From assembly GCA_965205015.1 (NCBI GenBank), contig OZ242029.1, positions 2,112,001 to 2,176,000 on the forward strand: a DNA stretch of 64,000 nt. The letters are read 5' to 3'. Positions 1 through 64,000 of the stretch are shown piece by piece; the first letter of the stretch is position 1, and the number at the start of each line of letters is the position of its first letter. The notes under the pieces are model-generated. The model worked only from the letters and a program-made list of their open reading frames with translations, was not told where the DNA came from and did no database searches. Source of the stretch: Candidatus Poribacteria bacterium (GTDB lineage Bacteria; Poribacteria; WGA-4E; WGA-3G). Both the position numbers and the translations under genes were made by a program.

Positions 1-1
1 T

Positions 2-223
2 GCTGGTATTTTAACGATCATAGGAGATTTAATAATGTTATGGTCAGACCGATCGGAGAAACGGATTCAAGAAGCCGCTGCGGAAGCCGCTGCGAAAGCC
101 AAAGCCGAAGGTATTAAAGAAGGCAAAGCGGAACTCGCGCAAAAGGTGCTCGCTTGGAACCTCCGCAGAATGGAAGCGGAAAGGAAGGGCGACCCTTTTT
201 ACGAACCCCCGCCAACCGAGTAG
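2..223 (+). CDS. Hypothetical protein, possibly 5'-partial (alternative start ATG 35)
   Basis: The frame is open from the window edge (AGILTIIGDLIM...). AGGAG also precedes ATG 35. Ala/Glu/Lys-rich helix with a 12-bp repeat (GAAGCCGCTGCG x2), ending GDPFYEPPPTE. Confidence 0.5.
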   Translation, partial: AGILTIIGDLIMLWSDRSEKRIQEAAAEAAAKAKAEGIKEGKAELAQKVLAWNLRRMEAERKGDPFYEPPPTE

Positions 224-247
224 TACACAACCCGAAGAATAACGAAA

Positions 248-727
248 ATGGTGACCGAGAATCCATTCCCAAATCTCACCTTTGAACCGATGCGCTCGTG
301 CCATCTTCAGGACGTACTAAAAATCGAAAACGAGTGCTTTGAGGATCCTTGGAGCGAAACCTACTACACATTGTCGCTGAAGCGACCCCGGTCGTATGAA
401 CACTTTTACGTGGCTCGACGCGAGGACACCATCGTCGGTTACATTGTGTTCAGTATTCTCCATGAAGAGGCACACATCCTGAATCTCGCGGTACCGGTTG
501 CCTATCGGCGACAAGGCATCGCCAAATACCTGCTCGCCTCAGCCTTAAAAATGATACACACACAGGACGGCCGCCAGGTTTTCTTGGAGGTCGCCGTCAG
601 CAATCTACCTGCGCAGTATCTCTACCGGCAGTTCGGGTTCCGCATCTGTGGCATCCGAAAAAACTACTACGGACGCTCTAAAGACGCTTACGTTTTCCGA
701 AAAGGAGAAGAAACGCATGCTGTTTAA
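248..727 (+). CDS. rimI: Ribosomal-protein-alanine N-acetyltransferase (GNAT)
   Basis: IENECFEDPWS, EAHILNLAV, RRQGIA acetyl-CoA motif, FLEVAVSNLPAQYLY, RKNYY. Confidence 0.9.
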   Translation: MVTENPFPNLTFEPMRSCHLQDVLKIENECFEDPWSETYYTLSLKRPRSYEHFYVARREDTIVGYIVFSILHEEAHILNLAVPVAYRRQGIAKYLLASALKMIHTQDGRQVFLEVAVSNLPAQYLYRQFGFRICGIRKNYYGRSKDAYVFRKGEETHAV

Positions 728-1496
728 TTTATTGAGCCAGACCTTTTCAGCAACGACGAACCTGTCGCTCTCAACCCGCCGACAGGAAGCACGGACAGTC
801 GGCAGAAACGGTTGGCGGGTCATTGAAGAAGAGGTCAACTGGAACACCTCCGAAACCGCCATTGTTGTTGTTGATATGTGGAACGAACACTGGTCCTGGG
901 GCGCAACAGAACGTGTGAACGTGATGGCACCCCGGATGAACATTGTACTCGGCCGGGCACGAGAGCACGGTATACAGATTATTCACGCCCCGTCCGACAC
1001 AATGGACTTCTACGAGGCACATCCGGCACGCCGTGCCATCTTAGAACTCCCCCACGCCGACACACCCTCCGAACGCGAAATGCCTGACCCGCCCCTACCC
1101 GTTGATGCTTCCGATGGGGGCTCAGATACCGGCGAAACTGATGGTTACAAAGCATGGCACCGTCAGCATCCAGCCATTGAAATCTCTGATATAGACGCCA
1201 TCAGTGACAACGGGCAGGAGGTTTACAACCTACTGAATCACAAAGGTATTCAGAACATTATCTTCATGGGTGTCCACACCAATATGTGCGTCCTCGGACG
1301 TTCCTTTGCAATTAAACAGATGGTGCGTTGGGGGGTCAATGCTGTTCTCGCACGGGACCTCACCGATGCGATGTACAACCCGTTCAAACCGCCTTACGTC
1401 AGTCATGAGGCGGGCACGCAATTAATCATTGAATATATTGAGAAATTCTGGTGTCCCACAATCTTGAGCGGCGACTTGACGACACCTAAGGTTTGA
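717..1496 (+). CDS. Isochorismatase/nicotinamidase-like cysteine hydrolase
   Basis: AIVVVDMW and GVHTNMCV catalytic motifs. The likely start is ATG 717 after AGGAG, overlapping the end of rimI. Confidence 0.8.
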   Translation: MLFNLLSQTFSATTNLSLSTRRQEARTVGRNGWRVIEEEVNWNTSETAIVVVDMWNEHWSWGATERVNVMAPRMNIVLGRAREHGIQIIHAPSDTMDFYEAHPARRAILELPHADTPSEREMPDPPLPVDASDGGSDTGETDGYKAWHRQHPAIEISDIDAISDNGQEVYNLLNHKGIQNIIFMGVHTNMCVLGRSFAIKQMVRWGVNAVLARDLTDAMYNPFKPPYVSHEAGTQLIIEYIEKFWCPTILSGDLTTPKV

Positions 1497-1563
1497 TGTT
1501 TCCGCATACAAAAAATGCCCACGGTAACGAGAAGACCGCGGGCATTTAATTTCGATGTGTTCC

Positions 1564-2214
1564 TTATTGACGGTTGTCTTTCAGCGCACCCCACGTTGTC
1601 GTGAGTTTCGCCTTCGGATCTACAGCAGTACTCACAGCCGGCACGACCTCTAAAGCACTGAACATCGCATTCAGATCGCCTGCACCCGTCTCCGCGTTTC
1701 CTGCAAAGTGGAGATCAAGCGTGCCGTCGCTGACTTCAATCCCGGCATACGTTTTAATGTCAATCTCGTCTTTGCCCGGTGTCACGTAAAGCGGCTCAAC
1801 GTTCTCCTCTTCGATGAAAATATCATAACCGCGGTTGTTCGGAGACCAGTGCTCCCCGACGAGATAGGTAACATCAAAAGTGCCATCACCCGTTTTAAAC
1901 TGATACTTAACAGTATCAGGGAATCTTGCCCAACTGACGGCGTAGAAGAGTTCCACATCATAACCAGCATCTTCTGCTTGGGCTTGTGCATCCGCTGTCA
2001 AGGTTGCGACTTCAGCGACACGGGGCTCCAGTTCAGTCCAACCGCCCCATGCTTGGTCCGTCTGCTGCGCGCCATTCCAAACACGTCCCTGTGAATCCGT
2101 AAAGTCATCTGATTTGCCACCCCTCACCCGAAATTCTTCAGCCGGTAGCGACACCGGAACGGCGAGAATTCCCAGAAAAACGGCAACCATCAAAACACTC
2201 AAGAATCTCATCAA
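1564..2214 (-). CDS. Exported malectin-like carbohydrate-binding protein with C-terminal KLTTTWG tail
   Basis: Signal peptide; RGYDIFIE...IEVSDGTLDLHF...NAMFSALEV is malectin-like; ends AVDPKAKLTTTWGALK. Confidence 0.65.
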   Translation of the reverse strand: MMRFLSVLMVAVFLGILAVPVSLPAEEFRVRGGKSDDFTDSQGRVWNGAQQTDQAWGGWTELEPRVAEVATLTADAQAQAEDAGYDVELFYAVSWARFPDTVKYQFKTGDGTFDVTYLVGEHWSPNNRGYDIFIEEENVEPLYVTPGKDEIDIKTYAGIEVSDGTLDLHFAGNAETGAGDLNAMFSALEVVPAVSTAVDPKAKLTTTWGALKDNRQ

Positions 2215-2232
2215 AATGCCTCCATCTCTTCG

Positions 2233-2880
2233 TTAATTTCGCTCCCCTTTCAGAGCCCCCCATGTCGTAGCGAGCTTCTGTTTCGGGTCAACGGCTAATA
2301 CAGGGGTGACCTCTATTGCACTGAACATAGCGTTCAGGTCGCCCTTGCCAGTTTTCTGATTGCCAGCAAACTCAAGGCTCATCACTTTATCTTTCACCTC
2401 AATGCCCTCATATCGCTTAATATCTATCTCATCCTTACCGGGGGTGACATAGAGGGGCTCGACGATCTCTTCTTCAATGATAATGTCAAAGCCACGGTTA
2501 TTAGGCGACCAGTGTTCACCCACAAGATAGGTGACATTAAAAGTGCCTTTACCGGTATTCAGATCGACCTTGACGACATCAGGGAACTTTGCCCAGCTCA
2601 CAGCATAGAAGAGTTCTTCATCGTATCCTTCTTTCTTTGCCAGTTTTTGGGCATCTTTCGTAAGGTTTCGGACTTCAGCGATACGAGGCTGTAGATCGAT
2701 CCATCCGCCCCACTTCTCTTTCTCGTTTTGTCCACCGTGCCAGATACGGCCATCGGAATCTTTAAAATCCTCCACTTTGCCGCCCCATACCCGAATCTCT
2801 TCGGCTGAACTCGCATCGTGGACAATCGTTACCGCAACATATACGGTAAGCAAAACAACGAAAAATAAAATCCGTCGCAT
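2233..2880 (-). CDS. Exported malectin-like protein, tandem paralog of 1564-2214
   Basis: Shares long identical blocks (VTYLVGEHWSPNNRG, VEPLYVTPGKDEIDIK, GDLNAMFSA). SD AGGAGG. Ends AVDPKQKLATTWGALK. Confidence 0.65.
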   Translation of the reverse strand: MRRILFFVVLLTVYVAVTIVHDASSAEEIRVWGGKVEDFKDSDGRIWHGGQNEKEKWGGWIDLQPRIAEVRNLTKDAQKLAKKEGYDEELFYAVSWAKFPDVVKVDLNTGKGTFNVTYLVGEHWSPNNRGFDIIIEEEIVEPLYVTPGKDEIDIKRYEGIEVKDKVMSLEFAGNQKTGKGDLNAMFSAIEVTPVLAVDPKQKLATTWGALKGERN

Positions 2881-2900
2881 GTTTTCCTCCTGATTGTAAT

Positions 2901-2996
2901 TATGGTAAATTCTATAATTACTTAGACATCAGATGACGGACAGGTACAAGACCGGTTTCCCTACAAGATGTCTATTTGTTTTTTGAATTCACCCTA
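2901..2996 (-). mobile_element. MITE-like element with internal GTAG-REP-like hairpin (same family as 6266-6535)
   Basis: The reverse complement reads TAGGGTGAATTC...TCTTGTAGG...ATGTCTAAGTAATTATAGAATTTACCATA, colinear with the unit at 6266-6535. Confidence 0.55.
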
Positions 2997-3086
2997 AAAT
3001 AAGAAATGAACCTACATTAAAATTAAGAATAACACATCCGCGTCACAATTGCAAGGTTTTCATCTCACTTCACACTACCTTCCCGC

Positions 3087-3109
3087 TGGCGAGGTTTGTA
3101 ACCTCGCCA
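3087..3109. repeat. REP-like palindrome GGCGAGGTT-N3/4-AACCTCGCC
   Basis: TGGCGAGGTT-TGT-AACCTCGCCA. Related copies at 4842-4869, 8449-8475, 16235-16258 and 30542-30564. Confidence 0.75.
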
Positions 3110-3144
3110 CTGACTGCCGACTGCCCATTACTGATGGCTCGATA

Positions 3145-4752
3145 TCACTCCGAGGGCTCAACCACAACAATCCGCTGGTTCGCTCGCACATCGGTCAACG
3201 TTTGCACAATGCCACTCGGCCACTGAATAACAATTTGATCGACGTTTTCGTGATGCCCAAGTCCAAACTCGACATCAATACTGCTCTGAGAAAGATAACT
3301 GTCCCCAGCTGTCACCTGCCGAATCTGATGAAGGTCGCCAGCACGCACCTTCACAAGTGCCCCAACACCGTCCCGATTGCTCACGGTGCCGACCGTGTGA
3401 ATCTGAAGCCACTGCTGTTGGTTCCCACCGTCGTTTCGGAGCAACATCGGCTTCCCACCACTATTGACGATAAATACGTCTAAATCCCCATCGGCATCGT
3501 AGTCCGCAACGGCGACCCCTCTACCAACCCCGTATGAATTAAATTCCCGAAGTCCGACAGCGTCAGAAATATCAGTGAAGGTGCCGTCCCCAGTGTTCTG
3601 GAGAAAAACATCCGCTTGGCCATGAGCTTCCCACGAAGCCGGATCGATATGCCCCGCCGAAAAGAAGAGGTCCAGGTCCCCATCGTTATCCGCATCGAAC
3701 AACACAGTCCCCCAACATGTTTTACCGAGTCCCGACTCAAAAACACCACTCTTTGCCGAAACATCCATAAAGGTGCCGTCCCCGTTATTTCTGTAGAGGA
3801 CATTGTTTTCATCTAACCAGTTCGTAACAAAGAGATCCAAATCGCCATCGGCATCGTAATCGCCCCAACTGATGCCCATACCACTCCGTATATCACCCGT
3901 GCGGCTCCTCGCATCTGGACGGTTCGTATTCGTGAATGTTAACTCGCCGTCATTGCGATAGAGGATATTCTGGTCGGTATCATTGGCAAGATACAGATCC
4001 AGATCGCCATCAGCATCGTAATCCGCCGCGGCAACACCGAGTGTCAGGTGAAATCCACCATTCACCTTGGCAGCATCCGTAATGTTGATGAAACCGCCGT
4101 CTCCCTTATTTAGATAGAGAACGTTCGCCTGTCCGAAGAAATCATACGGGAAAAAGACTTCATCCCCTTGCGGAACTTTGGTATATTCAATATAGTTGCC
4201 GACGTACAGGTCGAGATAACCATCATGATCGTAATCACCCCAAGCGATCCCCGCCCCGAAACCATCGTGACCGATACCACCGGCTCCGGACGAAAAGCGT
4301 TTGAAAGTTCCATCGCCGTTGTTCCGATAGAACAGGTTTGCCTTATAGTTCGTGACGTAGAGATCGGCATCACCATCGTTGTCATAATCTGCGAAGGCAC
4401 ACCCCATTCCCCAACCGGTATCGCCGACGCCAGCCGTATCCGTTACATCGCTGAAAGTGCCATCACCGTTGTTCCGATAGAGCGCGTTTTTCGGGAACAC
4501 CGCGTCCGATGCCGGGCGTACCAAAGCACTGTTGGCAATGTAAAGATCTAACTTCCCATCGTCGTCGTAGTCGCACCACGCCGCACCCGAACCGACGAGT
4601 GCAGGCACTACACGCAAGTCTATACCACCGGCGTGCTCGAAATGAATGCCCGCTTGTTCAGTGACATCCACAAATCGAATATCAGATGCATAACTGCTGA
4701 AAATAAACGTAAGACTCAAGACTGCAATAACGTCTCGCAACCGATTGTACAT
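3145..4752 (-). CDS. CRTAC1-family protein (FG-GAP/VCBS repeats plus ASPIC/UnbV domain), exported
   Basis: Seven D(Y/A)DxDG(D/K/Y)xDx repeats; C-terminal SNRDGVGALV...GDSYLSQS...FGLG...IQWPSG; signal peptide. Confidence 0.9.
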   Translation of the reverse strand: MYNRLRDVIAVLSLTFIFSSYASDIRFVDVTEQAGIHFEHAGGIDLRVVPALVGSGAAWCDYDDDGKLDLYIANSALVRPASDAVFPKNALYRNNGDGTFSDVTDTAGVGDTGWGMGCAFADYDNDGDADLYVTNYKANLFYRNNGDGTFKRFSSGAGGIGHDGFGAGIAWGDYDHDGYLDLYVGNYIEYTKVPQGDEVFFPYDFFGQANVLYLNKGDGGFINITDAAKVNGGFHLTLGVAAADYDADGDLDLYLANDTDQNILYRNDGELTFTNTNRPDARSRTGDIRSGMGISWGDYDADGDLDLFVTNWLDENNVLYRNNGDGTFMDVSAKSGVFESGLGKTCWGTVLFDADNDGDLDLFFSAGHIDPASWEAHGQADVFLQNTGDGTFTDISDAVGLREFNSYGVGRGVAVADYDADGDLDVFIVNSGGKPMLLRNDGGNQQQWLQIHTVGTVSNRDGVGALVKVRAGDLHQIRQVTAGDSYLSQSSIDVEFGLGHHENVDQIVIQWPSGIVQTLTDVRANQRIVVVEPSE

Positions 4753-4977
4753 TCAAATGCCTCTCAGACCTAACTCGCACTGTATTGACATTATACACGA
4801 AACCGGGGGGCAGGTGTATCTTTATTTCTTCTCCACTCCCTGCTAGCGAGGTTTCCTAACCTCACCAGCCTAATCACTGACAACTCACAACTGAGATTTT
4901 AGTTGCAATTATACTAAAAATGTGTTAAAATTCATAAGAGTTAATGTGGTTAAAACCAATTGTCTAAGTTAGAGGGC

Positions 4978-5496
4978 ATGCCAGTGGAAATATCTGTCTT
5001 AGTACTTAACGCCAGCTACGAAGCAATCAACGTTTGTAACCTCAGGCGCGCTATGAAAATGGTTTTTAAAGGCACAGCACAGACTGAAGAAGTCTCTGAT
5101 ATTGAGATTCATTCACCCAGTGCCGCGATGAAAGTCCCACATGTAATTCGATTAGTAAATTACGTCCACGTCCCGCGCAGCGTCGTCAAGTTTTCACGGA
5201 GGAATGTTCTCGTCCGGGACCAGTATACATGCCAATACTGTCATAGCGAGTTCCCAGCAGCACACCTCACGATGGACCATGTGATACCCCTCTCTCGCGG
5301 CGGGGAAACAACCTGGGAGAACGTCGTGACAGCCTGCAAAAAATGTAATAACAAAAAGGGCAGTAAAATGCTCTATGAAACACGATTCAAACTGCAACGT
5401 CAGCCGAAAACGCCCTCAATTTTAACCTATTTGCAGCTCAATCGTCATTTTCGAGGGTGTCACCCGTCGTGGAGAAAATATCTGTATATCAACTAA
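4978..5496 (+). CDS. HNH endonuclease (McrA-like, HNH_5)
   Basis: VLVLNASYE, FSRRNVLVRDQYTCQYC, TMDHVIPLSRGG, WENVVTACKKCNNKKG. The start is probably ATG 4978 (the track gives TTG 4960). Confidence 0.9.
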   Translation: MPVEISVLVLNASYEAINVCNLRRAMKMVFKGTAQTEEVSDIEIHSPSAAMKVPHVIRLVNYVHVPRSVVKFSRRNVLVRDQYTCQYCHSEFPAAHLTMDHVIPLSRGGETTWENVVTACKKCNNKKGSKMLYETRFKLQRQPKTPSILTYLQLNRHFRGCHPSWRKYLYIN

Positions 5497-5499
5497 ATC

Positions 5500-5853
5500 A
5501 TGCAAGATCCGAAAAAACTGAAAAAACGTTGGGAATTTCAGCGTGCTTATCAGAAGGGCAGTAAGTATTGGAATCGCTACTTTGTTATATACGTCTTCCA
5601 CACCCATTTCAATAACCTCCGATTGGGAATAACCGTCAGTAAAAAAGTCGGAAAAAGCGTTCAGCGGAATCGAGTCAAAAGACTCATTCGCGAAGCGTTT
5701 CGGCAGTTGCGCCCACAAATAAAAACTGAATACGACATCGTAGTCGTCGGAAGAACACCAGCCTGTCGACTCACGTGCCAAGAAGCAAAAGATGGATTGT
5801 GTCACCTCTTTCGGAAAGCATCTATTTTGAACACGCCAGATCGAAAGCGTTGA
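5500..5853 (+). CDS. rnpA: Ribonuclease P protein component
   Basis: RLGITVSKKVGKSVQRNRVKRLIRE (RNR motif); context next to yidD and yidC. Confidence 0.95.
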   Translation: MQDPKKLKKRWEFQRAYQKGSKYWNRYFVIYVFHTHFNNLRLGITVSKKVGKSVQRNRVKRLIREAFRQLRPQIKTEYDIVVVGRTPACRLTCQEAKDGLCHLFRKASILNTPDRKR

Positions 5854-5944
5854 AAAACGGTTAGCGACTTACAGACAGTAATCAGGAAAAAAGGATTCAA
5901 GAACTCACGCAGGAAATAGAAAGGCTGAAACAGATTGTAAACCC

Positions 5945-6241
5945 ATGAGGGATAGAGGCGTGCCACATTGTAAGCACTGCGAAGAAGGTATAAACCAAAA
6001 TAGAAACCGATGGATACGCAATAAGTTGAGCGGAACCGTGATACTTCTACAAGCCATCCACTTTTATCGACGCTTTATTTCGCCGTGTTTGCCACCGTCC
6101 TGTCGATTTTATCCGACCTGCTCGCAATATGCCCTTGAAGCGTTAAAACGCTACGGTGCGCTCAAAGGGTGCTGGCTAACAATTAAACGACTTTCAAAAT
6201 GTCACCCTTACCATCCAGGAGGCTTTGACCCTCTAAAATAG
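5945..6241 (+). CDS. yidD: Membrane protein insertion efficiency factor YidD (start uncertain)
   Basis: YRRFISP...[11 protein letters not shown]...[15 protein letters not shown]. Confidence 0.9.
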
Positions 6242-6265
6242 CAGGACAAACTTCAATAATGAATA

Positions 6266-6535
6266 TATGGTGAACTATAAAAATACGTTTACGTCTTGTA
6301 GGGGCACCCCTTGTGAGTACCACAAACACGCTAATCACAATGTCTACAGTAATTCTAAAATCCACCTACGTTTACGTCTTGTAGGGGCACCCCTTGTGGG
6401 TGCCATAAACACGCTAATCACAATGTCTACAGTAATTCTAAAATCCACCTACGTTTACGTCTTGTAGGGGCACCCCTTGTGGGTGCCATAAACACGCTAA
6501 TCACAATGTCTACAGTAATTCTAAAATCCACCATA
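6266..6535 (+). mobile_element. MITE-like element containing three tandem 83-bp units, each with a GTAG-REP hairpin
   Basis: Ends are TATGGTG...CACCATA. Units start at 6284, 6367 and 6450. Each carries GTAGGGGCACCC-CTTGT-GGGTGCC (unit 1 has substitutions). Confidence 0.75.
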
Positions 6536-6572
6536 GTTAAAAGACACAAAAAATGAGGAGCATCTAATCTCG

Positions 6573-8408
6573 ATGGGAGCACGTTATATTCTTGCATTGG
6601 TTCTAATGATCGCAGTGATGATCGGATGGAGCCTATTTTTCGGCAAACGTTTTGCCCCGCAACCCGATGCACCAGAAACGACCGAGACACCGGCAGCATC
6701 CAGTCCAAGTGAAACACAATCGGACACCGCGACACCGGGAACACTCGAGGGAACCGATATGTCCGTCAGTTCCGACCTCTGGACACCGGTTGAGGAAAGG
6801 CCAGACGATGCGAAAGTCAACGTCCAAACCGATAACTACACTGTTGTTTTTAACGAAAAACTCGCAATCGCTAAACAGTGGCAATTAAATCACTTTCCAG
6901 ACAGGACGGACGCCGACAAAACCCCTTTGGACCTGATTCCTGAAAACGCACTCAACTGCCTCGCACTTCGGTTCGGCAATTCGCAGCTCCAACTCGATTC
7001 ACTCCGTACCAGATGGCAGGCTAACAAATCCGAAATTAATATCACAAACGGACAAAATGCTGACACACTCATCTTCACGGCACCCATCGGAGAAAAATTA
7101 CAAGTCGCAAAGCAGTTCACCTTCAATCCCGACAGCTACTTCGTTGATATGACGCTCACCTTCCAAAATGTCTCTGACGAACCGCTGTTTATGGGGGAAA
7201 CCGAACCCGCAAACGGATACCAACTTCAATGGGGACGAGGTATCAATGCCGATCTGCTCCCACATGAAAAGAAGAGCGGCAAACGTGGACGACGGGGCAG
7301 TGAAGGCGCAAAGGCTTATATAGGTGAGGACAAACCCAGGCGTGAACTCAAATCTGAACAGACGTTAGCCACTGTGCTCTGGGCGGGCATGGACAGCCAG
7401 TACTTCAGCGCAGTGATGATTCCAGATCCCCAGCTTGCCGCGACATATAAATTTATAGAGGCACCACAGGCAGATGTTACAACTAACATCACTGTCACCG
7501 CACCAACAGAGACCGCCGCACTCGTCGTCCCCAGTTTTTATCTCCCAGCGCAGCAGAGAAGGACGGATGTTTTTCGGCTCTACGTTGGTCCGAAAGACGA
7601 TACAATCCTAAAAAGTATACAGGCACCGAATGCACCTGAAAACCCAGTGCGCCTCTCAAAAATCATTGACTTTGGATTCTTCTGGCCCCTGGCATGGGGA
7701 ATGCTCTGGATATTCAAAGGCTTGCACAATATCTTTGGAAACTACGGCATCGCGATTATCCTCCTGACCGCTTTGGTGAAGATCATCTCATACCCCTTCA
7801 CACGCAAAGCACATAAATCTATGAAGGAGATGCAGAAACTTCAGCCCCAGTTAGTGGAATTGAAGGAGAAATACAGGGATGACCCACAGAAACTCAATCG
7901 CGCGACGATGCGACTCTACAAGGAACACGGCGTCAATCCGTTAGGGGGCTGTATACCATGGCTTCCGCAAATTCCGATTTTTTGGGCACTCTTCGCACTT
8001 CTTGGAAGTGCCGTGGAACTCCGGGGGGCACCTTTCCTTTTATGGATCGATGACCTTTCTGCCCCCGACACTTTAATCGAACTGCCTTTTACGATTCCAT
8101 TGATTGTCACGCAAATAGATGCCATCCGCCTATTGCCTATAATAAACGGGTTGACAACCTGGCTCCAACAAAAATTCGTCGGCAACATGGCACCAACAAC
8201 GGACAACATGCAAGCGAAATTAATGCAGTTTATGCCCCTCATTTTTATCTTCATCTTTTATAACTGGGCATCCGGATTTGTGTTGTATTGGTTGTGTAAT
8301 AACGTTTTCACGATAGCACAACAATACCTACAAAACCGAAGCGAGACTGACGAGGGTCCATCCACACCAGCAGATACAAAAAAAAGGAACAACGCCAAAC
8401 GGAAGTAG
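6573..8408 (+). CDS. yidC: Membrane protein insertase YidC
   Basis: N-terminal TM, periplasmic domain, LYVGPK, GNYGIAIILLT, MQKLQPQ, GVNPLGGCIP, FLLWIDDLSAPD, GFVLYW. Confidence 0.97.
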   Translation: MGARYILALVLMIAVMIGWSLFFGKRFAPQPDAPETTETPAASSPSETQSDTATPGTLEGTDMSVSSDLWTPVEERPDDAKVNVQTDNYTVVFNEKLAIAKQWQLNHFPDRTDADKTPLDLIPENALNCLALRFGNSQLQLDSLRTRWQANKSEINITNGQNADTLIFTAPIGEKLQVAKQFTFNPDSYFVDMTLTFQNVSDEPLFMGETEPANGYQLQWGRGINADLLPHEKKSGKRGRRGSEGAKAYIGEDKPRRELKSEQTLATVLWAGMDSQYFSAVMIPDPQLAATYKFIEAPQADVTTNITVTAPTETAALVVPSFYLPAQQRRTDVFRLYVGPKDDTILKSIQAPNAPENPVRLSKIIDFGFFWPLAWGMLWIFKGLHNIFGNYGIAIILLTALVKIISYPFTRKAHKSMKEMQKLQPQLVELKEKYRDDPQKLNRATMRLYKEHGVNPLGGCIPWLPQIPIFWALFALLGSAVELRGAPFLLWIDDLSAPDTLIELPFTIPLIVTQIDAIRLLPIINGLTTWLQQKFVGNMAPTTDNMQAKLMQFMPLIFIFIFYNWASGFVLYWLCNNVFTIAQQYLQNRSETDEGPSTPADTKKRNNAKRK

Positions 8409-8426
8409 GACCATCCTGAAACCGGT

Positions 8427-8520
8427 TAGGACTTACGCAGCGCCCTGTGCTGGCGAGGTTTCAAACCTCGCCAGCGGTGTGTGAACTGTGGAGTATCACC
8501 TGCAAATTGCGTAAGTCCTG
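8427..8520. mobile_element. MITE with AGGACTTACGCA terminal inverted repeats, 5-bp flanking direct repeat and internal REP palindrome
   Basis: AGGACTTACGCA (8428-8439) and TGCGTAAGTCCT (8508-8519); CCGGT on both sides (8422-8426, 8521-8525). Confidence 0.75.
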
Positions 8521-8577
8521 CCGGTAATAGATCAGCAATTACCTATGAAAGCAATCATGTGAGGAGGGTATTAACCT

Positions 8578-9201
8578 GTGCAGCACTACATCGAAACTGA
8601 AGGTGATACAGTGGAGGAAGCAATTGAACGCGCCCTTACGGAACTTGAGGCAACTCGCGATCAGGTCACCATTGACATCGTCAGTGAACCTACGAAAGGG
8701 ATTTTGAACTTCGGTGCTAAACCCGCGAAGATTCGCGCAACGCTCAAACAGGATGTCTCTTCCGCACCGGAGACAATCTTAAAGGAAATGCTTAACCGGA
8801 TGGGAATCGACGCAGAGGTTGAATCGAATTTTGTTGACGGAAGCACACACCTCAATATCGTCGCCGACAGTCCCGCCCTGCTCATCGGGAAACACGGACA
8901 AACCCTCGATGCAATCGAACGTTTGCTTAATTGTATCGTCAACAAAGCCTCGCTTGTAAAAAGACGCGTTTTCGTCAACACAGAGGGGTATCGAGAACGC
9001 CGAGAAGAACGACTCGTTGAAATGGCACACCAAGTCGCTGAAAAGGTCAAGTATACTGACCGGGAAGTCGTCCTCGCACCGATGTCCGCACGCGATCGCC
9101 GTATCATTCATGTTACCTTAAAGGGAGACGAGATCGTGTCTACCTACAGCCAAGGCGAAGGTGAAATGCGACGCGTCGTCGTCACAACGCAACAACCTTA
9201 A
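8578..9201 (+). CDS. jag: RNA-binding protein Jag/KhpB/EloR (Jag_N-KH-R3H)
   Basis: GDTVEEAI, LLIGKHGQTLDAI (KH), PMSARDRRIIH (R3H); GTG start with GGAGG. Confidence 0.93.
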   Translation: MQHYIETEGDTVEEAIERALTELEATRDQVTIDIVSEPTKGILNFGAKPAKIRATLKQDVSSAPETILKEMLNRMGIDAEVESNFVDGSTHLNIVADSPALLIGKHGQTLDAIERLLNCIVNKASLVKRRVFVNTEGYRERREERLVEMAHQVAEKVKYTDREVVLAPMSARDRRIIHVTLKGDEIVSTYSQGEGEMRRVVVTTQQP

Positions 9202-9276
9202 AAGGGTTGTCAGTTGTTGGTTAAGAGGCTTTCGTTTAACAAACGCCTCTTGTAACCGATAACCGATAACTATTTT

Positions 9277-10665
9277 ATGAATTTCCACGATACAATTGCA
9301 GCCATCGCAACAGCACGCGGTGAAGCCGGCATCGGCATCGTCCGAGTGAGTGGTGACCTTGCCCTACCGATTGCCACTGAATTGTTCCGATCACCGCGCG
9401 GTGTGTCTCCCACAGAACTGTCAACGCATACCCTTACATACGGGCACGTCATAGATACAAACGCATCCGATGAAGTTATCGACGAAGTGCTACTCGGTAT
9501 TATGCACGCACCCAACACATATACCGGTGAGGACATCGTCGAATTTAACTGCCACGGCGGAATCGTAACACTCACGGCGGTGTTGGACTTGGTGCTGAAG
9601 AGCGGAGCACGGGTCGCCGAACCCGGAGAATTTACAAAACGTGCTTTCCTCAACGGAAAACTGGATTTAGCACAAGCGGAAGCAGTCGCCGAACTCATCG
9701 CCTCAAAAACAGAGCTCAGCCGAAAGATCGCTATAGACACACTCGCTGGAAAACTCTCTGATACTGTAAATTCCCTCAGCGATCGACTTGCTGACTTGCT
9801 CGCAGAAATTGAAGCTTCCATCGACTTCCCCGAGGAAGATCTGGATTTCATGAAGGTGGAAACGCAACTTGAAGCGGCGCATGCTGTTCAGAACGACTTA
9901 ACGACACTGCTTGACACTGCCGACGAGGGGAGAATTATCACAGAAGGGGTCAAGGTCGCTATACTCGGAAAACCGAACGTCGGAAAATCGAGTCTGCTCA
10001 ATGCGCTCGTCGGTACGACACGTGCAATCGTTACAGACATACCCGGTACAACGCGCGATACAATTGAAGAAACGATTAATGTTAACGGTATCCCGTTGAA
10101 ACTTATTGATACCGCCGGGATTCGACAGACAGATGATTTTGTAGAACAACAGGGTGTTCAACGGAGCAAAGCGGTGATTGACAGTGCAGAGCTGCTGCTC
10201 TTGATGTTCGATGCTTCGCAATCTCTGAACAACGCGGATCTCGAACTCTTACAGACAGCGCACTCCACCGCGGCAATTCTTATTCTCAACAAGGTGGATC
10301 TACCAGTTGTGACACCGCCAACGACATTACTTATGCACTCTCCTAAAAAGCGGATTGTCGAGACAGCGATTCCTGAGGGCAAAGGACTTGATGCACTAAA
10401 GTCTATGATCTGTGAGGAATTGATTGGAGGGGAATTAGGCGTCGGTGAATCGCCGATTCTGACAAACGCTCGCCACCAAGAAGCGCTCCGACGCGCAAGC
10501 GAGGGACTCAATTATGCGATAGAGAGCCTCGAAAATGGTATGCCTCCTGATCTCGTCGCCGTCGATCTGCGAATTAGTTTGGACGGTCTCGGAGATATCG
10601 TCGGTAAAACGACAACTGAAGATATTTTGGATAGGATCTTCTCTCAGTTCTGCGTCGGAAAATAA
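9277..10665 (+). CDS. mnmE: tRNA modification GTPase MnmE
   Basis: DTIAAIAT, GKPNVGKSS, PGTTRD, DTAG, NKVD, terminal FSQFCVGK. Confidence 0.97.
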   Translation: MNFHDTIAAIATARGEAGIGIVRVSGDLALPIATELFRSPRGVSPTELSTHTLTYGHVIDTNASDEVIDEVLLGIMHAPNTYTGEDIVEFNCHGGIVTLTAVLDLVLKSGARVAEPGEFTKRAFLNGKLDLAQAEAVAELIASKTELSRKIAIDTLAGKLSDTVNSLSDRLADLLAEIEASIDFPEEDLDFMKVETQLEAAHAVQNDLTTLLDTADEGRIITEGVKVAILGKPNVGKSSLLNALVGTTRAIVTDIPGTTRDTIEETINVNGIPLKLIDTAGIRQTDDFVEQQGVQRSKAVIDSAELLLLMFDASQSLNNADLELLQTAHSTAAILILNKVDLPVVTPPTTLLMHSPKKRIVETAIPEGKGLDALKSMICEELIGGELGVGESPILTNARHQEALRRASEGLNYAIESLENGMPPDLVAVDLRISLDGLGDIVGKTTTEDILDRIFSQFCVGK

Positions 10666-10759
10666 AAAAGTGAGAACTTTTATCGTGATTGGGTGTGTCT
10701 ATTTCCTGCAGGCGAGCAGTGGGAATCATTCTGGACACAACATCACAAAGGAGTGAGTC

Positions 10760-10960
10760 ATGTTGGGAGCAAAACAACAGTGGTGCCCGCGATGCCAAAG
10801 ACACGTACAAACAGAGCAGAAGCAATCCTACATCGGCAGACAGAAAGAGCTCGTCAGAATTGTTATTACCTGTTTCAAGTGTCGGACAACACTGTCGAGT
10901 AAAACAACCAGCGCAGCCGCGCTTGAGCAGAGCGGAGAAGCGGTACCAACGCAACAGTAG
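10760..10960 (+). CDS. Small zinc-ribbon-like protein
   Basis: AAGGAG SD; CPRC...CFKC pair in 66 aa. Confidence 0.6.
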   Translation: MLGAKQQWCPRCQRHVQTEQKQSYIGRQKELVRIVITCFKCRTTLSSKTTSAAALEQSGEAVPTQQ

Positions 10961-11042
10961 TGCCAATGTGCAATAATACTGCTCAAATGAATGAAATCGT
11001 AAGTAAAATTAAGGCGTTATTAAACAAAAAAGGAGAAGACTA

Positions 11043-11957
11043 ATGTTTAATTCTGTTTTCCGCCGCGTATCACTCGGGGTTCTGCTCCTGATGGTCGGCA
11101 CAGTTCCCGCGCTCATCGCGAGCGAGGAAGTTAAATGGGAAAAGACCCTTGAGGACAGCATGGCGAAAGCCGAGAAGACCGGCAAACCGATGATGATGGA
11201 TTTCTATACCGATTGGTGAGGGTTCTGTAAGCGGCTGGATGCCGAAACGTTTACGGATGCACGCATTATCGAGCTCTCTGAAAAGTTTGTCCCCGTCAAG
11301 GTAAATCCCGAAGATAAGAATTATCCACTCAATGAAGAGACGCGAAGTCGCTACGGGGTCACTGGTTACCCAGCAGTCCTGTTCGTCAGTCCAGATGGAG
11401 GGCTCATTGAAAAGGCTTCAGGATTTCTCACGCCGGAACAGTTTTCACCGATTATGAAAAATGCTTTGGCTAAAGAGGAAACCTTTTCGAAGAAACTTGA
11501 TGCACTGAAGAAGAAACCGGACGATGCCAAACTCAACGCGCAGGTCGCGCTTACCTACATCGAACGGAATCAGCTTGAAAAAGCAGGCGCCTTCAGTGAA
11601 AAAGCATTTGAGCAGGATCCGAAAAACCGCACCAAACTCATTCCCGACCTGCACAACCAATTGGGACTCGCTTACGGCGTACTGCTTGAGCAAGCTATGC
11701 CTGAAAACACCGAAGAGGCGGAGGCGTACTTTGAAAAGGCTGTCTCTCACTTCAAAACCGTCATAGATGTCTACCCGAAAAGCAAGGCACATGAACCCGC
11801 CCAATACTATCTCGGTGTGACATACGCCATCAAACGGAATTTTGAAGAGGGGATCGCCGTGCTTGAGAAGTTATCCCGCCATGCAAAGGACGAGAACATC
11901 AGGCAGGACGCCGAGGCGATGCTGGAATGGGTCAAAGATCGGGCGAGTTCCAACTAA
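11043..11957 (+). CDS. Exported thioredoxin-fold plus TPR protein, probable selenoprotein (UGA-Sec at codon 59)
   Basis: AGGAG SD, ATG 11043, signal peptide, then GKPMMMDFYTDW-TGA(11217)-GFCKRL and YGVTGYP (cis-Pro). The frame continues into the track's TPR ORF 11454-11957. Confidence 0.85.
11224..11257 (+). promoter_or_regulatory. Candidate bacterial SECIS hairpin
   Basis: TCTGTAAGCG pairs with CGTTTACGGA (10 bp, 2 G-U), with an apical GC-TGGAT-GC loop starting about 17 nt after the UGA. Confidence 0.6.
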
Positions 11958-11966
11958 CAATCTCTG

Positions 11967-11993
11967 GTAGGTGCGGTTCTAAACCGTACCTAC
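11967..11993. repeat. GTAG-REP-like palindrome between convergent genes (could act as a terminator)
   Basis: GTAGGTGCGGTT-CTA-AACCGTACCTAC, overlapping the stop codon of the pseudouridine synthase. Confidence 0.6.
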
Positions 11994-12700
11994 ACCACCA
12001 ACGCCGAGACCTCCTCTGCAGTTAGAAGTCTATACGCTCCAGGCGGCAGATTCCCTAACCACAAATTACCAATTCGGATCCGCTTCAAACGGATTACCGG
12101 GTGTCCCACGGCTTTAAACATTAAACGTACCTGCCGTTTCTTGCCTTCGTGAATCACGACCTCAAATTTCGTTGACGTGCCGTCCTTACTGACTCTTAAA
12201 CGCTTGACTTGCGCCGGTGCCGTTGTTCCGCTCGGAATCGTAACACCCTGACGCAACCGTTGAACCGATGCGTCCCGCGGCACACCCTTCACCCACGCGA
12301 GATAACTTTTCTCTACTTCGTGACTCGGATGGAGCAGCCGATATGCAAAGTTTCCATCGTTTGTAAAGAGAAGGAGTCCTTCGGTCTCCAAGTCCAAGCG
12401 TCCAACAGGATAGATGGTATCGGGCAGGTCTGCGACGAGATCCATGACGGTAGGTCGTCCGCGTTCATCGCGGCGCGTCGTTAAGCATCCTGCGGGTTTG
12501 TTAAGCATCAGGTAGGTGTGTTCTGCTAACGGTTCAACCCGTTTTCCCTCAAATTCAACAACATCGATTTCCACATCAATCGGGTGTCCCGGAACCAAAA
12601 TGGGTTCGCCGTTGACGGTGACAGCCCCATCTCGGATGCTCTTTTTCACCGACCGACGCGAGGCGATTCCTGAAGTAGCAATATACTTTTCAAGTCTCAT
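11990..12700 (-). CDS. rRNA pseudouridine synthase, RsuA/RluB family (S4 plus catalytic domain)
   Basis: MRLEKYIA...SRR, LNKPAG, PVGRLDLETEGLLL, EGKKRQVR. ATG 12700 overlaps the upstream stop (ATGA). Confidence 0.92.
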   Translation of the reverse strand: MRLEKYIATSGIASRRSVKKSIRDGAVTVNGEPILVPGHPIDVEIDVVEFEGKRVEPLAEHTYLMLNKPAGCLTTRRDERGRPTVMDLVADLPDTIYPVGRLDLETEGLLLFTNDGNFAYRLLHPSHEVEKSYLAWVKGVPRDASVQRLRQGVTIPSGTTAPAQVKRLRVSKDGTSTKFEVVIHEGKKRQVRLMFKAVGHPVIRLKRIRIGNLWLGNLPPGAYRLLTAEEVSALVV

Positions 12701-13338
12701 TGTTCTATGTGCCAACCCTTTTCCGTCGCGATGCGCCTCAGCTGCTTATCCGGATTGACAGCAACCGGATACCCGAACAACGCCAGTTTATGTGCATCCG
12801 TGTGATGATTTCCGTATGCATAGGAAGCACTCAGGTCAAACCCATATTCAGTTGCGAGTTGCTGAGCGAGTTTCGCTTTATTTTCCGCAAAAGGGTGCAG
12901 TCCGATGCGTTGTCCTGTAAATTTTCCATCGACCACTTCCAATTCGTGAGCGACCATCATATCGGTTTGAAAATGATCATGAAATGGTTGAACCAGGAAC
13001 GACAACGAACCCGACATGAGAATAACTGTTCGTCCTTCACTGCGATGGGCATGGATCAACTCAGAAATGTGGGGCGCGATACTCGCACGCAATCGGTCAA
13101 CAAAACAGTGGTGGGCAATCTTATGGATGTGATTCTCTGCTAAACCGCGGAGATAGATTTTGTTAGATTTTGCCACTGGTAAGGACTTAACCTTCAGAAA
13201 ATTGGCGGTCCACGCAAGTAAATTCGATATGGGGATCTCGCCTTGGTTCAACAGATACGTCAAAAAAATCTGCTCTGAGGAGAGACGGATGATCGTGCCA
13301 TCTAAGTCGAAAATGGCACATGTTTTAGGTTCTGTCAT
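12697..13338 (-). CDS. HAD-IB family hydrolase (SerB-like)
   Basis: FDLDGT, ILMSGS, K, YAYGNHHTD, AVNPD. Confidence 0.88.
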   Translation of the reverse strand: MTEPKTCAIFDLDGTIIRLSSEQIFLTYLLNQGEIPISNLLAWTANFLKVKSLPVAKSNKIYLRGLAENHIHKIAHHCFVDRLRASIAPHISELIHAHRSEGRTVILMSGSLSFLVQPFHDHFQTDMMVAHELEVVDGKFTGQRIGLHPFAENKAKLAQQLATEYGFDLSASYAYGNHHTDAHKLALFGYPVAVNPDKQLRRIATEKGWHIEQ

Positions 13339-14087
13339 GTTGTCTGTTGTCCTAACGCACGTCGATAGGCTTTCACAGCGGCTTCCATCCCGATATAAAG
13401 CGCATCCGCCATGAGATGGTGGCCGATGGAGACTTCAAGGAGCCCCGGTAATTTCTGCATCAACGGGAGGTTTTCAAGATTCAGATCGTGTCCAGCGTTG
13501 ACGCCAAGCCCTAAATCTGCTGCTTTCATCGCCGCAGTTTCCAATAGGGCAAATTCATGTTCAATTTCCGAATCTGTCTGTGCCATCGCGTAGGGCGCGG
13601 TATAAAGCTCAATTCGGTCCGCCCCGATGTCGCGTGTCCTTGCTATCTGGTCCACGTCGGTTCCACTAAATAGACTCACACGGATATCCGCATTTTTCAA
13701 CGCTTCGATGATCGGTTTCAACAGATCACCATCTTTACGGATATCCCAGACGGTGTGGCTTGTTATTTCACCTACGACAACCGGAACGAGCGTGCATTGT
13801 GTCGGTTTTGTCCGTAGCACCCTATCAATGAGGTCGGGTCTCGGATCGCCTTCGATGTTGTATTCAATATTGGGTGTTTTTTGGGTATTGATTTCTATTA
13901 ACCGGTCAGCGATGTCCTGTACATCTGTTGGGGTGATATGACGCTGATCCTCGCGCGGGTGCACAGTAATGCCCTGCGCACCAGCGGCGACGCAGGTATC
14001 GACAGCCGTGAGAACATCAGGAATATCACCACCTCGGGAGTTTCGTAATGTTGCGATCTTGTTGACATTTACACTTAACGCTATCAT
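13335..14087 (-). CDS. pdxJ: Pyridoxine 5'-phosphate synthase
   Basis: LSVNVNKIATLRNSRG, GITVHPREDQRHI, VNAGHDL, EVSIGH. Confidence 0.96.
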   Translation of the reverse strand: MIALSVNVNKIATLRNSRGGDIPDVLTAVDTCVAAGAQGITVHPREDQRHITPTDVQDIADRLIEINTQKTPNIEYNIEGDPRPDLIDRVLRTKPTQCTLVPVVVGEITSHTVWDIRKDGDLLKPIIEALKNADIRVSLFSGTDVDQIARTRDIGADRIELYTAPYAMAQTDSEIEHEFALLETAAMKAADLGLGVNAGHDLNLENLPLMQKLPGLLEVSIGHHLMADALYIGMEAAVKAYRRALGQQTT

Positions 14088-14117
14088 TTTTTCTCCATAA
14101 AGGGTTACGCGAATTTC

Positions 14118-14723
14118 TCACACTTTTTGAGCGACCATGTTCGTGAGGATACCGAGAATTTTGTCACATTGCGCGATTTGATAGATTGTCAAGTCAACAT
14201 GCAGGCACTTTTCCGCTAATTTAAGGAATAGCCAGTCTGTGCCGGAAGTGACAGCACCATAAATGCAAGGAATGTTGTTTCCTTTTTCTGCGTTAAAGCG
14301 TTGAGCGGCGAGCATCTCAGCGACGCATTGTCCGAGCCCGCCGATCAAATCTTCTTTCTTTGCTTCGACAAGAACAATGACGGGAGCATCTAAGACAATT
14401 TGTCCTGGCGACAAACTGACCAAAAAATCACACACGCCTATCAAGTCATTTTCGGCATCAACATTGAAGTCTATCCCGGAAAAGAGACTAATTCGATCTT
14501 CTGAAATTTCGCGGAGTTCAAATAGCACGTCGGAGACAATCAGCTCCGAACGGGCTTTCTCTGTCCCGATGGCAGTTGCTAACGGCACTTTTTTTGCGAG
14601 TTCCGTTGTGAAATACGGGCGCGGTGTTACAGGTTCGCTTTCAGAAAATAGACCGACCGATTCAATCTTCTCCAGTTGAAAGGTTGATAGTACTTCCGCT
14701 AATGTAAAGTTGCTATAAGCCAT
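14118..14723 (-). CDS. Hypothetical protein with a PD-(D/E)XK-like nuclease motif
   Basis: GVCDFLV...LVEAKK...GLGQC...GAVTSGTDWLF. Confidence 0.6.
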   Translation of the reverse strand: MAYSNFTLAEVLSTFQLEKIESVGLFSESEPVTPRPYFTTELAKKVPLATAIGTEKARSELIVSDVLFELREISEDRISLFSGIDFNVDAENDLIGVCDFLVSLSPGQIVLDAPVIVLVEAKKEDLIGGLGQCVAEMLAAQRFNAEKGNNIPCIYGAVTSGTDWLFLKLAEKCLHVDLTIYQIAQCDKILGILTNMVAQKV

Positions 14724-14788
14724 TTGGATCCCTCCTTTCGCGAATCGCAGCGTGATTGTTCAAAAAAAACGCGATCCATCCATGCCTT

Positions 14789-16210
14789 TTACGGAAAAAT
14801 GCCCAGTTGCATATAGGATTTCGCAATTCTATGAATAGCATTGATATACGCCGCCGTCCGATAATCCACGGCACTGTTTTCGCTGATGTGCTGCATCCGG
14901 GTTTCACGTATCTCCTGATAGGCGTTTATCATCGTATCCTGAAGACCGGAGTTCACCAAATCTTCCTCATCTGCACCATGCATGAGTTCACGTTCATCGT
15001 CTGAAAATGTATAACCCGTCGCCTTCTCAACAGCACGACGCATCACGTGTTGCGTTTGGTCCTCAAACCGTTTGCCGAGCCTCCCAAATTGGACATGCGA
15101 CAGATTCCGAAGCCACTCGAAATAGGAAACGGTGACACCCCCGGCGTTGAGGAACGTGTCCGGTATAATCATGATATCCCGTTTTTGGAAAATTTCATCA
15201 GCAGCGGGGGTTGTGGGTCCGTTCGCAGCTTCAGCGATAATGGCCGCTTTGATTCGGGGCGCGTTTTCTATTGTGAGTTGATTCTCAAGTGCCGCGGGGA
15301 TCAGAATATCACAGGCTAATTCCAGACCATCGGTCGGATTCTCAATGCGCTCAGCACCCGGATACTCGCGGATGGATCCGGTTTCCGCACGATGCATGGC
15401 AACTTTTTCGACATCAAATCCGCGCGGATCATAGATACCCCCATTTCGCTCGATAATCCCAATGACGCGTGCATCCGCCTCCATCAGAAACTTCGCAGCA
15501 TGATAACCGACATTACCAAACCCTTGGACAATGATACTTTTTCCGTGTAAACCCGGGGATAGTCCAAGTCGTTTCATATCCTCTGCGAAACTACAGGCTT
15601 CTTGTAAACCGAAGGCGACCCCGCGTCCTGTAGCGCCTTTCCGCCCGTGAATCCCATTTTGTTCGATCGGCTTGCCTGTTACACACGCAATGGCATTGAG
15701 CTTATCAGGTGCCATTGTGATATACGTATCCAAGATCCACGTCATTTCGGTTTCACTGGTCCCAAAATCAGGTGCCGGCACGTCTACGCCCGGTCCAATG
15801 TAATTCTTCTGGATCAGTTCATACGTATAACGACGCGTAATGCGCTCCAATTCACTTTCTGAATATTCGCGTCTATCGAGTTGAATGCCCCCCTTAGCAC
15901 CACCGAACGGTACATCAACAAGCGCGCACTTGTAGGTCATGAGTGCCGCAAGTGCCATTATCTCGTCCTCGTTCACGAGCGTACTGTAACGGATGCCTCC
16001 TTTTGTCGGAAGACTGTGATGGCTATGCTCCGCGCGCCAGCCATGAAGGGTTTGGATGGTTCCATCGTCCCGTTTTATTGGAAATGTGAAATGGCAGGAG
16101 TTATTACATATCTTTATCTGCTCCAAAAGTCCGCGCGGATAGTCGGTGAACCGAGCCGCTTTGTCAAAATCCTTGTTCACTTTCTGAAAAAACGAGAAAC
16201 TTTCTGTCAT
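14789..16210 (-). CDS. gdhA: Glutamate dehydrogenase (Glu/Leu/Phe/Val dehydrogenase family)
   Basis: PTKGGIRY, VPFGGAKGG, DVPAPD, QGFGNVG, EAANGP, NAGGVTVSYFEW. Confidence 0.93.
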   Translation of the reverse strand: MTESFSFFQKVNKDFDKAARFTDYPRGLLEQIKICNNSCHFTFPIKRDDGTIQTLHGWRAEHSHHSLPTKGGIRYSTLVNEDEIMALAALMTYKCALVDVPFGGAKGGIQLDRREYSESELERITRRYTYELIQKNYIGPGVDVPAPDFGTSETEMTWILDTYITMAPDKLNAIACVTGKPIEQNGIHGRKGATGRGVAFGLQEACSFAEDMKRLGLSPGLHGKSIIVQGFGNVGYHAAKFLMEADARVIGIIERNGGIYDPRGFDVEKVAMHRAETGSIREYPGAERIENPTDGLELACDILIPAALENQLTIENAPRIKAAIIAEAANGPTTPAADEIFQKRDIMIIPDTFLNAGGVTVSYFEWLRNLSHVQFGRLGKRFEDQTQHVMRRAVEKATGYTFSDDERELMHGADEEDLVNSGLQDTMINAYQEIRETRMQHISENSAVDYRTAAYINAIHRIAKSYMQLGIFP

Positions 16211-16316
16211 GATATTTAACCTGAATGTAGGAACGGGCGAGGTACAAAGACCTCGCCCTGTAATAATTTAGGCTAACAATAGGAGCGTCTAAAAACTTTG
16301 CCTTGGAAGGCCAGAT

Positions 16317-17177
16317 CTAACGGTGGCGAATGAATTTTTGAAGGCGGGCATCCGCCTGAACTTCGCCGACGTATATATCGCCGTGCGAATCCAACCAAAT
16401 ACCGTGCGGACATGCCATAAATTCACCGGGGACGCTGCTGCCGCGTTCACTGCCCCATTGGGAGACAACCTCACCCTCCAACGTCATGATTGTGATACGT
16501 TGGTCCAGTTCAGCAATATAGACGAGTTCCTCTTCGTCGATGTAGATTGTGTCTGGATGCGCCAAACCACCCCATTCCTCGATGTATTCGCCGTCAAGGG
16601 TGAAAAATTGGATGCGATTGTTTTCCCTGTCAGCGACCATGAGTCTATTGCGCGGATCGACCCTGACACAATGCGGGAGGTCAAACTCACTCGGACCTGT
16701 ACCCGGCTGTCCCCACGATTTAATCAACTCACCCTCGGGCGAGTATTTGTGGACGCGGGCGTTGCCGTAACCGTCGGTGATGTACATTTCACCCTCGGGT
16801 CCGATTGCCAAATCCGTTGGCTTATTGAAGGGTTCACCCTCCGCACCGGGGACATCCGGCGTGCCGAGCGTCATCAGCAGTTCACCATCCGTAGAGAACT
16901 TCCGCATCACGTGCGTGTCCCGTTCTGTACAATAAATATTGTCATCGGCATCGATGAAAATCCCGTGAGCATCCTTGAGAATGTCATCTCCCCAAGAATC
17001 AAGGAAGTTGCCGTCCCGATCGAAGACGACCATCGGATGTTCGCTGCGACTGTAAACATAGACGCTGTCCTGTGAATCAACAGCAACAGCGGGGACCCAA
17101 CCAAATTCCCAACCCTCTGGAAGTGTCCACCAATCTTCTTGCACAGTATATTGATGTGTACCTTGTCCATAAACCAT
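16317..17177 (-). CDS. NHL-repeat protein (peptidyl-alpha-hydroxyglycine lyase-like)
   Basis: HGIFID, FNKPTDLAI, DGYGNARVHKY, FDLPH, ADRENNRIQ. Confidence 0.85.
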   Translation of the reverse strand: MVYGQGTHQYTVQEDWWTLPEGWEFGWVPAVAVDSQDSVYVYSRSEHPMVVFDRDGNFLDSWGDDILKDAHGIFIDADDNIYCTERDTHVMRKFSTDGELLMTLGTPDVPGAEGEPFNKPTDLAIGPEGEMYITDGYGNARVHKYSPEGELIKSWGQPGTGPSEFDLPHCVRVDPRNRLMVADRENNRIQFFTLDGEYIEEWGGLAHPDTIYIDEEELVYIAELDQRITIMTLEGEVVSQWGSERGSSVPGEFMACPHGIWLDSHGDIYVGEVQADARLQKFIRHR

Positions 17178-17248
17178 AAATTTTCTCCCTACTCCAAAAT
17201 GAATTGGTGTCTAATTTAGCAGGTTCATCGCGATTTCTCAAGAAAAAT

Positions 17249-20200
17249 CTACTCGACAAGGATCTGATTGAAAAGCGCACGGGTCGTCTCTGTCCATTTT
17301 CCGTAGTCCTGTAAAAATGCCTCTGCAGCGGGTGTATCGTTGCTTCCGGTGTATCCGAGACGGCGTGCCAACTGTCCCAGTTCCGCACGATTTTTTGGAA
17401 GTGCGTCCAACGCCCGATCGTGAACAATACGGAGGGCGTTCTCGACGCGTCTCAGGAATTGATACGCTTCCCCTAATCCGTCACGCTGTGCCTCCGTCAG
17501 CACTCCAATTTTGTGCAATCTCTCAATTGCGAGCGGTGTATTTTGCACACGCACAGAGGTTTCTCCACCACCATGCACCAATTGAAGGGTTTGGACAACA
17601 AATTCTATATCCACAAGTCCGCCGTATCCTGACTTGACATTAACTGTCGAAGTTGGCGCTTTGCCGCCCCTTCTCCGCCGAGTAGATGTTCTTCGAGTCG
17701 CTTGTGCTTCTTTCCGCTGGCGTGTATGCACAATCTTGGCGATCTCCTCAGATGTTAGAGCATCCCCATAACAGAAGGTGTGGGCGATTTCCAAAAACTG
17801 GTTGCCGAGATGTTCTATGGCTCCCGCGACAACGCGAGCACGCGTCAACGCCTGGCGTTCCCAAACCTCCGCGGTGTTATCGTAGTAATTCTGGTATCCT
17901 GCCAACGGTAGCGCAATCGCACCCCCTGTCCCGTGTGGACGGAGCCGTAGATCGACTTCATAGATGCTCACCCCGTTTCCAGCAAGTCGGTTTACTAACT
18001 CCAAACCAACGGCTGAGAAGTATTGCACATTCGGCATGCCTTTTGTCGTCTCACCATCTGCCGAGTAGACGTACATAACGTCTAAATCCGAACTGAAATT
18101 CAATTCACGTCCACCGAATTTACCCATTGCAATGATCGCGAACGTTACCGGTGTTCCATCGGGAGCAAGTGGCGTGCCGTGTGCCTCGCGGAGTTCCGCC
18201 TCGATTTCTGGATGAATGGCTTGCAAAGTGGCTTCGGCTAAATCAGAGAGCTCTTGTGTCGTATCCGGCAAGGTCGCGTTCCCAAGGATGTTCCGTAAGG
18301 CGATACGCCAAATCTCGTCATTCTTATACCGTCGCAACATAGGCAACATCCTACCTTCAGGTGCCTGCTGGACCACCTGTAACGCCTCCGTTTGTTTCTC
18401 AGCGAGTGTCTTTGAGCGTTCTATCAACGTAGGGACCGTCAGTAGATCAAAGAGTTCAGGACTTGCGATGAGCATATCTGCGAGATATAAACTCGTGCCA
18501 CAGACACGCGTAAGCACTTCGAGTGTTGAAGGTTTTTCAGCGAACATCGTGTAGTAGCTGCTTCGCGCACCCACTTTATCCGTAAATGCTGAGAGGTAAC
18601 GAAGTGCCATGTCCGGATTTGGGGAGTCACGCAAAACATTCAGGAGCGTCGGCGCGAGTTTAAAGAAAGTCCGCCGCACACCCGGTGAGAATTGAATACC
18701 ATCCCCACCGTTCGCAAGTTGTCTTAAGAGACGCTGCGCATTTCTTACGTTTTCAAAACGGAACGTGCTCAAGAAAGTCTCTAATTGTTGCGGATCCTCT
18801 TCGGAAAGTAGAACAGCGATGTCAAGTCCATCTTCAGACTGGATCGAAGTCGCAGTGATCGTCTTAAAAATAGCGCGCACTTGTTCGGTGTGAACACGAT
18901 AGTCTTCTCGAAATGTCTCCAAGGCATCCGTTTCTGCCGTGTGCTGATACCCGACGCGCTGAGCAAGTTCTCGTTCCTCAGTTTCTTTCTCTGGGACGAG
19001 GTAACGCTGCTGATCCGCCTCAATTTGGATGCAGTTCTCAACGGTGCGTAAAAACCGGTAGGCAGCCATGAGCGCGTCCGCATCCGCCACGCTGAGGAGT
19101 GTGCTCTCTTTTAATGCCGCGAGTACTTCTAAGGTATTGTGTGAACACAATGACTTTCGCTTGGCACCGTGAATCATCTGCAGGCACTGGACAGTGAATT
19201 CAATGTCACGGATACCCCCCGGACCGAGTTTTACATGTTTTTCCAGAGTCTCACCTTCACTGACGAGCCGCTCCTCTATCCGTGCTTTAGTGCGTCGGAT
19301 GTCTGCCTTAATCTCGGTGAGCGTCACGCCATCTAAGTAACGCTGATAGACAAACGGCTGAATCATGCGAATGAACTCATCGCCAAACGCCATATCCCCG
19401 GCGACAGGACGCGCTTTAATTAAAGCTTGACGTTCCCACAAGTCGCCCCACCCTTCATAGTAACTCTCGTAACTCTCCATCGAACGGATGATGACACCTG
19501 CACTACTTTCCGGACGCAAGCGGATGTCAACACGAAAGACGTAACCCTCCGGGGTGATCTCACTCATCGCCTTGATGAGAAATTCACAAAAACGTGAAAA
19601 GTACTCGCTATTGTCAGTCCCCATATCGGTCCGTGCATCATCCGAATACACAAAAATAAGGTCAATGTCGGAACTGAAGTTGAGTTCATAGCCACCTAAC
19701 TTTCCCATCCCGATGATAGCGAAACGACACGGGGCAGTGCCTTCTTCATTGAGCGGTGTCCCGAACTTCGGTTTCATGATCTGATCGCGCCCGATTTCGT
19801 AGCAGTGTTGCAGCGCAGCTTCTGCCAAATTGCTCAATTCTAACGTCGTTGTCTCAACATTTGCCACCTTAAGCAGATCGCGCAGTCCGATACGGAGCGT
19901 TTCCCGGCGTTTGTATCGCCGCAAGATGCGGAGTTTCTGCTCTACCGAAGCAAACCGTGAGATGGATTGCTTAAGCTCCTGATACATCATCGCGGAGGTC
20001 TTCTGTGTCTCCATCACATCCGGATCGATAATATCATAGAAATATTCAGGCGTCCGAATGAGGATCTCGGACAAATAGGTGGACGCACCGAAACTTAAGA
20101 GGACGGGACGTATGAGAGGCTGCGCATCTCGCAGCAGATGATAGAGCGATTTGCGATTAAACGATGCCGCTGCAAAACGTGAAAAACGATTTAAAGCGGC

Positions 20201-20416
20201 TTCGGGGTTGGGTGAGTCTATAGCGGCTTTCAACAAGGGGATGACGAGGTCGGCGAAGCATGTTTGAAGGTCTGTGTCGTCGGTGGTGAGTTCTTGAAGG
20301 CTTCGCACTATAGATTCGTTATCTACACCACCGGCTCTATCGGCAGCGTTGGATAAAATCCGGTGAATTTCTTCTCTCTGATGTTGTGGGAGCGACAATT
20401 CTGTGTAATCTATCAT
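17249..20416 (-). CDS. glnE: Bifunctional glutamine synthetase adenylyltransferase/adenylyl-removing enzyme
   Basis: Two nucleotidyltransferase halves: GMGKLGGYELNFSSDIDL and AMGKFGGRELNFSSDLDV; WERQAL twice; GGIRDIEF and GGLVDIEF. Confidence 0.96.
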   Translation of the reverse strand: MIDYTELSLPQHQREEIHRILSNAADRAGGVDNESIVRSLQELTTDDTDLQTCFADLVIPLLKAAIDSPNPEAALNRFSRFAAASFNRKSLYHLLRDAQPLIRPVLLSFGASTYLSEILIRTPEYFYDIIDPDVMETQKTSAMMYQELKQSISRFASVEQKLRILRRYKRRETLRIGLRDLLKVANVETTTLELSNLAEAALQHCYEIGRDQIMKPKFGTPLNEEGTAPCRFAIIGMGKLGGYELNFSSDIDLIFVYSDDARTDMGTDNSEYFSRFCEFLIKAMSEITPEGYVFRVDIRLRPESSAGVIIRSMESYESYYEGWGDLWERQALIKARPVAGDMAFGDEFIRMIQPFVYQRYLDGVTLTEIKADIRRTKARIEERLVSEGETLEKHVKLGPGGIRDIEFTVQCLQMIHGAKRKSLCSHNTLEVLAALKESTLLSVADADALMAAYRFLRTVENCIQIEADQQRYLVPEKETEERELAQRVGYQHTAETDALETFREDYRVHTEQVRAIFKTITATSIQSEDGLDIAVLLSEEDPQQLETFLSTFRFENVRNAQRLLRQLANGGDGIQFSPGVRRTFFKLAPTLLNVLRDSPNPDMALRYLSAFTDKVGARSSYYTMFAEKPSTLEVLTRVCGTSLYLADMLIASPELFDLLTVPTLIERSKTLAEKQTEALQVVQQAPEGRMLPMLRRYKNDEIWRIALRNILGNATLPDTTQELSDLAEATLQAIHPEIEAELREAHGTPLAPDGTPVTFAIIAMGKFGGRELNFSSDLDVMYVYSADGETTKGMPNVQYFSAVGLELVNRLAGNGVSIYEVDLRLRPHGTGGAIALPLAGYQNYYDNTAEVWERQALTRARVVAGAIEHLGNQFLEIAHTFCYGDALTSEEIAKIVHTRQRKEAQATRRTSTRRRRGGKAPTSTVNVKSGYGGLVDIEFVVQTLQLVHGGGETSVRVQNTPLAIERLHKIGVLTEAQRDGLGEAYQFLRRVENALRIVHDRALDALPKNRAELGQLARRLGYTGSNDTPAAEAFLQDYGKWTETTRALFNQILVE

Positions 20417-20626
20417 TTTCTTTCTCCTCTCTATGCAGTGCTACGATTAATCTTATTTTCGCATATTTTTCCGCCTATTGCAAACCAATTTCTCAAGCAT
20501 TACGGACATTCATCTCTCCTGTACGAGGGAACTCCGATTCCTGACTGACTGCCACTAAAATCGTGCTTGCTATTAACATTACGCTGTGCTAACATATCAG
20601 AAAAGTTTCAAAGGAGACATATAACC

Positions 20627-21499
20627 ATGTTTAAACTCGGCGTTATCAACGACGAAGTTTCACAAGACTTCGCCACCGTTGTCAATTTTGTAAAAGAATT
20701 CAACCTACACTCCATCGAAATTCGCTCTGTCTGGGACAAACTCCCGCATGAACTCACCGATACCGACATCGACGAGATGAAACGCTTACTCGACGGCACC
20801 GACATCGAGATTATCGGAGTCGCATCCCCGTTCTTCAAATGCGATATGGACGATGCCGCGGAACGCAAAGAGCATCTTGATATACTCAAGGGGTCCATAC
20901 GGACGGCAAAGGCGTTTGATGCCAATCTCATCCGAACCTTCGTCTTCTGGGACACCGGTGAAACTGAGGAACGGTGGGACGAGATTATCGCCGCCTACGA
21001 TGAACCGCGCAGAATGATAGACGGCGAAGGCATTGTCCTCGGCATGGAAAACGAATCCACGACCTCGCTCCGGACCGCTAAACTTACAGCGGAATTTATC
21101 GAACAAATTGATTCTCCGAACATCCGCGGTATCTGGGATCCTGCCAATGAAGCGCACGCAAAAGGTGGCGAAACCCCGTATCCCGATGCCTACAACCGTA
21201 TGAAACCGACGATGATTCACGCACATCTCAAGGACGCAGGTCCAAACCCCGATACGGGTGAAATAGAATCTGTTCCCGTCGGCGAGGGTATCATTGACTG
21301 GCAAGGGCAACTGCAAGCCCTCATTGACGACGGCTACGAAGGACATCTCTGCCTTGAGACGCATTGGCGACCCTCACTGAAAATTGACGAAGCCATCCTC
21401 AACCGTCCAGCAGGTCAAGCATTTTCCGAAGCCGGTGAGGAAGCCTCACGCATCTGTACCCAAAACTTACTGGCGATGATCGAAAACTTAAAACAGTAG
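20627..21499 (+). CDS. Sugar phosphate isomerase/epimerase (xylose-isomerase-like TIM barrel)
   Basis: AAGGAG SD before ATG 20627; GMENE, WDPAN, HLKD, LETH metal ligands. Confidence 0.85.
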   Translation: MFKLGVINDEVSQDFATVVNFVKEFNLHSIEIRSVWDKLPHELTDTDIDEMKRLLDGTDIEIIGVASPFFKCDMDDAAERKEHLDILKGSIRTAKAFDANLIRTFVFWDTGETEERWDEIIAAYDEPRRMIDGEGIVLGMENESTTSLRTAKLTAEFIEQIDSPNIRGIWDPANEAHAKGGETPYPDAYNRMKPTMIHAHLKDAGPNPDTGEIESVPVGEGIIDWQGQLQALIDDGYEGHLCLETHWRPSLKIDEAILNRPAGQAFSEAGEEASRICTQNLLAMIENLKQ

Positions 21500-21509
21500 G
21501 CGATATCCA

Positions 21510-22595
21510 ATGAAAATCAAAGCAGTTCGGACATCCCTTTACGACATCCCACCCGAAGTTGAACGCGTCGATGCCATTCAAACTTTCGTCTCTATGGAAT
21601 TTCCCTTCATCGAGATTGAAGACGCGGATGGTGTTGTAGGAACCGGTTTCTCTTACACGATCGGCAAGGGTGGAGAAGCGATTAAGCAGACGATGGATGC
21701 CTACCTCACACCTATCCTCCTTGAAGAGGATGCCTCCAACATCGACCGGATTTGGAATCGGATGTGGATGGAGACACACTGGGTTGGCAGAGGTGGCATC
21801 GTTGGTTTAGGTATGGCAGCGGTAGACATCGCCCTCTGGGATCTCATGGCAAAGCGCGCAGGCGTGCCGCTCTACCAACTCCTCGGTGGCGCAAGATCCG
21901 CTGTCCCCGTTTACAATACAGATGGCGGGTGGCTACACCTTTCCGAGGCGGAACTCGTTAGGCAATCCGTGGAATTTGTGGAGCAAGGCTTCAAAGGTAT
22001 CAAGATTAAGGTCGGACGAGACAGTCTCCACGAAGACGTGGCACGCATCTTCGCTGTCAGAAAAGCGATTGGGCAGGACCCGTATCTCATGATTGATGCC
22101 AATATGAAGTGGAACGCCCGAGAAGCCATTCAACTCGCCTGTCGTGTTGAAGACGCAGACCTCTTCTGGTTTGAGGAACCGATCGAAGCAGACGATGTGG
22201 CCAGTCATGTCACACTGCGCGAGAAAACGACGATTCCGATCGCTATTGGTGAGACGATTTATAATAAATACGTCTTTAAAGAATACATTGCACAGGGCGC
22301 GGCGGATATTATACAAGCTGACGCTGTCCGCGTCGGTGGTATCTCTGAATGGATGAAGGTTGCACACATGGCGGAATGCTTTGGGCTCTCCGTTTCACCA
22401 CACTTCCTGATGGATTTACACGTTCATCTCTCTGCTGCTGTGCCGCACTCGCTTTTTGTTGAATATATTCCTTCACTTGACCCGGTCCTTGACGATACCT
22501 TAACACTCAGAGACGGACACTTTTCGCCGCCTGAACGTCCGGGGCACGGCATTCTGTTCAACAAACAGAAACTCGCACCCTATCAAATATTTTAA
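21510..22595 (+). CDS. Mandelate racemase/muconate lactonizing enzyme family protein (enolase superfamily)
   Basis: AAVDIALWDL, KIKVG, MIDAN, WFEEP, IGE, GGISEW. Confidence 0.92.
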   Translation: MKIKAVRTSLYDIPPEVERVDAIQTFVSMEFPFIEIEDADGVVGTGFSYTIGKGGEAIKQTMDAYLTPILLEEDASNIDRIWNRMWMETHWVGRGGIVGLGMAAVDIALWDLMAKRAGVPLYQLLGGARSAVPVYNTDGGWLHLSEAELVRQSVEFVEQGFKGIKIKVGRDSLHEDVARIFAVRKAIGQDPYLMIDANMKWNAREAIQLACRVEDADLFWFEEPIEADDVASHVTLREKTTIPIAIGETIYNKYVFKEYIAQGAADIIQADAVRVGGISEWMKVAHMAECFGLSVSPHFLMDLHVHLSAAVPHSLFVEYIPSLDPVLDDTLTLRDGHFSPPERPGHGILFNKQKLAPYQIF

Positions 22596-22874
22596 GCTTT
22601 CCTTGCGGTTAAACAACGCGGGTTTGAACTTTGGTGTCCCTTTCTTAAAATCCGCCCTCCATTTCATTACGGACTGCGGTTTTGATGGCATGAATGCCTT
22701 GGATTTGCTATGATTAGATTAACAAAGACGGCAGCCTGCAACAATACGCAGAAACACCCCGCTGAATGCCACACGCGCATTCAGCGTTGATTCGCAAAAA
22801 CACGCAGGCGGATTTGAGTAGAACCCTTTGATAAACCAATCACCTGATTTAACGTCTTGCGAGTAATTAAAAAT

Positions 22875-23585
22875 ATGAAACTTGAAAACCGTATCGCGAT
22901 TATCACAGGCGGCGGACGCGGCATCGGTCGCTCAACCGCCTTAGCGTTTGCCAGAGAAGGCGCAGACATCGTCCTTGCCGCGCGGACTGACACCGAGATA
23001 ACCGCTGTCGCCGAAGAAGTGAAACAACTCGGCAGACGTGCGCGCGCCATCAAAACCGATATCCAATTGAAAGCGGATGTTGATGCCATGGTCGCCCAAA
23101 CACTTGACACCTTCGGTAAGGTAGATATCCTTGTCAACAACGCGGGTGTCGCAATCCACAACCCCATTCCGAAGATCCGAGAAGAAGATTGGGACCTGAC
23201 GATGGCAGTCAATCTCAAAGGCGTATTCCTCGGCACACAAGCCGTTTTCAGCCACATGTGCGAGCAGAAGTACGGACACATCGTCAATGTCTCCTCAGTC
23301 TCCGGCAAATCTGGGCACGTCAACGGCGGCGCGTATTGTGCCTCTAAATTCGCCGTTGTTGGATTCACCGAGACAACGAACAATGAGGGCAGACCCCACG
23401 GTGTAAAAGCCTCAGTCGTCTGTCCCGGTCCTGTCGATACCAAGATGCGCCGTGATAACCATCCAGACGATGTGATTGAACATCTCACACTCCCAGAGGA
23501 TGTCGCAGATCTCATCCTATTTCTGGTGACGCAGCCACCCCGCGCACACACGCTTGAAACCGTTATCCGAACGCCCTTGATGTAA
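22875..23585 (+). CDS. SDR family oxidoreductase
   Basis: TGGGRGIG, NNAG, SS, YCASK. Confidence 0.93.
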   Translation: MKLENRIAIITGGGRGIGRSTALAFAREGADIVLAARTDTEITAVAEEVKQLGRRARAIKTDIQLKADVDAMVAQTLDTFGKVDILVNNAGVAIHNPIPKIREEDWDLTMAVNLKGVFLGTQAVFSHMCEQKYGHIVNVSSVSGKSGHVNGGAYCASKFAVVGFTETTNNEGRPHGVKASVVCPGPVDTKMRRDNHPDDVIEHLTLPEDVADLILFLVTQPPRAHTLETVIRTPLM

Positions 23586-23591
23586 ATTTGT

Positions 23592-24353
23592 ATGTTTATT
23601 GACTCACACGCACACATCCAACTTTCCCAATTTGACCGGGATCGCGACGCACTACTAAAACGCGCCCACGACGCCTCAGTCTCCCATGTTCTTGTTATAG
23701 GGTTTGACAGGGAGACCAGCCTCGGGGCTGTAGAATTGGCGGAGCAACACACGCATATCTATGCCACCGTCGGGATGCATCCGCACGACGCAAAAGATCT
23801 GACTCCCGATGTGCTAAAGACTTTCCGCGAACTCGCCACACACCCGAAGGTGATCGCACTCGGTGAAATGGGGTTAGACTATTACCGCAACCTCTCGCCG
23901 CGTCCAGTTCAAAAAGATGCGTTTGAAAAACAGTTGGACCTCGCCGAGGAGATGCAAATGCCCATTGTCATCCACAATCGCGATGCCTACATGGACATTC
24001 TCCCCATTCTGGAAGTACGGCAAGGAAAAATCCAAGGTGTATTGCACTGCTTTACCGGCGATGTCGGATTAATGCACAGGAGTCTTGACATCGGTTTTCA
24101 CATCGGTATCGGAGGGATTGTAACATACCCGAATGCCAAAGAGGTCCAAGCAGTCGCACGGGAGGTGCCTGCAGATAAACTGTTGATAGAAACCGATTGT
24201 CCGTGGCTGACACCGCAATTTCGCCGCGGCAAACGGAATGAACCGGCTTATGTCCGTGCTGTAGCAGAAAAGATTGCCGAACTTCGCGGTGCCACTATAG
24301 AAACAATCGGTGAAATAACAACCCAAAATTTTCACAAACTTTTTAGATGTTAG
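23592..24353 (+). CDS. tatD: TatD family hydrolase (DNase)
   Basis: DSHAH, GMHPH, GEMGLDY, IHNRDA, LHCF, ETDCP, RNEP. Confidence 0.92.
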   Translation: MFIDSHAHIQLSQFDRDRDALLKRAHDASVSHVLVIGFDRETSLGAVELAEQHTHIYATVGMHPHDAKDLTPDVLKTFRELATHPKVIALGEMGLDYYRNLSPRPVQKDAFEKQLDLAEEMQMPIVIHNRDAYMDILPILEVRQGKIQGVLHCFTGDVGLMHRSLDIGFHIGIGGIVTYPNAKEVQAVAREVPADKLLIETDCPWLTPQFRRGKRNEPAYVRAVAEKIAELRGATIETIGEITTQNFHKLFRC

Positions 24354-24389
24354 CGACAAACTATAGCTTCCGCTACTGGAGACGTTGCC

Positions 24390-25214
24390 ATGAAACGAAA
24401 TAACCGGTTATTGATCGCAAAGCACACATTACACAAAGCGGTCCCCATTCTTTGTTTCCTACTTTTTTGTCTTCCACTGACAGTGTTTTTCGGTTGTGGT
24501 GCTATAAGTGCGGTAAAGGCTCCCTTTGAAATGGCGGGATTCATGAAGGGGATGGTAGCACAACTTGGAGAACGAGAGGCGTTCTTGATAGAATCTGCGG
24601 AAAAGCCTTTAACGGAAAACCAAGAAAAACTCTTAACGCAACTTCTCGAAGAAAAGGAGGGTTTGGATATGGTTTTGTCGAGTCAACCGTATTTGACATA
24701 TCTTGAAGAGCAGGACGGCACAGCCTATAAGGATTATCCGACTTATCTTGCCGAGGTTCCCACCACTGAACAGAAATCGACCACCCTATTGATGCTTAAA
24801 GAGATTCTTCCACCAGAGGCAACGGATACGCAAATCCAAATCTGTACAGATTTCTATTTTGAATTCTGTGAACTGATCGTGAATGAACCGGACATTACCT
24901 CCGATTCCGAGGAGATGGAAGCATTCATGAAGATACACCTGATTGATCCGTTAATGGATACGTATTCATCAAAAATGTCCACTTCCGATGCGATTAAAGT
25001 CATGAAGATGGGTGCGGTACCGAGTGGTATGGCGCCGCTGGATACAGAGGTATTTCGTAAAATCTGGCTTAAGCAGCTGAAAGCTTACGGTTCTCGGGAA
25101 GGTCTTCTACGCTGTGCGATCTCGACCCCTGACGAATTTGCCCTCATCCGTTCGTTTTTTGAGGACGCTGCCGCCCTTGAAAAATGGATTCGGCTCCCAC
25201 CTAAACAGGAGTGA
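24390..25214 (+). CDS. Hypothetical exported protein or lipoprotein
   Basis: GGAG SD, hydrophobic N-terminus ending FFGC, helical acidic body. Confidence 0.6.
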   Translation: MKRNNRLLIAKHTLHKAVPILCFLLFCLPLTVFFGCGAISAVKAPFEMAGFMKGMVAQLGEREAFLIESAEKPLTENQEKLLTQLLEEKEGLDMVLSSQPYLTYLEEQDGTAYKDYPTYLAEVPTTEQKSTTLLMLKEILPPEATDTQIQICTDFYFEFCELIVNEPDITSDSEEMEAFMKIHLIDPLMDTYSSKMSTSDAIKVMKMGAVPSGMAPLDTEVFRKIWLKQLKAYGSREGLLRCAISTPDEFALIRSFFEDAAALEKWIRLPPKQE

Positions 25215-25224
25215 TTCCTGATAT

Positions 25225-26340
25225 ATGAAGCGTCTGAATCTCCGTATGTATGCGATGGTGCTTGCCCTCGTCTGTGTTTGGGTGATTTTCACACTCCTGA
25301 CCGGCGGCACCTTCCTCAGCACTCGGAACCTGTCCAACCTTTCTCGCCAAGCCGCGGTCACCGCCATCCTTGCCGTTGGCATGACCTTGGTCATCGTTTC
25401 TGCGAATATTGATCTCTCTGTCGGCTACGGTGCCGGATTGCTCGGTGCCATTGCAGCGATTGTACACGTCTGGTGGGGACAACCGATCCTCGTGACGCTC
25501 ATCGCTGTCTTAGGTATCGGGATTCTGATGGGGGTGATGCAAGGTTACCTTGTGGCGTATCAGCGAATCCCAGCGTTTATCGTCACATTAGGTGGATTTT
25601 TGGCATATCGCGGCTTGATGTTAGCGTTTACCAAAGGTGAGACCATCCTACTCCCAGACAATTGGCTCAAAGCCATCGGGAACGCCTATCTCTCGTCAGC
25701 ACTCGGATGGGGACTCATGGCCGTTGGATTAGGGGTCAACGGCTACCGCTTTTACCGGCAGCGAACCGCCCAGCGCCAATACAGTCCTGAGCAAACATCC
25801 TTGCGAACTTTCCTATTGAAGGTCATTGGAACATCTGCACTCATTGTAGTGTTCATCTCCGTGATGAATGCTCACAAAGGAATTCCCTTTCCAGTTTGCA
25901 TTCTATTTGGATTAGCGTTCATATTCCATTTTATCGCGAACCATACCCGTTTCGGGCGTTATGTGTATGCAGTCGGTGGAAACGCCGAAGCGGCGTATCT
26001 CTCCGGGATCAACGTCCGCGGGATTACGCTACGGGTGTTTGCAACCATGGGAGCGTTAATGGCGATCGCTGGCGTTGTTATGACGGCACGGGTCGGGAGT
26101 GCCAGTCCAGAAGCCGGACGCCTGTTGGAATTAGATGCCATTGCTGCGTGTGTTATCGGCGGTGCCAGTTTAATGGGCGGACGCGGGAGCATCTTCGGGG
26201 CAATTTTAGGCGCGTTCGTCATGGAAAGCCTCAACAACGGAATGAGCATGGCGAACATGGATGCCTCGTGGCAAGACATAATCAAAGGGATTGTGCTCGT
26301 CGCTGCCGTCGGATTTGATATGGCATCCCGGCGGCGATGA
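25225..26340 (+). CDS. Monosaccharide ABC transporter permease (XylH/GguB-like)
   Basis: GMTLVIVSANIDLSVG, IPAFIVTLG, GRYVYAVGGN, ELDAIAACVIGG. Confidence 0.92.
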   Translation: MKRLNLRMYAMVLALVCVWVIFTLLTGGTFLSTRNLSNLSRQAAVTAILAVGMTLVIVSANIDLSVGYGAGLLGAIAAIVHVWWGQPILVTLIAVLGIGILMGVMQGYLVAYQRIPAFIVTLGGFLAYRGLMLAFTKGETILLPDNWLKAIGNAYLSSALGWGLMAVGLGVNGYRFYRQRTAQRQYSPEQTSLRTFLLKVIGTSALIVVFISVMNAHKGIPFPVCILFGLAFIFHFIANHTRFGRYVYAVGGNAEAAYLSGINVRGITLRVFATMGALMAIAGVVMTARVGSASPEAGRLLELDAIAACVIGGASLMGGRGSIFGAILGAFVMESLNNGMSMANMDASWQDIIKGIVLVAAVGFDMASRRR

Positions 26341-26464
26341 CAGTTTTCCTGCCACAAGCATCGTCCACGAAATTTCGCTATTCACAAAAAATTTAAACCT
26401 TTTTCCCAAAAAATCCCCTCTTTAAATCAAATCTAATTGGGCAAATCTTACTGGGAATTTATCC

Positions 26465-29400
26465 ATGCGATACGATTCATCAACCTACACAGACCTGACA
26501 GATGAAGAACTCATTCAGCTTGTGCGAGATGGGGATGAGGCGGCGTTTGCCCAACTCGCAGCCCGGCACAGCTCCAGAATTTGGCAGCTGGTGGTTTTAA
26601 ACTCCCGTCAGATCCGCGATGCTGAAGAAATTTTTCAAGATATCTGGGTAGCCGTCTGGGAAAACATCGGCGGCTTACGCGAGGTCAGCAGTTTCGGTGC
26701 TTGGCTCAGGAAGATAGCTTACACCACCTGTAGGAGATATTACACCACCAACTCGCACACAAGGGGTGAAATCCTTCAAAGTGCTGAACAACTCGCTGAA
26801 ACCATCGATCGGGATGTGCTTGCCCGTTTTCGTGAAACCGAACTTCGATCGGCTGTAACAGAAGCCGTACATGACCTTCCAGAGAAGGTGCGCACTGTCG
26901 CAGTGCTGTACTACTTAGAGATGTGGACGATCAAAGAGATTGCAACCGAGCTGGGTTTGGCGGTTGGCACCGTCAAGACAAGACTCAGCCAAATTCGAGC
27001 ACTTCTGCGCGAGGAATTTGGCGTTGAAGAAATTAAGAGGGGAAGAACTATGGCGCATCAAAAAGAGGTATCCAGACCGTCACGGGACAAAACTAAGGTC
27101 TTCGGTGTCGGCAACGCAGGTGGCAACGTTGTCAAACAAATGATTGGATCCGGTTTAAAGGGCATTGAATTTTACGCTGTGAACACAGATTTAGCAGCAC
27201 TCCGCACGTGCGATGGGGCAACACAGGTACAAATCGGTGCTGAAACTACCCAAGGACTCAGTGGGGATGCAAACCCTGAAATCGGCAGGAGAGCCGCTGA
27301 AGAGGACCTGGAAACGCTCAACGCCGCCGTTGCAGACGCTCGTATGGTTTTTGTTACAGCGGGCATGGGGGGTGGAACGGGAACAGGTGCCGCTCCGTTA
27401 ATCGCATCCATCGCTCGAGAGCAGGGCATTTTAACGATAGGTGTTGCGACACTCCCACTTGATGCCGAGGGGCAACGCCGCGCTGAACACGCAGAACTGG
27501 GACTCCATGAACTCCGAGAAAGCACCGATGCCGTTATCGTGATCCCGAATCAGCGGCTTCTTGATACTGTGGATACAGAACCCGCGGCGAGCGACGTGTT
27601 CCGGATGAGCGATGAAACCGCGTTACTCGGCATTAAAAGCATCTCTGATATTATTATGGAGTCCGGCGAGATTACCATTGATTTCACCGATATAGAGGGT
27701 ATCATGAAGGATGCTGGCACGGTGTTGATGGGCATAGGGCAAGCATCCGGTGAAAACAGAGCGCGAGTCGCCATGGAAAACGCTATCGCCTCACCACTGC
27801 TGGACGGGAACAACATCGGGAGCGCAACTGGGCTGATTGTTAATATTAGTGCCACACCAGACTTTATAATGAATGAATTGGATACGGCGATGCGCGTTCT
27901 CCAAGACACAGCATTTGACGCACAGATTATCTTTGGACTCGTCTATAGAGACGACGATCCTGAACCTGCAGGCACGGTTTATGTCACTATCCTCGCCGCG
28001 GGAATTGAGGCACAAAGCGGACCTGCTGTCGCACCCTCCACCCAGCAGCGGGGGAGCTCTCCCGGAGGCGGCGCTCGCGTCTCGTCTACAACCACGTCCG
28101 AATTTGTTCATCTGCACAACCATAGCGAGTATAGCATGCTCGATGGTGCCTGCCGTATTCCAGATATGGTGGACTGGGCAGTTGAGAATAGTGTTCCTGC
28201 TGTCGCACTCACCGACCACGGAAACATGTTCGGCGCATGGGAACTATACAGCAAGGCAACAGAGGCAGGAGTCAACCCAATCATCGGTTGTGAGGTATAT
28301 ATCGCACAGGGGGGTCGACAGACGCGTGGGCAGGAGCAGGAAGATCCTTATCACCTCACGCTGCTCGCCGAAGATGCAACCGGTTACCGAAATCTCTTGG
28401 AATTGGTATCCCTTGGATACACAGAGGGCTTCAATCGCAAACCGCGCATCGACATGGAAATCTTACGTGAACACCGAGACGGGATTATCGCCCTAACGGG
28501 ATGTATCCAAGGACAGGTGCCACAGCTCCTGTGTGCAAATCGGCGCGACGAAGCGGTTCAGAGCTTCAAAACGTTGATGGAGATAATGGGGAATCAGAAC
28601 CTCTATGTTGAGCTGCAAAACCACTACATCGACCAGGAGCTCAAAGCGTATCCGGTGATGGTGCAGCTGGCAAACGAGTTCAATCTTCCGATCGTCGGCA
28701 CAAACGATTGCCACTACCTTCGCAAATCAGATCACGGGATGCACGACGTCCTCCTCTGTATCCAAGCGAAGAAGACTATCAACGATCAAGAGCGGCTCCG
28801 CTATGATAACCACTTCTACTTCAAAAGCGTTGATGAGATGCGAGAGGCACTGAAGGATTACCCGCCGGAGGCTATCAGTAACACGCTTGAAATTGCGAAT
28901 CGGTGCAACCTCGAACTCGACTATCAACAGGATCCGATGCCGAAATACGGGGTCCCCGAAGGACATACACACGATAGTTATCTGAAGGAATTGTGCTACC
29001 AAGGGTTACGTGAAAAATATGGTGAACTCTCCGAACCCATCCAACAACGGATCGATTACGAACTGGATGTCATTAGACAAGGAAACCATGCCAACTATTT
29101 TCTGATTGTGGCAGATTATGTCAACTACGCCCACAAACAAGGCTACCCGCTTTCCGCCCGCGGTTCTGCCGCCGGCAGTCTGGTGCTATACGCACTCGAT
29201 GTGATTGGTTTCAATCCGATGGATCACGGTTGTCTGTTTGAACGATTTTTAAACCGTGAACGTCTCAGTACTCCGGATATTGATATAGATTTCGCCGACC
29301 GCGCACGTGAACATGTAATTGCGTATCTCGCGAGGAAATACGGCGCGGATTCCGTCAGTAAAGTCGCTACCTTTGCGACATTGGGTGCGAAAGCCGCTAT

Positions 29401-30556
29401 CAAAGATGTCGGTCGCGCGCTTGACGTGTCTCTCGAAACTGTCGAAAAGTTGACAGGGCTCATTCCGAGTATTCCGTATATCACGCTTGATGAAGCCTTG
29501 GAACAGGTTCCCGAATTTCAGGCACTCGCTGAACTCCCCGAAAATACGGAGTTGATTGAGCTTAGTAAAGCAGTTGAAGGTATGAAACGACACGTTTCCA
29601 CTCACACCTCTGCAATTGTCGTTTCGGACGGTCCGTTGACGAATTACGTACCACTGTTCAAGGATAGACATGACCAAATCGCGACACAGTTTGAAGGGGA
29701 AACCGTCGAAGATGTCGGTATCGTCAAATTTGATTCCCTCGGCTTACGGAGTCTCACTGAAACGCACGATTGTCTTCAGATGATTGAAGCGAATCGCGGC
29801 GTCAAAATTAAACTGGAAGATATCCCTTTTGGCGATAAGGAAACCTATTCGCTGGTTAGCAAGGGACTCATCGCTGGTTTATTCCAGTTAGCAGCTTCCC
29901 CCGGCATGTATCGGGTTGTCACTGAGCTTAAACCTGACAACTTTGAGGAATTCTGCGCGATTATTGCCCTCTATCGACCAGGTCCTATAGAAAATGGGGA
30001 TATGCAGTGCTACATGGACCGCAAGAATGGGCGGCAGCCCGTGGAATATATACACCCCTCACTTGAGAGCACACTCAAAAGCACTTACGGTGTATGCCTC
30101 TATCAGGAGCAGGTGATGCAGATTGCTCACGATATGGCAGGCTTTACGCTCGCTGAAGCGGACATACTCCGCCACGCGATCGGCAGAAAAATGGATGGGA
30201 AAAATGAGGCGTTACTTACGGCACAGCGTGAGAAATTCGTTGAGGGCGCAATAGAAAAGGGTTTTGATAAAGAAGAGGCTGAAAGGGTATTCGAGTCGCT
30301 TGAACCTTCTGCACGTTATGCCTTTAACAAGGCGCATGCCGTCGCCTACTCAATGTTAGCGTATCGCATGGCTTATCTCAAAACGCACTATCCGCACGAA
30401 TTTATGGCGACAATGATGATGGGTGAGGCAGACGATTCAGCAAAAATTGCCTACTACCGAGAGGAGTGTGAAGAGCTCTCTAACTTCTTAGGTGTAAGGA
30501 TCGATCCGCTTCCGCTTGCCGCGCAATCCCACGACGCCGCTGGCGAGGTTTCCTAA
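26465..30556 (+). CDS. Fusion protein: ECF sigma-70 factor plus FtsZ GTPase core plus DNA polymerase III alpha (PHP and polymerase core, C-terminally truncated)
   Basis: aa ~1-190: sigma regions 2 and 4 (DAEEIFQD, FGAWLRKIA, GTVKTRL). aa ~208-515: FtsZ (GVGNAGGN, AVNTD, GMGGGTGTG). aa ~547-1345: DnaE (FVHLHNHSEYSMLDG, TDHG, TNDCHY, RGSAAGS, PDIDIDF, KFDSLGL, LYRPGP, YQEQVM, FNKAHA). Confidence 0.93.
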   Translation: MRYDSSTYTDLTDEELIQLVRDGDEAAFAQLAARHSSRIWQLVVLNSRQIRDAEEIFQDIWVAVWENIGGLREVSSFGAWLRKIAYTTCRRYYTTNSHTRGEILQSAEQLAETIDRDVLARFRETELRSAVTEAVHDLPEKVRTVAVLYYLEMWTIKEIATELGLAVGTVKTRLSQIRALLREEFGVEEIKRGRTMAHQKEVSRPSRDKTKVFGVGNAGGNVVKQMIGSGLKGIEFYAVNTDLAALRTCDGATQVQIGAETTQGLSGDANPEIGRRAAEEDLETLNAAVADARMVFVTAGMGGGTGTGAAPLIASIAREQGILTIGVATLPLDAEGQRRAEHAELGLHELRESTDAVIVIPNQRLLDTVDTEPAASDVFRMSDETALLGIKSISDIIMESGEITIDFTDIEGIMKDAGTVLMGIGQASGENRARVAMENAIASPLLDGNNIGSATGLIVNISATPDFIMNELDTAMRVLQDTAFDAQIIFGLVYRDDDPEPAGTVYVTILAAGIEAQSGPAVAPSTQQRGSSPGGGARVSSTTTSEFVHLHNHSEYSMLDGACRIPDMVDWAVENSVPAVALTDHGNMFGAWELYSKATEAGVNPIIGCEVYIAQGGRQTRGQEQEDPYHLTLLAEDATGYRNLLELVSLGYTEGFNRKPRIDMEILREHRDGIIALTGCIQGQVPQLLCANRRDEAVQSFKTLMEIMGNQNLYVELQNHYIDQELKAYPVMVQLANEFNLPIVGTNDCHYLRKSDHGMHDVLLCIQAKKTINDQERLRYDNHFYFKSVDEMREALKDYPPEAISNTLEIANRCNLELDYQQDPMPKYGVPEGHTHDSYLKELCYQGLREKYGELSEPIQQRIDYELDVIRQGNHANYFLIVADYVNYAHKQGYPLSARGSAAGSLVLYALDVIGFNPMDHGCLFERFLNRERLSTPDIDIDFADRAREHVIAYLARKYGADSVSKVATFATLGAKAAIKDVGRALDVSLETVEKLTGLIPSIPYITLDEALEQVPEFQALAELPENTELIELSKAVEGMKRHVSTHTSAIVVSDGPLTNYVPLFKDRHDQIATQFEGETVEDVGIVKFDSLGLRSLTETHDCLQMIEANRGVKIKLEDIPFGDKETYSLVSKGLIAGLFQLAASPGMYRVVTELKPDNFEEFCAIIALYRPGPIENGDMQCYMDRKNGRQPVEYIHPSLESTLKSTYGVCLYQEQVMQIAHDMAGFTLAEADILRHAIGRKMDGKNEALLTAQREKFVEGAIEKGFDKEEAERVFESLEPSARYAFNKAHAVAYSMLAYRMAYLKTHYPHEFMATMMMGEADDSAKIAYYREECEELSNFLGVRIDPLPLAAQSHDAAGEVS

Positions 30557-30598
30557 CCTCGCCCTTAGGGGGTATAGGTAATTCTAAAATCTGCTATA
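30542..30598. repeat. REP palindrome plus the right-end sequence of the 6266-type MITE
   Basis: GGCGAGGTT-TCCT-AACCTCGCC followed by GGTAATTCTAAAATCTGCTATA (compare AGTAATTCTAAAATCCACCATA). It contains the stop codon of the fusion ORF. Confidence 0.6.
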
Positions 30599-30601
30599 AG
30601 A

Positions 30602-31987
30602 CTATTTCGCCAGATTTCGTGCCTTTTTGAACTTCTCTTTAGCGAATTGTCCCCAGTCCTTGATTTTTTCGTTGCGGACAGTCGGATCCTTCCAGTCGCT
30701 ACGTGCCAGGTGCATCGCTTCTTCTTCGGTGATTGGCATCTTCGTTAAAACCGCAATCGCTGCTTCGCGTTTCGCCGGGTCCTTACACTTCCGGATTGCC
30801 TTCCATGCGTTGACGAGATCTTTATGCGAATCAATAATTAAAACACCAAAGAGACCGTTGACAACATCCCATCGCTTACTGCCTTTATCTGGGTTGTATT
30901 GGAACGGGGTTCCCTCCATAGTGAATGGATTTGGGACGGTGCATCGCTCGCCTAATTTGTCATAAAGTGTTGGTAGTACACTTGCACGGTTTAAACCACC
31001 CTTCCATTGAGGTCCATCTGGATCAGTATCGCGGAGCATCCAGAGTTTCTGGGCATCTTCCGATAAAACGAATTCAAGGAACTTTTGTGCGACAGGCATG
31101 TTCGGTGCCCCTTTGAGGATTGCAATAGGATCCGCATTGATGACCGCGCCATCGGCGGGAACAACATATTTGATCTTATCCGCACCGACAACCGCAATTT
31201 GGCCGTAGGCATAAAAATCAATTGCGAGTCCATAAATGACCTGTCCGGCGACGACATCTGTCGGAATAGCGTTCGCACCAGCGGAGAAGCCGCGAACATT
31301 ACCTCCAAGTTTCGTCAGGAGTGCGAACCCTTCGTCCCATCCGAGCGTTTGAAGGATAATCTCATACACCATATGCGCCGAACCACTCTCTCTTGGGTCG
31401 GCGGCACCAATTTTACCGAGCAACGCCACATCACCCAAATCCCGCCATGTCGTGACTTTCGGAAAACTGAGCATTTCACGTAGCTCTTCATTGTACATGA
31501 TGCCGAAACTTGATAACGCCGCACCGTACCACTGATGTTTGGCATCGTAGAACGGGATACCTTGAAACGATTGCGTCATCTGTGCCAGTTGCGTCTCAGG
31601 GAGTTTGTAAGCGTTCAACCAACCGTTATTTGAAAGGCGGAGATAATTGTCAGTGCCACCCCCAAAGAAAATATCGACACCAATGCCATCTGGCACGCGC
31701 TTAAACTCCGATTCAATGAACCGATAGTTGGAAGAAGTGCCACCTACATCTCGCCAGTCAGTTTTGACAGTTCTACCCGTTTGTTCCTCATACCATTTCT
31801 CGAAATTATTTCCAAACTCCGTCTCAATTCCCTCTGGATGTGGCGAAATAATGATAAGTTCGTCCTGTGCAAACGAAATAGGCGGTAGTACCAAAAGACA
31901 GAATACAATCCCCCATGTCACAAGAGATACGCTGCAACATCTGAGGGGTTTTAAATAGGACATATTTTTCACGCTCCTTTTTGACAC
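30602..31987 (-). CDS. ABC transporter extracellular solute-binding protein (Fe3+/thiamine-like cluster)
   Basis: Signal peptide, IISPH, DIFFGGG, ADPRESGS, AIDFYA, DPIAILKGAPN. Confidence 0.85.
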   Translation of the reverse strand: MSKRSVKNMSYLKPLRCCSVSLVTWGIVFCLLVLPPISFAQDELIIISPHPEGIETEFGNNFEKWYEEQTGRTVKTDWRDVGGTSSNYRFIESEFKRVPDGIGVDIFFGGGTDNYLRLSNNGWLNAYKLPETQLAQMTQSFQGIPFYDAKHQWYGAALSSFGIMYNEELREMLSFPKVTTWRDLGDVALLGKIGAADPRESGSAHMVYEIILQTLGWDEGFALLTKLGGNVRGFSAGANAIPTDVVAGQVIYGLAIDFYAYGQIAVVGADKIKYVVPADGAVINADPIAILKGAPNMPVAQKFLEFVLSEDAQKLWMLRDTDPDGPQWKGGLNRASVLPTLYDKLGERCTVPNPFTMEGTPFQYNPDKGSKRWDVVNGLFGVLIIDSHKDLVNAWKAIRKCKDPAKREAAIAVLTKMPITEEEAMHLARSDWKDPTVRNEKIKDWGQFAKEKFKKARNLAK

Positions 31988-32010
31988 GGAGTAATACTGA
32001 AGGCAGGCAG

Positions 32011-32985
32011 TTACGGGGACAATGTTGGTTGCTGATCTAAAATATATTTAATCGGATTCACCCACCGCTCTTTTGGCATATCATAAATGCCATAGTGAAG
32101 GTGTGCACCCGTGCTACGACCGGTATTTCCGACGTAGCCGATAATCTGACCGCGCGCCACTTTTTCCCCAACTTTGAGGCCTTCCGCGTAACCTTCCAAA
32201 TGTGCGTATAACGTTTTGAACTTCTCTCCTTCATGGTCAATCTCAACGGTCTCTCCTAAATAGCCGCTCATTCCAACCTTCACAACGCTGCCAGCAGCAG
32301 CAGCGATGACAGGAACCCCAGATTGGGTTTTAATATCCAATCCTTGGTGAAACTCGCGTTTCTTCGTCAATGGGTGGGTGCGCCACCCAAACCGAGATGA
32401 ATACCAATAAACGTGTTTCTCTCCGCCCTCTTGTTCGAGTTTCACCGGTAGAATCGAAGGATATCCATCAAGCAGTTTTTGATGTTCGCTGATATGGTCA
32501 TGGAGCAGCAGAATCTTATGTTTCAGGAGACTGGGCGTTAGCGCTTCCTGTTTTTCGTGTCTATCATTCGAGGTGCCATCCATCGCAGGGACATTTGCCT
32601 GCTGTGTATCCGCTGACCCCTCAGTCTCTTCGGGGACCCAAGAGCCGCTACTGTCCCCACCACCTTGACCCAGGATACCTAAAGCCTCCTGAATCTGTTC
32701 TACCATCTCGAGGATATCTTTCATCTCCTCATTAACATCAGCGAGTTCCGATTCAGCTTGGTGTTTTGCCTGTGTGAGTTGTTCAATTTGTTGCTCCGTA
32801 CTCGCCAGTAATTCCTTTTCAGAACCGGTTCTTTGCTGCTTTTGGGAGAGTCCGTAATTGATCCCACCGATTCCCCCCAGGCATAGGAGCAAGAGGGCAG
32901 AAAAGAAAAGCAATATATGTCCTCGGCTGATTGTATGCTGGCGGACTAAGTTCCTACGAGATGACATAACGATAAGCGTATACAT
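32011..32985 (-). CDS. M23 family metallopeptidase with TM segment and coiled coil
   Basis: FHQGLDI (HxxxD), YAHL, GNTGRSTGAHLHY. Confidence 0.92.
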   Translation of the reverse strand: MYTLIVMSSRRNLVRQHTISRGHILLFFSALLLLCLGGIGGINYGLSQKQQRTGSEKELLASTEQQIEQLTQAKHQAESELADVNEEMKDILEMVEQIQEALGILGQGGGDSSGSWVPEETEGSADTQQANVPAMDGTSNDRHEKQEALTPSLLKHKILLLHDHISEHQKLLDGYPSILPVKLEQEGGEKHVYWYSSRFGWRTHPLTKKREFHQGLDIKTQSGVPVIAAAAGSVVKVGMSGYLGETVEIDHEGEKFKTLYAHLEGYAEGLKVGEKVARGQIIGYVGNTGRSTGAHLHYGIYDMPKERWVNPIKYILDQQPTLSP

Positions 32986-33255
32986 CTAATAAATCCTCCT
33001 TTACGCTCTGACGCTTTCATGGTCCCTAAGATAGGCTATATTCTGGACCTTTCTCACTAAAGGCAAGTGGCTCGATTTCTTCAACAACATTAAAAATACC
33101 ACGAAAACGTAACTAAATCAAGTAAAAAACGTTTAAAACACGTCACAGGGGTGTTGTTTGTCCAAAAATGTTACCATGCAAACACATTGTAAAGAGCAAT
33201 CTGACTGAAAAAGCCGATTTCCATAATCAACTGAACTGAATTCCTCTCTCCTATT

Positions 33256-33390
33256 TTACAAGCGGGCAACAATCGCTGGCATTTTCCAGACAAGAACGAT
33301 GATAGCACCCAGTAGAATGAGGTACCACACAATTAAGGCGCGAAGGCGTGTTCTTTTGAAAATGCGAGGGCGAGAGCGTTTCAGTCTCAT
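33256..33390 (-). CDS. Small basic single-TM protein (44 aa)
   Basis: AAGGA SD, Arg-rich N-terminus, then LIVWYLILLGAIIVLVW. Confidence 0.45.
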   Translation of the reverse strand: MRLKRSRPRIFKRTRLRALIVWYLILLGAIIVLVWKMPAIVARL

Positions 33391-33479
33391 AATTTGTTCC
33401 TTTTTTTCGTCGTGAAATTCGCGTAAATGCCCAAGATACACCCTGTACTACAGAATTAACCCGTATGGAATTCAGCACC

Positions 33480-34409
33480 TCACCGCTTACTCGCATTTTT
33501 TTTCAAAACACGAATCCCAGAAATGCGGTATTTGAAGACTTCGTCTACGTTAAATTCAAAGTCTTCATATTCAACTTTTTCGCCTTTTTCTGGCAATCGC
33601 CCGAGCAGCATGAGAATAAAACCGCCGATAGTATCACACTGTTCTGTCGGAATTCGGATATTTAACGCCGCATTGACTTCGGAAATTAACACCCGCGCAT
33701 CAATCCGCCACTCGCTCCTGCCGAGTTGCTCCACACGAGGCGTCTCGCGTTTCCGATTTGTCGCTATTTCGCCGACGAACTTTTCCAAAATATCTATTAA
33801 TTCTACAATGCCGACACAACTTCCGTGTTCGTTAACCACTATCGCTATAGGAACCTCGGATTGCCGCAGTTCGTTTAATAAGTCCAAGGCGGACTTCAGC
33901 GCGGGTACATAACGCACCTCCCTTACAAATAGTGCTAAATCATGATCATGTTGCTCGCTTGTGACGATTTCCATGGCATCAACCACTCCGATCAACCAAT
34001 CAACACGCTCGTTATAGACAGGGATGTAACGATAGTTGGAAGCGCGGCAGTACTGCGGAATTTCAGAACATGGCGATCCGACTATCAGCGGAACTATCTC
34101 AGACAAGGGAACCATCACCTCCTGCACCGTCAATGTTTTCAAATTGAAGATTGCCTGTAAGAGGTGTCCTTCGTGTTCGGGAAACGCCTGAATGTTCTCC
34201 TGAATTAACTGCACAAGTTGTCCGGCAGACAATATCGACTTGCGTCCCGATTTCCCGAAGAACCCTTTTTTTTCAGAAGCAATTTGCTGTTGATTATAAA
34301 CAACAAGAGCATTAGATTCCGCCCCTTTTACTTCCGCATCGCCCTGCTTTCTAACAGCAAGCATCTGGCTGTTATTTTCTTCTGAAATGTCTTTGGTAAT
34401 TTCGTCCAT
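33480..34409 (-). CDS. CBS-pair plus CorC/HlyC transporter-associated domain protein
   Basis: VQEVMVP, YIPVY, VVNEHGSCVGIV, DILEKFVGEI, DTIGGFI...GRLP. Confidence 0.85.
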   Translation of the reverse strand: MDEITKDISEENNSQMLAVRKQGDAEVKGAESNALVVYNQQQIASEKKGFFGKSGRKSILSAGQLVQLIQENIQAFPEHEGHLLQAIFNLKTLTVQEVMVPLSEIVPLIVGSPCSEIPQYCRASNYRYIPVYNERVDWLIGVVDAMEIVTSEQHDHDLALFVREVRYVPALKSALDLLNELRQSEVPIAIVVNEHGSCVGIVELIDILEKFVGEIATNRKRETPRVEQLGRSEWRIDARVLISEVNAALNIRIPTEQCDTIGGFILMLLGRLPEKGEKVEYEDFEFNVDEVFKYRISGIRVLKKNASKR

Positions 34410-34448
34410 AGTGGTGACAATATAGCCCTCCGTCTGTTTGAGGATTCT

Positions 34449-35267
34449 CTATGTTTGCGCAACAAGCGTCAATTCTGTTTTACCATCGAGTCCCGCAACA
34501 ACGGGAAATGTTTTCTCGCTTGGCTTTCCATCTTTCGGCACATACCGGACCTGCGGTGAAAAGTAGGCATACAACGCCGTGTTCCGCGGGTTGGGCGTGG
34601 TGTTTGGTCCGGAACCGTGTACCATTAAACTATGAAAAAATAAACCACTTCCTGCCGAGAGTGGGACATCCATCTGTTGTTCCGCGACCTCCGTCCGATC
34701 CGTGAGTTCTGCACCCTGCTGACGGGCAATATGTCCCCATGACTGCACTCCCCACAGATGGCTTCTTGGAATTACCTTGAAACACCCATTTTCAACTGTA
34801 GCGTCGTTGAGGGCAATACTCACGGTAACAAGGTTCGGAGGCTCCATGGGCCAGTACGCTGAGTCTTGGTGCAACCCGTGCGAAGAGCCATGAAACGCCG
34901 GTTTGAACATCAGTGTGCTTCTAAAGAGCAACAGGTCTATTCCAATGAGTTCTTGGACAACGCTGATGAGCTTCGGATGCTGTGCAAGGTCTCGAAATAC
35001 TTTGGAGTACTGACGCGTATTTTCTGCCTTTCGCAGCACGGGTAAATTGTCCGCTTGTGTTTCATCTTGGGCGAACGGTTCACGCTGCACGTGCCGACGG
35101 GCGACCTCTGCCTGTTCCTTCTCCGCATCAGACTCCTGTCCTGCTGCAAACTGATGCAAACGGTGAATCTCCGTTTGGCACCTTTCCACTTCTGCTGCCG
35201 ATAACAGGTCCTCAACAACGAGATACCCTTCCTTTTCAAAAAACGCTTTTCGCGCCTTCATGTCCAT
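34449..35267 (-). CDS. Phytanoyl-CoA dioxygenase (PhyH) family protein
   Basis: EGYLVV, HQDSAYW, ENGCF..IPRSH, FHSLMVHGSGPN. Confidence 0.9.
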   Translation of the reverse strand: MDMKARKAFFEKEGYLVVEDLLSAAEVERCQTEIHRLHQFAAGQESDAEKEQAEVARRHVQREPFAQDETQADNLPVLRKAENTRQYSKVFRDLAQHPKLISVVQELIGIDLLLFRSTLMFKPAFHGSSHGLHQDSAYWPMEPPNLVTVSIALNDATVENGCFKVIPRSHLWGVQSWGHIARQQGAELTDRTEVAEQQMDVPLSAGSGLFFHSLMVHGSGPNTTPNPRNTALYAYFSPQVRYVPKDGKPSEKTFPVVAGLDGKTELTLVAQT

Positions 35268-35268
35268 T

Positions 35269-36699
35269 TTATCCTCCGATTAATTGTTTAACTTCCCAGA
35301 TGATACTTGAAATCGCAAATCCGATATAGACACATGAAGCAATTACCATCATGAAAGTAGAAAGCCGTTTCGGTTTTGCGAAATCAGGCAGAAAACGATA
35401 GTTCATGTAAAGGGTAAGCGGCACATAAATCGCCATAGCGAAACCGCCCATATACGCCGCATTAAAGAGAAATCCTAATTCACTGACGTTTAGCTGCTCC
35501 ATAACGAAGGTAATTACACACCCACCGACAATCCAGATACCTGCAATAAGGAGATACCACCAACTTAAACTCCGCTGCTGCGCGCCTCGAAAGTTGGTAT
35601 AGATAATATCAGAAATGGAGCGTGACACACCATCAACCAGCGCAAGTTGCGTCCCAAAAAGCGTCGCAACACCAACGAGTAAGAAGATCCGCTGCCCCGC
35701 TACCCCCCAAATTTCGCCTAATATCCGCGCTTCGTCGTAGATGAGTTTGCCCTGTTCAGGGACAATGCCTTGAGGGTGTAAAACCGCGAGCGCGCCGAAA
35801 ATAAAAAGTAGAATCGTGAACGTGTTGAGTGCCCAAAAAAACAGGATCTGATCTTTTTTTACATATTGCCACCAGGCAGTGAAGCGTTTTCGGTTTTCCG
35901 CCGTCACCTCAAAGAGAAACCCCGTCGCAGGCACCTTTTCGCTCCTACCTCGAAGTGGGTTCTGTAGCCCCGGCAGCTGCGCCCCCATACCAATGTTTTT
36001 ATCCCGTAGATAGAACGTGTAAAAGAGATTTGCTGTGCCGCCCGCCCCTGCGAAAACTAACGCACTAAACAATTTTTTTACCGACATGCCTGGGTCTATA
36101 TATCCAACATTTATCAGACCAGAACCGAGTTTCTGCCATGTTTCCATTGAACCCACAGCGATGGCAACTAAGATCAACCCAACTGTTACAATGGCGACGA
36201 GCACCTCAACCGTCCGTTCAACGGACTGGTAAATCATCTTCGGTCCGAAGAGGATGACCGCCACCCCAGCAAACGTCACTATTGTCCAGAAGGTATCAGA
36301 ACCCCAGCCACCAGGTCCAAGCACGAGTGCTTTGAGCGCGAGTCCTGATGTCCGTGCCCATCCTGGGGCTATCCACCCCACCAAAGTCAGCAGAATGAAC
36401 AATGGCGCAAAACCTCGCCAGATGCGATTGTACCCCGTATACACCGTCTCGCCTGTAGCGATCGTCCAGCGGCCCACTTCAAAGTTTATCCAGAGTTGAA
36501 GGAATACGCCCAGCACCGCTGCCCAGATCATACTCCCGCCATACTCAGCAGCGATTAGAGGCCAGATCACACTCTCACCCGCACCAATAGACAGACCAAC
36601 TAAGATAGCACCGGGACCCGCAATTTTCCAAAAAGGTAACTGTTTCTCTGGCAATTCGACGATCCTGAAATCGTCGAGCGGTTGATAAATCTTAGACAT
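35269..36699 (-). CDS. Nramp-like/APC superfamily transporter
   Basis: GPGAILVGLSIGAGE, about 11 TM segments, FAGAGG. Confidence 0.8.
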   Translation of the reverse strand: MSKIYQPLDDFRIVELPEKQLPFWKIAGPGAILVGLSIGAGESVIWPLIAAEYGGSMIWAAVLGVFLQLWINFEVGRWTIATGETVYTGYNRIWRGFAPLFILLTLVGWIAPGWARTSGLALKALVLGPGGWGSDTFWTIVTFAGVAVILFGPKMIYQSVERTVEVLVAIVTVGLILVAIAVGSMETWQKLGSGLINVGYIDPGMSVKKLFSALVFAGAGGTANLFYTFYLRDKNIGMGAQLPGLQNPLRGRSEKVPATGFLFEVTAENRKRFTAWWQYVKKDQILFFWALNTFTILLFIFGALAVLHPQGIVPEQGKLIYDEARILGEIWGVAGQRIFLLVGVATLFGTQLALVDGVSRSISDIIYTNFRGAQQRSLSWWYLLIAGIWIVGGCVITFVMEQLNVSELGFLFNAAYMGGFAMAIYVPLTLYMNYRFLPDFAKPKRLSTFMMVIASCVYIGFAISSIIWEVKQLIGG

Positions 36700-36790
36700 T
36701 TTTTAATCTTCCCTTGCGACGTATTGTCCCGCAGGTTTCCTCTATAGGAAACCTGTGCGCAGTGCGTTTCCTGCTTAGTGTGTCTTTCTC

Positions 36791-39757
36791 CTATCCGTCC
36801 TCCATTACCGCCTCACGTAAGATTTCAACCGGATGCTTCGGTTGCACGCCTGTGCCATGCTCCAACTGGTGTCTACAGGAGAAACCAGCAGCACTTAGCG
36901 CGAAACTATCCGGAGATTTCTCGCGGACAGCCTCAAAGAGTCTCAATTCACCGATTTTCATGGAGAGGTCATAGTGTGCCTTCTCGTATCCGAACGCACC
37001 CGCCATGCCGCAACAACTCGAATCAATCACGCTGACATTGTGTTCCGATGGCAAACTTAACATCTTCACGGTCGGCTGGATACCGACGAGTGCTCGCTGA
37101 TGGCAATGTCCGTGCAACAAGATGTCACGCGATTCTGTCGTGAATTCCAAAGGCAATTCACCCTTATCAGCAAGTTGGGCAAAAAATTCCTCAAACGAAC
37201 AGGTCGCCTCAGCAACACGTTTCGCGTCGGGTGTCCCGATCAACTCAACGTAATCATCAGTGATAGCAGAAGTACAACTCGGTTCGCACCCAACAATTGG
37301 AATGCCTGCGTTCGCATAATCGCGAAGTGCATCAATATTGTAACTCGCATTTGCAACGGCTCGGTCCAGCATTCCCTCGGAGATAAGGGGGCGTCCACAA
37401 CACCTTTTTTTCGGCAGTAGCACCTCGAATCCGCACGCTTCAAGCAACGCCACCGCAGCTTTGCCGATAGAGGGTTCGCTGTAGTTCATAAAGGTATCGG
37501 AAAAGAGAACCACCTTTTTGTCCGATGTCCGTCGGGATTTTCGTTTTCGGAACCACTGTTCATAGGTAGGACGTACGAAGGTCGGCATATCGCGGCGCCG
37601 ATCGACGCCAATGAGTTTCTCAGCAACCCATTTGGAAAGTCCGTTGTTGACTGCCCAGTTAGAGAAGGGTGAGAACATCGATCCTAAAGGCGCGAACGCC
37701 CCGATTTCACCGAACAACCGACGGTGTAAAGGTAAGCCGTTTGCTTTGTGATAGTGCGCAAGGACTTCATACTTAATCTTCGCCATATCTACATTCGATG
37801 GACACTCTGCCTTGCACGCTTTACATCCCAAGCATAAGTCTAACACTTCTTGGAGCCGTTCCCCTGTGAGTTCCGTATGTGGCAACGCCCCTGAAATAAT
37901 GGATCGGAGCGCATTTGCACGGCCACGTGTCGAGTGCTCCTCTTCACGTGTACCAATAAAGGAGGGACACATCGTGCCAGTTAGGGTCTTCCGACACGCA
38001 CCGACGCCGTTGCACATTTCAATTGCCCTACCAAATCCGTCTTGACTGGAAAAATCGAAGTAAGTATCAATCTTGATGGTGTTGTAGTCTGTACCGAAGC
38101 GGAGGTTCTCTGTCATCGGTGGTGCATCAACAATTTTACCCGGATTCATAATCCCGTTCGGATCAAACGCTTTTTTCACTGCAGTGAGGGCTTGATATAT
38201 ATCTCGACCGAACATGCTCTCTATCCATTCGCTGCGGACGAGACCATCGCCGTGTTCACCGCTCATCGCACCGTCTAATTCCATGAGCAGATCTCGAACC
38301 TCGCGGGCAATGTCGTGCATCTTCTGAATATCGGTTTCGGATTTGAGATTCACAATGGGACGGTTGTGCAATAACCCAACGCTCGCATGCGCGTAGTAGG
38401 CAGCAGTGGTATCGTGTGATGTAACAATCTCATCGAATCGGCGGACATATTCCGGTAAATTCTCTATCGGTACTGCGGCATCTTCGACGAAACCAACCGG
38501 TTTAGCATCACCCTTCATACCCATTAACAAGCCAAGTCCTGCTTTCCGAGTTTCCCAGACACGGGACTTCTCCTCAGCGGTGAAACAGCGTACGAATGCA
38601 TAACCGAAACCAGTACTTTTCAACGTCTTTTCAAGTCTATCTAACTGCGACTCCAATTCCGCTTGAGTCTCACCGTAAAATTCAACAGCAAGCAATGCAG
38701 CAGGTTCGCCTTGTATAAAAGTGGTAAGCCGCGAAAATTCCAATGAGCCCCGCGCCATATCAAGGATTGTCTTATCTATAAGTTCCACGGCAGTCGGGTT
38801 ACATTCCAAGATCGGTTGCATCGCCTCCATAGAACCAACAAGTGAGTCGAAATGTACAACACACAGAGCCGTCAATTTAGGAAGCGGCACGAGGTTTATT
38901 GTCGCCTCAATTGTCGTTGCGAGTGTCCCTTCAGAGCCGACAAGGATTTTCGTCAAACTAAACGGATGATCTTCGTCACAACCATCGCGACGGTAAGGCG
39001 TAACCTCTTTTGAACCGGCATTTGGGACAAACTCATCAAGGTTATAACCCGCAACGCGACGCAAGATACGAGGATAACGTTTACGAATCTCTGCTTCATT
39101 GTCCGCACACACTCGGCAAAGTTCACGATAAATGTTTGCCTCTAATGTGTTTGCCTGTTTTTTCGTCTCTAATTCTGCAATGGAAATAGGGGAGGCTGTG
39201 GTTTCATCAGCGTTGGAAAGCACTAAATCAAGCGACATGACGTGATCAATGGTTTTACCATAGATGAGAGAATGCGAACCCGCGGAATTGTTTCCAATCG
39301 TGCCACCGACGTTCGCTCGACTGCTCGTGGCAACATCCGGCGCATACATCAAGCCGTGAGGTTTTAACTGATGGTTCAATTCGTCTAAAACAATGCCGGG
39401 TTGCACGCGCGCCCAACGCTCGGCGACATTTACCTCAAGGAGTTGGTTCATGTATTTGGACATGTCCAATACGATTGCCTCACCGACACTCTGCCCAGCC
39501 AGACTCGTGCCGCCACCGCGCGGAAGGATCGGAACATTGCGTTCTGCCGCGATTTGCACAGTCTTAATAACATCTTGGCTATCTTTCGGGATTACAACAC
39601 CTATCGGCTGTATTTGGTAGAGGCTCGCGTCTGTGCTGTAGAGTGCCTTAGAATACAAATCAAATCGTACCTCCCCTGCAAGCGTATTGGATAATTGTTG
39701 TTCAAGAGTTTCCGATATAGAAGGGTCCATATTTGCTATCCAAAAAACTGTAGACAT
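36791..39757 (-). CDS. FAD-linked oxidase fused to Fe-S/CCG domains (GlcD/GlcF-like 2-hydroxyacid dehydrogenase)
   Basis: PRGGGTSLAGQ, GSEGTL, SGEHGDG, CNGVGAC, CLGCKACKAECP, CCGRP, HGHCH, CCGMAG. The start may be 39730. Confidence 0.9.
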   Translation of the reverse strand: MSTVFWIANMDPSISETLEQQLSNTLAGEVRFDLYSKALYSTDASLYQIQPIGVVIPKDSQDVIKTVQIAAERNVPILPRGGGTSLAGQSVGEAIVLDMSKYMNQLLEVNVAERWARVQPGIVLDELNHQLKPHGLMYAPDVATSSRANVGGTIGNNSAGSHSLIYGKTIDHVMSLDLVLSNADETTASPISIAELETKKQANTLEANIYRELCRVCADNEAEIRKRYPRILRRVAGYNLDEFVPNAGSKEVTPYRRDGCDEDHPFSLTKILVGSEGTLATTIEATINLVPLPKLTALCVVHFDSLVGSMEAMQPILECNPTAVELIDKTILDMARGSLEFSRLTTFIQGEPAALLAVEFYGETQAELESQLDRLEKTLKSTGFGYAFVRCFTAEEKSRVWETRKAGLGLLMGMKGDAKPVGFVEDAAVPIENLPEYVRRFDEIVTSHDTTAAYYAHASVGLLHNRPIVNLKSETDIQKMHDIAREVRDLLMELDGAMSGEHGDGLVRSEWIESMFGRDIYQALTAVKKAFDPNGIMNPGKIVDAPPMTENLRFGTDYNTIKIDTYFDFSSQDGFGRAIEMCNGVGACRKTLTGTMCPSFIGTREEEHSTRGRANALRSIISGALPHTELTGERLQEVLDLCLGCKACKAECPSNVDMAKIKYEVLAHYHKANGLPLHRRLFGEIGAFAPLGSMFSPFSNWAVNNGLSKWVAEKLIGVDRRRDMPTFVRPTYEQWFRKRKSRRTSDKKVVLFSDTFMNYSEPSIGKAAVALLEACGFEVLLPKKRCCGRPLISEGMLDRAVANASYNIDALRDYANAGIPIVGCEPSCTSAITDDYVELIGTPDAKRVAEATCSFEEFFAQLADKGELPLEFTTESRDILLHGHCHQRALVGIQPTVKMLSLPSEHNVSVIDSSCCGMAGAFGYEKAHYDLSMKIGELRLFEAVREKSPDSFALSAAGFSCRHQLEHGTGVQPKHPVEILREAVMEDG

Positions 39758-39808
39758 CGCGAGAGGTAATCGCGACCGTTATTTTTTATCCTCCCAAAAA
39801 CAAAAAAT

Positions 39809-39837
39809 TTGACATTGCCACCCAAGTAAAGTATAAT
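39809..39837 (+). promoter_or_regulatory. Sigma-70 promoter of tRNA-Leu
   Basis: TTGACA-17 nt-TATAAT, perfect consensus. Confidence 0.85.
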
Positions 39838-39849
39838 TAACCATACAAC

Positions 39850-39933
39850 GCCCCTGTGGTGGAATTTGGTATACACAGCAGGTTGAGGGCCTGTGCCTTA
39901 ATTGGCATACTGGTTCGAGTCCAGTCGGGGGCA
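39850..39933 (+). tRNA. tRNA-Leu(GAG)
   Basis: GCCCCTG/CGGGGGC acceptor stem, anticodon arm GCAGG-TTGAGGG-CCTGT, long variable arm, GGTTCGAGTCC. Confidence 0.93.
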
Positions 39934-39975
39934 TCTTCCCTTTCTTTGATTCCAGATTTATATTTCACCGCTAAC

Positions 39976-41127
39976 TTACGAAACCCCCTCGAGCAACTCC
40001 TGATATACCTGATACGTCTGTTCCGCAATCGTCTCCCATGTAAAATCCTTAACGCGGTTAAGTCCACTTTCAATTAAATCGTTCCGTAAACTGACATCGT
40101 GTGCGATGCGATGTATCTGTTCTGCCAAAGCCTCCATATCGGCTTCAGGGAAGATAAGTCCCGCGCTATCAATCACGTGCGGAATTTCGCCAGAATCTGA
40201 ACCGATAACCGGCACTTCGCATGCCATTCCTTCAATAAGCACCCTACCGAAGAATTCTACCCATCTGGGTGTTGTCCGAGAGGGGAGCACCAGTGTATCC
40301 ATACAATTAATATAGGCGGCTACCTCTTCAGGAGGCACTGCGTCTATCCACACAATATGTCCAGAGATTCCAAGGGTTTCGGCAGTTTTTTGAAAGCCCG
40401 GTTTATCTTCACCTTGCCCGACGATTAGAAGTTTATAGGTGCGCGTCGTATCTTGGTTTACAAGGTGCGCTACAGCCTCAAGAAGCGTGTCTACTCCCTT
40501 CATCTGAAGCAATCTACCGACGTAACCAACAACAAAACAGTCGTTGAGCTGCAATGAAGCCTTCAACTTGCTGACATCCATTTTATAGAAATGCCGCACA
40601 TCAACACCGTTCGGAAACGGGGTTTGCTGTCCGGTGTAACCGCGTTGCGTTAGGATTTTGCCAGCGTTCACACTCAGCGGAAAAGCGCTATCGGTTTCTC
40701 GAAAGACCCGGCGTTCGATCCATACAGGTAAAAAGCCGAACCGCTGTTTAGTCGGTATACTCAGCGATGTACGAAAAATAAAACGACTGTTTGGACAATA
40801 TTTACGTTTCAACCGAACTGTCTGTAGGGCATTCAGACTCCAAGCCTCCTCTTCTAAGTGGATAATATCCGGTTGAAAATCTCGGAAGTGGGGCTTCATA
40901 CCCTGGCGATAGTAAAAACGACTGCCGTATCCCGAGAATCGAATTGGACATGGAAATTCTTCACACGGCGCGTCCGACTCCGGTTCGAAAACAATATCTT
41001 GGAAACTTTCATACCAACGGGCGGGAACCACAACCCGTAATGTGACATCCGGACGTTCTGCGATGAGAGCGAACTTTCGTCGGTACGGCTTCATGATATA
41101 GGAATGAGAAAGGACTAAGACACGCAC
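39976..41127 (-). CDS. Glycosyltransferase family 4
   Basis: PNGVD, GYVGRL..KG, EFFGRVLIEGMACEVPVIGS. Confidence 0.92.
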   Translation of the reverse strand: MRVLVLSHSYIMKPYRRKFALIAERPDVTLRVVVPARWYESFQDIVFEPESDAPCEEFPCPIRFSGYGSRFYYRQGMKPHFRDFQPDIIHLEEEAWSLNALQTVRLKRKYCPNSRFIFRTSLSIPTKQRFGFLPVWIERRVFRETDSAFPLSVNAGKILTQRGYTGQQTPFPNGVDVRHFYKMDVSKLKASLQLNDCFVVGYVGRLLQMKGVDTLLEAVAHLVNQDTTRTYKLLIVGQGEDKPGFQKTAETLGISGHIVWIDAVPPEEVAAYINCMDTLVLPSRTTPRWVEFFGRVLIEGMACEVPVIGSDSGEIPHVIDSAGLIFPEADMEALAEQIHRIAHDVSLRNDLIESGLNRVKDFTWETIAEQTYQVYQELLEGVS

Positions 41128-41139
41128 GAGTTTAGGTCC

Positions 41140-41541
41140 CTAAACACTCCCAAAGATTCTCGGGCTCGCTGACTCCTCAACTTCAGAGGCGTCCGCGTCC
41201 GATTCATCGGTGTCTACCTCAAACGTGATTTCATCGTTGATATCTACTGAGCTTTCATCTGAAGCAACGAGGACATCCATCAACCCCTCGAGTCTTTCTC
41301 GGATCTCTGATCGTTCATCTGAAACCGCTGTACGCTCTGAGTCAAGTTCCTCCTGAAGATTGCTATTACGATCTTCAAGGTTTTGAATCCGTGCGTCGCG
41401 TTGCAGTAAATCACTGTTGAGCCGGGCAATTTCAGCCTCAAGTTCTAACTTTTCTGCTCTCAAGTCCTGAACGGTTGAAATCGCGAGTTCAACACGTTCC
41501 TCCAGCAGTGCTACAATACTTTGTTCTAATGCATCAGACAT
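41140..41541 (-). CDS. ZapB-like coiled-coil protein with acidic tail
   Basis: LEERVELAISTVQDLRAEKLELE heptads, EIRERLEGLM; GGAGG SD. Confidence 0.55.
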   Translation of the reverse strand: MSDALEQSIVALLEERVELAISTVQDLRAEKLELEAEIARLNSDLLQRDARIQNLEDRNSNLQEELDSERTAVSDERSEIRERLEGLMDVLVASDESSVDINDEITFEVDTDESDADASEVEESASPRIFGSV

Positions 41542-41564
41542 ATTAATCCTCCAAAGTGGTATGT

Positions 41565-42488
41565 TTATTCATTCGCGGCGGATTTGCGATTCTCCACCGC
41601 AGCAGTAAAACTTGTTTCGATTAGTGATAAATGCTCAGCATTCGCCCAATCTGGACATTCATGGACATAGTGAAAAAGGTACTGTTGCGCGTACCCCACA
41701 CTATCCCCGAAATAGATGTGTGCAAACTCGCGTATCTCATGATACGTAGCACGTCGGCGCAGATAAAGTGTCTCAAAGATTCGTTTTATCCAAACATCAA
41801 TCGGTAGGGCTGCAAGATGCCCAAGCGAAAATAAACAGATACAATCGGCGACTTTCTCACCTATACCGTTTCGGCGCATTAACTCACGCTTTGCCTGAGG
41901 ATACGACATTTCCTTCACCGTCGTGAGCGCAAGCTCACCACTCACAACTGCTGCCGCGGCCCCTTGAAGATAGCTCGCCCGGTAACCGACACCACACGCG
42001 AGAAGTTCGGCCTCTGTGGTCGCTGCGAGAACTTCTGGGCTTGGAAAACTATAATCCACGTAACTCGCAAACGTCAACCGTTCACCAAAACGCTCAGAGA
42101 GTCGCCGGATGATCCCACGAATCCGAGATACATTGTTGTTCTGAGATAGAATGAACGATGCCACCGTTTCCCAGAGTTCTTGGTTAAGAATGCGCATCCC
42201 CCAAAGTTTCTCAAGGGTCCGATGCATATACGCATCGTTGTCAACTTCAGCGAGGATCTTTGGAACATCGCGATCAAGATCAAGATAGTGTCGGAGAAAT
42301 GGGACGAAGGTAGTCTTATCCTCGGTGGTAGAACTTTCCACATGCAAGGTAGTTCCTACTTGACAAATTTTGAGGATGCGTCCCTCCACGACACCGTAAT
42401 AAGCATCATCTATTCGATTCCATCGAAACGACTGTCCGGATTCTAAGGTATATTTTAAACTAAAATCTGTTGCATCCCGAATTTGCAT
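41565..42488 (-). CDS. 8-oxoguanine DNA glycosylase (OGG1-like HhH-GPD)
   Basis: TLESGQSFRW, SFILSQNNN, GVGYRA, GIGEKVADCICLF, PIDVW, GYAQQYLF. Confidence 0.9.
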   Translation of the reverse strand: MQIRDATDFSLKYTLESGQSFRWNRIDDAYYGVVEGRILKICQVGTTLHVESSTTEDKTTFVPFLRHYLDLDRDVPKILAEVDNDAYMHRTLEKLWGMRILNQELWETVASFILSQNNNVSRIRGIIRRLSERFGERLTFASYVDYSFPSPEVLAATTEAELLACGVGYRASYLQGAAAAVVSGELALTTVKEMSYPQAKRELMRRNGIGEKVADCICLFSLGHLAALPIDVWIKRIFETLYLRRRATYHEIREFAHIYFGDSVGYAQQYLFHYVHECPDWANAEHLSLIETSFTAAVENRKSAANE

Positions 42489-42624
42489 TGTGTGTCTTGT
42501 TGAGTTTTGATACGCACTCGTAAGCAACGCCCTTGATATTTGCTAATTAGTATATAGCAAATTGCAAAAATTAGCAAATTTTTATTCTGAATCCCAAAAT
42601 CCACCTCATTTCCAGCGACCTGAT

Positions 42625-42653
42625 TTGACATTTCGCCTGTTTAGGAGTATAAT
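42625..42653 (+). promoter_or_regulatory. Sigma-70 promoter
   Basis: TTGACA-17 nt-TATAAT upstream of the PpiD-like gene. Confidence 0.8.
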
Positions 42654-42773
42654 ATTAACACCCTTGTCTGTAAAATAGTAGAAACCGAATTGGGTTTGGA
42701 AATAGACCGGATTGAGTCTGGGAATAGACCAAATTCATTCCTTAGTATTACATCAGGAGAGACCTTGTAAAAC

Positions 42774-44732
42774 ATGATTATCTTTCTACGCGAAAAATTT
42801 ATTGCGCAACTCTTTATGTGGATAATCGCCATTGTGTTCCTGGCAGGCACAGTGTTCCTCTACAGCAATACGCAGGGCAGAGGTGAAGATCCCGAAGGCG
42901 AAGTCGTTCTCAGGATTAATAACACGGAAGTCAAGCGCGGAGAATTTGAAAGTGCTGTCGCGAATGCCTTAGAAACCCAAAGGCGAAACCAGAGATTCGG
43001 CGCGACCGACCGAGAAGAGATGCAAAAGTCAGTCATTGATCGCTGGGTACAACAAACCATACTTGGGAGTGTCGATATCGGTCCTGCTGAAATAGAACGC
43101 TACATCCGAAGTGACACCACTCGAGTCGAGCAGTACAATCTTTACCAACAATTCGGGGCAGCAGACCTCTACACAGAGAATGTTCGTTTACAACTCAGCT
43201 CCGCCGCACTCCGAGATAGTGTTCAATCGCTTGAGTTGGTAACCGATACTGAAGCAGAACAAGCATATCGACTTGAATCAAACAAGGCAAAAGTTAAATT
43301 TATTGAATTTAAGCATAGTGATTATGCCGCAACGACTGAAGTAGATGAAGCAGAAGCAGCGGCGTACTTTGAGAAAAATCGGGATAACTATAAATCCGGA
43401 GAACAGGTAAATGTAAAGTTTATCAGGGTAAATCCCGCCGAGCTCGTTTCAGACGAAGATATTGCTACGTATTATGAGGAAAACCAAACGGAGTTTACAA
43501 CACCCGAAGTGGTTAAAGCACGCCATATCTTGAAAAAATTTCCTGATAATGCCACCGACGAACAAAAGGCAGAGACCAAAACCGCCGCAGAGGAACTCCT
43601 CAAAACCATCAACGCAGAACTCGCAGCAGGCGCGGATTTCGCAGAACTCGCAATGACACATTCAGAGGGACCTTCCGGTGCCCAAGGCGGCGCATTAAGA
43701 GGTGGAAATCCAAAACTTCCACCTGGAGACTACTTCGCACGTGGGGACATGGTCAAACCCTTCGAGGAAACTGCCTTTGACCTTTTGGAACCGGGAGAAG
43801 TCAGCGGTTTAGTCGAAACACAATTTGGGTTTCACATCATTAAGTTGGAAGAGAAGAAATCACCAGAGGTTCAACCTTTCGATCAGGTCCAATACGACGT
43901 CCGGCAAAGGCTCGTTCAAGTCAGCGGCGTTGATGAAGCCAAAAAGGTTGCGTCCGACCTTCTGTATGAAATCGAAATTCAGGACTATGACGCAGCGCTC
44001 GCACTTGAAAGGTACAAGGAACTTTCCCTCATCGCATTGGAAACCGGGTTCTTCAGCCGTGATGCGACAACGATTCCACAGATTGGCGCAAGATGGGGTT
44101 ATCAAGGGTTAATCGAAGAACTCTTTGATATGGAAGTGAACGTCATAAAGGTTGTTGAGGCGAAAAAATCGAATGGAGAGCAGGTAGAAGCCTATTTTGT
44201 CGCCACCGTTCTTGAGAAAAAACCGGCGACTGTTCCACCGTTTTCGGAAATCAAGCCACAGGTCCTCAGCGATCTGAAAACCGAAAAATCCAAGGAACGT
44301 GCCTTTGCGGACGCACAAAACCTGTTCAATAAACGGGCAGACACCACATCGCTGGAGGCTTTATTGGAAAAGTATGATGCCCCTGAAGGCTTGGCGACAG
44401 ACCGACTTTCTGTGGGAGAAAGTAACCTGTTCCCACTCAGCCCAAACAGCGATTATATTGCCGGTATGGGAAGTTCGACTGAAACGATGTTTGCCGCATT
44501 TGGAATGAAGGTTGATGAGATGGGGGGTCCCTTCAAGGGAAGCAATTCTGTCTACATTGTCCAACTCATTGAGCGGGAAGAACCTGACGTTGAAACGTTC
44601 CAAATGGACCCCGCTGAGGAAGCGCGGCATCGTCAAGCGCTCATTCAAGCAAAGAAACGGGAAACATATTTAAATTGGTTCGCCGCACGCAAAAAGGCGA
44701 GTGAACTCTGGATCCATCCAGATTATCGCTAA
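42774..44732 (+). CDS. PpiD/SurA-like membrane-anchored parvulin peptidyl-prolyl isomerase
   Basis: N-terminal TM, VKARHIL, DFAELA..HSEGP, MVKPFEETAF, VETQFGFHIIK. Confidence 0.88.
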   Translation: MIIFLREKFIAQLFMWIIAIVFLAGTVFLYSNTQGRGEDPEGEVVLRINNTEVKRGEFESAVANALETQRRNQRFGATDREEMQKSVIDRWVQQTILGSVDIGPAEIERYIRSDTTRVEQYNLYQQFGAADLYTENVRLQLSSAALRDSVQSLELVTDTEAEQAYRLESNKAKVKFIEFKHSDYAATTEVDEAEAAAYFEKNRDNYKSGEQVNVKFIRVNPAELVSDEDIATYYEENQTEFTTPEVVKARHILKKFPDNATDEQKAETKTAAEELLKTINAELAAGADFAELAMTHSEGPSGAQGGALRGGNPKLPPGDYFARGDMVKPFEETAFDLLEPGEVSGLVETQFGFHIIKLEEKKSPEVQPFDQVQYDVRQRLVQVSGVDEAKKVASDLLYEIEIQDYDAALALERYKELSLIALETGFFSRDATTIPQIGARWGYQGLIEELFDMEVNVIKVVEAKKSNGEQVEAYFVATVLEKKPATVPPFSEIKPQVLSDLKTEKSKERAFADAQNLFNKRADTTSLEALLEKYDAPEGLATDRLSVGESNLFPLSPNSDYIAGMGSSTETMFAAFGMKVDEMGGPFKGSNSVYIVQLIEREEPDVETFQMDPAEEARHRQALIQAKKRETYLNWFAARKKASELWIHPDYR

Positions 44733-45796
44733 TTCAGGAGTTCGTAGAAGAAATTGCGGCGTTTGGGAATATAACCCAACTCGGCTATTGTGCGTTCGAT
44801 CTCCTCGATGGGCATGCAATAGACCGTTCCCGCTTTACTGACAACGTTCTCCTCTATCATCGTACCGCCCATATCATTCGCACCGAATTTAAGCGATAAT
44901 TGTCCGATCTTTGGACCTTGGGTTACCCATGAAGATTGAAAGTTGTCGAAGTTATCCAAGAACAATCGCGAAATAGCAAGCGTTTTGAGATATTCAAAAC
45001 TTCCTGCTGGCGGTATATGATCCATACGGGTATTGTCAGGTTGTAGGGACCAACAGATAAACGCTGTGAATCCACCTGTTTCATCTTGTAAATCGCGCAG
45101 TCTGACGAGGTGCTCAACACGCTCGGCGTAACTCTCTACATGCCCATACATCATCGTCGCGCTCGACTTGAGTCCAACCAAGTGTCCCTGACGCATGACC
45201 TCCAGCCACTCGTCAGCAGTGCACTTCTTCGGACTAATCTCATTTCGGGCAGGGTCAGTGAGGATTTCTGCACCGCCGCCAGGGATCGAATCAAGCCCAG
45301 CATCTCGCAACCGGATAAGCATTTCTTGCAGCGACATACGATTTATCTTGGCAAACCAATCCAACTCTGGTGGGGAAAACCCATGGATATGAATGCGATA
45401 ATTTGCTTTGATCCAACGTAGGAGATCTTCGTACCAGTCCAGTTTGAGTTTCGGATGCAATCCACCTTGCATGAGGATCAACTCACCGCCAAGATCCAGT
45501 GTTTCCTGTATCTTTTTCCCCAGTTCTTCCCGCTCCATAACATAAGCGTCAGGGTCTCGACGATGCCGATAGAAAGCACAAAAATCGCAGTCAACATAAC
45601 ACCAATTGGTATAGTTAATATTTCGGTCAACAATGTAAGTGACGTAGCCTGCCGGATGTTTGCGTTGCCGGACAATATCCGCGGCGTGCCCCAGAGAAAG
45701 TAGATCGTGGCTCTTAAAAAGCGTCAAACAGTCGTCAAAGTCTAACCGTTCGCCCGTGAGTGATTTCTCAAGGATGGGTTGGATGTTTGTATCCAT
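44729..45796 (-). CDS. mqnC: Cyclic dehypoxanthinyl futalosine synthase (radical SAM, CofH/MqnC family)
   Basis: DRNINYTNWCYVDCDFCAFY, QGGLHP, SIPGGGAEIL, SSWVTQG, EENVV. Confidence 0.85.
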   Translation of the reverse strand: MDTNIQPILEKSLTGERLDFDDCLTLFKSHDLLSLGHAADIVRQRKHPAGYVTYIVDRNINYTNWCYVDCDFCAFYRHRRDPDAYVMEREELGKKIQETLDLGGELILMQGGLHPKLKLDWYEDLLRWIKANYRIHIHGFSPPELDWFAKINRMSLQEMLIRLRDAGLDSIPGGGAEILTDPARNEISPKKCTADEWLEVMRQGHLVGLKSSATMMYGHVESYAERVEHLVRLRDLQDETGGFTAFICWSLQPDNTRMDHIPPAGSFEYLKTLAISRLFLDNFDNFQSSWVTQGPKIGQLSLKFGANDMGGTMIEENVVSKAGTVYCMPIEEIERTIAELGYIPKRRNFFYELLN

Positions 45797-45965
45797 TTAC
45801 GGGTTTCCTTAATTCTATAAAGCATACTGATGCCGAATCTAATACTTCAATTCTAACATTTTACAATCTGTTTGTCAACTTTTCCACCATTTTAATTTGA
45901 CTTTTTCAGAAAATTAGGTATAATTGTAACACGTTTGTTCTGAATCTAAGTAAGGAGAGACAAAA

Positions 45966-46310
45966 ATGAGCGAAGTCGTTTACAATGAGGACTTAGTGAA
46001 ACGCGTATCAAATAAATACCTTGCAGTGAATATTGCCGCAAAACGCGCCAGAGATATAAACGCAAACGGTTTGCCTATTGCGCCTTCAAGCACTGCAGAT
46101 AAAAAGAAGAAACCTGTCGCCGTTGCAACACAAGAGTTGGTTGAAGGGAAACTTCACTTTGAAAAAAGCGAAGTCAAAGTACCCACTCAGAATACACCGT
46201 CGATTTTTACCGACTCGCAGGATTCAGACGACGGGAGTGATATCTTCGATGAAGAACTCCTTGCACGCGAAGGCGATGCGGACCCAGAGGAGCGTGAGGA
46301 AGGTCTTTAG
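45966..46310 (+). CDS. rpoZ: RNA polymerase omega subunit with acidic C-terminal tail
   Basis: NKYLAVNIAAKRAR...KPVAVATQELVEGKL; AAGGAG SD. Confidence 0.85.
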   Translation: MSEVVYNEDLVKRVSNKYLAVNIAAKRARDINANGLPIAPSSTADKKKKPVAVATQELVEGKLHFEKSEVKVPTQNTPSIFTDSQDSDDGSDIFDEELLAREGDADPEEREEGL

Positions 46311-46384
46311 ATCTCGTCGATGACGGAAAGAGTGCCGACCCAAACAACCTCTCGCCGAAAAAACCGCCAAAAATCGAAGGGCAC

Positions 46385-46413
46385 TTGACAATCCTCAATA
46401 AAGTGGGTATAAT
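46385..46413 (+). promoter_or_regulatory. Sigma-70 promoter of the tRNA/ribosomal protein cluster
   Basis: TTGACA-17 nt-TATAAT, 10 nt upstream of tRNA-Thr. Confidence 0.85.
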
Positions 46414-46423
46414 TAAAAGTGCT

Positions 46424-46495
46424 GCTGACGTGGCTCAATGGTAGAGCAAGTGATTTGTAATCACTAGGTTGGAGGTTCGATTCCTCTCGTCAGCT
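46424..46495 (+). tRNA. tRNA-Thr(TGT)
   Basis: GCTGACG/CGTCAGC acceptor, AGTGA-TTTGTAA-TCACT anticodon arm. Confidence 0.95.
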
Positions 46496-46503
46496 TTTTT
46501 AAT

Positions 46504-46585
46504 GGGGGTATGCTAGAGCGGTCAAATAGGGCAGACTGTAAATCTGTTGGCTATGCCTACGGTGGTTCGAATCCATCTGCCCCCA
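46504..46585 (+). tRNA. tRNA-Tyr(GTA)
   Basis: GGGGGTA/TGCCCCC acceptor, GCAGA-CTGTAAA-TCTGT, long variable arm. Confidence 0.95.
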
Positions 46586-46604
46586 TCTCTTTTTATTAGA
46601 TGCT

Positions 46605-46677
46605 GCGGGAGTAGCTCAGCTGGTAGAGCATTGGCCTTCCAAGCCATGTGTCGCGGGTTCGATTCCCGTCTCCCGCT
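46605..46677 (+). tRNA. tRNA-Gly(TCC)
   Basis: GCGGGAG/CTCCCGC acceptor, TGGC-CTTCCAA-GCCA. Confidence 0.95.
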
Positions 46678-46697
46678 TGTCGGTGTTTATTATCTTT

Positions 46698-46773
<76 letters not shown>

Positions 46774-46797
46774 CTTATCGAAAGTAGAGGGTTTATT

Positions 46798-46950
46798 ATG
46801 CCCAGAGACATTGTAGTATTAGCATGTGATGCATGTAGTCAACGGAATTATGTGACAACCCGAAACCGCCGGACGAACCAAAACCGGTACGAACGGAAAA
46901 AATACTGTCGCTTCTGTCGAAAGCATACATCCCACAAGGAAACACGATAA
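46798..46950 (+). CDS. rpmG: 50S ribosomal protein L33 (Zn-binding type)
   Basis: [16 protein letters not shown]...[17 protein letters not shown]. Confidence 0.95.
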
Positions 46951-47020
46951 CTTTTTGGATAGGGACGATAACACCACTCTGATTATCGAATGGGTGCGTG
47001 ATCTCCTACGAAAAACTTGC

Positions 47021-47094
47021 AGGCCAGTAGCTCCAACGGCTAGAGCGTCGGTCTCCAAAACCGAATGTTGGGGGTTCGAATCCCTCCTGGCCTG
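47021..47094 (+). tRNA. tRNA-Trp(CCA)
   Basis: AGGCCAG/CTGGCCT acceptor, TCGGT-CTCCAAA-ACCGA; canonical position before secE. Confidence 0.95.
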
Positions 47095-47108
47095 CCTTTA
47101 ATAATCTT

Positions 47109-47531
47109 ATGATAGCTCGTTTGAAAAATTACATTCAGGGAATTAATCAAGAATGGCAAAGAGTGTCTAAGCCGGACGCCAAAGAGGTCCAAGGCAGCAC
47201 CATTACTGTCATCATCGCTTCCGCCGTATTAGGACTTTTCATCGGGTTAGTCGATGGCAACTCCGCTTTTCCAAAATGGAACAACCCACTTGGGTGGATC
47301 TTTCTGGCGGCTCTTCCAATCGTTGTTTTCTTTATTATGCGAAGTTGGGAGAATCAACCGCAAAGTAGTAGGGAAGCCGAATTGTCTGGCGGGAACGACG
47401 GGAATCGGAAAGTGATAGCGGCGGCAGTAGCCTGTATCCCTTTAATCGCTGTACTTGTAACCCAGTATGCCCTCAATAGTTCCCTTGAAGGTTTCGGTAT
47501 GGCTTTCCTCAGGACGCTCTTTATTCGTTAA
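47109..47531 (+). CDS. secE: Preprotein translocase subunit SecE with extra C-terminal TM segments
   Basis: EWQRVSKP (ELxKVxWP-like) followed by TM ...FIGLVD; lies between tRNA-Trp and nusG. Confidence 0.85.
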   Translation: MIARLKNYIQGINQEWQRVSKPDAKEVQGSTITVIIASAVLGLFIGLVDGNSAFPKWNNPLGWIFLAALPIVVFFIMRSWENQPQSSREAELSGGNDGNRKVIAAAVACIPLIAVLVTQYALNSSLEGFGMAFLRTLFIR

Positions 47532-47562
47532 TCATAATGTGCATACGCTGGTGAACCGGAAT

Positions 47563-48129
47563 ATGGATGGATACTGGTACGTCGTTCAAATATACACTGG
47601 ACATGAGAAAAAGGTTAAACTTAACCTTGACAACATGATCGTGAGGGAAGAGTTACAGGACGAAATCCTGCAAGTTAATGTCCCGGAGACTGAGGTTGTA
47701 GAGGTTAAAGACAGCCAACGGAAAGTGAGTCTCCGGCCTTCTTATCCGGGGTATGTCCTTGTGAATACCACCCATGAACTCGGTCCACATGTTGACAATC
47801 CGGTTGGGCAAAAGAGTTGGGCTCTCATACAAGAGACACCGGGAGTCATGAACTTTTTAGGACCCACCTCACATCCATCACCGCTCAGCCCTGATGATGT
47901 TGAAGCAATGCTCCAGATGTCAACCGAGGAAGAGGAAGCCCCACCAGTGCCCGCAATGGAATATGAAGTAGGCGATAAGGTCAAGGTGATAAACGGTCCG
48001 TTTAGTGGATTCCCTGGCGAAATTGAGGAAATTGACATGGAGCACCAACGATTACGCCTCAGCATTTCGCTTTTCGGTCGCTCTACCTCCGTTGACTTGG
48101 GCTTACTCGAAGTGGAAGAATTGAACTAA
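47563..48129 (+). CDS. nusG: Transcription termination/antitermination factor NusG
   Basis: WYVVQIYTGHE, YPGYVLV, TPGVMNFLG, KOW GDKVKVINGPF, FGRST. Confidence 0.96.
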   Translation: MDGYWYVVQIYTGHEKKVKLNLDNMIVREELQDEILQVNVPETEVVEVKDSQRKVSLRPSYPGYVLVNTTHELGPHVDNPVGQKSWALIQETPGVMNFLGPTSHPSPLSPDDVEAMLQMSTEEEEAPPVPAMEYEVGDKVKVINGPFSGFPGEIEEIDMEHQRLRLSISLFGRSTSVDLGLLEVEELN

Positions 48130-48230
48130 ACGCGAACGGCGTTGTTGAAAGGGAACCGTGATTGTGAGCTCACGTCGTCTTAACTTAAAACGCAACTTGG
48201 AACGCTCACAACCCAAAATAGGAAAAAACA

Positions 48231-48653
48231 ATGGCAAAGAAAGTAGCGGGTGAAGTTAAACTCCAGTTAGTATCCGGACAGGCGACACCACAACCGCCCG
48301 TTGGTCCCAGTCTCGCACCTTACATGATTAATCTACAGGAGTTTATCAAATCGTTTAACGCCCAGACGCAGCACCAAACCGGAATGGTGGTGACAACCGT
48401 CATCACCTGTTATAGTGATCGGTCGTTTAGTTTCAGTGTAAAGTCACCACCTGCCGCCGTCTTACTCAAGTCCGCAGCAAAGATTGCCAAAGGTTCTGGT
48501 GAACCCAATCGAAACAAGGTCGCTTCCGTTACAATGGAGCAAATTCGAGAAATCGCACAGACAAAATTGCCCGACTTAAATACGACAGACTTAGAGGCAG
48601 CAATGCGAATGGTAGAAGGAACCGCTCGTAGCATGGGGCTGACGATTAATTAG
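48231..48653 (+). CDS. rplK: 50S ribosomal protein L11
   Basis: [22 protein letters not shown]. Confidence 0.96.
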
Positions 48654-48748
48654 CAGGACTTATTCATCTGACGAAGTACAGCATCGTGGATATACGGATA
48701 AGTTCACTTTGAAACGGGGCTATACAGATATAGCCCATGGAGAACAAC

Positions 48749-49447
48749 ATGGCGAAAAGAGGGAAGCGATACCGCGGCATCAACGAACACGTAGACAGAC
48801 TCCAACTTTACACGATAGACGAGGCCGTCTCGCTGGTGAAAAAAACAGGCAGCACCAAGTTTGATGAAACCGTGGATTTGGCATCACGTCTCGGCATAGA
48901 CGCCCGACAGGCAGACCAGAATATCCGAGGCACTGTCGCACTGCCACATGGAACAGGAAAATCTGTCCGTGTTGTCGTATTCGCCCAAGGCGATCTGGCA
49001 CGACAAGCCGAAGAAGCCGGGGCAGATTTCGTCGGAACAGACGAACTTGTTGATAAAATCGTTGATGGGTGGCTCGATTTTGACGCAACAATCGCAACAC
49101 CCGACCTGATGCGAAGTATTATGCCTAAACTCGGGCGAGTTCTTGGACCCAGAGGCTTAATGCCGAATGCCAAGGCAGGTACCGTCACAATGGATGTCGC
49201 CGAAACCATCCAAGATATCAAAGCCGGACAAATCGAATACCGAGTAGAACGCTCCTCCGGTATCGTTCATGTCCCAATCGGCAAAGTGTCATTTGAGGAA
49301 GAAAGTATTAAACAGAACCTCAACGCAGTGATGAGTGCACTCGTTGCCGCTCGTCCGTCCGCGGTGAAAGGCAGATACATTCGGAGTGTTGCTATATCAG
49401 CAACAATGGGAGCTGCCATTCGGATAGATCCCCAGCAATTTGCATGA
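48749..49447 (+). CDS. rplA: 50S ribosomal protein L1
   Basis: [28 protein letters not shown]. Confidence 0.97.
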
Positions 49448-49487
49448 TCCGCGCGGGATACGATATGGAATTGTCCTACAGCTGAAT

Positions 49488-49640
49488 AGAGTCGTAGAAC
49501 GTAGGTGCCATTGGCTTAATTGCCTACCGAGGCTTGAATGCAACAGAACAAGTGATGGATGATTGAAGCATCCGTGAAGTCGCTTTGTACACTGTTTGCT
49601 CCTCTTTGGATCTAAGCCTCCAGGCACCTGGGGGCTTTTT
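49488..49640 (+). promoter_or_regulatory. L10 leader-like autoregulatory RNA with attenuator hairpin
   Basis: GTAGAACGTAGG...TTAA..CCTACCGAGG core upstream of rplJ; hairpin AAGCCTCCAGG/CCTGGGGGCTT plus U-tract at 49614-49640. Confidence 0.6.
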
Positions 49641-49733
49641 GCATGCAATCGTATACCGAATCGATAGGTGTATAGGGAAACCAAGGTATCGCGCGCTGGT
49701 TACTATACAACCGATATAGAAAGGAACTAAAAC

Positions 49734-50300
49734 ATGCCGAATGAGGCGAATGTTCAGCAAACAGAACAAATTCGTGAGATTTTTGACAATGCCGATGTTG
49801 TTCTACTAACGGACTTTCAGGGGCTGACAGTCGCAGAAATTAACGAACTGCGAAACCAGCTTCGAGCAGCCGATATCCGCTATAAGGTCTGTAAGAATAC
49901 ATTGGTAAACGTCGTCGCTCAAGAAAGAGGTATTGATGGCTTAGCCCCTTATCTCAAAGGGAATACAGCCCTCGCTACGGGTACAGATCCAGCGACATCT
50001 TCAAAAATCTTGCTTGAATTTGGCGAGGAACACGAAAATTTTAAAATTAAAGGTGGCATTCTCGGGACGCGAATCATCGATGCCGTAGGCGTTGAAGCCC
50101 TCAAAGATATGCCATCACGAGATGTCCTGATTGCCCGCACCGTCGGGATGATCGGTGCGCCTCTCACAGGACTCATCAACACCTTAAATCAGGGTTCACC
50201 TATTACAGGAATGGTGAACGTACTCAGTGGAACGATACGGCAGGTAGCCTCTGTACTAACACAGGTTGCCGACCAAAAGAAAGAGGCGGAAGACGCCTAA
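49734..50300 (+). CDS. rplJ: 50S ribosomal protein L10
   Basis: DFQGLTVAEINELR, VCKNTL, IKGG. Confidence 0.95.
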   Translation: MPNEANVQQTEQIREIFDNADVVLLTDFQGLTVAEINELRNQLRAADIRYKVCKNTLVNVVAQERGIDGLAPYLKGNTALATGTDPATSSKILLEFGEEHENFKIKGGILGTRIIDAVGVEALKDMPSRDVLIARTVGMIGAPLTGLINTLNQGSPITGMVNVLSGTIRQVASVLTQVADQKKEAEDA

Positions 50301-50414
50301 CCCAAAGCACTTCCAGTGCTTATATCAAATATTGAGGGAGACCAAGTCCCCAAGACTTGATCAGAAAATCTCTAATCAAGTTAATTTGATACGACACATA
50401 GAGAGGATAAAAAT

Positions 50415-50819
50415 ATGGCCGCAGATATGGAAAAATTGATTGACGAAATTAGCAATATGACCGTTCTGGAACTTTCTGAACTCGTCAAAGCCTTAGAGGA
50501 TAAATTCGGAGTCAGTGCGTCAGCCGCGCCAGCAATTGCTATGCCCGGAATGATGCCAGCCGCTGCCGCTGCTGGAGATGGAGAAGAAGCCGCTGAAGCC
50601 GCAGAGCAAACAGAATTCGACGTTCAGCTCAAAGACTTCGGTTCCAAAAAGATTCCAGTTATCAAAGAGGTTCGCGCGATTACTGGACTTGGGTTGAAGG
50701 AAGCGAAAGAGAAAGTCGAATCCGCACCGGTCGTCATTCAAGAAGGCATTGCCAAAGAGGAAGCCGAGAAAACGAAAGAACAACTCGAAGCCGTCGGTGC
50801 TGAAGTCGAAATTATATAG
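50415..50819 (+). CDS. rplL: 50S ribosomal protein L7/L12
   Basis: [37 protein letters not shown]. Confidence 0.97.
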
Positions 50820-51033
50820 ACGGGAGCATACCGTCCTATATCACAAACAGCGCGCCTTTAAACTGCGCACGACTGGTAAACCCATTATGGTTCTTGAGCA
50901 TAGCGATGCCCAAATTCATCGCTCTACGGCGAACTATAGTGGGTTTCCTTTTTTGTAACCGATGGTTATCAATTAGTAAAAACACCTTCCCTATCGTCTT
51001 GAGCCCCAGCGAGGCGACATTTGTGTGGCACCG

Positions 51034-51876
51034 ATGTTCAGTATCGTTGATGTTTTCTATCTTGTTTTCAGCCAACTCGCGGTGGGTGGGTTTGCGCTCC
51101 TTCTTTTGGTCCCTACAGGATTAGTGGGTTCGAATTTCTACCGTTTGATGGGTAGTATCTATCTACTCGTGAGCGGATTATCACGATGTGCAAACCTTGC
51201 GCTCCATCAGCAGCCCGTCACATTTCACAACTTCTTCGGGGCTTGGCAGAATCCCGAGTCTATTTCTGTTATCTGCTTCGTTCTCATTGTCCTCATCTAC
51301 ACACTGAGTTGGTGGTTCAAAACACCCCTCCTTACCCGGTGCCTCTTCTTTAGTGGACTTATTTGCGGCGTGGCGTGGCTGATTTTGAGTACTCAGCGGT
51401 ATCTTCAAGTCATACAACTTCCAAGTGAAATGTTCTTGTTATCACTTCAATTCTTGACTGCTGCCGCGCTCCTCGGTGCCGTCCACACCGGGATGTGGTT
51501 TGGTCATTGGTACCTCGTGGTGCCTGATTTACCTGTCGTTTATCTGAAACGATTTAATACTGTCCTGCTCTGTGCACTTTCCGGGGTAGTGCTGCTGCTC
51601 TGCCTGAACCTTTTTTTCAGACAGCAATCCACAGATACCATATCTTTTAACCTCTTCTATCAAATCATCTTCAGCATGCGGGTGCTCATAGGTATCGGTG
51701 GTACGTTGTTCCTCTACTTCATTACGTGGGACTGCTTGCGTCCGAAATCCGTCGCCCGCGATGTACTCGGTGCGACGCGAGCTGCCACAGGTTTCCTCTT
51801 TATTGCCATCATCACAGTGCTTCTCGGTGAGTTCTGCAGTCGACTGCTGCTTCTGGAAATGCGGTTTATCTTCTGA
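51034..51876 (+). CDS. Polytopic membrane protein of unknown function
   Basis: About 8 TM segments; GMWFGHWYLV and ATGFLFIA motifs. Confidence 0.7.
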   Translation: MFSIVDVFYLVFSQLAVGGFALLLLVPTGLVGSNFYRLMGSIYLLVSGLSRCANLALHQQPVTFHNFFGAWQNPESISVICFVLIVLIYTLSWWFKTPLLTRCLFFSGLICGVAWLILSTQRYLQVIQLPSEMFLLSLQFLTAAALLGAVHTGMWFGHWYLVVPDLPVVYLKRFNTVLLCALSGVVLLLCLNLFFRQQSTDTISFNLFYQIIFSMRVLIGIGGTLFLYFITWDCLRPKSVARDVLGATRAATGFLFIAIITVLLGEFCSRLLLLEMRFIF

Positions 51877-51972
51877 ACCCTCAAATCCCGTAGAAGGAGA
51901 AATTAAAAATTGGAATTTAAATTTCAGATATGCTAAAATAATGGCATTCATTAAAGATTTAAGGAGGCACTA

Positions 51973-53043
51973 ATGAAATCCCAAATTTTCTATGAACCCG
52001 AATCAATGAGCCTCGAAGATCGGCCCGTGCCAGCAGCCGGAGACAATGACCTACTCGTACAGGTCCGTTCGGTAGGCATCTGTGGTTCGGACGTAGCATA
52101 TTATTTTGGCAATAGTTCGCTTGAAACCGATGACGGGAAAGGACCCCTTATCCTTGGACATGAATTTACGGGTGAAGTCGTTGAGGTTGGCAGCGAAGCA
52201 GGAAAAACAGGTGGATTCAAAGTAGGGGATCGAGTTGTCGTCAATCCTGTGCAATCAAATCCAGAGTCCTTCTGGAGTAAGAAAGGATTGTCTAACTTGT
52301 GTCCCGAAAAACGCGTCTTAGGTGTAGGTGTTGATGGTGGCTTCGCCGAGTACGCAGTTTCAGACTATCGTTGGACAGTCAGGTTACCCGAAAACGTGAC
52401 CTATGACCAAGGTGCCCTAACAGAGCCACTCGCATGTGGACTCTATGCTGTCAACAATCTCAACGCTGAAGAAGGTCAAACCGCAGTCGTTTTTGGACCC
52501 GGGCCCATCGGACTAATGATGGTGCAAGTTCTGAAAAGCCGCGGCTTGAAGAACGTCCTGCTTGTCGGGACCCGTGATTATCGCTTGGACTGCGGTAAGG
52601 AACTCGGGGCTGACGGAGTCGTCAACGTTAGTGATACCAACTCTCCACACTATGTGGAAGACTTAGGGGCTATGATTCAGGAACTCAACGATGGCGAATT
52701 GGCAGATCGTGCAATTACGGCGACCAGTTCACTGGACGCGATTCACACCGCCTTAGAAGTTACAGGTAGACACGCAACTGTCGTTATCTTCGGACTTCCT
52801 GGCGATACGGATGTAATGCAGGTCCCTATCCTTGATACGATTCTTATGGACAAAACCATCAGGTTCTCTTGGCTGGCACCTGATACATGGGAAGAAGCAG
52901 TACAGCTCATTTCAAGTGGCGATGTCAACATGGACAAAATCATCAGCCACGAATTCTCGCTCGAATCACTCGTCGAAGGGATAACAAAGGTACGTAATCG
53001 TGAGGACGCTTGTACGAAGGGCTTGATAAAAGTTTCTGATTAA
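51973..53043 (+). CDS. Zn-dependent medium-chain alcohol/polyol dehydrogenase
   Basis: GICGSD, LGHEFTG, EPLAC, GPGPIG. Confidence 0.9.
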   Translation: MKSQIFYEPESMSLEDRPVPAAGDNDLLVQVRSVGICGSDVAYYFGNSSLETDDGKGPLILGHEFTGEVVEVGSEAGKTGGFKVGDRVVVNPVQSNPESFWSKKGLSNLCPEKRVLGVGVDGGFAEYAVSDYRWTVRLPENVTYDQGALTEPLACGLYAVNNLNAEEGQTAVVFGPGPIGLMMVQVLKSRGLKNVLLVGTRDYRLDCGKELGADGVVNVSDTNSPHYVEDLGAMIQELNDGELADRAITATSSLDAIHTALEVTGRHATVVIFGLPGDTDVMQVPILDTILMDKTIRFSWLAPDTWEEAVQLISSGDVNMDKIISHEFSLESLVEGITKVRNREDACTKGLIKVSD

Positions 53044-53055
53044 CCTATAAATGAT

Positions 53056-53400
53056 ATGGGCATCCCATTTTTCATCCTTTTTGTCCTTTCAATCGCTTTC
53101 TTATCTCTTGGAATAACTGGATGGGGTGGCTTCGTTTCGGTGGAATGGCCGCAGCAGGACTCAGCTGACGCAAAGACCGACACCGTAGCTGTCACCCCTT
53201 ACCTCAGTTTTCAACCAAACTACTGGGCGATCGCACAGTGTTTCATAGGATTTCTGCTGTTTTTAGCGAGCCTCTATTTTATGGGCTTTTTTCTCTATCT
53301 TGAAGAACGAGAAAGCGGCAGAATCATGAAAAACATAAAAAGTTTTGCCAAACTCAGGCAGTTTCTTGAGCGACGCCAGAAGGGGGACCTGTCACAATGA
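53056..53400 (+). CDS. Small 2-TM membrane protein
   Basis: Two hydrophobic stretches; the stop overlaps the next start (ATGA). Confidence 0.55.
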   Translation: MGIPFFILFVLSIAFLSLGITGWGGFVSVEWPQQDSADAKTDTVAVTPYLSFQPNYWAIAQCFIGFLLFLASLYFMGFFLYLEERESGRIMKNIKSFAKLRQFLERRQKGDLSQ

Positions 53401-54245
53401 ATTCTCTCCTAAGATGCCTTGTTGACAAATCCAAGCGGTGCAGGATGCTCGTAGGCTTCGGGATCGCATTCCTCACCCTATACTCTGCTACGACAAGCAA
53501 CGCCAAAATTGATCCAAAGACGGTTGTCGGAATCTGGCTTTTCGATGAAGGGAGTGGAAAAATTGCCCAAGATTTGTCCGGGAACGATAACGATGGCGAA
53601 CTCAAAGAAGGCACGAAATGGGAAAACGGACAGTTCGGACAAGCCGTCATCTTCGATGGAAAAGATGATTACGTTGAAATCGCCCCGTCACCTCTGTTCA
53701 ATCCCGAGGTATTCACAGTCACTTTCTGGATGCATCCAACGACTGTTGGCGGCAATAATCCAGCGGGGAAGGGATCAGCCACGCTCATCATCGCAAACGG
53801 GAACCCAGGGGACGGTGGGGGCGCGAATTGGTGGTTTGAATTCTGGAACGGTGGTAACTTTGAATTCAAAAGTTGCCAAGCCGGTTGTGCTGCAGCGAAC
53901 ACACCGGTGAATACGCCGAACGAATGGTATTTTGTCGCCGGTATCTACAACGGCACTGAATACGAACTCTATATTGATGGCGCATTTAAGTCGAAGGGAC
54001 CCAATAAGGTCGGTGAGCCTGAAAAAGGTTTACTCATCGGAAGTGGACTCTGCCCGGCAGGGCACGGGTGTGACGAGGGCTACTTCAAGGGCATTATCGA
54101 CGATGTGGCAATGTTCAGTGATGCCTTGAGTGAGGCGGATATCAAAACACTTATGGATGAAGGTGTCGGCAAAGTTCTTGGTGTTGCTCCGGTGGAACCT
54201 ACAGATAAACTGACGACGACGTGGGGCGATCTGAAAACGCGCTAA
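53397..54245 (+). CDS. Exported LamG/concanavalin-like domain protein with KLTTTWG tail
   Basis: GIWLFDEGSG, FDGKDDYV, WYFVAGIYNG, LYIDG, FKGIIDDV; ends PVEPTDKLTTTWGDLK. Confidence 0.85.
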   Translation: MNSLLRCLVDKSKRCRMLVGFGIAFLTLYSATTSNAKIDPKTVVGIWLFDEGSGKIAQDLSGNDNDGELKEGTKWENGQFGQAVIFDGKDDYVEIAPSPLFNPEVFTVTFWMHPTTVGGNNPAGKGSATLIIANGNPGDGGGANWWFEFWNGGNFEFKSCQAGCAAANTPVNTPNEWYFVAGIYNGTEYELYIDGAFKSKGPNKVGEPEKGLLIGSGLCPAGHGCDEGYFKGIIDDVAMFSDALSEADIKTLMDEGVGKVLGVAPVEPTDKLTTTWGDLKTR

Positions 54246-54264
54246 AGAGGTCATTCCGAGCAGT

Positions 54265-55344
54265 ATGAGACGACAATCAAAAAATGACTTACTTCTTCGC
54301 GCATCGAGATGTCTGCCGGTGGAACGTGTCCCAGTGTGGATGATGCGGCAAGCCGGCAGATCAGATCCTGTTTATCGACAGATGCGACGTGAGCTGAATC
54401 TCCCATTGGAACGCCTCTTTCGGACCTGCCCCGCACCAATGTCCGAAACCGAGGTTGAATCAGCCGTCAAAATATCGCTGCTGCCCAAACGTATCGGGGT
54501 CGATGCCATCATTGTCTACAAAGACATTCTTACCCCCCTCGCACCCATGGGCGCGCATTTCCGATTCGATCCAGGTCCCATTTTAAACCCACCCATTTGC
54601 ACGCAAACACAAATAGACGCACTCCGACCCGTTGATGAGCCCGCTACACAATTGGCGTTCACAGGAAAAGTCATTCGCAAACTACGCGAAACCTTGAATG
54701 AGGAACTACCCCTCATCGGTTTTGCTGGGGCACCTTTGACGCTTGCTTTTTTCCTCATCGCAGGGGAAAGTCCGATCAAACGCGGTTCGGGAGTATCTGA
54801 AAAAGCTTCTCCGGTCTTCCGAATGATGGAGGAAGCACCTGAACTGTTACATCGTCTTCTAAACAAGTTGACTGATATGACTATTAACTACTTGAACTAC
54901 CAAATCAGCGAAGGGGTTCAAATAGTGCAACTTTTTGAGTCCATCGCCGATGTCTTACCGCGGCAGATATATGAAGAGTTCGCTTTTCCTTATCATCAAC
55001 AAATTTTCGCTGAACTCAATTCAGAGGCCCCCGGAATCCTATTCGCAAAAGAATGTCGCTATGTAGATTTAATGCATCGGAGTGGAGCAAACGTTCTAAG
55101 CATTGGAAAATGTGTGGATCTTAGCCAAGCCAAGGCAAACACTAATGGTGCTGTCGCCTTTCAAGGAAACGTCGATAACGACATTCTTCGCGATGGCACA
55201 CTCGCTGACATCACAGAGGCTGTTGAGACGTGTCTAAAACAGGGCGGAAAAACTGGACATATTTTGAACCTCAGCCACGGTTTACACAGAGATACGCCAT
55301 TTGAGAATGTTAAGCATTTCGTACATATCGCAAAAACACTTTAG
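54265..55344 (+). CDS. hemE: Uroporphyrinogen decarboxylase
   Basis: PVWMMRQAGR, DIL, LIGFAGAPLTLA, QGNVD, HILNLSHG. Confidence 0.95.
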   Translation: MRRQSKNDLLLRASRCLPVERVPVWMMRQAGRSDPVYRQMRRELNLPLERLFRTCPAPMSETEVESAVKISLLPKRIGVDAIIVYKDILTPLAPMGAHFRFDPGPILNPPICTQTQIDALRPVDEPATQLAFTGKVIRKLRETLNEELPLIGFAGAPLTLAFFLIAGESPIKRGSGVSEKASPVFRMMEEAPELLHRLLNKLTDMTINYLNYQISEGVQIVQLFESIADVLPRQIYEEFAFPYHQQIFAELNSEAPGILFAKECRYVDLMHRSGANVLSIGKCVDLSQAKANTNGAVAFQGNVDNDILRDGTLADITEAVETCLKQGGKTGHILNLSHGLHRDTPFENVKHFVHIAKTL

Positions 55345-55349
55345 GAAAA

Positions 55350-56810
55350 TTGATGAGAAACATCCTCGAAAACCCTTTTGCCCCACGACAATACGGACAA
55401 CTCGTTGCAGTGACAGAACGCGTATATCTCTTTCGTAATATTGTAAATTCTTCTATTATCATTGGCGATAAAGGCGTTGCGGTAATTGATACACAGGTAA
55501 ACCAAATGATGGCACGGCGGTTGCGTAATGCAATCCGTACCATTACGGATAAACCAATACTATATGCAATTAACACCCACTATCACTGGGATCATACCAA
55601 TGGAAACACTATTTTCCATGAAGCTGGAGCAACCGTTGTTGCTCGTGAAATGACCAAAGATTTTATGGTGAACAGGTCCCCGCGGCAGGAGGCATTCCTG
55701 CGTTCCCGCGGTTTCACACTCGGCGATCCACCCTTTCTACCACAACAGACGTTCGCACACGAAATCGAACTCGATTTGGGGAATCAACCGCTACATCTCG
55801 TCTACTTGGGAAAGGCAGAAACGGACGATGCCACTGCTATCAGAGTTCCAGCAGAAGATTGTATCGTTTCTGGTGATACCGTTATGACAGGAAGTTTTCC
55901 CATCTTTGGACAGCCCGTCATGAATGAAGGACTCATGGCGAACCACGATTGGATCGACACAATTAAAGAACTCCGAGCATATGAACCTAAATCTGTCCTA
56001 CCCGGACACGGACCCTTAGCGCGTGATGCCGAAATTGACCGCTTGCTTGAGATTGAGTCCTATTTCCTCACAGAAGTCCGAAAACGTGTTGAACAGGATA
56101 TGTCCTTGAACACACTGCTCGCCGAAATGGAAGCCAACTTACCCGACTGGATTCGCGCTATTGCTGAGGTCTGGGGAACACCCCGTTATGCAATCTTGAG
56201 GGTATATCGCGGGTTAATCGACGATCCAGAACCGGGGTGGCAACATCTGAAACCTTCGGCTATTCCAGCCGCGGATACCGAAAAACTTCACCAAAAAACA
56301 CACACACTTGAAGACTTTCAGGCTTACCGAGAAACCGCCGAAGAGGTTGCCGAGGGGAATGACTTTGGCTTAGCAATTGCCATCTTAAAAACCGCAACCG
56401 AAAAATATCCGAATCTACCCGACACTTGGACGGAATACGCGAATTTACTCACACAGGCATCCCGCACCGTGGCGAGCGTCCTTGAAAAGGGGGATTTCTT
56501 CGCCGAGGCTAAAAAAGCCCTCAGTATTGCACTTGAATTGGACCCTGATCACGCGCCAGCACATCTTTTGCATGGATACAACCACATCCTTTCTGCCTAT
56601 CGCAACGGGGACGAAACAAAAACAGGACTTGAGTCCATCTATAAAGCACTCGTCATCGGGATTCAGGGGACACAACTTGCACAAGCATACTTCTGTATCG
56701 GACTCGCGCATCGTACAAATGGAGACGAGACACTCGCGCGTGAAGCTTTCGCGAAGGCGATCGCTGCTGACCCAAGGTATATGCCAGCACAGTTAGCAAA
56801 TATGACATAA
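55350..56810 (+). CDS. MBL-fold metallo-hydrolase fused to C-terminal TPRs
   Basis: NTHYHWDHTNGN, SGD, PGHG; TPR-like ALELDPDHAPAH and AQAYFCIGLAH...AIAADP. Confidence 0.85.
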   Translation: MMRNILENPFAPRQYGQLVAVTERVYLFRNIVNSSIIIGDKGVAVIDTQVNQMMARRLRNAIRTITDKPILYAINTHYHWDHTNGNTIFHEAGATVVAREMTKDFMVNRSPRQEAFLRSRGFTLGDPPFLPQQTFAHEIELDLGNQPLHLVYLGKAETDDATAIRVPAEDCIVSGDTVMTGSFPIFGQPVMNEGLMANHDWIDTIKELRAYEPKSVLPGHGPLARDAEIDRLLEIESYFLTEVRKRVEQDMSLNTLLAEMEANLPDWIRAIAEVWGTPRYAILRVYRGLIDDPEPGWQHLKPSAIPAADTEKLHQKTHTLEDFQAYRETAEEVAEGNDFGLAIAILKTATEKYPNLPDTWTEYANLLTQASRTVASVLEKGDFFAEAKKALSIALELDPDHAPAHLLHGYNHILSAYRNGDETKTGLESIYKALVIGIQGTQLAQAYFCIGLAHRTNGDETLAREAFAKAIAADPRYMPAQLANMT

Positions 56811-56822
56811 GAGGAAACAAAA

Positions 56823-57773
56823 ATGAAATACGATAGCGTCTTACTCGTTGCATTCGGTGGACCCACACCCGGCTGCTGTCAAAAATACAATAAAGATATG
56901 TGTCCCGGCGAAGCCTACTGTTTTGTTGAAGGGATTGCCGGGGTGGCTGAATCTCAAAAAGAACGCGTAAAAGACATCTCAACGCACTACGTAAAATTGG
57001 GCGGATTTTCGCCATTCAACGAATTGACTTTCAAACAAGCCTGCGCACTACAAACCGCACTGCAAGCCCGCGATCTACCGCTACCTGTTTACGCCGGATT
57101 CAGACATTGGACTCCCTATTTAAAAGAGGTCATCGCGGAAATGGCACAAAAACGACACCGCAAAATACTCGGCATTATCATGGCACCCCACCAATCCAAA
57201 GTCAGTTGGGAATGGTACCAACAAACAGTGAAAAAAGGAATTGACGCAGTCGATGGTGAGAAACCGACTGTTGATTATCTTGACCCCTGGTACACACACA
57301 AGGGTTACATTGGTGCCATCGCTGAAATCATCGAAGCTGCATGTGGCGACAAGTTAGCACGCGCTGAACTTGTTTTCACAGCACACGCGATTCCCCAAGC
57401 CGCGGCAGATACTTCACCCTATACACAACAATTCGAGAAAACAGGCGAGGCAGTCGCTAAACAGATTGGAAAAACCCGATTCGGTTTCGCGTACCAGAGC
57501 GAGGTAGAAAATAGCCCTATTCCATGGATACAACCCGATATCAATGACTGGATTAAAACCCAAAAGGAAGCAGGTGTTGATACCGTTGTCGCTTCACCGA
57601 TCGGATTTCTCTGCGACCACGTCGAAGTGCTCTACGATTTGGACATAGAGGCGGCAGAAACCGCGGAAGCGTGTGGCATCGACTTCATTCGGGCGGGCAC
57701 GGTCGGAGACCATCCCAAATTCATCAATATGTTAGCAGACTTTATATATGAAAAGGCTTCGCAAGAAGAATAA
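56823..57773 (+). CDS. hemH: Ferrochelatase (HemH/CpfC)
   Basis: LLVAFGGP, GGFSP, FTAHAIP, AYQS, PWIQPDI, PIGFLCDHVEVLYDLD. Confidence 0.93.
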   Translation: MKYDSVLLVAFGGPTPGCCQKYNKDMCPGEAYCFVEGIAGVAESQKERVKDISTHYVKLGGFSPFNELTFKQACALQTALQARDLPLPVYAGFRHWTPYLKEVIAEMAQKRHRKILGIIMAPHQSKVSWEWYQQTVKKGIDAVDGEKPTVDYLDPWYTHKGYIGAIAEIIEAACGDKLARAELVFTAHAIPQAAADTSPYTQQFEKTGEAVAKQIGKTRFGFAYQSEVENSPIPWIQPDINDWIKTQKEAGVDTVVASPIGFLCDHVEVLYDLDIEAAETAEACGIDFIRAGTVGDHPKFINMLADFIYEKASQEE

Positions 57774-57815
57774 ATTAAAGGTAGTAGGCACACGTCGTGT
57801 GCCGTACCATAAGTT

Positions 57816-59234
57816 ATGTCGGAAAAATCGGGTAGAAAACATGCCATTGTTATCGGAGGGGGTATCACGGGGTTAGCTGCTTGCTACCGTTTGCAGCGCG
57901 AGGCTGTTGCACGCGATATTCCACTTGACATTACGCTCCTTGAGGCGAGTGAGGGCGTCGGCGGTGTTATTCAAACCGAACGCCGTGATGGGTTTCTCAT
58001 TGAACACGGTCCCGATGCGTTTATTTCAACCAAACCCGCAGCAAAAGCGTTATGTGAGGAACTCGGTATTGCAGATCAATTCATTGGGACCAACCCAAAG
58101 GTCCGTCGGAGTTTTGTCATCCGGAACGGGACGTTACATCCCGTCCCTGAAGGGTTTTATATGATGGCACCGGGCGCGTTCATGCCGTTTTTAAAAACAC
58201 CGCTCTTCAGTTGGCGAGGCAAACTGCGGATGGCACTCGACCTCGTTATTCCACGTAGGGGAAGGGATACGGATGAAGCGGTAGCACACTTCGTCAGACG
58301 TCGCCTCGGCACTGAAGCTTTCACACGAATGGCACAACCGATGATAGGCGGCATTTACACCTCAGATGCCGAAAATTTAAGCCTAAAGGCAACGTTCCCA
58401 AGATTCTTAGAAATGGAAAAGGCGCACGGCAGCATTATCAAGGCACTCCGGGCACAGAAGAAACAGGCATCCGAAACCAGTCGGGACACGAGTGGACCTC
58501 GCTACAGTCTTTTCCTTTCGTTTAAATCTGGAATGCAGACACTGACCGATACGCTTACCCAAGCAGTATCCAACAGTATCAAATTAAATGCGAAGGTAGC
58601 ACATATTCAACAAGCGAGCGATGCTAACAGGTGGCATATTTCGCTTGCTAACGGAGAAACGCTAAACGCGGAACTTCTCTGCATTGCCCTGCCAGCACCA
58701 CAGGCAGCAGGGCTCATCGGAGACCTGTCAAGTTCACTTACCTCAAAACTCAACGCGATCCCCTATGCCTCCTCGGCAACCGTCAATTTAGCATTCCGCC
58801 GTGAAGATATCACACACCCATTGGATGGTATGGGATTTGTTGTCCCCGCTACGGAAAACCTATCTCTCATCGGATGTTCTTTCAGTAGCATTAAATTTGA
58901 GAACCGCGCCCCAACCGATTTTGTCTTGTTCCGTGCCTTCGTTGGCGAACCCACGTCGAAAAAAACTGAAACTGAACTCATTGAACTATGTCAGGCAGAT
59001 TTAACCCCACTGCTTGGTCTCAAAAACACGCCACAGTTTGCCACGGTTCGTAAACATTTACAAGCAATGGCACAGTATCAGGTCGGGCATCAAGATATTG
59101 TCGGGAGTATAGAGCAGTTCACAGGCGCACTCCGGGGATTAGCACTCGCAGGAAATGGTTACCATGGAGTCGGCATCCCAGATTGTATTCAGAGCGCGGA
59201 AGCAGCGGCACTTACACTCTTAGATGCCCTATAG
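57816..59234 (+). CDS. hemY: Proto/coproporphyrinogen oxidase (HemY/CgoX)
   Basis: IGGGITGL, EHGPDAF, GGIY, FPRF, QYQVGH, GVGIPDCI. Confidence 0.92.
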   Translation: MSEKSGRKHAIVIGGGITGLAACYRLQREAVARDIPLDITLLEASEGVGGVIQTERRDGFLIEHGPDAFISTKPAAKALCEELGIADQFIGTNPKVRRSFVIRNGTLHPVPEGFYMMAPGAFMPFLKTPLFSWRGKLRMALDLVIPRRGRDTDEAVAHFVRRRLGTEAFTRMAQPMIGGIYTSDAENLSLKATFPRFLEMEKAHGSIIKALRAQKKQASETSRDTSGPRYSLFLSFKSGMQTLTDTLTQAVSNSIKLNAKVAHIQQASDANRWHISLANGETLNAELLCIALPAPQAAGLIGDLSSSLTSKLNAIPYASSATVNLAFRREDITHPLDGMGFVVPATENLSLIGCSFSSIKFENRAPTDFVLFRAFVGEPTSKKTETELIELCQADLTPLLGLKNTPQFATVRKHLQAMAQYQVGHQDIVGSIEQFTGALRGLALAGNGYHGVGIPDCIQSAEAAALTLLDAL

Positions 59235-59251
59235 GGTTCTTTAATTTTCTT

Positions 59252-59330
59252 GTAGGAGGGAACTCCGATTCCTGGCGGAAATCCCCTATCAAAAACACTT
59301 TCCTTTGTAGGAGCGAGTTCCAGCTCGCGA
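59252..59330. repeat. Pair of GTAG-REP-like hairpins
   Basis: GTAGGAGGGAACTCCGATTCC (similar to 20521) and GTAGGAGCGAGTTCCAGCTCGC. Confidence 0.5.
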
Positions 59331-59336
59331 TACTTT

Positions 59337-60347
59337 ATGAGAACGTATCGACGCAGAGTTACCATAAGTTTGGGACTCTTCGGATGTGTGTTGATGACAT
59401 TCATCGGAAGCCTCGTCCCTCGTGCTGAGGATGCTAAAAATCGCGTGAAAGAAGCCTATCAAGGGTTTCAAGAAGGAAAGTGTAAAAGTTGCCACCCCGC
59501 CATCTGGAGAGAATGGGAAAATTCGATGCACGCCAAGGCGTGGGTTGACGAAATTTATCAGGAAGTCGCAAATCAAATTAAGGATAGAGAAACCAAATGT
59601 GACCAGTGCCATGCCCCTCAACCCGTCCTCATCACAGGCGTTGGGGAAATGCCAAAATTGAGAAATAAACAACGGGAAGCAGGCGTTTCGTGCCTTGTTT
59701 GCCATCTCGATGCTGAAGGCGCGATGCATGGACCACCAGCGAGTGCAGAGACTTATTTCCACGCCAACGTAACCAACCCCATCTATACCGCGCCAACGAC
59801 ACTCTGTCGTACTTGCCATGGTCAGCCGACTGTTCCTGAGCACGACCAGGTTTCCAGTTTTCTGAAGAGTAAATTCGCTGAAGAGGAGAAGAGTTGTGCC
59901 ACATGCCACATGCCAGTTGTCAACCGGCTGCAAAGCACAGCCAGTTACGAAAGTATCAAAGGCAGGAAGCATACATGGCGCGGCAGCCGAAGTGTCGCAC
60001 AACTCAGACGTGCTGCCGCGCTTCAACTTGAAATTACACCTGAAAAAGTGAATGTGAAACTACAGAGCAAAACCGGGCACATCTTGCCGGGTGGCACATT
60101 GCGCACCATGGTTCTCGAGGCAAAACTTTTCTCTCCAGAAGGTATAGAACGGCGAAAGGCGCAAATCTCAATTTCGGCGAAGCAGCAAAACCGCCTCCTC
60201 CCAAATGAGATCAGAACCTACATTTTCGACACTTTATCCAGTGCGACGGGTGACACAATCACCGTCCGGTTGCTGTACCGATTGGTACCGAAGACACCCG
60301 AATCTGAGTGGATATTAATGGCGGAAAAAATTCACGTTGTCCGTTGA
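59337..60347 (+). CDS. Exported pentaheme c-type cytochrome (c554/c552-like)
   Basis: Signal/TM segment; five CxxCH motifs (CKSCH, CDQCH, CLVCH, CRTCH, CATCH); SMHA. Confidence 0.88.
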   Translation: MRTYRRRVTISLGLFGCVLMTFIGSLVPRAEDAKNRVKEAYQGFQEGKCKSCHPAIWREWENSMHAKAWVDEIYQEVANQIKDRETKCDQCHAPQPVLITGVGEMPKLRNKQREAGVSCLVCHLDAEGAMHGPPASAETYFHANVTNPIYTAPTTLCRTCHGQPTVPEHDQVSSFLKSKFAEEEKSCATCHMPVVNRLQSTASYESIKGRKHTWRGSRSVAQLRRAAALQLEITPEKVNVKLQSKTGHILPGGTLRTMVLEAKLFSPEGIERRKAQISISAKQQNRLLPNEIRTYIFDTLSSATGDTITVRLLYRLVPKTPESEWILMAEKIHVVR

Positions 60348-60350
60348 GGG

Positions 60351-61097
60351 CTAAGCGTTCATATTCGGCAATGAATCGAAACCCAGCAACCGTTTTAAAG
60401 TCGGTGTTGCGCGTGATACAACTTCATCCGATACCAATTCGAGATGTGCTTGCTGCGGTTTCAGAATAGACCGACAAAAAAAACCGAGTAACCCAACGCG
60501 CGGTTCATTCGTTCTATTTTCTGAAGAGCCATGCCATATTGCACCGTTGACGATTAAGACCGAGCCTCGGGGACCACACATCTGCAGCGCGTCGTCATAT
60601 TCCACACCGGGTTCAGGTAATGCTTCAAGGCGTCGATGGCTTTCCGGCACACAACGTGTCGCTCCATTTTCAAGCGTCCAGTCGTCTAAAAACCATACGC
60701 TGTTGGCAACCATCGGGAAGTTTGGACGTGGGGTGGGAAGCCCGGATAATGGATAATCAATATGGAGACCGGCATCAGGCGCACCAGGATAAAGCACATT
60801 GACCGTAAAGGAACTCAGCGTGCAATCAGCACCCAGTAAATACTCCATCGCGGCGAGCATTTTCGGTTGTTGAATCGCCGTTTCAAATATCTCGCCTTTG
60901 CCAACGAGGTTCCAGACCCGTTGGGCACTGCCGTCTGCAAGATATAAGTGACCTTTGCCGGCTTTTTGCTCTGCTTCGGCGAGTGCCAAAGCGTGTTCAC
61001 GGAGTTCCGTTGTGGTATCTGCAGAGATAAGGCTTTCCAGTAGCAGAAAACCGCGCTGGTCCAATTGGTGCTTTTCAGATTCACTCAAGGTAGCCAT
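60351..61097 (-). CDS. Phytanoyl-CoA dioxygenase (PhyH) family protein
   Basis: LHIDY, ENGATRCVPESH, WHGSSEN. Confidence 0.88.
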   Translation of the reverse strand: MATLSESEKHQLDQRGFLLLESLISADTTTELREHALALAEAEQKAGKGHLYLADGSAQRVWNLVGKGEIFETAIQQPKMLAAMEYLLGADCTLSSFTVNVLYPGAPDAGLHIDYPLSGLPTPRPNFPMVANSVWFLDDWTLENGATRCVPESHRRLEALPEPGVEYDDALQMCGPRGSVLIVNGAIWHGSSENRTNEPRVGLLGFFCRSILKPQQAHLELVSDEVVSRATPTLKRLLGFDSLPNMNA

Positions 61098-61214
61098 TTT
61101 TTTTCTCCGATGTTATTTTCTTGACAGTTTAAGCGTTTTTTGGTAATATGTCAAACAGATTGTGGATTTCTACGAAAATAGCCAGAAATCTTCAGGAAAA
61201 TTTGAAATTTTGAT

Positions 61215-61243
61215 TTGACATATTTTTAGAGTTGTGGTATCAT
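61215..61243 (+). promoter_or_regulatory. Sigma-70 promoter candidate
   Basis: TTGACA-17 nt-TATCAT; a second candidate TTGACA-17-TAATAT at 61121-61149. Confidence 0.6.
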
Positions 61244-61683
61244 TATATAGGCGGACTGCAATTTAATCGATGATATACCGATGCGGCGGGAACAAATTTT
61301 TACCGATTGCACAAAACATCACGTAACTGCAGGACGATTCTGTTTACCGGTTTTGCCCGTGTAACGTAATGTCTCTGACACTTAACGATTAAAGGTTTGC
61401 TTAATTTTGCCACTTTATGTTAAAATAATAGAAAAATTCCCGCAGGGTCAAATCGCTAAAGTTAGATGCCCGCTTTTCATTTGTTTTGACCTGTGCCATA
61501 GGCTATACAAACGCTATTCCATGGTTACATCGGTATCGGGAAATTTTAACGCTCGTTGGTAGGATGTTGATTGGATGGGCGGACATCTACCCCAGTCGTC
61601 TTTAGTTGTATTCTCGCTTGCCCATCTAAGAAACTCAGTACTGAGTCTTGCGAGCGCGCAGACTTAACGAGGAGGATGAGTTA

Positions 61684-64000
61684 ATGAAAAAACGAACACT
61701 CGTTTGTTTTTTGATTTTTACATTGTGTGTTCTTTACACTTCAATCCCGAACACTGTTTTCGGACAAGAAGCTTCCCTCGCCCAACAGGTGGCTGCAAAA
61801 TACAGCGAGTTGCTTCAACGTGAGGATATCCAAGCGGTTTTGCCAGATGTTCTGGAAGGCTTAAAATCAGACCAAATTCAAGGTATTTTGAGTGGAAATC
61901 CGGCACTTATTAGTACTGTCGTTGCTGCTCCGGATCTCTTACTGAATTTTGCGCCTGACACAGATCCGAAGTTCATAACACTTCTGAAAGAAGATAAAGA
62001 TCTTCAAGCGATGCTCAACGACCCACAAGTACAGTCTTTGCTTGCAGACGTAGCAGCGATTGACGAACTCGCAGGGTTGTTGAATGTTGGCGCACCTGTG
62101 GATACGCCGCCCGTAGATACACCACCTGTAGATACGCCGCCCGTAGATACACCACCTGTGGATACGCCGCCCGTAGATACACCACCTGTAGATACACCAC
62201 CTGTGGATACACCGCCTGTAGATACGCCACCTGTGGATACACCACCAATGCCCACAGAGAAAATGCCGATGGCAGATCCATTTGACACGATAATGCCCGA
62301 AAATGAGTTCCTTTTCGGTAAATCGCGTCTCGGGGGGCTTTCCCTCAACACAACTTCTGGAAGGCGGTTTGTAGAGGGGATGGCTGCTGCATTAGGCGTG
62401 CCTGTTGAAGCAGAAACCCTCGTGGATGCACTTCTTGCATTGGTGCCGCCAGAAGTTCCTTTTCCCAAAAAACAGGTGAAGCAGATTCTAACGACGAACG
62501 ATCAAGCCATCGCTTTCGCGAATGAAGCAAGCCAGTTAGATCCTGAGAACTTCGGAAATGCCATAACCCCGAATTTCAATGATTACGTCTTCTTAGACAA
62601 AAGCAGCAAACACCTCACCAGTGATAGCTTGCACCTTTATACACGTGTACCATCCGCAAACGTTGGTGGTGTTACCTTTAACCTCTCTGGGGGTAGAACT
62701 TATAAAGGTAAGCCGGTCACATTGGGTACTATTGGATCGGAGACCATCTCTTATACCTTCCGGTTGGAAGAAACACTCGCTGCTACCAACCTACCCGCAT
62801 GGCCCAGTTTAGACACCCAGTTGTTCTCTAATGTTGTTCTCCGCTATTCACAGACAGGGTTAAAAGGAGATTATATAGCGGTTGATATGCAGTCAGCAGT
62901 TACGAAAAACGGTGTCGTTTGGGAAAAAGAAATAGGCATTCCCCCGGGTGTCAGTGTCTACTATTACTTTGAAGTAACACTCCTTGAACCCGTGGAATTC
63001 ACGACGTTGAGTCGGGAAAAACTTGCTGAGATCATCCAGGATCCGCACACTGTTTCTTTTGAAAAGATCCTGGCTGCAACGACGGTCCTCCCAGTTGAGA
63101 ATTGGGCGATGCCTGATCCGCGTAACCTTCAGTTAGCCGATCGCGGTATTATTGACGCACTCTTCACCTCCGAGGTACGGGCTGAAATTCTCGGCATTTT
63201 GGGATCACCTCAAGCCCTTCCTATCGTTCAAAAGGTTCTCAACAAGGAAGAGGTTAGCCCCAGTGAGGTTTTCAGTGCGATCACGCCGAAGCAACAACGT
63301 AGACTTCAGAATCTATTGCTCCGCAATGCGAACAAACTGATGGCAAGTTTTGAGGCTTCATTTGATCCCTTGTTGGCTTCTGTCTTCACGGTGCCACGCA
63401 TCAATCCAGAAACGGAGTCAATTTGGGCTGTACACATCCCCAATATTGACGATGGTAACTATTACTTAGAGGCACTCGTCCACGGTGCCGACGGAAATCC
63501 GGTGGATCAGATTCAAGAAACTTTCACTGTTGATACCAGTGCACCCGAGGCAGACATCACGATCGAACCCAATGATGCGAATACTGCCGTTTACCAGAAC
63601 AGCGAAGGGATCTACGTTGCCACTGCTGTTGATGCGCCCGTAATGCTCAACATTATGGGCATGCCCAAGCCCGCTTACGCAGGACAAGGCGTAGGCCGAA
63701 GCGAAGGATACCTGTTCTATCAACAGGTTGGACTCGATGCCCATGGCATGCCGACAAGCACATGGATGCCATTGACAGTTGAGAATACCATGTTGTCGTC
63801 ACGGCTGTGGATGGAAGTCCTTAAGCACAATCCAAAACAGATGGTTTCTCTCGCAAAGCAATTGCAACCGCAGCTTGTTGGTGGACTTGACGATGCGTCA
63901 ATACTCAATCTCTTAAAGGCGCAGAATCCTGAGGCAATATTGGCACTGATCTCACCGACGGACATCCAAACGCAAGCCAATAATTTCTTTAAAGATTTAG
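61684..64000 (+). CDS. Large secreted/surface protein, 3'-partial (absent from the ORF track because it runs off the window)
   Basis: GAGGAGG SD, ATG 61684, signal peptide MKKRTLVCFLIFTLCVLY..., open for more than 770 codons, (PVDTP)10 linker, Ig-like FTVDTSAP. Confidence 0.85.
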   Translation, partial: MKKRTLVCFLIFTLCVLYTSIPNTVFGQEASLAQQVAAKYSELLQREDIQAVLPDVLEGLKSDQIQGILSGNPALISTVVAAPDLLLNFAPDTDPKFITLLKEDKDLQAMLNDPQVQSLLADVAAIDELAGLLNVGAPVDTPPVDTPPVDTPPVDTPPVDTPPVDTPPVDTPPVDTPPVDTPPVDTPPMPTEKMPMADPFDTIMPENEFLFGKSRLGGLSLNTTSGRRFVEGMAAALGVPVEAETLVDALLALVPPEVPFPKKQVKQILTTNDQAIAFANEASQLDPENFGNAITPNFNDYVFLDKSSKHLTSDSLHLYTRVPSANVGGVTFNLSGGRTYKGKPVTLGTIGSETISYTFRLEETLAATNLPAWPSLDTQLFSNVVLRYSQTGLKGDYIAVDMQSAVTKNGVVWEKEIGIPPGVSVYYYFEVTLLEPVEFTTLSREKLAEIIQDPHTVSFEKILAATTVLPVENWAMPDPRNLQLADRGIIDALFTSEVRAEILGILGSPQALPIVQKVLNKEEVSPSEVFSAITPKQQRRLQNLLLRNANKLMASFEASFDPLLASVFTVPRINPETESIWAVHIPNIDDGNYYLEALVHGADGNPVDQIQETFTVDTSAPEADITIEPNDANTAVYQNSEGIYVATAVDAPVMLNIMGMPKPAYAGQGVGRSEGYLFYQQVGLDAHGMPTSTWMPLTVENTMLSSRLWMEVLKHNPKQMVSLAKQLQPQLVGGLDDASILNLLKAQNPEAILALISPTDIQTQANNFFKDL
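62095..62244 (+). repeat. Coding 15-bp tandem repeat x10 (PVDTP)
   Basis: CC(T/C)GT(G/A)GATAC(G/A)CC(G/A) units differing only at synonymous positions. Confidence 0.9.

Follow-up and report, generated by a model that had tools for sequence, protein, structure and literature searches.

A TGA-interrupted gene conserved in Poribacteria probably encodes an exported selenocysteine-containing thioredoxin-fold protein with a TPR domain

The gene and its predicted product

The window analysed here, a stretch of 64,000 nucleotides from a Candidatus Poribacteria bacterium, carries at positions 11043–11957 a gene that most likely encodes an exported thioredoxin-fold oxidoreductase with a C-terminal tetratricopeptide repeat (TPR) domain. 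In the predicted protein, the catalytic first cysteine of the CxxC motif is replaced by selenocysteine (Sec) by way of an in-frame TGA. We assign a probability of about 0.9 to this reading as a whole, that is, to a single intact gene and to the Sec replacement jointly.

The frame opens at ATG 11043 behind a strong Shine-Dalgarno motif and contains a single in-frame TGA, after which it continues for another 245 codons (Table 1); the protein was translated with TGA as U. An initial sequence-only reading of the window had described these elements, including the sequence DFYTDW-TGA-GFC around the TGA at 11217, and all of them were located where it had placed them. It had also remarked that a list of open reading frames shows only the last 167 aa of the product. 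Indeed, the plain list gives at this locus a 58-aa piece (11043–11219) and a 167-aa piece (11454–11957), and nothing longer. A tblastn search with the 304-codon gene returned full-length matches at 60 Poribacteria loci, and full-length matches with one TGA were obtained for 110 genomes of a 120-genome sample of the phylum.

The product is predicted to consist of a signal peptide, a thioredoxin domain resembling DsbD-gamma and DsbH that carries the motif U-G-F-C, and a TPR domain. The N-terminus is hydrophobic (MFNSVFRRVSLGVLLLMVGTVPALIA, followed by SEE), in agreement with the signal peptide that had been proposed earlier. Read by eye, RR lies in the n-region, the hydrophobic core is 16 residues long and the end resembles A-x-A, and residues 1–26 have pLDDT values below 50 in the AF2 model. 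The RR is not conserved among orthologues, which makes a Tat signal unlikely. Pfam searches matched the following domain to Thioredoxin_7 (3.8e-15, aa 32–117, 56.2 bits against a cut-off of 27), to Thioredoxin_2 (52.5 bits against a cut-off of 27) and to Thioredox_DsbH, and its PDB sequence matches include 2kuc and DsbD-gamma. In the AF2 model (pLDDT 90.4), strand 50–54 leads to U59 at the N-terminus of helix 60–69, and Foldseek returned DsbD-gamma and DsbH as top matches, with TM values of 0.72–0.78 to DsbD-gamma. As in other thioredoxin folds, the redox motif stands where the first long helix begins, accompanied by a cis-Pro loop (GVTGYP), whose P110 is invariant in 30/30 aligned orthologues. 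The C-terminal part is modelled as helices (131–303, pLDDT mostly above 90) and matches the Pfam families TPR_19, TPR_8, TPR_2, TPR_17 and TPR_14, so that both the cis-Pro loop and the downstream TPRs of the sequence-only reading are confirmed.

Table 1. Features of the locus, in window positions.
Feature	Positions	Strand	Description and basis
Shine-Dalgarno AGGAG	11031..11035	+	7 nt upstream of ATG 11043; direct sequence reading
Putative selenoprotein gene, complete	11043..11957	+	304 codons including predicted Sec59; stop TAA 11955–11957
Predicted Sec-type signal peptide, about aa 1–26	11043..11120	+	Probable cleavage after LIA; read by eye
Thioredoxin-fold domain, about aa 32–130	11136..11432	+	W-U-G-F-C and cis-Pro110; Pfam, PDB sequence matches, AF2/Foldseek
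In-frame TGA, predicted to be read as selenocysteine U59	11217..11219	+	Where CxxC has its attacking Cys
Clade-specific extended 10-bp stem	11224..11257	+	Minimum-free-energy folds; SECIS lower part or alternative
Conserved putative SECIS core	11232..11244	+	Stem CGGC/GCCG, loop UGGAU 11236–11240; frozen codons, consensus fold
All-helical TPR domain, about aa 131–304	11433..11954	+	Pfam TPR families; AF2 helices

Upstream of the gene lie yidC, jag/khpB and mnmE, while a convergent pseudouridine synthase, a HAD hydrolase, pdxJ and glutamate dehydrogenase are found downstream; judged by ORF sizes, this order appears to be kept in five of the six relatives inspected. Among these neighbours we found no functional link that would point to an operon or a redox partner, and a promoter and terminator scan of the + strand gave nothing above shuffled expectation. 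Ten frames in the window contain a single internal TGA, and 11043–11957 is the only one with a redox motif or with support from a family.

Conservation and decoding of the TGA

The TGA occupies the identical codon in 60/60 Poribacteria loci, whose protein identities range from 38 to 88%, and the best match holds one in-frame TGA in 110/110 gene-bearing genomes of the phylum sample. This recurrence already refutes the idea that the TGA arose by nonsense mutation in a pseudogene, or that a Cys codon was misread in sequencing or assembly; nothing but the occurrence of a stop codon in a single window could be cited for it. Furthermore, independent contigs from the four runs compared show no letter other than TGA at the site, among them those of a second sample that has 0 differences across 10950–11261, and both flanks of the TGA are strongly conserved. 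An error or mutation has practically no chance of being the explanation. The TGA is also kept in metatranscriptome contigs from two libraries (88–93% alike), which derive from relatives, may include DNA and are not proof of transcription of this particular gene; stretches of the gene that these libraries leave uncovered carry no information either.

Homologues carry Cys aligned to the UGA, as expected of a selenoprotein. A Cys orthologue was not found inside Poribacteria in the 120-genome sample; a locus from Aminicenantes (L061) has Cys at the Sec position (DFYTDWCPPC), and WCxxC was found in 128 of 149 distant representatives. In the PDB sequence match to 2kuc, the residue opposite U59 is the first Cys of WCGPC. 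The sequence-only reading had placed the TGA on the first Cys of a thioredoxin WCxxC motif and suggested looking for an alternation of Cys and TGA among homologues; the placement holds, and the alternation is present in the form of TGA throughout the Poribacteria loci and Cys in more distant proteins.

Nearly all public gene predictions treat the TGA as a plain stop. Most database homologues are 218 aa long and start at codon 87, and a 58-aa fragment has a protein entry of its own (P0254), as would befit a 58-aa leader peptide followed by a separate 218-aa TPR protein translated from the GTG at codon 87. However, in the AF2 model this codon lies within a thioredoxin β-strand (83–87), and a restart there would yield half a domain. 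Residues 60–86 would moreover be noncoding, yet they are in frame at 60/60 loci and form the most conserved segment of the protein, with a mean identity to the window residue of 0.80 against 0.59–0.68 for the other segments (60 sequences). That such a segment would go untranslated if the TGA terminated counts for read-through, and the Cys homologues continue straight through the position. We consider termination at the TGA to be extremely unlikely; instead, the UGA stands within a conserved frame whose conservation continues on either side.

Read-through could also be due to a near-cognate standard tRNA, for Trp or Cys, or to an altered code, and not to Sec. The TGA is one base from TGG, and W is found at the Sec position in three database proteins (P0070, P0102 and P0066). 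The loci nearest to these have TGA, and the W is most simply explained by translation of TGA under code 4 by the gene caller, on short contigs, although some strains may have a true TGG. Against such decoding, thioredoxin chemistry would be lost with Trp in the attacking position, and the distance from the UGA to a frozen hairpin is that of a SECIS (see below). TGA terminates 11 of the 39 long ORFs in the window, so that the code is the standard one and TGA has not been reassigned to an amino acid. Finally, the full Sec machinery, which was examined in the genomes of relatives, is present in 5/5 of these genomes: tRNA-Sec scored 76–78 bits (cut-off 47), selA 586–606 (cut-off 268), selB 346–358 (cut-off 242) and selD 360–371 (cut-off 125). 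In all five, selD itself has one in-frame TGA; four of them share the conserved site CAG-U-ASK, and the remaining one has GUAAK. Taken together, decoding by a standard tRNA or an altered code is very unlikely, and Sec insertion at U59 is the reading that we retain. It agrees with the hidden selenoprotein of the sequence-only reading, which had asked for selA, selB, selD and tRNA-Sec in the genome and had named as refutation a lack of Sec machinery combined with TGC or TGT in all close relatives; the relatives show neither.

Within the window itself, no tRNA-Sec was found. In the phylum sample, selB is retained in nine of the ten genomes that lack the gene, and these ten genomes give no signal of co-loss of the gene and selB. 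They contain only distant thioredoxin-domain matches, within frames of 591–822 aa, and the absence of the gene may be due to incompleteness.

The hairpin downstream of the TGA

In bacterial SECIS elements, for which E. coli fdhF is the model, the apical loop lies roughly 16–37 nt from the UGA. The Poribacteria gene has a hairpin, CGGC-UGGAU-GCCG, that begins 12 nt after the UGA and places the loop G's at positions 21–22 counted from the U of UGA. As expected of a SECIS, this downstream stem-loop with G's at +21/+22 is invariant and its synonymous sites are frozen. The four codons of the core are used almost exclusively (CGG 60/60, CTG 60/60, GAT 59/60, GCC 59/60), unlike conserved Arg, Leu and Ala positions elsewhere, where two to six codons are in use, and synonymous variation is absent only at TGA59 and at codons 64–67. 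The core hairpin appears in the RNAalifold consensus, with 99.1% of cells paired, and lies inside the minimum-free-energy fold of five of the six sequences folded. The 13 frozen bases are thus supported, at the level of sequence, as a putative SECIS core.

The nucleotide invariance falls partly within the conserved amino acids R-L-D-A, which leaves the frozen third positions unexplained.

The sequence-only reading had proposed a longer element, a 10-bp stem spanning 11224–11257. Such a stem (11224–11233 paired with 11248–11257) does form the minimum-free-energy fold of both 11217–11260 and 11210–11275, but the part that is conserved is the 4-bp apical hairpin, and the 10-bp stem is specific to the clade of the window. 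The lower stem columns (12–18 with 37–43) are paired in 81.9% of cells, and covariation in this long lower stem is not significant, as shuffling gave at least as much pairing in 286 of 500 trials. A divergent clade has a different lower stem, GGUGU/ACACC, which beats shuffles on one pair only, an excess that may be an effect of clade structure. No compensatory base-pair change was found in the hairpin: its core does not vary, and in the lower stems covariation stays within the range of the controls. Compared to shuffled sequences, the folding energy is not significant for 11210–11275 (z = −1.27, 22/200 as good) or for 11217–11260 (z = −1.93, 11/200). The hairpin stands out from chance by its conservation, not by its folding energy. 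Rfam searches of the whole window at the gathering threshold and of 11150–11330 at a permissive threshold returned no SECIS or tRNA-Sec family; the matches to 11150–11330 were chance-level snoRNA only, the best of them with an E of 0.0076 and a score of 18 bits where the cut-off is 45.

Relation to known proteins and possible function

Thioredoxin-fold selenoproteins with UxxC are the commonest kind and, as a kind, already well known, and for this reason the protein is an incremental addition for selenoprotein specialists. A ‘thiol:disulfide interchange protein’ selenoprotein family (PF13098, UxxC) is listed in a 2026 review (PMC13188914) and in Zhang et al. 2006 (PMC1794560); the tables consulted give it for three genomes and list Syntrophus aciditrophicus, Geobacter metallireducens and G. 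uraniumreducens as organisms. This family likewise has UGA for the first Cys of CxxC, a thioredoxin fold, Cys homologues and a SECIS directly downstream. In a comparison by the available descriptions only, the Poribacteria protein differs in having TPRs and in being fixed across a phylum. The words ‘tetratricopeptide’ and ‘TPR’ have 0 occurrences in the review, and in the literature searched we found no report of a Sec form of thioredoxin-TPR, of the family, of the TPR fusion or of the phylum-wide fixation. The same review lists a Trx7/PDZ domain-containing (seleno)protein (NF041199), also a Thioredoxin_7-type selenoprotein with an extra protein-binding domain, which has CxxU where the Poribacteria protein has UxxC, and PDZ in place of TPR. 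With 27.3 bits against a cut-off of 300, the UxxC motif and no PDZ match in Pfam, assignment to NF041199 was rejected.

The thioredoxin domain resembles DsbD gamma and Chlamydia DsbH (1uc7, 2fwe, 2ju5), with Foldseek E values from 9.5e-7 to 5e-6 and TM values of 0.68–0.78 relative to the target. These are periplasmic reductases with WCxxC; in contrast to them, the Poribacteria protein has no membrane domain, carries Sec for Cys and has an added TPR domain. The best partial matches in NCBIfam were to DsbD and to the DsbD-like domain of TsoB. Neither DsbD (NF001419, 62.5 bits against a cut-off of 330) nor the rhodanese/DsbD fusion selenoprotein TsoB (NF045694, 74.8 against 805) could be accepted, only the C-terminal thioredoxin domain of each being matched, and DsbH was rejected with a whole-protein score of 33.4 bits against a cut-off of 190.

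The only solved structures that match the whole length are those of E. coli YbbN and its Salmonella homologue (3qou, with 291 columns aligned in Foldseek, and 3qdn, with 283), in which a thioredoxin domain is likewise followed by TPRs. YbbN, the chaperedoxin CnoX, is cytoplasmic and without CxxC, in contrast to the predicted signal peptide and the UxxC site of the Poribacteria protein. A YbbN/CnoX-type homologue with a shared domain arrangement was rejected, since the identity is 13–14%, the rmsd about 21 Å and the TM 0.28–0.30, with the domains oriented differently.

The sequence-only reading had called an exported Sec-thioredoxin with a TPR module an uncommon architecture. As an architecture, thioredoxin plus TPR is not rare. 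Among the 149 distant representatives, 49 are 255–305 aa long with a single N-terminal WCxxC, thioredoxin and TPR Pfam matches occur together in 11 of the 12 checked, and Cys forms with thioredoxin and TPR are common in the protein universe.

The features described above suggest how the system might work. UGA 11217 would be recoded by SelB carrying Sec-tRNA(Sec), recruited by the putative SECIS hairpin within the coding sequence through its core. From the N-terminal signal peptide, we infer that the protein would cross the cytoplasmic membrane. In the periplasm, the predicted enzyme would act as a thiol:disulfide oxidoreductase: the U59 selenolate may attack disulfides or sulfenic acids of client proteins, if the redox direction is as we suppose, and C62 would resolve the selenenylsulfide. 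The TPR domain might recruit a client or partner, and a DsbD-type membrane electron transporter would probably recycle the protein as its presumed electron donor; one DsbD_TM-containing ORF was found in 5/5 relatives' genomes.

By analogy, the protein could be a periplasmic counterpart of the cytoplasmic chaperedoxins, its TPR domain holding unfolded or oxidant-damaged envelope proteins while Sec forms reversible selenenylsulfides with their cysteines. We regard this idea as speculative and rather unlikely. Selenium makes such chemistry fast and protects it from irreversible over-oxidation, and, if the idea held, the protein would be the first envelope-protective selenoprotein chaperone. The idea would also explain why no reversion from Sec to Cys is seen across a whole phylum of sponge symbionts, as well as the enrichment of the Sec machinery in sponge symbionts that is described by Slaby et al. 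2017 (PMC5649159).

Whatever its function, the gene is mis-annotated almost everywhere, as a 218-aa ‘TPR protein’ or a 167-aa piece that would hide a redox enzyme. The corrected annotation would add a selenoprotein family to Poribacteria, for which the literature searched contained one selenoprotein report, of a Group 4 NiFeSe hydrogenase (PMC13582414). As a candidate recognition element for the SelB of Poribacteria, the invariant 13-nt core is compact and lends itself to testing. Exchange between Sec and Cys is generally described as dynamic (PMC1794560), whereas Sec is predicted to be fixed here in all gene-bearing genomes of the sample, and the chemistry of selenium accordingly appears to be important to the protein.

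The reading frame and its in-frame TGA

The selenoprotein gene contains a single internal TGA at 11217-11219, and with this codon translated as U the surrounding sequence reads DFYTDW-U-GFCKRL. The sequence-only reading had described a strong Shine-Dalgarno site and ATG, a TGA on the first Cys of a thioredoxin motif with the frame open beyond it, and a thioredoxin fused to TPRs of which the ORF track shows only the last 167 aa. Each of these points was borne out. In a sequence alignment with 2kuc, residue 59 falls on the first Cys of TWCGPCKRL; Pfam returns Thioredoxin_7 (3.8e-15, aa 32-117), Thioredoxin_2, Thioredox_DsbH and Thioredoxin, then several TPR families; and a plain ORF list gives just two pieces, of 58 aa (11043-11219) and 167 aa (11454-11957).

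Features of the selenoprotein gene, and Sec machinery in relatives' genomes
Feature	Position	Strand	Description
Shine-Dalgarno AGGAG	11031-11035	+	7 nt 5' of ATG 11043, read from sequence
Selenoprotein gene	11043 to TAA 11955-11957	+	304 codons, TGA read as U
Predicted signal peptide	N-terminus	+	By eye: RR n-region, hydrophobic core, LIA-SE
SECIS core CGGC-UGGAU-GCCG	11232-11244	+	4-bp stem, 5-nt loop, begins 12 nt past UGA
tRNA-Sec	5/5 relatives		76-78 bits, cut-off 47; directly beside selB in G001-G005
selB	5/5 relatives		346-358 bits, cut-off 242
selA	5/5 relatives		586-606 bits, cut-off 268
selD	5/5 relatives		360-371 bits, cut-off 125; one in-frame TGA in each

Among 5.8 billion proteins searched, 241 matched. 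Nearly all of the best 120 are 218 aa long and align with no more than the C-terminal 72% of the query, as expected of gene callers that stop at the common TGA and resume at codon 87. A DNA scan with one genome per species returned 61 loci, of which one is titled Aminicenantes and the other 60 have Poribacteria or uncultured bacterium in their titles. Cys and TGA alternate between these homologues: read on the DNA, TGA occupies the identical codon in all 60 Poribacteria-type loci (38-88% protein identity), within DFYTDW-TGA-GxC (TxC in one locus), and the Aminicenantes locus has Cys (DFYTDWCPPC). Among 120 genomes from the phylum of relative G001, the gene (called at E ≤ 1e-20) was found in 110, and the best match has one in-frame TGA in 110/110. 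Stop-free matches in this sample are C-terminal pieces ending short of residue 59, one distant match (30% identity) has TAA in place of TGA, and no Cys orthologue inside the phylum was found. Contigs of four public sequencing runs showed no letter other than TGA at 11217-11219, and a second sample, from another study, had 0 differences from the window over 10950-11261. Judged from these sequences, the TGA is conserved and no accident.

Five of the sampled genomes (G014, G032, G047, G075 and G121) each have a second N-terminal match on another contig, also with one in-frame TGA, pointing to paralogues that contain Sec or to bins of mixed strains. The site is spanned by contigs of 88-93%-alike relatives in two metatranscriptome libraries, which is no proof of transcription. 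In run X1, which may be the source of the window DNA, a loose contig end carries a further relative with FYTDW-TGA-GSC. In each of the four runs, 11214-11267 is where contigs from several co-occurring relatives stack and end; this fits a stretch identical between co-occurring strains that acts as an assembly branch point.

That the TGA is a plain stop, with the callers' restart at codon 87 as the true beginning, is hard to reconcile with the conservation of residues 60-86. Lying between the two codons, these form the most conserved segment (mean identity to the window residue over 60 sequences of 0.80, compared with 0.59-0.68 elsewhere), and in the predicted structure codon 87 falls inside β-strand 83-87. 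The TGA might instead be a sense codon of the organism, but the long ORFs of the window (n = 39) end in TGA 11 times, in TAA 15 and in TAG 13, so TGA is used here as a normal stop. TGA59 does not end the protein, and we put the probability of a real selenoprotein gene with Sec recoding at this codon at about 0.9.

Among 1.84 billion cluster representatives, 24,211 proteins matched at E ≤ 0.001, and 149 of those listed were examined, with the Poribacteria cluster excluded. WCxxC is present in 128 of them, typically as DFYTDWCGWCKKL; 49 measure 255-305 aa and have WCxxC once, at the N-terminal end. The motif is missing from 20 fragments and replaced by WSxxC in one protein. Thioredoxin and TPR Pfam matches occur together in 11 of 12 full-length representatives checked. 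The architecture, which had been called uncommon, is therefore common with Cys; what stands is that Poribacteria have it with Sec. In the distant 367-aa representative P0127, Ser takes the attacking position (FYTDWSRWC); this is possibly a family variant that is redox-inactive or has a single Cys. Three full-length database proteins (P0070, P0102 and P0066, two of them from 1.5-kb contigs) have W at the site. Since their nearest loci have TGA, the simplest reading is that the gene caller probably translated it under code 4.

The downstream hairpin and the Sec machinery

In a codon alignment of 60 sequences, restricted to positions with amino acid conservation of 90% or more, almost no synonymous variation is seen at TGA59, CGG64 and CTG65 (each 60/60) and at GAT66 and GCC67 (each 59/60). 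TGT62 comes next (57/60), and other conserved Arg, Leu and Ala positions use 2 to 6 codons. The loop G's of the SECIS core lie at positions 21-22, counted from the U of UGA, and we take this spacing and the G-containing loop to match the E. coli fdhF SECIS and bacterial SECIS rules. The core hairpin lies within the RNAalifold consensus and is paired in 99.1% of cells; one sequence has G-U in place of G-C, and the closing C-G is broken in two. It is in the single-sequence minimum-free-energy (MFE) fold of five of six sequences; the sixth is the window, where a longer stem wins. This is the 10-bp stem (11224-11233 with 11248-11257) of the sequence-only reading, which is indeed the MFE fold of both 11217-11260 and 11210-11275, but folding energies were not clearly better than those of shuffles (z = -1.27, 22/200 shuffles; z = -1.93, 11/200). 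The lower stem can pair 11225-11231 with 11250-11256 in the window's clade (81.9% paired) and is GGUGU/ACACC with a 3-nt bulge in the divergent clade; neither has convincing covariation. RNAalifold also pairs G-UGA-G with downstream Phe-Thr codons, which says little because these columns are fixed by the protein. No Rfam family matches. In selD of the five relatives, taken for comparison, the apical loop lies ~19-21 nt from the UGA in 3/5 MFE folds.

The Sec machinery on which the sequence-only reading depends was sought in five relatives' genomes (G001-G005), and each contains all four components (table). Their selD (L080-L084) also encodes a selenoprotein, and Sec lies in a conserved CAG-U-ASK site in four genomes and in GUAAK in G004. 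No tRNA-Sec was found in the window, which has six ordinary tRNAs only: a cluster of Thr, Tyr, Gly, Thr and Trp genes (46424-47096, + strand) and a tRNA-Leu (39850-39933). The ten phylum genomes lacking the selenoprotein gene have only distant thioredoxin-domain matches inside long frames; nine keep selB, so there is no signal of co-loss.

Fold, predicted export and gene neighbourhood

AlphaFold2 on a 30-sequence alignment gave a model with pLDDT 90.4 and pTM 0.84. Residues 1-26 are disordered, as expected for a signal peptide. The recoding signature sits in a thioredoxin fold, in which residue 59 follows strand 50-54 and stands at the N-terminal end of helix 60-69, and eight helices (131-303) form a TPR-like domain. 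The best Foldseek match is DsbD-gamma (1uc7; E 9.5e-7, TM 0.73 to target), and DsbH (2ju5) is also among the best. E. coli YbbN (3qou) and its Salmonella homologue (3qdn) are the only whole-length matches and share the domain order, but differ in sequence and arrangement (13-14% identity, rmsd ~21 Å). Scores stay below the cut-off for every NCBIfam model; the TsoB DsbD-like domain (74.8/805 bits) and DsbD (62.5/330) give the best partial matches. Orthologues of the divergent clade (L041-L058) are longer (340-394 aa; examples L042:3001-4092, L045:3001-4182 and L058:3001-4173), with one to three extra copies of a ~30-residue repeat, MPDDxxLNRExxxxYLxxxxxxKAL, after the first TPR; repeat number thus varies between lineages.

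The RR of the predicted signal peptide is not conserved among orthologues, which argues against Tat export, and the peptide lacks a lipobox Cys. Each of the five relatives' genomes has one DsbD_TM-containing frame, so a periplasmic reducing pathway exists.

Upstream of the gene lie yidC, jag/khpB and mnmE; downstream and converging are a pseudouridine synthase, a HAD hydrolase, pdxJ, an ORF without assignment and glutamate dehydrogenase. ORF sizes suggest the same order in five of six relatives inspected. The neighbouring genes give no substrate hint. In the 377-nt gap between mnmE and the gene (10666-11042) there are just short ORFs lacking Pfam matches (10689-10976) and a single-TGA frame at 10535-10960 with no redox motif. 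A promoter and terminator scan gave no signal on the + strand exceeding that of shuffles, and no promoter was located.

Proposed function and significance

When the ribosome arrives at UGA59, SelB with Sec-tRNA(Sec) would bind the apical hairpin, leading to Sec insertion. For location, direction of electron flow and clients, we infer that the signal peptide directs export and that in the periplasm the U59 selenolate attacks client disulfides or sulfenates, with C62 resolving the intermediate. The TPR domain may bring in a client or partner, and a DsbD-type pathway would probably re-reduce the selenoprotein. What the data show directly is the recoding signature and the fold; we hold these functional details with less confidence than the recoding.

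The commonest bacterial selenoproteins are of the thioredoxin-fold UxxC kind. A 2026 review (PMC13188914) has a PF13098 family with UxxC, named 'thiol:disulfide interchange protein', and a CxxU family named Trx7/PDZ; neither 'tetratricopeptide' nor 'TPR' appears in it. Zhang et al. 2006 (PMC1794560) place the 'thiol:disulfide interchange' family in three genomes, naming Syntrophus aciditrophicus and two Geobacter species. Group 4 NiFeSe hydrogenases are reported to include Poribacteria (PMC13582414), and SelA and SelB to be enriched in sponge symbionts (PMC5649159). Literature searches on selenoprotein with tetratricopeptide and thioredoxin, or on 'prokaryotic selenoproteome', found no report of this protein, although supplementary tables of large screens could list the family; titles and abstracts on sponge-symbiont selenoproteins held nothing relevant. 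New here are the TPR fusion, the predicted export signal, the phylum-wide fixation of Sec and the invariant 13-nt SECIS core. The gene corrects a systematic annotation error, and Poribacteria gains a second reported selenoprotein family, of a class that is itself familiar.

Follow-up and report, generated by a model that had tools for sequence, protein, structure and literature searches.

A Poribacteria ECF sigma factor fused to FtsZ and DnaE paralogues: a candidate one-component regulator with a possible target-mimic extension

Why would a bacterium encode a transcription initiation factor, a division protein and a replicative polymerase in one polypeptide? The question is raised by a single open reading frame within the 64-kb stretch of DNA analyzed here (the window). 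An earlier note, made from the letters of this DNA, read the frame as an ECF sigma factor followed by an FtsZ globular core, a Ser/Gly/Pro linker and DnaE, and Pfam and NCBIfam profile searches yield the same domain order:

26465..30556, plus strand: whole open reading frame, sigma–FtsZ–DnaE core fusion; stop-free, 1363 aa plus stop
26564..27013, plus strand: ECF sigma core; region 2 at aa 34–97 and region 4 at aa 130–183 (Pfam and NCBIfam)
27086..28009, plus strand: FtsZ paralogue core, aa 208–515 (Pfam, NCBIfam and alignment)
28010..28099, plus strand: Ser/Gly/Pro-rich linker, aa 516–545, predicted disordered (alignment)
28100..30499, plus strand: DnaE paralogue core, aa 546–1345; PHP at aa 549–720, palm/NTPase at aa 838–1093, fingers at aa 1097–1266

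The sigma portion matches Sigma70_r2 (aa 34–97, 29.9 bits) and Sigma70_r4_2 (aa 130–181, E 4.5e-11) in Pfam and scores 79.1 bits against the NCBIfam sigma70-ECF model TIGR02937 (cut-off 42.9). It is followed by an extension of 1170 aa. Tubulin (aa 211–369, E 5.5e-40) and FtsZ_C (aa 418–515, E 2.2e-18) cover the FtsZ part, for which the ftsZ model TIGR00065 gives 314.6 bits (cut-off 295.2). The DnaE part is matched by PHP (aa 549–720, E 5.8e-55), DNA_pol3_alpha (aa 838–1093, E 9.1e-83) and DNA_pol3_finger (aa 1097–1266, E 4.9e-51), with 938.9 bits for TIGR00594 (cut-off 434). The motif positions and retained catalytic residues reported in the earlier note are exact: GMGGGTGTG lies at 300–308, FVHLHNH at 547–553 and PDIDIDF at 937–943 (D938, D940), with the KFD aspartate at D1090, and the polymerase aspartate motifs line up with those of Thermus aquaticus Pol III alpha (2hpi). 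In an AlphaFold2 model the sigma part forms two helical domains, and pLDDT is 85–94 in the FtsZ part and about 29 in the linker at aa 517–545; the sigma, FtsZ and DnaE parts are predicted to be joined by flexible linkers. The model places no confident contact between sigma and FtsZ (pTM 0.57, junction disordered), so an autoinhibitory contact between sigma and extension is unsupported by this prediction.

A fusion of this kind could be an artefact, either a misassembly or, as the earlier note allowed, a recent non-functional chimera. The window derives from a metagenome-type record, but we found no support for an artefact. A 3990-base contig from an independent study (run X1) covers 26300–29237 with 0 differences and spans both junctions, each of which is also bridged by contigs of run X3, and independent assemblies, including multi-megabase chromosome-level ones, carry the fusion. 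Sigma, FtsZ and DnaE domains occur together in 115 of the 120 database clusters listed (55–95% identity), and 56 of 175 Poribacteria species genomes have an open reading frame that reaches at least 1300 aa. Chromosomal position is conserved, with upstream synteny retained at 44–50 of 55 loci. Among 13 close pairs, dN/dS is 0–0.14 for sigma, 0.16–0.32 for FtsZ, 0.05–0.28 for the linker and 0.08–0.16 for DnaE (0.08–0.32 over the FtsZ and DnaE parts), values that indicate purifying selection on all parts; sigma is the best-conserved part, at 85–94% identity within the main clade. Separate canonical ftsZ and dnaE genes were found in all five complete relatives examined. Because of these independent assemblies, the spread over 56 of 175 genomes, the synteny, the low dN/dS and the separate canonical genes, the chimera proposal is refuted, and we give virtually no credence to a misjoin or a dead gene.

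Comparison with the canonical genes suggests what the extension has kept and what it has lost. Besides the fusion, the five complete genomes encode an FtsZ of 426–448 aa (390–394 bits) and a full-length DnaE of 1180–1189 aa. The fused FtsZ part is 57–62% identical to canonical Poribacteria FtsZ and the fused DnaE part 74–78% identical to canonical DnaE, and in a tree the fused DnaE parts stand apart from canonical DnaE with no pairing within a genome. Judging from their sequences, the fused copies are lineage-specific paralogues and not the essential copies. They evolve somewhat faster and lie outside dcw or replication contexts, as the earlier note said of this gene and as its neighbours (an ABC permease, TatD, a solute-binding protein and an M23 peptidase) bear out. 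Catalytic and nucleotide-binding motifs are common to fused and canonical copies. The GTP-binding G-box of the FtsZ part is invariant and the T7-loop Asp is present in at least 95% of sequences; in DnaE, the motifs PDIDIDF, KFD, YRPGP, QEQVMQIA and YAFNKSH are conserved, and 354 of 821 columns are invariant in both fused and canonical groups, with only 3 fixed differences.

The losses qualify the initial reading of both enzymes. The FtsZ globular core is present, but the C-terminal linker and the peptide DWEIPAFLR of canonical FtsZ are both absent. PHP, palm and fingers are likewise in place, but only the N-terminal ~70% of DnaE is represented (model positions 1–800 of about 1150): the DnaE part stops after the fingers, short of the HhH domain, and has no clamp-binding motif, which in canonical Poribacteria DnaE reads QMSLF, no OB fold and no tau-binding end. 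An ancestral long form keeps the HhH domain that is missing from this short form. On the sigma+FtsZ tree, the DnaE part has repeatedly been shortened or lost: the short form arose at least 6 times, and the whole part disappeared at least 3 times. At locus L066 it is reduced to the remnant FVHFPNYSEYN. Close relatives can therefore do without the DnaE part.

No anti-sigma gene was found in the operon of the fusion, whose downstream gene is convergent, and no biosynthetic cluster or defence genes were found flanking it. The region ahead of the gene contains two conserved elements:

26391..26429, plus strand: candidate cognate ECF-type promoter; -35-like TTTAAACC at 26392–26399 and -10-like CTCTTTA at 26418–26424
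26430..26464, plus strand: short leader; conserved (A)TCTAATTGG-like direct repeat before the start codon (32 aligned upstream regions)

The leader matched no Rfam family at E<=1. The promoter motif is conserved in 29 of the 32 aligned upstream regions, including loci with a different upstream gene, and the fusion's own promoter is the only PWM match of at least 5 bits in the window (49.3 bits). Across the 175 genomes, TTTAAACC-N18-CTCTTTA has 197 matches compared with 6 for a reversed control; a looser 13-base pattern showed no enrichment over control. The matches fall in 90 genomes, with 1–5 sites per genome, and are restricted to genomes that contain this sigma subfamily (0 of the 67 genomes G006–G072 has one). 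Co-occurrence of motif and subfamily suggests that the sigma most likely reads TTTAAACC-N18-CTCTTTA itself and is positively autoregulated, though the reader could be another sigma of the subfamily or an unrelated factor.

To which genes does this promoter lead? We sampled 20 motif sites, hand-picked and not random, from spacer classes other than those of the sigma-FtsZ and sigma-FtsZ-N promoters. Downstream of these sites lie 6 MacB-like permeases, 3 ABC-2 permeases, 2 secreted WD40 proteins, 7 sigma-subfamily genes, 1 other ECF sigma, 1 TnpB and 1 AAA ATPase, and no division or replication gene. MacB-like genes are preceded by a PWM match of 28–43 bits at 4 of 12 loci (controls <=-17). A MacB-like gene sits directly 3' of sigma-FtsZ-N at 4 of 20 loci, and none is found within 6 kb at 12 of the 20. 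A sigma-DnaN fusion is followed by three MacB-like genes and an HlyD gene.

The sigma–FtsZ–DnaE protein is one of several fusions built on a single sigma module, a family with a common promoter that had escaped the earlier note. Partners of the sigma subfamily include FtsZ-DnaE, FtsZ alone, the FtsZ GTPase domain, DnaN, PurC and WD40 propellers, so that fusion of this sigma to housekeeping proteins extends to DnaN (about 37 close and at least 30 distant clusters), PurC and the FtsZ GTPase domain. The same motif lies ahead of the fusions with DnaN, the FtsZ GTPase domain, PurC and WD40. Taken with the missing anti-sigma gene, these data make it quite probable that the locus is a genuine, vertically inherited Poribacteria gene for a 'one-component' ECF sigma factor controlled by its fused FtsZ-DnaE extension, within a subfamily that uses one promoter type.

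Also missed by the earlier note is a possible second translation start at the boundary between sigma and extension:

27035..27052, plus strand: Shine-Dalgarno-like AAGAGGGGAAG, then ATG (Met196)

This junction ATG is retained in 55 of 55 fusion genes despite varied surrounding residues, and a Shine-Dalgarno-like match of at least 4 nt precedes all 52 junction Met codons compared with 299 of 1621 other internal Met codons. The sigma-DnaN, sigma-PurC and sigma-WD40 siblings carry an internal Shine-Dalgarno-like sequence and ATG as well; in canonical dnaE genes the Shine-Dalgarno sequence is GGAGGAA. The internal site may serve as a second start.

In the 2021 reclassification, extensions rank second in frequency among the ways in which ECF factors are regulated and occur in 19 groups (PMC7826278). 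By the accounts in PMC7826278 and PMC3426412, ECF41, ECF42, ECF238 and others resemble the Poribacteria protein in having a sigma2+sigma4 core followed by a fused extension and no adjacent anti-sigma gene, in an extension type that tracks sigma phylogeny and in likely autoregulation. Named extensions include SnoaL-like, tetratricopeptide, Cys-rich, DUF1835 and transmembrane (PMC7826278), and FtsZ, tubulin, polymerase III, WD40 and Poribacteria are not mentioned in the main text of that paper (0 occurrences). The Poribacteria extension differs in its 1170 aa and in consisting of paralogues of two essential housekeeping proteins, and the AlphaFold2 model shows no confident contact between it and the sigma core. 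Our literature search found no published description of a sigma-FtsZ-DnaE fusion, and the architecture appears undescribed.

What, then, might the extension do? The earlier note proposed either a decoy or sensor for attacks on FtsZ and DnaE or a device coupling division and replication state to transcription. Both retain some probability, and the evidence leans to the former because the fused paralogues keep their ligand-binding cores and have lost the parts that dock onto machines, because sibling fusions carry DnaN and PurC, and because the candidate regulon consists of ABC exporters and not of division or replication genes. We tentatively favor, at somewhat less than even confidence, a target-mimic extension that gates a one-component ECF sigma and leads to exporter induction. 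From two essential proteins the extension retains the cores that bind nucleotides and ligands, and it has lost divisome docking (the FtsZ C-terminal peptide) and replisome docking (clamp motif, OB fold, tau domain). An attacker of FtsZ or DnaE, possibly a natural-product antibiotic, a competitor's toxin or a phage protein, would bind the mimic or alter its assembly state and so change the availability of the tethered sigma to RNA polymerase. Sigma would then activate the gene that encodes it and a small set of ABC exporter genes (MacB-type with HlyD; ABC-2 type), and translation of this mRNA from the internal start may also produce free FtsZ-DnaE, which would serve as an additional decoy or as a partner in co-assembly. 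Signal and output are here read from sequence. The PurC and WD40 partners fit a 'drug target' theme poorly, and the retained catalytic residues would be equally expected of working enzymes.

Integrated decoys of plant NLR proteins place a copy of an attacker's target inside a sensor, so that attack on the copy triggers a response. The analogy with the Poribacteria fusion would be functional only, as kingdom, protein families and output differ, and attacker binding to the fused domains is hypothetical. The decoy reading of the fusion has a bacterial precedent in NarR/NgnU, a DnaE homologue that PMC8922275 describes as encoded beside the nargenicin cluster and for which a 'decoy' function has been suggested. 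It too is a second DnaE-like protein beside the essential one, but NarR/NgnU stands alone next to a biosynthetic cluster, whereas the fusion's DnaE is truncated, joined to FtsZ and sigma, and without biosynthetic genes nearby. Griselimycin binds DnaN, the partner in sibling fusions (PMC8922275).

The coupling device, which we consider rather unlikely, would have the FtsZ paralogue co-polymerize with native FtsZ, and the sibling DnaN dimerize with native DnaN on DNA, so that division or replication state sequesters sigma or brings it to DNA and the regulon tracks the cell cycle. In the fused FtsZ, the GTP site is kept along with the T7-loop Asp, which polymer contacts require; the partners FtsZ, DnaE and DnaN each act in replication or division; and translation from the conserved internal start could make untagged subunits available to mixed assemblies. 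Sliding clamps also activate sigma-dependent transcription in phages: accounts of T4 late transcription, with sigma-like gp55, co-activator gp33 and clamp gp45 (PMC2988020, PMC7892883), tie a promoter-specificity factor to a replisome component, and MuC with the beta clamp links transcription to replication in Mu (PMC12867686). The sigma-DnaN siblings resemble a covalent version of these systems. The phage systems, however, are non-covalent, phage-encoded and clamp-based, whereas the Poribacteria fusion is cellular and chromosomal and carries FtsZ and a DnaE core without a clamp-binding motif. Because clamp motif, OB fold and tau domain are missing, this DnaE could not enter the replisome by known contacts, and the FtsZ part has no peptide for attachment to the membrane anchors of FtsZ. 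The non-sigma targets seen are ABC exporters and secreted WD40 proteins, with no division or replication gene, and PurC and WD40 partners do not fit.

Translation could instead begin mainly at the internal site and make an FtsZ-DnaE protein with its own job, such as an alternative division or repair module; loss of a stop codon in an ancestral sigma-partner operon would then have created the in-frame sigma fusion as a by-product that is tolerated. This is improbable. The internal ATG and Shine-Dalgarno-like sequence in 55 of 55 genes and in all partner types, the disordered linkers and three database entries that begin at FtsZ without sigma domains (P0096, P0099, P0101) are as it would predict, but none of the 55 species-level genes, and none of the DnaN, PurC and WD40 siblings, has its frame interrupted at the junction despite 45–50% protein divergence, which is unexpected of a neutral fusion. 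No stop-separated form occurs at the junction, the only split (L041) falling inside the FtsZ part, and a truncated DnaE and peptide-less FtsZ would be poorly equipped for independent replisome or divisome work. It is very unlikely that sigma instead brings an active DnaE core to promoters for transcript-primed synthesis or local mutagenesis: although the catalytic Asp triad and nucleotide-binding motifs are conserved at a dN/dS of about 0.1 and the HhH domain, which binds DNA, survives in the ancestral long form, the DnaE part was lost several times while sigma-FtsZ persisted, siblings bear DnaN, PurC or WD40 in its place, promoter sites are few (1–5 per genome), and the surroundings gave no sign of repeat or target structures.

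The target-mimic reading thus remains the one we favor, tentatively. In Poribacteria, a lineage of sponge-associated bacteria, the fusion may give the cell a novel means of detecting attacks on its essential machinery.

As the earlier note had read it, window ORF 26465..30556 (+) is a single stop-free frame of 1363 codons that joins an ECF sigma factor to FtsZ and DnaE, and the motif positions it gave for the protein proved exact. Pfam models place the domains as follows.

Domains of the fusion protein (Pfam; gene on the plus strand)
aa 34-97: Sigma70_r2, 29.9 bits against a cut-off of 24
aa 130-183: Sigma70_r4, with Sigma70_r4_2 at 42.7 bits against 25.7
Sigma part: Sigma70_ECF, 23.3 bits against 21.1
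aa 211-369: Tubulin
aa 418-515: FtsZ_C
aa 549-720: PHP
aa 838-1093: DNA_pol3_alpha
aa 1097-1266: DNA_pol3_finger

NCBIfam models lead to the same assignments. The N-terminus exceeds the ECF superfamily cut-off (TIGR02937, 79.1 versus 42.9 bits) and, like ECF (group 4) sigma-70 factors, contains regions 2 and 4 only, with family-model scores above the cut-offs; none of the named sigma equivalogs in NCBIfam reaches its cut-off for the fusion, the best being SigM (88.7 versus 190). The FtsZ equivalog TIGR00065 covers aa 199-526 at 314.6 bits (cut-off 295.2), which identifies a genuine FtsZ domain. The DnaE part scores 938.9 bits against 434 with TIGR00594 and comprises the PHP, palm/NTPase and fingers regions with the Asp triad, the PDIDIDF and KFD motifs of which line up with the solved Pol III alpha structure 2hpi. 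The claim of a DnaE part thus stands for the core and fails for the entire alpha subunit, which is truncated to model positions 1-800 of ~1150 and misses the full-length DnaE equivalog cut-offs (973 versus 1260 and 959 versus 1002; NCBIfam).

The extension behind the sigma module measures 1170 aa, where extension-regulated ECFs are recognized by an extension of >50 aa and no neighboring anti-sigma gene. No anti-sigma factor gene lies beside the fusion, which is flanked downstream by a convergent solute-binding protein gene and upstream by an ABC permease gene. An AlphaFold2 model of aa 1-545 built on 34 aligned sequences recovers sigma2, sigma4 and the FtsZ fold (FtsZ pLDDT 85-94), with residues 186-205 and 517-545 disordered, a pTM of 0.57 and no confident interdomain packing. 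As modeled, the domains resemble beads on a string, and because the junction was left disordered at this pTM we claim no docking of sigma on FtsZ. We consider it very probable that the gene encodes a functional ECF sigma factor of the extension-regulated kind, with an extension that has no precedent.

The earlier note had raised the concern that the two junctions might be misassembled. A contig from another study's run spans 26300-29237 with 0 differences from the window, and contigs from a second sample bridge each junction. The architecture also recurs: sigma, FtsZ and DnaE occur together in 115 of the 120 best clusters from a 5.8-billion-protein collection. Those with all three domain kinds share 55-95% identity with the window; contigs of 4-6.7 Mb carry several of them, and source names point to Candidatus Poribacteria. 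We recovered 75 loci from one-genome-per-species data. Among 175 genomes of the phylum, 56 contain a sigma- and FtsZ-spanning ORF of 1300 aa or more, 96 have sigma+FtsZ-spanning matches at E<=1e-130, and 64 have a match at the level of canonical FtsZ only. The chromosomal position is conserved: genes for a racemase, TatD and an ABC permease lie upstream in 44-50 of 55 loci, the most distant clade included. A public RNA run (X20) yielded contigs of relatives only, one of which (381 bases, ~86% alike) crosses the sigma/FtsZ junction and is no proof that the window gene is transcribed. Stretches lacking coverage in runs X5 or X20 were given no evidential weight.

Elsewhere in the window, at 46424-47096, tRNA genes are clustered in the order Thr(tgt)-Tyr-Gly-Thr(ggt), with Trp next. 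Such an arrangement commonly flanks tuf/secE-nusG in bacteria, and the cluster fits an ordinary stretch of chromosome.

Separate canonical genes, the presence of which had been called for as a check, accompany the fusion in 5/5 complete relatives, the set to which this comparison applies in place of the window's own genome. Each relative has an FtsZ (426-448 aa, 390-394 bits) and a full-length DnaE (1180-1189 aa), and in all five the separate FtsZ scores higher than the fused one, which is thus distinct from the division FtsZ. Fused FtsZ is 57-62% and fused DnaE 74-78% identical to the canonical Poribacteria copies, and FtsZ proteins of other phyla are mostly 43-49% identical. Because the fused copies are far nearer to the canonical Poribacteria copies than to FtsZ of other phyla, we infer that the duplications arose inside the lineage. 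A DnaE tree with 48 fused sequences and 21 canonical ones separates the two kinds, which never pair by genome; the fused DnaE parts could conceivably share a single origin. As no such pairing within genomes was seen, gene conversion between the two kinds of dnaE was rejected.

All parts of the fusion evolve under purifying selection, where the earlier note had allowed for a non-functional chimera.

dN/dS by part (13 close pairs for each part of the fusion)
Sigma: 0-0.14
FtsZ: 0.16-0.32
Linker: 0.05-0.28
Fused DnaE: 0.08-0.16
Canonical DnaE N-terminus: 10 pairs, 6 of them valid; five of these gave 0.03-0.07 and the sixth 0.23

Conservation extends to the catalytic residues. All DnaE hallmark motifs are retained, with PDIDIDF and KFD conserved over the 48 fused copies, and 354 of 821 DnaE columns are invariant across the fused and canonical groups, which show 3 fixed differences. 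In fused FtsZ, GMGGGTGT is invariant and the second T7-loop Asp is present in at least 95% of 54 copies; we take this G-box and Asp to serve GTP binding and hydrolysis. Proteins with these FtsZ/DnaE parts carry the database names 'cell division protein FtsZ' or 'DNA polymerase III subunit alpha'. Among the best representatives of a search of 1.8 billion proteins, we also encountered three proteins with Tubulin+FtsZ_C twice in tandem and no sigma domain (P0122, 840 aa; P0128, 744 aa; P0136, 731 aa).

Other parts are missing. Canonical FtsZ copies end in a long C-terminal linker and a terminal peptide (...DWEIPAFLR...), the conserved element that binds membrane anchors of the FtsA/ZipA type; the fused FtsZ has neither, and its core is followed by a 30-aa S/G/P linker that leads directly into DnaE. 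A tail alignment shows that short-form DnaE, including that of the window gene, stops right behind the fingers; the long form (~1430 aa) also includes a helix-hairpin-helix (HhH) domain and stops ahead of QMSLF, the clamp-binding motif, and thus has neither the OB fold nor the tau-binding end. Both major clades of a paralogue-rooted sigma+FtsZ tree include the long form, the probable ancestral state, with short and DnaE-less forms having arisen repeatedly; on this tree the 'noDnaE' label of locus L023 reflects a contig end only, and locus L065 has an internal deletion. One DnaE-less gene retains a remnant of the DnaE N-terminus at its end. Given this recurrence of short and DnaE-less forms, the DnaE core is conserved where present yet dispensable in some close relatives. 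One lineage's long form (L018:9998-15229 (+), 1744 aa, identical to P0077) continues for ~340 residues beyond the HhH domain, and this extension matches no Pfam model and fails to align with the C-terminus of canonical DnaE.

The proposed survey for other ECFs fused to housekeeping proteins was productive: we identified DnaN, the FtsZ GTPase domain and PurC as further partners of the same sigma module, together with WD40 propellers.

Sibling fusions (identity of the sigma module to that of the window)
Sigma + complete DnaN: 75%; 595 aa
Sigma + FtsZ GTPase domain alone: 60-62%; ~400-430 aa, widespread
Sigma + PurC: 79%; 503 aa, in tandem with a sigma-FtsZ gene
Sigma + WD40 propellers: 53-60%; ~850-905 aa

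Sigma-DnaN proteins (~575-595 aa) fall into two families, one of ~37 close clusters (63-97% identity to the query) and one of at least 30 (40-44%), within P0318-P0348 and P0384-P0436. Compared with the clamp-activated transcription of phages T4 and Mu, sigma-DnaN looks like a covalent analogue. The sigma-PurC (SAICAR synthetase) gene, a single case, lies at L073:5795-7303 (+) directly upstream of a sigma-FtsZ gene (L073:7459-9138). Paralogues with the FtsZ GTPase domain only (sigma-FtsZ-N; L086, L087, L178:130-1347 and L179-L198) lack the T7 loop and the C-terminal domain, and a promoter variant, TTTTAAACC-N17-ACTCTTTA, reaches at least 5 bits in 17/20 of their loci. Genome-wide, ECF-like sigma matches number 20-58 or more in each of five genomes (G001-G005). 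Most of those outside the sigma subfamily lie in open frames of ~700-1100 aa; such frames include L132:131-3199 and L210:174-2900, and BNR/sortilin/DUF6242 propeller signatures mark the extension in the one frame that was scanned.

A shared candidate promoter motif links these genes. The sequence TTTAAACC-N18-CTCTTTA lies ~40-75 nt before the start codon in 29/32 aligned loci and is retained even where the upstream gene differs. In the window it occupies 26391-26429, the sole hit of its position weight matrix (PWM) in 64 kb, and it also precedes sibling sigma genes; the sigma-DnaN loci L127:149-1933 (+) (G004), L215 and L218 have the same motif. Across the 175 genomes, in which it co-occurs with the sigma subfamily, it was counted 197 times versus 6 for a reversed control; 90 genomes have it, and 0 of the 67 genomes that lack sigma-spanning matches (G006-G072). 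A looser 13-base motif, allowing 1 mismatch, showed no excess over its reversed control in five genomes; enrichment was confined to the stricter 15-base pattern. We regard the motif as the candidate cognate, autoregulated promoter of this sigma subfamily. We hand-picked 20 motif sites to represent other spacer classes and then classified the downstream genes.

Genes downstream of the sampled motif sites
MacB-like permease genes: 6
ABC-2 permease genes: 3
Secreted WD40 proteins: 2
Sigma-subfamily genes: 7
Other ECF sigma: 1; TnpB: 1; AAA ATPase: 1

PWM hits of 28-43 bits precede MacB-like genes at 4/12 loci, a MacB-like gene directly follows sigma-FtsZ-N at 4/20 loci, and in G004 three MacB-like permease genes and an HlyD gene come after sigma-DnaN. 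Division and replication genes were absent behind the motif at the sites examined. At one orthologous site the downstream gene is a TnpB/IS605 OrfB gene in G154 (L211:1745-2857 (-)) and an ECF sigma gene in G147 (L210); the TnpB gene is probably an insertion.

The boundary between sigma and extension is also marked at the nucleotide level. An ATG follows a purine-rich GGAGG-like stretch in 55/55 genes, with variable encoded residues, and a Shine-Dalgarno (SD)-like match precedes this junction Met in 52/52 cases versus 299/1621 other internal Met codons (counts that are phylogenetically non-independent). The SD of canonical dnaE is GGAGGAA. The internal SD-like element and ATG recur in the DnaN, PurC and WD40 siblings, and sigma-DnaN additionally retains DnaN's own SD and ATG. 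That this codon, Met196, is the native FtsZ start was rejected, as the siblings show it to belong to the linker of the sigma module. The conservation of the element makes a second, sigma-less product from an internal start plausible but unproven. Between promoter motif and start codon, the leader (window 26430-26464 and aligned loci) contains a conserved direct repeat, (A)TCTAATTGG ... ATCTAATTGGGAAT, present as a single copy in some loci, which may be an operator or translation-control element; an Rfam search of the leader gave no match.

How the extension might act on sigma can be weighed against these data. The mechanism that we favor, tentatively and as somewhat short of probable, is a target-mimic sensor that would induce exporters, a version of the decoy reading among the options of the earlier note: an attacker of the real target would bind the fused copy and thereby trigger the output. 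We favor it because the ligand-binding cores are kept and the docking parts lost, because the sibling partners include DnaN and the candidate regulon consists of exporters, and because a DnaE homologue, NarR/NgnU, has already been put forward as a decoy (PMC8922275, in the portion available). The fused parts could instead co-assemble with the native machinery and so couple transcription to the cell cycle, which would suit the FtsZ and DnaN partners and has precedents in phages T4 and Mu (PMC2988020, PMC7892883 and PMC12867686, in the portions available); we hold this to be fairly unlikely, and it matches neither the candidate exporter regulon nor the truncated DnaE. The remaining rivals, namely two proteins, a tethered polymerase or an artefact, are minor.

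Extending the target-mimic reading to the siblings, Poribacteria might run a sigma-based surveillance in which spare copies of FtsZ, DnaE, DnaN and perhaps PurC, essential proteins that are frequent targets of antibiotics, of the toxins of competitors and of phages, are wired covalently to sigma and an attack is read out as exporter and decoy transcription, a broader proposal that we hold to be rather doubtful. Such integrated-target sigmas, if real, would parallel in bacteria, at the level of transcription, the integrated decoys known from plant immune receptors.

Fused sensor domains have been described for ECF sigma factors; among those that we found in print, none has a sensor derived from the division and replication proteins of the cell itself. 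We found no description of the sigma-FtsZ/DnaE and sibling fusions among 8.1 million open papers and 0.36 million preprints, the supplements of which (for example, the group descriptions of PMC7826278) might mention some, and the main text of key ECF classification papers, including PMC7826278, does not describe such fusions in the portions available. The current FtsZ and Pol III alpha database labels need correction, and reconstructions of the metabolism and cell biology of Poribacteria could be misled by them. If the extension gates sigma, these proteins would represent a new signaling principle, in which a mimic of an essential machine, bolted to RNA polymerase, reads that machine's state or an attack against it. 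They would then also constitute a natural biosensor set for division and replication inhibitors, with genetically encoded reporters for FtsZ-, DnaE- and DnaN-binding compounds, and would offer clues to chemical warfare within sponge microbiomes.
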